Shown here: one piece after another, positions 1 through 22,177 of the stretch
How the letters are laid out: each line of letters begins with the position of its first letter
Position numbering within the stretch: the stretch's first letter is position 1
IMG/VR virus record: IMGVR_UViG_3300025114_001676
Coordinates: 1 to 22,177 of that record
Direction: 5' to 3' (one strand)
DNA: 22,177 nucleotides
DNA from: a virus
Notes under the pieces: model-generated
The model's input: only the letters and a program-made list of their open reading frames with translations
Databases searched by the model: none
Told to the model about the DNA's origin: nothing
Program-made: the position numbers and the translations under genes

Positions 1-228
1 ATCTAATACATAATCAACCGATATCAGTTTGTCATAAAATAAAGTAACACCTTCTGCTACCTTATCTTTGTATGTTCCTGATGTTTGTAATAAATTATAA
101 AACCCGCCATACCAAGTATTGATTGCTACTGTAAGTTGGACTTGAATCCATAGAGAGGCTACTAACAGCGCACCGCCGCCGTATGCCCATAAGGCCCACT
201 TCTTACTTCTATAAAATGCTTTGATCAT
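1..228 (-). CDS. SbmA/BacA/YddA-like inner-membrane transporter, N-terminal part only (runs off the window)
   Basis: Not in the ORF track. Manual translation from ATG at 228, which overlaps the upstream TGA as ATGA: MIKAFYRSKKWALWAYGGGALLVASLWIQVQLTVAINTWYGGFYNLLQ... open to base 1. A hydrophobic helix followed by VAINxWYGGFYxLLQ resembles the VxLNxWxxxFYxALQ motif of the SbmA/YddA transmembrane domain. Confidence 0.7.
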   Translation of the reverse strand, partial: MIKAFYRSKKWALWAYGGGALLVASLWIQVQLTVAINTWYGGFYNLLQTSGTYKDKVAEGVTLFYDKLISVDYVLD

Positions 229-1466
229 CCGAATAAACCCTCAAGTGTGGCTCGGCGTTTATGTCGGAACAAATCAAACTCCTTATTCTTACCAAAGGCC
301 CAGCAATTTTCTATATAAACCTTATTCATAAACTCTATAAGGTCTTCCTTGGTCTCAAACTTATTCTTACCTTGTGGCCGCTGCATTATTCTCATACCTA
401 TTTGACCTATCCAATGGGGCCTCAGGGAATCCACCAGCTCATCACCAGACCGATACCTCTTGCCTTTTATTTTGGGGTCCATAATATTAGTGATTAGAAA
501 ACCATTATCACTCAAAGTATTGAAACTATTTATCGCTACAGGCAGATAAAACTCATCGCGCCAAATGCTGTATTCATTATATTTACTCCAACTCTGGTCT
601 TCCTCAAAATCTCCACCCTCATTATATCTCTCTGTGGAAAAATATGGTGGTGATGTAAAAGCACAATCTACATCCCTAATATCATCCCAAGGCAAATCTT
701 CAGCGCCACACCTATATATCTGCACTGTTTTGCCGGGAGACATTTTATCCAACTCCTGTATCATTTGATGGTATACCTCAAAAGTGTTAGGATTCGGATC
801 ACAACCAATATAGTGTGTTGCATCTGAGGCATAAAAACCAGTAAGTCTATCACCCCAACCCATAGAAGTATCAAGCACAGTTTTAGCACCAGTCATATTA
901 TAGACCGTCTTTGCTACAATCGGCTTGAATTGTGTGGCGATATATGTGCCTAAGCGTAATACTTCCATCACACTTTTCGGACTCAAGTCCTCTGTGCTAT
1001 TTACTCCACGCCACAAGCCACCAATAGAGGCCCATATTTTCTTGGCATCACCTTCTTCCCAACATTGTGCCGGGGCCATATGTGAATAAGAACCACACTT
1101 CAACCTCAAATGGTTCATAAAATAATCAGAGCAGGTGTTGTATGTTGATGGTGTTTCTATTAGACCAAGTCCGTGTTCCTTGAAGTTGTATTTGTAATCA
1201 TCATACTTTTCCATCACTTCATTTTCTATCGCCTCTACTGGAACCAAAAAGTTGGTGTAATCCACAGCCTTCAGCTTTTGGAAGTTTGATACCATTTTAT
1301 CATATGGTATTTCCCTAAAAGGAAACGGTGGCCGTTCCTGGGCCACATATTCCGAAATCGTTTTACGGCATTCTTCTTTACCATAGGTCTCCGTGATGTA
1401 GCGAAACTCACCTTTATTCAAGTAAAAGTTGTGCTCGCCCAAATAACTATATAATTCTTTATTCAT
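225..1466 (-). CDS. SAM-dependent amino-methyltransferase (m4C/m6A type, SPPY), probably acting on DNA
   Basis: Motif I-like VLDTSMGWGDR, then YIGCDPN, then catalytic motif IV FTSPPY. Long N-terminal region precedes the methyltransferase core. Start overlaps the gp43 stop. Confidence 0.8.
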   Translation of the reverse strand: MNKELYSYLGEHNFYLNKGEFRYITETYGKEECRKTISEYVAQERPPFPFREIPYDKMVSNFQKLKAVDYTNFLVPVEAIENEVMEKYDDYKYNFKEHGLGLIETPSTYNTCSDYFMNHLRLKCGSYSHMAPAQCWEEGDAKKIWASIGGLWRGVNSTEDLSPKSVMEVLRLGTYIATQFKPIVAKTVYNMTGAKTVLDTSMGWGDRLTGFYASDATHYIGCDPNPNTFEVYHQMIQELDKMSPGKTVQIYRCGAEDLPWDDIRDVDCAFTSPPYFSTERYNEGGDFEEDQSWSKYNEYSIWRDEFYLPVAINSFNTLSDNGFLITNIMDPKIKGKRYRSGDELVDSLRPHWIGQIGMRIMQRPQGKNKFETKEDLIEFMNKVYIENCWAFGKNKEFDLFRHKRRATLEGLFG

Positions 1467-3955
1467 CCAAATAACGCCTCTAATGTCCTACTTGTGCCAA
1501 AACTTCTATCTATCTCCCAACCTACCTGAGTTACAATAAACTGTAAAGGATCTACAAAAGATTTTTCAAACTGTAAATCCATATCTACTACATCATGCAG
1601 TCTAAACTCCTCAGGCAACTCACCCAAAAAAGAAATCACATTAGCTTGCAAAACATTCGGCATCTTCAAGTTTAGATATTTGATCTTATCGCCGTCCCGG
1701 ATCAGCTGATACTTATTAGTCAGTTTATGTTTCTTCAAAAGATGGTTGTAAATCAAAGCACCCTTGATGTGCATTGGTGTTCCTTTCTTATAAATGTTTG
1801 AGGCATCACCCCACTTCTTTATGCCATTGACTCCCCGTGGGAATGCTATTTCTTCAACCGGAGTAACGAGAAATTCTTTCCTAAAAGCCTGAATAAAAGT
1901 ATTGACCGCTGAAGCATCTTCATTCACTATCACCTTCAACACTTCCTTAATCTTTGTCCTACACGGTCCTGGTGTTGAGGACTTCACTGCCTCAATACCC
2001 ATTATTTTCAGTTGGGGTTCTTCATATCTCACACCCTCACTATCATGCACATTTAGGATGTATCGTTTCTTGGCAGTCCAGATACCTTTGTCAGCAATAA
2101 CTTCTCTTGCCATCTCCATCTTCTGTGCATAAGCATTTACATACTCAGCCAATTCCTCATAACACTTGGTGATATAAGGCTCCATCTTCTCTGATGCCAC
2201 CTTGTCTAAAAAGTCAATCGGGTTTTTCGGTTCAACTTTCTTTACTAGCTCATCAAACTTCACATAGATGGAATCAGTATCAGAAGCGACCACATAATCC
2301 TCACCTTCTGTCTGTAAAATTTTATTCAAGTATTCATTCACCTTATTTTCAATCCATCTAATAGACAACTGACCTGATGTTGTTATGGCAGTAGCCAACC
2401 TTTCATCATAATAACGGAAGTATTGATTGCCGATAGCCCCATAACAACTATTCAATGCTATCTTTCTTGCCATCTGAATGTTGTGATACTTGGATATCTC
2501 CTTCAGATACTTTTTATCTTTGGTGTTTTCATATCGTTGTCGGGCCTCTAATGAATACTTTTTGAATTTCACACGGTCCTCATACATTTTCTCCATCAAC
2601 TCTGGGAGAAAGCCACTCTTATCGGTTCTAAAACAAGCGGCATTAGGAGTTACGGTTAGTTTCAACTCTTTCAGAAAATCAGTTTCTACTTCCTTAGTCA
2701 AAAGTTTATCTACTGAAATACCCCTTGGGAATCTTTCCGAAATCATAGTTTCTGGAGAAATATTATACTCCATAATAAGATGGGGATAAAGAGAATTGAG
2801 GTCAAACGATACTATCCAGTTATGCTGTCCTGTCTGTGGGTCCTTTACATAAGCCCCTTCATACCTAGACCCTTTACTCTCTGATATTTTTGGCGGCACC
2901 GCTATCTTTTTTGTTTTTAGATAATTGAAAATAATAACATCCCACATTCTAACTTGTGAGAATACATCAATATAATTTACCTTCGCCTCATATGCCATAG
3001 TGATACACATTTCAAGCAACTTCATCTTATCTTCTAAAGCATCTACCAGTTCCACATCCTTGATATTATAATCAACAAACGATTGATAATCTTTTGTATA
3101 CCACTCCTTGAATGTATCATAAGGATTCTTGTCCTTCTTTACACCCAACTCAATACTTGCTATGTAATCTAAAGCAAAGGACTCTTGGTTCTTATATGTA
3201 AATTTCATATAGATGTCCATATAATCCAGATTAGAAACACCCCAAATATTATACTTGGTGAATTCACGACCATAAGATGTCACCTTCTCCTCTGATACAA
3301 CATTCCACGGAGATAATAGGTTTGTCTTTTTAGGACCGAATAGTTTGGTGATACGATTACACAGATAAGGAATATCAAAGAAGTTTATATTCCAACCAGT
3401 TATAACATCTGGCTTGACTTGTGAGAAAAACTCCACAAATTGCTCGAGTAATTCCCTTTCATCCAGACAACGGACATACTCCACATCATCCCTGTCTGTT
3501 TTGAATTCATCTATGCCCCACACCAAAATCTTCTTTGTGTTTTGGTTCTTCACCGTAATGGCTAGGACTTCTTCTTCTGCTTCTTTGGGCTCTGGAAAAC
3601 CATTCTCACTAGCGACCTCAATATCAATAGTAAGAATAAGAATCTTCTCCTTATCCCAATTCACCAACCCCTCATATGTATCAGAAATCCAGGTGTATGG
3701 ATATCTTTCAAAACCATACACGAAACCTGGCAAATCTTTATACTGATTGATGAAATCTCTGGCCTCGGAAATGGAGCCAAAAGTTATCGGCTCCACAGAC
3801 CGACCCTGCAGAGTTTTATATTTTGATTTCTTTTTTGTGGGCCGGAATAATGTAGGTTTATAATCCAACCGCTCCTGCACACGCTTCCCATCCTCAATTT
3901 TGCGGATGAGAAATGTATTCCCGCGTTGAATTATTGACGTATAAAACGATTCCAT
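1463..3955 (-). CDS. gp43: Family B DNA polymerase (T4 gp43-like)
   Basis: ExoI DIEV, ExoII GWNINFFDIPY, ExoIII YNIKDV, region II SFDLNSLYP, region III KIALNSCYG, region I ASDTDS, KKRY. Start moved from 3964 to the ATG at 3955 because the first ATG overlaps the promoter -10 box. Confidence 0.98.
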   Translation of the reverse strand: MESFYTSIIQRGNTFLIRKIEDGKRVQERLDYKPTLFRPTKKKSKYKTLQGRSVEPITFGSISEARDFINQYKDLPGFVYGFERYPYTWISDTYEGLVNWDKEKILILTIDIEVASENGFPEPKEAEEEVLAITVKNQNTKKILVWGIDEFKTDRDDVEYVRCLDERELLEQFVEFFSQVKPDVITGWNINFFDIPYLCNRITKLFGPKKTNLLSPWNVVSEEKVTSYGREFTKYNIWGVSNLDYMDIYMKFTYKNQESFALDYIASIELGVKKDKNPYDTFKEWYTKDYQSFVDYNIKDVELVDALEDKMKLLEMCITMAYEAKVNYIDVFSQVRMWDVIIFNYLKTKKIAVPPKISESKGSRYEGAYVKDPQTGQHNWIVSFDLNSLYPHLIMEYNISPETMISERFPRGISVDKLLTKEVETDFLKELKLTVTPNAACFRTDKSGFLPELMEKMYEDRVKFKKYSLEARQRYENTKDKKYLKEISKYHNIQMARKIALNSCYGAIGNQYFRYYDERLATAITTSGQLSIRWIENKVNEYLNKILQTEGEDYVVASDTDSIYVKFDELVKKVEPKNPIDFLDKVASEKMEPYITKCYEELAEYVNAYAQKMEMAREVIADKGIWTAKKRYILNVHDSEGVRYEEPQLKIMGIEAVKSSTPGPCRTKIKEVLKVIVNEDASAVNTFIQAFRKEFLVTPVEEIAFPRGVNGIKKWGDASNIYKKGTPMHIKGALIYNHLLKKHKLTNKYQLIRDGDKIKYLNLKMPNVLQANVISFLGELPEEFRLHDVVDMDLQFEKSFVDPLQFIVTQVGWEIDRSFGTSRTLEALFG

Positions 3956-3962
3956 ATTATTC

Positions 3963-3991
3963 ATTATACACTATGGTGCATAAGAAGTCAA
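3963..3991 (-). promoter_or_regulatory. sigma70-type promoter for gp43
   Basis: TTGACT (3991-3986), 17 nt spacer, TATAAT (3968-3963); ATG follows after 7 nt. Confidence 0.85.
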
Positions 3992-3993
3992 TA

Positions 3994-4311
3994 CTATTCG
4001 CTTAATACTTTCTTGGTATCTACCCTCAAATTGGGAACAACTATGCCTGAACCAAACATTTGATTGTACCCATTTAGTAAATCTTTATTCATTGTGGTAC
4101 TAAAAACAAGCCAATCTTTAGGAACATCCACAGATTTCTCGGTAGTAAAAGGACACCATGGTGCAAACCCCATCTGCACATTACCACCTCTTGGATCACC
4201 CATCGGTACTATCTGTGCTGGGTTTGTTATTGACACCACATCATCCTTTTCTTCCACATCACCAACTATATCTTCACCTGATTTCAGGCGAAGCAATTTC
4301 ACTTCACTCAT
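3994..4311 (-). CDS. Conserved T4-like phage protein, probable Sm/LSm-like beta fold
   Basis: N-terminal VKLLRLKSGEDIVGDVEE...ITNP pattern and position between regA and gp43, as recalled for marine T4-like phages. The fold is inferred. Confidence 0.6.
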   Translation of the reverse strand: MSEVKLLRLKSGEDIVGDVEEKDDVVSITNPAQIVPMGDPRGGNVQMGFAPWCPFTTEKSVDVPKDWLVFSTTMNKDLLNGYNQMFGSGIVVPNLRVDTKKVLSE

Positions 4312-4320
4312 AACAATTCC

Positions 4321-4728
4321 TCAATCTACTCTTTTCTTTGAACCTATATTATATTTTGTTTCCAACACCCAATCTTCTTTATCTCTATATGACAAAACCT
4401 TTATCTGTGATAGTGGGGCTTTAGGTTCAGCTACCCCAACAATTTCTATCAATTCCCAATCACCTAACAAACTCGCTATTGTATTCCTTCTCTCTACATC
4501 ATTCAGTGTTATGTTTGTTGGCTTACCATCAAGTGCAAATAATTCCTTAAAATGTACTATGAAATATCTACCTTGTTTGTGTAATATGTGGCACGACTGA
4601 TATAAAATTTTATCCTTTCTACTTGCAACACCGATACGAGATAAAGTTTCTCTGACTTTTAGAAAATCATCTGGCTCGTTTAACTTTACCTCCAGCATCA
4701 TTTCGGGAGTCCACTCCACTTCTTCCAT
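4321..4728 (-). CDS. regA: Translational repressor RegA
   Basis: EVKLNEPDDFLKVRETLSRIGVAS, LYQSCHILHKQGRYFIVHFKELFALDG; upstream GAGGTG ribosome-binding site. Confidence 0.97.
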   Translation of the reverse strand: MEEVEWTPEMMLEVKLNEPDDFLKVRETLSRIGVASRKDKILYQSCHILHKQGRYFIVHFKELFALDGKPTNITLNDVERRNTIASLLGDWELIEIVGVAEPKAPLSQIKVLSYRDKEDWVLETKYNIGSKKRVD

Positions 4729-5122
4729 GGTTTACACCTCTAATCAATTTTCTTTTTATAGTTTTAACTTGGTCATCGGTCAAAACACGGAGGGCCTGTT
4801 TAGCCTTTTCATTGCTATAGCCATAATATTCTTTGATATACTCTATGTCTTTCACCTTTGAAGCACGAATCCACTTCGCAAAGCGTTTCCGCTTACTCAA
4901 ACTATTTATGAAAAAGTCATTTTGCAGACGATTGTCCAGATAATGCATACGGTTCATTTCATTCACATAGAATATGGCATCTCCGTGGGCTGATAAACAC
5001 TTATTGATGATGTAAGCTGGGTACTTTTTCTCCCAAAACTCATCCTCATCTTCCATAAGGTTCTTCTTCCCAAAGTTTATTTCATTTAGGTATTGTGATA
5101 ATTGATAATCTTTTTTACTCAT
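4667..5122 (-). CDS. gp62: Clamp loader small subunit (gp62)
   Basis: YPAYIINKCLS, NEMN, KRKRFAKW, IKEYYGYSNEKAKQAL. Start reassigned to ATG 5122 (MSKKDY), coupled to the upstream stop at 5115-5117. Confidence 0.93.
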   Translation of the reverse strand: MSKKDYQLSQYLNEINFGKKNLMEDEDEFWEKKYPAYIINKCLSAHGDAIFYVNEMNRMHYLDNRLQNDFFINSLSKRKRFAKWIRASKVKDIEYIKEYYGYSNEKAKQALRVLTDDQVKTIKRKLIRGVNHGRSGVDSRNDAGGKVKRAR

Positions 5123-5684
5123 GCCAATTCTGCCATAACCAATTAGTGTGTTGCTCTTCATTATAGATACGATAATCATCCCAATTACCGTAAGTCCTCA
5201 TATGAGTATACACTGAATTTGTGTTGGCGTCAAGGATTTTTTCCTCCCACCAATCAGGAGACTTCACAGTGCAATGTGCATTTTCTCCATTGGGTAATAT
5301 TGCTTGGGCCGGCTGTGTTGATATGCCTAGAAATACAAACCTCTCAGCTCGGTCAAACATAAGTTGTAAAGTTTCTAGGCATTCTTCTTCAGGTATATGT
5401 TCCATCACATCAATAGAAAATACACCATCATAAGTTTTATCAGGCAACTTATCATGCTCTGGAATTGCCGGGTCATATAAATCTGGTCTTAAACCATCCC
5501 ACCTTTGATGGATATTATATATAGAATATTGTGTGCCCTTACCACAACCAAAATCTAATAGACTTCGGCACTTTGTTTCTCTTATCAGACCCACCAGCTG
5601 GTCTATATGAACCAACATGATACTACCTGCACCATAATCAGGTACAATTTTGTGGTGCTCTTTATATAATTCTACGTTTTTCAT
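5115..5684 (-). CDS. Class I SAM-dependent methyltransferase (small-molecule/glycan type)
   Basis: Motif I LLDFGCGKG; DGVFSIDVMEHIPE; NGENAHCTVKSPDWW. No DPPY/SPPY motif. Confidence 0.85.
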   Translation of the reverse strand: MKNVELYKEHHKIVPDYGAGSIMLVHIDQLVGLIRETKCRSLLDFGCGKGTQYSIYNIHQRWDGLRPDLYDPAIPEHDKLPDKTYDGVFSIDVMEHIPEEECLETLQLMFDRAERFVFLGISTQPAQAILPNGENAHCTVKSPDWWEEKILDANTNSVYTHMRTYGNWDDYRIYNEEQHTNWLWQNWHE

Positions 5685-6376
5685 ATGATAGAATTACTCA
5701 CTAAGAAATTATCAAGCGTTGGAAGATTGAATAAAGAGTTGTCATACACTTCTTTACTGAGCTCACATCCAAGATATTTTCTATTCATTTTTTTAGCTAC
5801 TTGTAATGAAATACCAGATGCTGCAAACGGGTCTAAAACTTTATCACCTTCTTTAGTTAGTCTATCTATTATCATATGGCAAAATGGTTCTGGCCACATA
5901 AATGAATTCAAAGCACCTTTTATGTTGCCTATCCTTTCTGTATTATATATCAAAATATTTTTCAAGAAATCTCCTGAGCGTTTAATTGTACCATTTCTGG
6001 TAAATATCACACATTGTTGATAATTGAAATAATACATATCTCTTTTATCTACTGGTTCATTTCTCACCACAATTTTGTAATCTTTCATTTTCATACCACA
6101 TTCCGAAAGCGCATTGCTGTATGTGATATGATTGGCTAAAATTTCACCATTGATTTTGCGGTCTGTCTGTGATACCACCACAAATCCATCGTCTTTCACC
6201 ATACGAGCAAATTCTTTCATCACATTAGTCTGAAACTCTTTATAACTTACCGTATCTTTCTCAAAGTGTGTCTGTGAAATATCTGGTAGACTACTAAAGA
6301 CTAAATCGACCGACTTGTCTTCCACTTCTTTCATTAAATCGGCAGCATCACACAGTAAAAATTGATTCCATTCCAT
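5681..6376 (-). CDS. Beta-class N4/N6 DNA methyltransferase-fold protein with non-canonical catalytic motif (SLPD)
   Basis: N-terminal SVDLVFSSLPD sits where D/SPPY is expected. C-terminal motif I VLDPFAASG...RKYLGCEL. AGGAGG lies 7 nt before ATG 6376. Confidence 0.8.
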   Translation of the reverse strand: MEWNQFLLCDAADLMKEVEDKSVDLVFSSLPDISQTHFEKDTVSYKEFQTNVMKEFARMVKDDGFVVVSQTDRKINGEILANHITYSNALSECGMKMKDYKIVVRNEPVDKRDMYYFNYQQCVIFTRNGTIKRSGDFLKNILIYNTERIGNIKGALNSFMWPEPFCHMIIDRLTKEGDKVLDPFAASGISLQVAKKMNRKYLGCELSKEVYDNSLFNLPTLDNFLVSNSII

Positions 6377-7199
6377 CAAAAAACCTCCTACCTACACACC
6401 AGAATAAAATCTTCTGGTCTAAATTTATATTATTTAACATCCACTTATGAGCCTTGGCTTCATATATATCATCTAGTGCTATATCTCCTACCCATTGTAT
6501 TTCTGATTTAGAATACGGTGAATTGGTAGATATTAATTCATACTCATATTTAACCTTTTCTTCCCAAACCAATTCTTCTCTATACAAATAACTATCTACT
6601 AATTTACGTCTATCTGGACCTACATGAACTCCTATCACTCGTTTGACGATTTTATTATGTTCATGCAAACCCTTTAGAATATTTGCAAATTGTATTCCAC
6701 TTCCCATAGGGACTACTAAAACATCCAACTCATCAGGTATGTTCTTCACCTGTTGAGTATTTACAAACATCAACTCTGGATGACTATAAATGTGTTTGCT
6801 AAAATCTGGATTGTAATAACCATTCTCTTGTTGTATCTCTCTTATTCTAGCTGTAATAGCAGTTTTCATGCCATGACCAGCTACAATTCTTATCTCTGCT
6901 CCAAAATGCTTACATAATCGCATCATCGGCAGCTTATCTAAATTTTCAGGTTTAGTTCCGCCTACAGCAATAATACAAGGAACATCATATTCTTTTGCCA
7001 CTCTACTAAAAATTGTAGATGATGGAGAATGTACTGAAGTTGATGCTATAACACCAGGTCCGAGATTACATTGCTCAAAAATCTCTATCGTTTGTCTGAC
7101 TTTACCACCATTAACATCGCCATACGGTGCATAAAGGTCATCACGCTTATAATAAATTCCGTTATGCTCTTCGACTGGCGTAAGGTTATAAGTTTTCAT
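6348..7199 (-). CDS. PLP-dependent fold-type II enzyme (ACC deaminase/D-cysteine desulfhydrase-like)
   Basis: LTPVE...YYKRDDL...NGGKVRQ retains the PLP lysine (compare KRDD...GNKxR). Phosphate-binding loop VVPMGSG; LDDIYEAKA; ILFW. Confidence 0.85.
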   Translation of the reverse strand: MKTYNLTPVEEHNGIYYKRDDLYAPYGDVNGGKVRQTIEIFEQCNLGPGVIASTSVHSPSSTIFSRVAKEYDVPCIIAVGGTKPENLDKLPMMRLCKHFGAEIRIVAGHGMKTAITARIREIQQENGYYNPDFSKHIYSHPELMFVNTQQVKNIPDELDVLVVPMGSGIQFANILKGLHEHNKIVKRVIGVHVGPDRRKLVDSYLYREELVWEEKVKYEYELISTNSPYSKSEIQWVGDIALDDIYEAKAHKWMLNNINLDQKILFWCVGRRFFDGMESIFTV

Positions 7200-7211
7200 T
7201 TATCCACTTGT

Positions 7212-8216
7212 TCATTTCTTAAACACAAAAATTGGTTCGTATTTGACTTTGCCCTGCTGTGAGGACAACTGGAGATTCCACCTGGAAATATAATTGAATC
7301 CTGTTTCCATACCCAAACGCACAGTATCTTCCTCAAATGTTTTTATTCGTTTTGTGTTGGCTACATTCATCAACATCCAACCATCCTCTTTCAGACCATA
7401 ATAACAATTCTCCATAGTCTTTCTCAGGAAGCCTTCTAACCATTCATCTGTTGTTGGATACTTCTTATATGATTGTGTATCTTCATCAGAGTATTTCTCC
7501 CAATCAAAATATGGTGGTGAAGTGAAGCATAGATTTACACTGTTTCTATCTGGTCTAAACTCCTCACTACCCATCTTGTGCAATTCTATTGTGCGGTTCT
7601 TATCTCCCCAATCATCCCTTATCTGTTCCAATCCCACATAAGTTTCCGTGCAGGGGTCAGTGCCAATATAATTCACACCAGCAGCAATAGAACCCAACAA
7701 ACGCCCACCATAACCACAACTCATATCCCAAGTTGTGCCGGCATCTGTATTGAATAGGGGTGAAGCCTTCTCTAAAAACTTATCATAGATTAGAGCAGCT
7801 GCTGTCGGTCTGAAATTGGAAACAACCTGTGTTCCAGAATACCGACTGAGGACTTTCCTCTTATCGGATTCTGTTACTCGGTGATATTCCTGACGATCCC
7901 AAAACACACCTTCTAAAAGTTTTCGGATAGCTCGTTTCAGATGCACTTCATCTTCCCATATCTCTACAGGAGTTTTCATAGTGCCACACTTGATGCCCCA
8001 ATGATGGGACATATAACTCCAAGCCAAAGCATAACCGTGGCCGCTGGTGCCTACTGCTTTATCTTTAGGCTTATATAATGTAGACCTATCAAATGCTATG
8101 AGTTTAGCGAATTCTCTTTTGCGCCAAGCATAGTTAGTGGGAAAATCAGGGAAGCCCTTTTCTTTCCACTCCACATATGCCTGGTCTACTAATTCTTCAC
8201 TTACTTGAATCGGCAT
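7212..8216 (-). CDS. SAM-dependent amino-methyltransferase (SPPY), same family as 225..1466
   Basis: WDMSCGYGGRL, YIGTDP, FTSPPYFDWEKY. ATG 8216 preferred; TTG 8240 is an alternative start. Confidence 0.82.
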   Translation of the reverse strand: MPIQVSEELVDQAYVEWKEKGFPDFPTNYAWRKREFAKLIAFDRSTLYKPKDKAVGTSGHGYALAWSYMSHHWGIKCGTMKTPVEIWEDEVHLKRAIRKLLEGVFWDRQEYHRVTESDKRKVLSRYSGTQVVSNFRPTAAALIYDKFLEKASPLFNTDAGTTWDMSCGYGGRLLGSIAAGVNYIGTDPCTETYVGLEQIRDDWGDKNRTIELHKMGSEEFRPDRNSVNLCFTSPPYFDWEKYSDEDTQSYKKYPTTDEWLEGFLRKTMENCYYGLKEDGWMLMNVANTKRIKTFEEDTVRLGMETGFNYISRWNLQLSSQQGKVKYEPIFVFKK

Positions 8217-9136
8217 TGAGTCATTATCTCTGTCAAACAAGCGAGTAAATTTATTTCAGGATCAGCAACAAAGGCTGCCTTCATCTGATATTCTCCGATA
8301 ATAATAACAGCAGACGGTATAGTGGCTGGTTCAAGATATGTGTAAAGGCTATCGTAAATCTTGCGGAAGATTTTAACAGGGTCGTTGTCAATGTTATCAA
8401 CAACCCATTTACGGACCTTTGTAAACTCCTTCTCCTTTAGGTGGAGGGCCAACTCTTTCATATTGACTTCTGAAAGATTGACTAGGATGCCGGAGTCTAT
8501 CTTGCCTGACACACTATACCGCTGCAACTCATTCAACACTCGCCGGTTATCCGGGAAGTGTTTCATAATCATTTCTGCTACAACTTTCTTTTCATACTCT
8601 ACATTCTGCTCTTTAAGTATATCACAACAACGCTCAAGTAATTCAGTCGCCAACTTCTGCCGGCCACCATTAACCTTAAACTCTATAACCGAACAACGAG
8701 AATGTAACGGTTCAATAATTCTGTTTTTGAAATTGCAGGTAAAAATGAACCTACAATTATTATGAAACTCCTCAATGAACCCACGCAAAGCAGGTTGTGT
8801 AGATGAGGGGTTTAGATAATCTGCTTCATCTAATATTACTACCTTCTGTCCACCTTGTAGTGATACTGTAGAAGCAAAGTTTTTAATTTTTGTCCGTAGA
8901 ATATCAATACCGGATTCCTCCGATCCGTTGATAATCATATAGTCACGGTTGAGCTCCTCACAAAGAGCTCTAGCTACTGTTGTCTTACCAACACCGGCAC
9001 CACCGGACAAAAGTAAATTAGGAAGTTCATTATTCTTAACAAACTCCTCAAATGTTTTCTTTATTGATTTAGATAGAATACAATCAGCAATCTTCTTCGG
9101 CCGATATGTTTCCACCCACAAAATGTTTTCTGCCAT
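8201..9136 (-). CDS. gp44: Clamp loader large subunit, AAA+ ATPase (gp44)
   Basis: [16 protein letters not shown], Walker A GGAGVGKTT, Walker B ILDEAD, SRC motif, FPDNRR. Confidence 0.97.
   Translation of the reverse strand: MAENILWVETYRPKKIADCILSKSIKKTFEEFVKNNELPNLLLSGGAGVGKTTVARALCEELNRDYMIINGSEESGIDILRTKIKNFASTVSLQGGQKVVILDEADYLNPSSTQPALRGFIEEFHNNCRFIFTCNFKNRIIEPLHSRCSVIEFKVNGGRQKLATELLERCCDILKEQNVEYEKKVVAEMIMKHFPDNRRVLNELQRYSVSGKIDSGILVNLSEVNMKELALHLKEKEFTKVRKWVVDNIDNDPVKIFRKIYDSLYTYLEPATIPSAVIIIGEYQMKAAFVADPEINLLACLTEIMTQCRFK

Positions 9137-22177: not shown

Follow-up and report, generated by a model that had tools for sequence, protein, structure and literature searches.

In this uncultured marine T4-like phage, the slot between the clamp-loader genes gp44 and gp62 is a variable DNA-modification island, and the conserved core of its gene cassette is a PLP enzyme (PLP283) together with a methyltransferase-fold protein (mtB231). 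We tentatively propose that this core is a post-replicative hypermodification module in which a 3-amino-3-carboxypropyl (acp) group from SAM would be attached and then decarboxylated by the PLP enzyme, a reading that we regard as quite possible. A relative of the ViI gp226 and M6 gp52 decarboxylases that is paired with methyltransferase-like proteins, and not with the usual attaching enzymes, points to an undescribed decoration of DNA bases.

The window, that is, the whole 22,177-nt stretch of DNA analysed, contains the four genes originally predicted at 5115–8216 between gp44 and gp62; all four are real and lie on the minus strand with unchanged coordinates (Table 1). Many conserved homologues of mtS334, PLP283, mtB231, and mtI189 alike are present in related contigs, and therefore none of the four is a chance ORF. 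The tight junctions described for the cassette all match the sequence: gp44 and mtS334 overlap by 16 nt, mtS334 and PLP283 are separated by a 12-nt gap, PLP283 and mtB231 overlap by 29 nt, mtB231 and mtI189 meet at ATGA, and mtI189 and gp62 meet at ATGAGTAA, with the start of gp62 likely to be the ATG at 5122. No convincing promoter or terminator was found on the minus strand of the cassette interior except for a 10/12 sigma70-like site at 5233–5205, and the promoter count is not above that of shuffled sequence. The G+C fraction of PLP283 and mtB231 (0.33–0.35) is the lowest in the window, and that of mtS334 is 0.41. Among relatives the gp44–gp62 slot is hypervariable. A Dam-type methyltransferase gene also lies within the window.

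Table 1. Genes of the gp44–gp62 slot, its borders, and other genes of the window considered here
Feature	Coordinates	Strand	Description
mt413	225..1466	(-)	mtS334 paralogue, FTSPPY; directly after gp43; ends ...TLEGLFG
gp43 DNA polymerase	1463..3964	(-)	DNA_pol_B domains; ends ...TLEALFG; reference for clamp-binding tail
gp62, clamp-loader small subunit	4667..5122	(-)	Downstream border of slot; PF16790, PHROG 225 E 3e-41
mtI189	5115..5684	(-)	Small class I SAM methyltransferase; LLDFGCGKG
mtB231	5681..6376	(-)	Beta-class N6/N4 methyltransferase fold, motif IV preceding motif I; SSLPD at motif IV; DPFAASG motif I
PLP283	6348..7199	(-)	PLP-dependent fold-type II enzyme; GGKVRQ lysine K33
mtS334	7212..8216	(-)	334-aa amino-methyltransferase; ATG at 8216; motif I before motif IV (FTSPPY)
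gp44, clamp-loader large subunit	8201..9136	(-)	Upstream border of slot; PHROG 168 E 1e-123; AAA + Gp44_lid domains
AdoMetDC (SpeD)-like pyruvoyl enzyme	17484..17906	(-)	PF02675 E 2.7e-17

The prediction that PLP283 is a fold-type II PLP enzyme with an intact lysine stands: the protein matches PF00291 above the cut-off and PHROG 3650 at E 6.5e-35, and K33, which is unchanged in all 20 homologues aligned, falls at the lysine positions of gp226 and gp52. Alignment by hhalign extends over the whole length of both ViI gp226 (probability 99.6, E 1e-24; K33 on K92) and M6 gp52 (probability 97.5, E 7e-12; K33 on K36), K92 and K36 being the predicted PLP-binding (Schiff-base) lysines of those enzymes. 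PLP283 shares with them the same fold-type II core and the family-specific motifs YKRDD, NGxKxRQ, QVxNIPD, GPxR, YExK, and LFWxVG. On sequence, PLP283 is thus assigned to the gp226/gp52 decarboxylase family, beyond a generic fold-type II enzyme. Work in vitro has shown that gp226 and gp52 remove the carboxyl group from amino acids conjugated to nucleobases in polymeric DNA (PMC8989533). The alternative named in the original prediction, a plain ACC deaminase or cysteine desulfhydrase, finds far weaker matches than these: among metabolic enzymes the best matches are a cysteine synthase in the PDB at E 1e-4 and the NCBIfam model ACC_deam_rel, whose score of 18.8 bits falls far short of its cut-off of 289.

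The assignment of mtB231 to a beta-class methyltransferase fold with SLPD is borne out by a match to PF01555 (E 2e-18) and by Foldseek searches with its AF2 model (pLDDT 84.7, falling below 50 in tail 221–231), the best matches being the DNA amino-methyltransferases N4C methyltransferase 8s9m, CcrM, MboIIA, and PvuII. Like the beta-class N4-cytosine/N6-adenine enzymes (PF01555: M.PvuII, M.RsrI, M.MboIIA, CcrM, and the rotifer N4CMT), mtB231 has a permuted fold with the same motif order (Foldseek E 1e-15 to 1e-12, TM about 0.7) and keeps the DPF of motif I. Unlike those enzymes, the mtB family has S-x-P-D as its catalytic tetrapeptide throughout, never with Y, F, or W, as well as an extra invariant QTDRK motif and an altered motif I (DPFAASG, DPFAGVAPV); in mtB231 itself, S-L-P-D replaces (D/S)PP(Y/F) at motif IV. 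Residues S29, P31, D32, Q70, D72, and R73 are invariant across 24 homologues, and every mtB homologue has S-x-P-D and none an aromatic residue. Because S-x-P-D is invariant family-wide, as are QTDR and DPF, it represents a conserved, altered active site and not decay. The lost base-stacking aromatic residue argues against alkylation of a base amine by mtB, and SxPD suits the holding of an ammonium group on a side chain no less well than base-amine alkylation. The family is known from phages only, all of them uncultured, and a search of 185,579 species genomes returned no member.

The genes for PLP283 and mtB231 are linked well beyond this phage. An mtB gene adjoins a PLP gene in 36 of 50 distinct mtB loci, with one gene between them in 2 more; counted from the other side, 29 of 48 assessable distinct PLP loci have an adjacent mtB gene and 19 do not. 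The pair is found in both gene orders and at no fewer than three (at least 3) different genome sites, and the pairwise identities of PLP and mtB proteins are correlated (Spearman 0.85, compared with 0.47 for PLP and mtS). An SPPY-type methyltransferase gene usually lies <3 kb from the pair. The coupling is strong but not obligatory, since 12 mtB-like genes, a subgroup, have no PLP gene and in 13 of the 48 PLP loci both methyltransferase-like genes are missing from the neighborhood. Gene neighborhoods thus uphold the proposed co-occurrence for PLP and mtB but not for all four families, which occur independently in relatives, and the idea of a single four-gene unit does not hold as an obligatory arrangement: mtS334 is often alone, mtI189 is rare, and mtB and PLP are sometimes separate.

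In known hypermodification systems, the PLP gene clusters with a kinase and AADT. No 5hmU kinase or amino acid:DNA transferase had been recognized in the window, and profile searches of its 22 kb agree, finding no ADDT (PF18724), HMUD2 (PF18747), or thymidylate-synthase-family gene. The same searches recover ADDT and HMUD2 in ViI. Extended to related fragments of 48–110 kb, from contigs that are 26–59% complete, the search for these genes also came back empty, with ADDT and thymidylate synthase absent in five and HMUD2 absent in four. In the complete genome of mycobacteriophage Vincenzo, a gp226-like PLP gene overlaps one whose product has an SCPPY methyltransferase domain, and ADDT is absent. 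In contrast to the ViI and M6 systems, PLP283 is not partnered by a 5-hmdU DNA kinase, AADT, or radical SAM enzyme, the searches turned up no hydroxymethylase, and its gene overlaps methyltransferase-fold gene(s) within a T4-type replisome operon. Because the installing partners of ViI and M6 are missing and methyltransferase-fold neighbors are present instead, the substrate of PLP283 is probably not a 5-hydroxymethylpyrimidine adduct. Some related PLP genes adjoin a radical SAM gene, as in M6.

It is nevertheless conceivable that the phage uses canonical thymidine hypermodification, making 5-hmdU or 5-hmdC DNA, encoding the kinase and amino acid:DNA transferase beyond the window, and using PLP283 to decarboxylate the resulting adduct; the Asp of mtB231 would then bind ammonium, with the protein N-methylating the side-chain amine or targeting the PLP enzyme, and mtS334 and mtI189 would be unrelated. 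The known members of the gp226/gp52 family all act downstream of AADT (PMC8989533), the window and the related contigs cover only parts of genomes, radical SAM neighbors of the M6 kind do occur, and SxPD is easier to square with amine binding than with base stacking. We nonetheless consider this explanation unlikely, given that searches that succeed in ViI detect no ADDT, HMUD2, or ThyA-family gene in five related fragments as long as 110 kb (four for HMUD2), that the complete Vincenzo genome has its PLP/methyltransferase-like pair and no ADDT, and that PLP genes cluster at several independent sites with methyltransferase-fold partners.

The other two cassette genes are more loosely attached. 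The SPPY amino-methyltransferase of the original prediction, mtS334, has FTSPPY and matches PF01555 slightly under the cut-off, with PHROG matches as well; its N-terminal domain, of about 150 aa, is helical, and the best PDB matches of its AF2 model (pLDDT 84) are Trm11 m2G methyltransferases. A Vibrio phage gene that stands by itself and carries the annotation N4-cytosine methylase shares 39.5% identity with it; mtS334 is predicted to be an N4-cytosine-type DNA methyltransferase and may be the enzyme that installs the side chain. In most related contigs, gp44 is followed by a homologue (65–77% identity), in many cases with neither PLP nor mtB present; in about 12 loci it is the only gene between gp44 and gp62. 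Cultured phages of Vibrio and Bacteroides also hold a standalone gene of this type. That mtS334 resembles a common self-contained methyltransferase and is found singly in many phages speaks against the proposed module. The class I methyltransferase call for mtI189 agrees with its LLDFGCGKG motif and a match to the PHROG 24759 methyltransferase (E 1e-18), and Methyltransf_23 is matched under the cut-off (E 4e-5). Among about 215 related loci, its homologues occur only in the L004, L007, L043/L205, and L206 groups, a spread counted as only three contig groups, and Caulobacter jumbo phages have distant relatives with an FkbM-type methyltransferase annotation. It is a sporadic accessory gene whose product is a possible tailoring enzyme.

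The independence of mtS334 and mtI189 also fits a scenario without hypermodification, in which the slot collects orphan m4C/m6A methyltransferases for anti-restriction, mtB231 is degenerate or inactive, and PLP283 is an auxiliary metabolic enzyme that, like cysteine synthase, ACC deaminase, or threonine dehydratase, acts on free metabolites. The hypervariability of the slot, the Dam-type methyltransferase and mt413 elsewhere in the window, and the weak matches of PLP283 to cysteine synthase and ACC-deaminase-related models can all be read in this way. We find the scenario decidedly improbable, however, as the similarity of PLP283 to DNA-acting decarboxylases is many orders of magnitude above that to any metabolic enzyme, the adjacency and co-evolution of PLP and mtB are unexpected for unrelated genes, and the invariant SxPD and QTDR of mtB point to a selected active site.

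A link to replication is suggested by mt413, which is 28% identical to mtS334 (BLASTP E 5e-22). The tail of T4 gp43, SLDFLFG, binds gp45 (PMC6212786), and its counterparts here are TLEALFG in gp43 and TLEGLFG in mt413; gp43 and mt413-type tails co-vary in four other contig groups. Because its C-terminal peptide is like that of the phage's own polymerase, mt413 is probably tethered to the clamp. Beyond gp43, clear likeness to the T4 tail is confined to mt413, which lies outside the cassette: the flexible C-terminal tail of mtB231, PTLDNFLVSNSII, is disordered and has only a similar internal TLDNFL, and among the tails compared those of mtS334, PLP283, and mtI189 are not of the clamp type.

We propose that, in the acp route, a methyltransferase-fold enzyme would take acp, and not methyl, from SAM and transfer it to a base nitrogen of newly replicated DNA, most likely the exocyclic amine of C or A; candidates for this step are the SxPD protein mtB231, the SPPY proteins mtS334 and mt413, or both kinds at different steps. 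PLP283 would then link to the side chain's free alpha-amine through a Schiff base and remove CO2, leaving a positively charged aminopropyl group that mtI189 may N-methylate. The slots of relatives hold further enzymes for which such a side chain could be a substrate, an Asp/Arg-hydroxylase-like oxygenase and a GS-like amidoligase; in those phages 2OG oxygenases and a glutamine-synthetase-like ligase may decorate the product further. The cassette would be co-transcribed with the replisome genes, with at least mt413 on the gp45 clamp. In relatives, formyl- and acetyltransferase genes adjoin a glycosyltransferase-like gene, which together may represent a separate sugar-based modification. The earlier proposal of a SAM-derived group on which the PLP enzyme then acts is in line with the gp226/gp52 family assignment, the PLP/mtB linkage, the lack of the known installing enzymes in the sequence searched, and the MccD/MccE precedent, in which a methyltransferase-fold acp transferase and then a PLP decarboxylase achieve aminopropylation (PMC10491745); we infer the DNA substrate, acp as the group taken from SAM, the installing enzyme, the target base, and the tailoring roles.

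Were aminopropyl transferred rather than acp, the SpeD-like enzyme of the window could supply decarboxylated SAM. Aminopropyl transferases share the class I methyltransferase fold. In such a route, the SpeD-like enzyme or PLP283 would decarboxylate SAM and a methyltransferase-fold protein would pass the aminopropyl group to DNA; the transfer would be spermidine-synthase-like, and the scheme is the counterpart of route b as put forward for microcin C. Fold and gene content are compatible with this order of events, and route b may yet apply to MccD/MccE (PMC10491745), but the substrates of the gp226/gp52 relatives are amino acids carried by DNA, not SAM, speD lies 9 kb away from the cassette, and one report describes phage SpeD homologues as common auxiliary genes, some of them ornithine or arginine decarboxylases (PMC10407285). 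We therefore hold prior decarboxylation of SAM to be very unlikely.

The acp route that we favor has parallels in two known systems. MccD and the N-terminal domain of MccE, encoded by adjacent genes, follow the same proposed logic of acp transfer and then PLP decarboxylation, but the acceptor there is the phosphoramidate of a peptide-nucleotide and not DNA (PMC10491745). In PDB sequence searches, none of mtS334, mtB231, and mtI189 matches MccD. The MccE decarboxylase domain is probably of a different PLP fold type from PLP283. The likeness of the PLP283/mtB231 module to MccD/MccE is best described as analogy, not family membership. In the TYW2–TYW5 steps of wybutosine synthesis, a methyltransferase-fold enzyme moves acp from SAM to a base, as in the proposed route, although the substrate is tRNA and there is no PLP decarboxylation. 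Class I methyltransferases and a 2OG oxygenase later act on the acp chain, which is thereby methylated, acylated, and hydroxylated, and it is these later steps that the variable tailoring genes of the slot appear, by analogy, to resemble.

The most informative of the four genes inserted between gp44 and gp62 is that of PLP283, a PLP fold-type II enzyme that full-length homology and an aligned lysine place, by prediction, in the gp226/gp52-type decarboxylase family of phage thymidine hypermodification. Its closest cultured-phage relatives are the PLP enzymes of ViI-like Ackermannviridae, the ViI match (orf00226) being gp226 itself; a few mycobacteriophages and others also contribute matches. 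A profile built from 20 PLP283 homologues (A1) aligns over its full length with ViI gp226 (hhalign; prob 99.6, E 1e-24, 271 columns) and over 250 columns with M6 gp52 (prob 97.5, E 7e-12), and PLP283 matches PHROG 3650 with an E-value of 6.5e-35. K33 of the GGKVRQ motif, invariant in the 20 homologues, falls in the hhalign alignments on K92 of gp226 and K36 of gp52, which Lee et al. named as PLP-binding residues (PMC8989533). Both O-serinyl- and C-alpha-glycinyl-thymidine in polymeric DNA were decarboxylated by purified gp226 and gp52 (PMC8989533). Metabolic fold-type II enzymes match PLP283 much more weakly (cysteine synthase, E 1e-4), and the ACC deaminase/D-cysteine desulfhydrase model TIGR01275 reaches 18.8 bits (cut-off 289), a much poorer fit than the gp226-family match. 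A plain ACC deaminase or desulfhydrase would have counted against the original prediction; given these weak matches, that outcome is unlikely. The same disparity bears on the broader alternative that unrelated methyltransferases merely sit beside a metabolic PLP enzyme, which we judge improbable.

Two enzymes put the amino acid in place in ViI and M6, a 5-hmdU DNA kinase and an amino acid:DNA transferase (AADT). Searches of the 22-kb window for the transferase (Pfam ADDT), the kinase (HMUD2), and a thymidylate-synthase-family hydroxymethylase came back empty, as anticipated from the first inspection of the sequence, which had seen neither a 5hmU kinase nor an amino acid:DNA transferase there. 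The largest fragments from relatives are 48-110 kb long and 26-59% complete; searches of five of them for ADDT and thymidylate synthase, and of four for HMUD2, found none. Leaving aside the ViI and Vibrio Ackermannviridae control loci, ~215 fetched loci yielded none of the three families; as search controls, ADDT and HMUD2 were recovered in ViI and ADDT in a Vibrio Ackermannviridae phage. The genomic association of the PLP283 family with a 5-hmdU kinase and AADT is thus not seen in the window, in these incomplete fragments, or in the loci, and we consider it unlikely, if worth keeping in mind, that a canonical AADT pathway is encoded elsewhere in the genome. A complete genome is provided by mycobacteriophage Vincenzo, in which gene 2 encodes a gp226-like PLP enzyme (E 1.6e-23 against A1) and is overlapped by gene 1, the C-terminal half of which is a methyltransferase domain with SCPPY that resembles mtS334, the SPPY amino-methyltransferase of the window. 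ADDT was not found in the complete Vincenzo genome. Two unrelated phage lineages therefore couple the decarboxylase family to an amino-methyltransferase fold and not to AADT. To our knowledge, 5-hydroxymethylpyrimidines are the starting point of every known phage pathway that attaches amino acids or amines to DNA, and each proceeds via a kinase and an amino acid:DNA transferase.

The window comes from an uncultured marine T4-like phage. Every gene in it lies on the minus strand, in the order gp45, a pilin-like gene, gp44, the four inserted genes, gp62, regA, a small gene, gp43, and mt413, a paralogue of mtS334. Both the inserted genes and the junctions between them match the first description in every detail, and conserved homologues of all four in related contigs indicate that they are real genes. 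No prominent promoter or terminator was found inside the four-gene block, scans being no richer in sites than shuffled sequence, which is consistent with, but no proof of, co-transcription with the replisome genes. Within the window, G+C is lowest in PLP283 and mtB231, the beta-class methyltransferase-like gene (0.33-0.35, compared with 0.41 for mtS334). A Dam-type gene brings the number of methyltransferase-fold genes in the window to five.

Features of the window discussed in the text
Feature	Position	Strand	Description
mt413	225-1466	-	FTSPPY methyltransferase-like; overlaps gp43 end; C-terminus TLEGLFG
gp43	1463-3964	-	DNA polymerase; C-terminus TLEALFG
mtI189	5115-5684	-	Class I methyltransferase
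mtB231	5681-6376	-	SSLPD, DPFAASG
PLP283	6348-7199	-	PLP enzyme; GGKVRQ lysine K33
mtS334	7212-8216	-	FTSPPY
Type IV pilin-like gene	9256-9798	-	Between gp45 and gp44; PHROG pilin matches
D12-class (Dam-type) N6-adenine methyltransferase	12848-13672	-	PF02086, E 5e-21
156-aa protein	16953-17423	-	Begins ...YLAGPI..., ends ...ITGLFGDYVQ; no Pfam/PHROG match
AdoMet_dc (SpeD-like) gene	17484-17906	-	PF02675, E 2.7e-17

PLP283, mtS334, and PLP- and mtB-family profiles served as queries for retrieving relatives, and all ORFs were labeled by HMMs from our own alignments. An mtB gene adjoins the PLP gene in 29 of 48 assessable distinct PLP loci, 24 of which also have an mtS/mt413-type gene within 3 kb. 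Six further loci have an mtS-type gene without adjacent mtB, among them L148, in which gp43, an mt413-like gene, and the PLP gene occur together as overlapping genes. The remaining 13 have neither; in two of these, the gene immediately upstream of PLP is a radical SAM gene, the layout of M6. Such an M6-type arrangement, beside terminase, was observed in uncultured phages at L140:6955-8825 and L143:6934-8846. At L089 and L097 (PLP at ~8000-8900) and L100 (6651-7550), the gene after a gp226-like PLP gene encodes a trypsin-like protease, and neither a methyltransferase-like gene nor an oxygenase or AADT occurs within 8 kb. Retrieval from the mtB side finds PLP adjacent in 36 of 50 distinct genes, one gene away in two, and absent in 12. 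Both possible orders of the PLP-mtB pair are found, at no fewer than three sites: between gp44 and gp62; after gp46, as OXY-PLP-mtB-mtS or as mtB-PLP-mtS followed by a glutamine-synthetase (GS)-like gene; and after gp43 and mt413. Pairwise identities across 26 loci correlate most closely for PLP and mtB (Spearman 0.85), the values for PLP-mtS (0.47) and mtB-mtS (0.59) being lowered by the mixture of two paralogues in the mtS set.

What recurs is thus PLP together with mtB, in most cases with an SPPY-type methyltransferase close by. The single four-gene cassette of the original prediction did not survive the neighborhood search for co-occurrence: mtS334 is the sole insertion between gp44 and gp62 in about 12 loci and its homologues are standalone in cultured Vibrio and Bacteroides phages, whereas homologues of mtI189, the class I methyltransferase, were found in only three other contig groups among the fetched related loci. 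A strict four-gene operon is ruled out by these data. No cultured representative of the PLP-mtB module was found.

mtB231 matches PF01555 (E 2e-18), and its AF2 model (pLDDT 84.7) has a beta-class DNA amino-methyltransferase fold, with motif IV before motif I. The best structural matches (Foldseek) are the rotifer N4C methyltransferase (N4CMT), CcrM, M.MboIIA, and M.PvuII; these enzymes are also matched by phmmer among PDB sequences. In canonical amino-methyltransferases, the aromatic residue of motif IV, (D/N/S)PP(Y/F/W), stacks on the flipped base. mtB231 has SLPD instead, and S-x-P-D is found in 24/24 aligned homologues; the closest 50%-identity cluster representatives are mostly S-x-P-D as well, with H or G at the end of the motif in a few and an aromatic residue in none. 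The family shares an invariant QTDR(K) motif and an invariant DPF; compared with the DPFxGSGTT form of the SAM-binding motif I, the glycine loop is variable (DPFAASG, DPFAGSG, DPFAGVAPV). The constant replacement of the aromatic residue by Asp under clear purifying selection indicates that reaction or substrate has changed, not that the gene is dead. With 29 representatives at E <=1e-30 among 1.84 billion, the family is small and, as judged from these searches, phage-only: no member was found in 185,579 species genomes or among the inspected cultured-phage matches of mtB231, which carry canonical DPPY/SPPY, and cellular homologues are only generic beta-class methyltransferases at <=38% identity. 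Metagenomes also hold a wider beta-class methyltransferase-like set with SPPD...TDRK...DPFxGSGTT (P0158-P0195); the contexts of these more distant proteins are mostly very short, uninformative contigs. One member, with SVPD (P0131 context), belongs to the replication module of a non-T4 phage. Its neighbors there are RNR and two N6_N4_Mtase-like genes (375 and 388 aa), and no PLP gene was found in that context.

The other partner family retains the canonical motif. mtS334 and mt413 are 28% identical, and both carry FTSPPY after motif I, invariant in 22 homologues. Both fit [LIVMF]-T-S-P-P-[FY], which we take to be the PROSITE signature of N4-cytosine DNA methyltransferases, and a Vibrio phage homologue 39.5% identical to mtS334 is annotated as InterPro IPR017985. 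The best PDB matches of mtS334, confined to its C-terminal 200 residues, are Trm11 tRNA m2G methyltransferases and generic class I methyltransferases, with solved DNA N4C/N6A methyltransferases absent from the top structural matches. Structurally, mtS334 and mt413 are thus predicted to resemble Trm11-type amino-methyltransferases. The mtS and mtB families are related to each other in profile comparison through their motif IV regions (prob 95).

The C-terminus of mt413 fits the [ST]L[DE]xLFG-like C-terminal peptide of the phage's own polymerase, and the two tails change together in four other contig groups: the gp43 and mt413-type tails are TLDGFF and TLEEFF in L148, NLLDFL and TLEDFL in L010/L084, SLEDFFN and TLEDFL in L080, and TLEALFG and TLEGLFGD in L081. 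In T4, the gp45-binding peptide of gp43 is its tail SLDFLFG (PMC6212786). Taken together, these likenesses make it very probable that mt413 is a client of the clamp and acts on DNA just after synthesis, and they suggest that it is a DNA methyltransferase tethered to the clamp. The tail of mtB231, modeled as disordered (pLDDT <50), contains TLDNFL seven residues from its end; some homologues have similar tails (TLDEFMT, LLDKFG) and others do not. An LFG motif near the C-terminus of the 156-aa protein also resembles the polymerase tail.

In relatives, further genes occupy the gp44-gp62 interval or lie beside the pair elsewhere. They include an Asp/Arg-beta-hydroxylase-like 2OG oxygenase, whose gene immediately precedes PLP in many loci; other 2OG oxygenases; a PHROG 1962 glycosyltransferase-like gene (conserved FHGxPKP) followed by a formyltransferase or hexapeptide acetyltransferase; and a glutamine-synthetase-like ligase. 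Extra genes of these kinds stand beside mtB at L043:3741-7690, L046:1838-7041, and L031:8468-10844. Several of the encoded enzymes would be expected from their families to act on amines or side chains, and acetylation of a DNA-borne amine is known from PaMx11 (PMC8989533). Some of these genes may instead be part of a separate sugar-based modification. The interval is best described as a variable DNA-modification island, of which the window holds a minimal version.

What might the decarboxylase act upon? Its family requires a DNA-attached substrate that bears both a free alpha-amine and a carboxylate (PMC8989533). Because no AADT route is in sight and SAM-binding folds are the constant partners, the simplest source would be the 3-amino-3-carboxypropyl (acp) group of SAM. 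An amino-methyltransferase-fold enzyme (SxPD or SPPY) would transfer acp from SAM to a base in replicating DNA, and the gp226-type PLP enzyme would decarboxylate the acp base to an aminopropyl base. We regard this scheme as a whole as a tentative proposal, with somewhat less than an even chance of being correct. The tight linkage to PLP favors mtB as the acp installer; the Vincenzo and L148 pairs and the retained SPPY favor the mtS type, in which case the side-chain amine would be the target of mtB. Alternatively, decarboxylated SAM (dcSAM) could be the donor, and the SpeD-like gene within the window could be its supplier if it encodes a true AdoMetDC rather than a neofunctionalized ornithine/arginine decarboxylase. 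We think a dcSAM route very unlikely.

If the acp scheme applies in full, no DNA hypermodification made from SAM itself would have been known before: a phage-specific and partly clamp-tethered enzyme would transfer acp, the PLP enzyme would decarboxylate it, and interchangeable tailoring enzymes would turn the product into a set of new cationic or acylated bases, in abundant marine and freshwater T4-like phages and, through an analogous pair, in some mycobacteriophages; this larger claim we hold to be rather doubtful. Neither acp/aminopropyl modification of DNA nor a methyltransferase-like plus PLP phage pair was described in the literature searched, and DNA does not figure among the acceptors in a 2023 review of non-methyl SAM chemistry (PMC10491745). 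Already known are the family of one component, the characterized PLP decarboxylases, and the general purpose, phage DNA hypermodification. The PLP decarboxylase family recurs in dozens of uncultured T4-like phages and a mycobacteriophage without the usual installing enzymes, and methyltransferase-fold partners, one family with a rewritten catalytic motif, replace kinase and AADT. Should these partners install a SAM-derived side chain, the result would be a chemically new class of DNA modification, whose target might be C, A, or G and not T, and a new reaction for the DNA amino-methyltransferase fold, with consequences for restriction/CRISPR evasion, marine virome sequencing, and enzymatic DNA labeling.

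A precedent for two-step aminopropylation is found in microcin C biosynthesis, in which MccD, a methyltransferase-fold enzyme, transfers acp and the N-terminal domain of MccE (MccE-NTD) is a PLP decarboxylase; the reversed order, via dcSAM, is still possible for this pair (PMC10491745). MccD (PDB 5FCD) is not among the PDB sequence matches of mtB231, mtS334, or mtI189 (E up to 1-10), and the likeness of MccD/MccE to the phage module is one of mechanism only.
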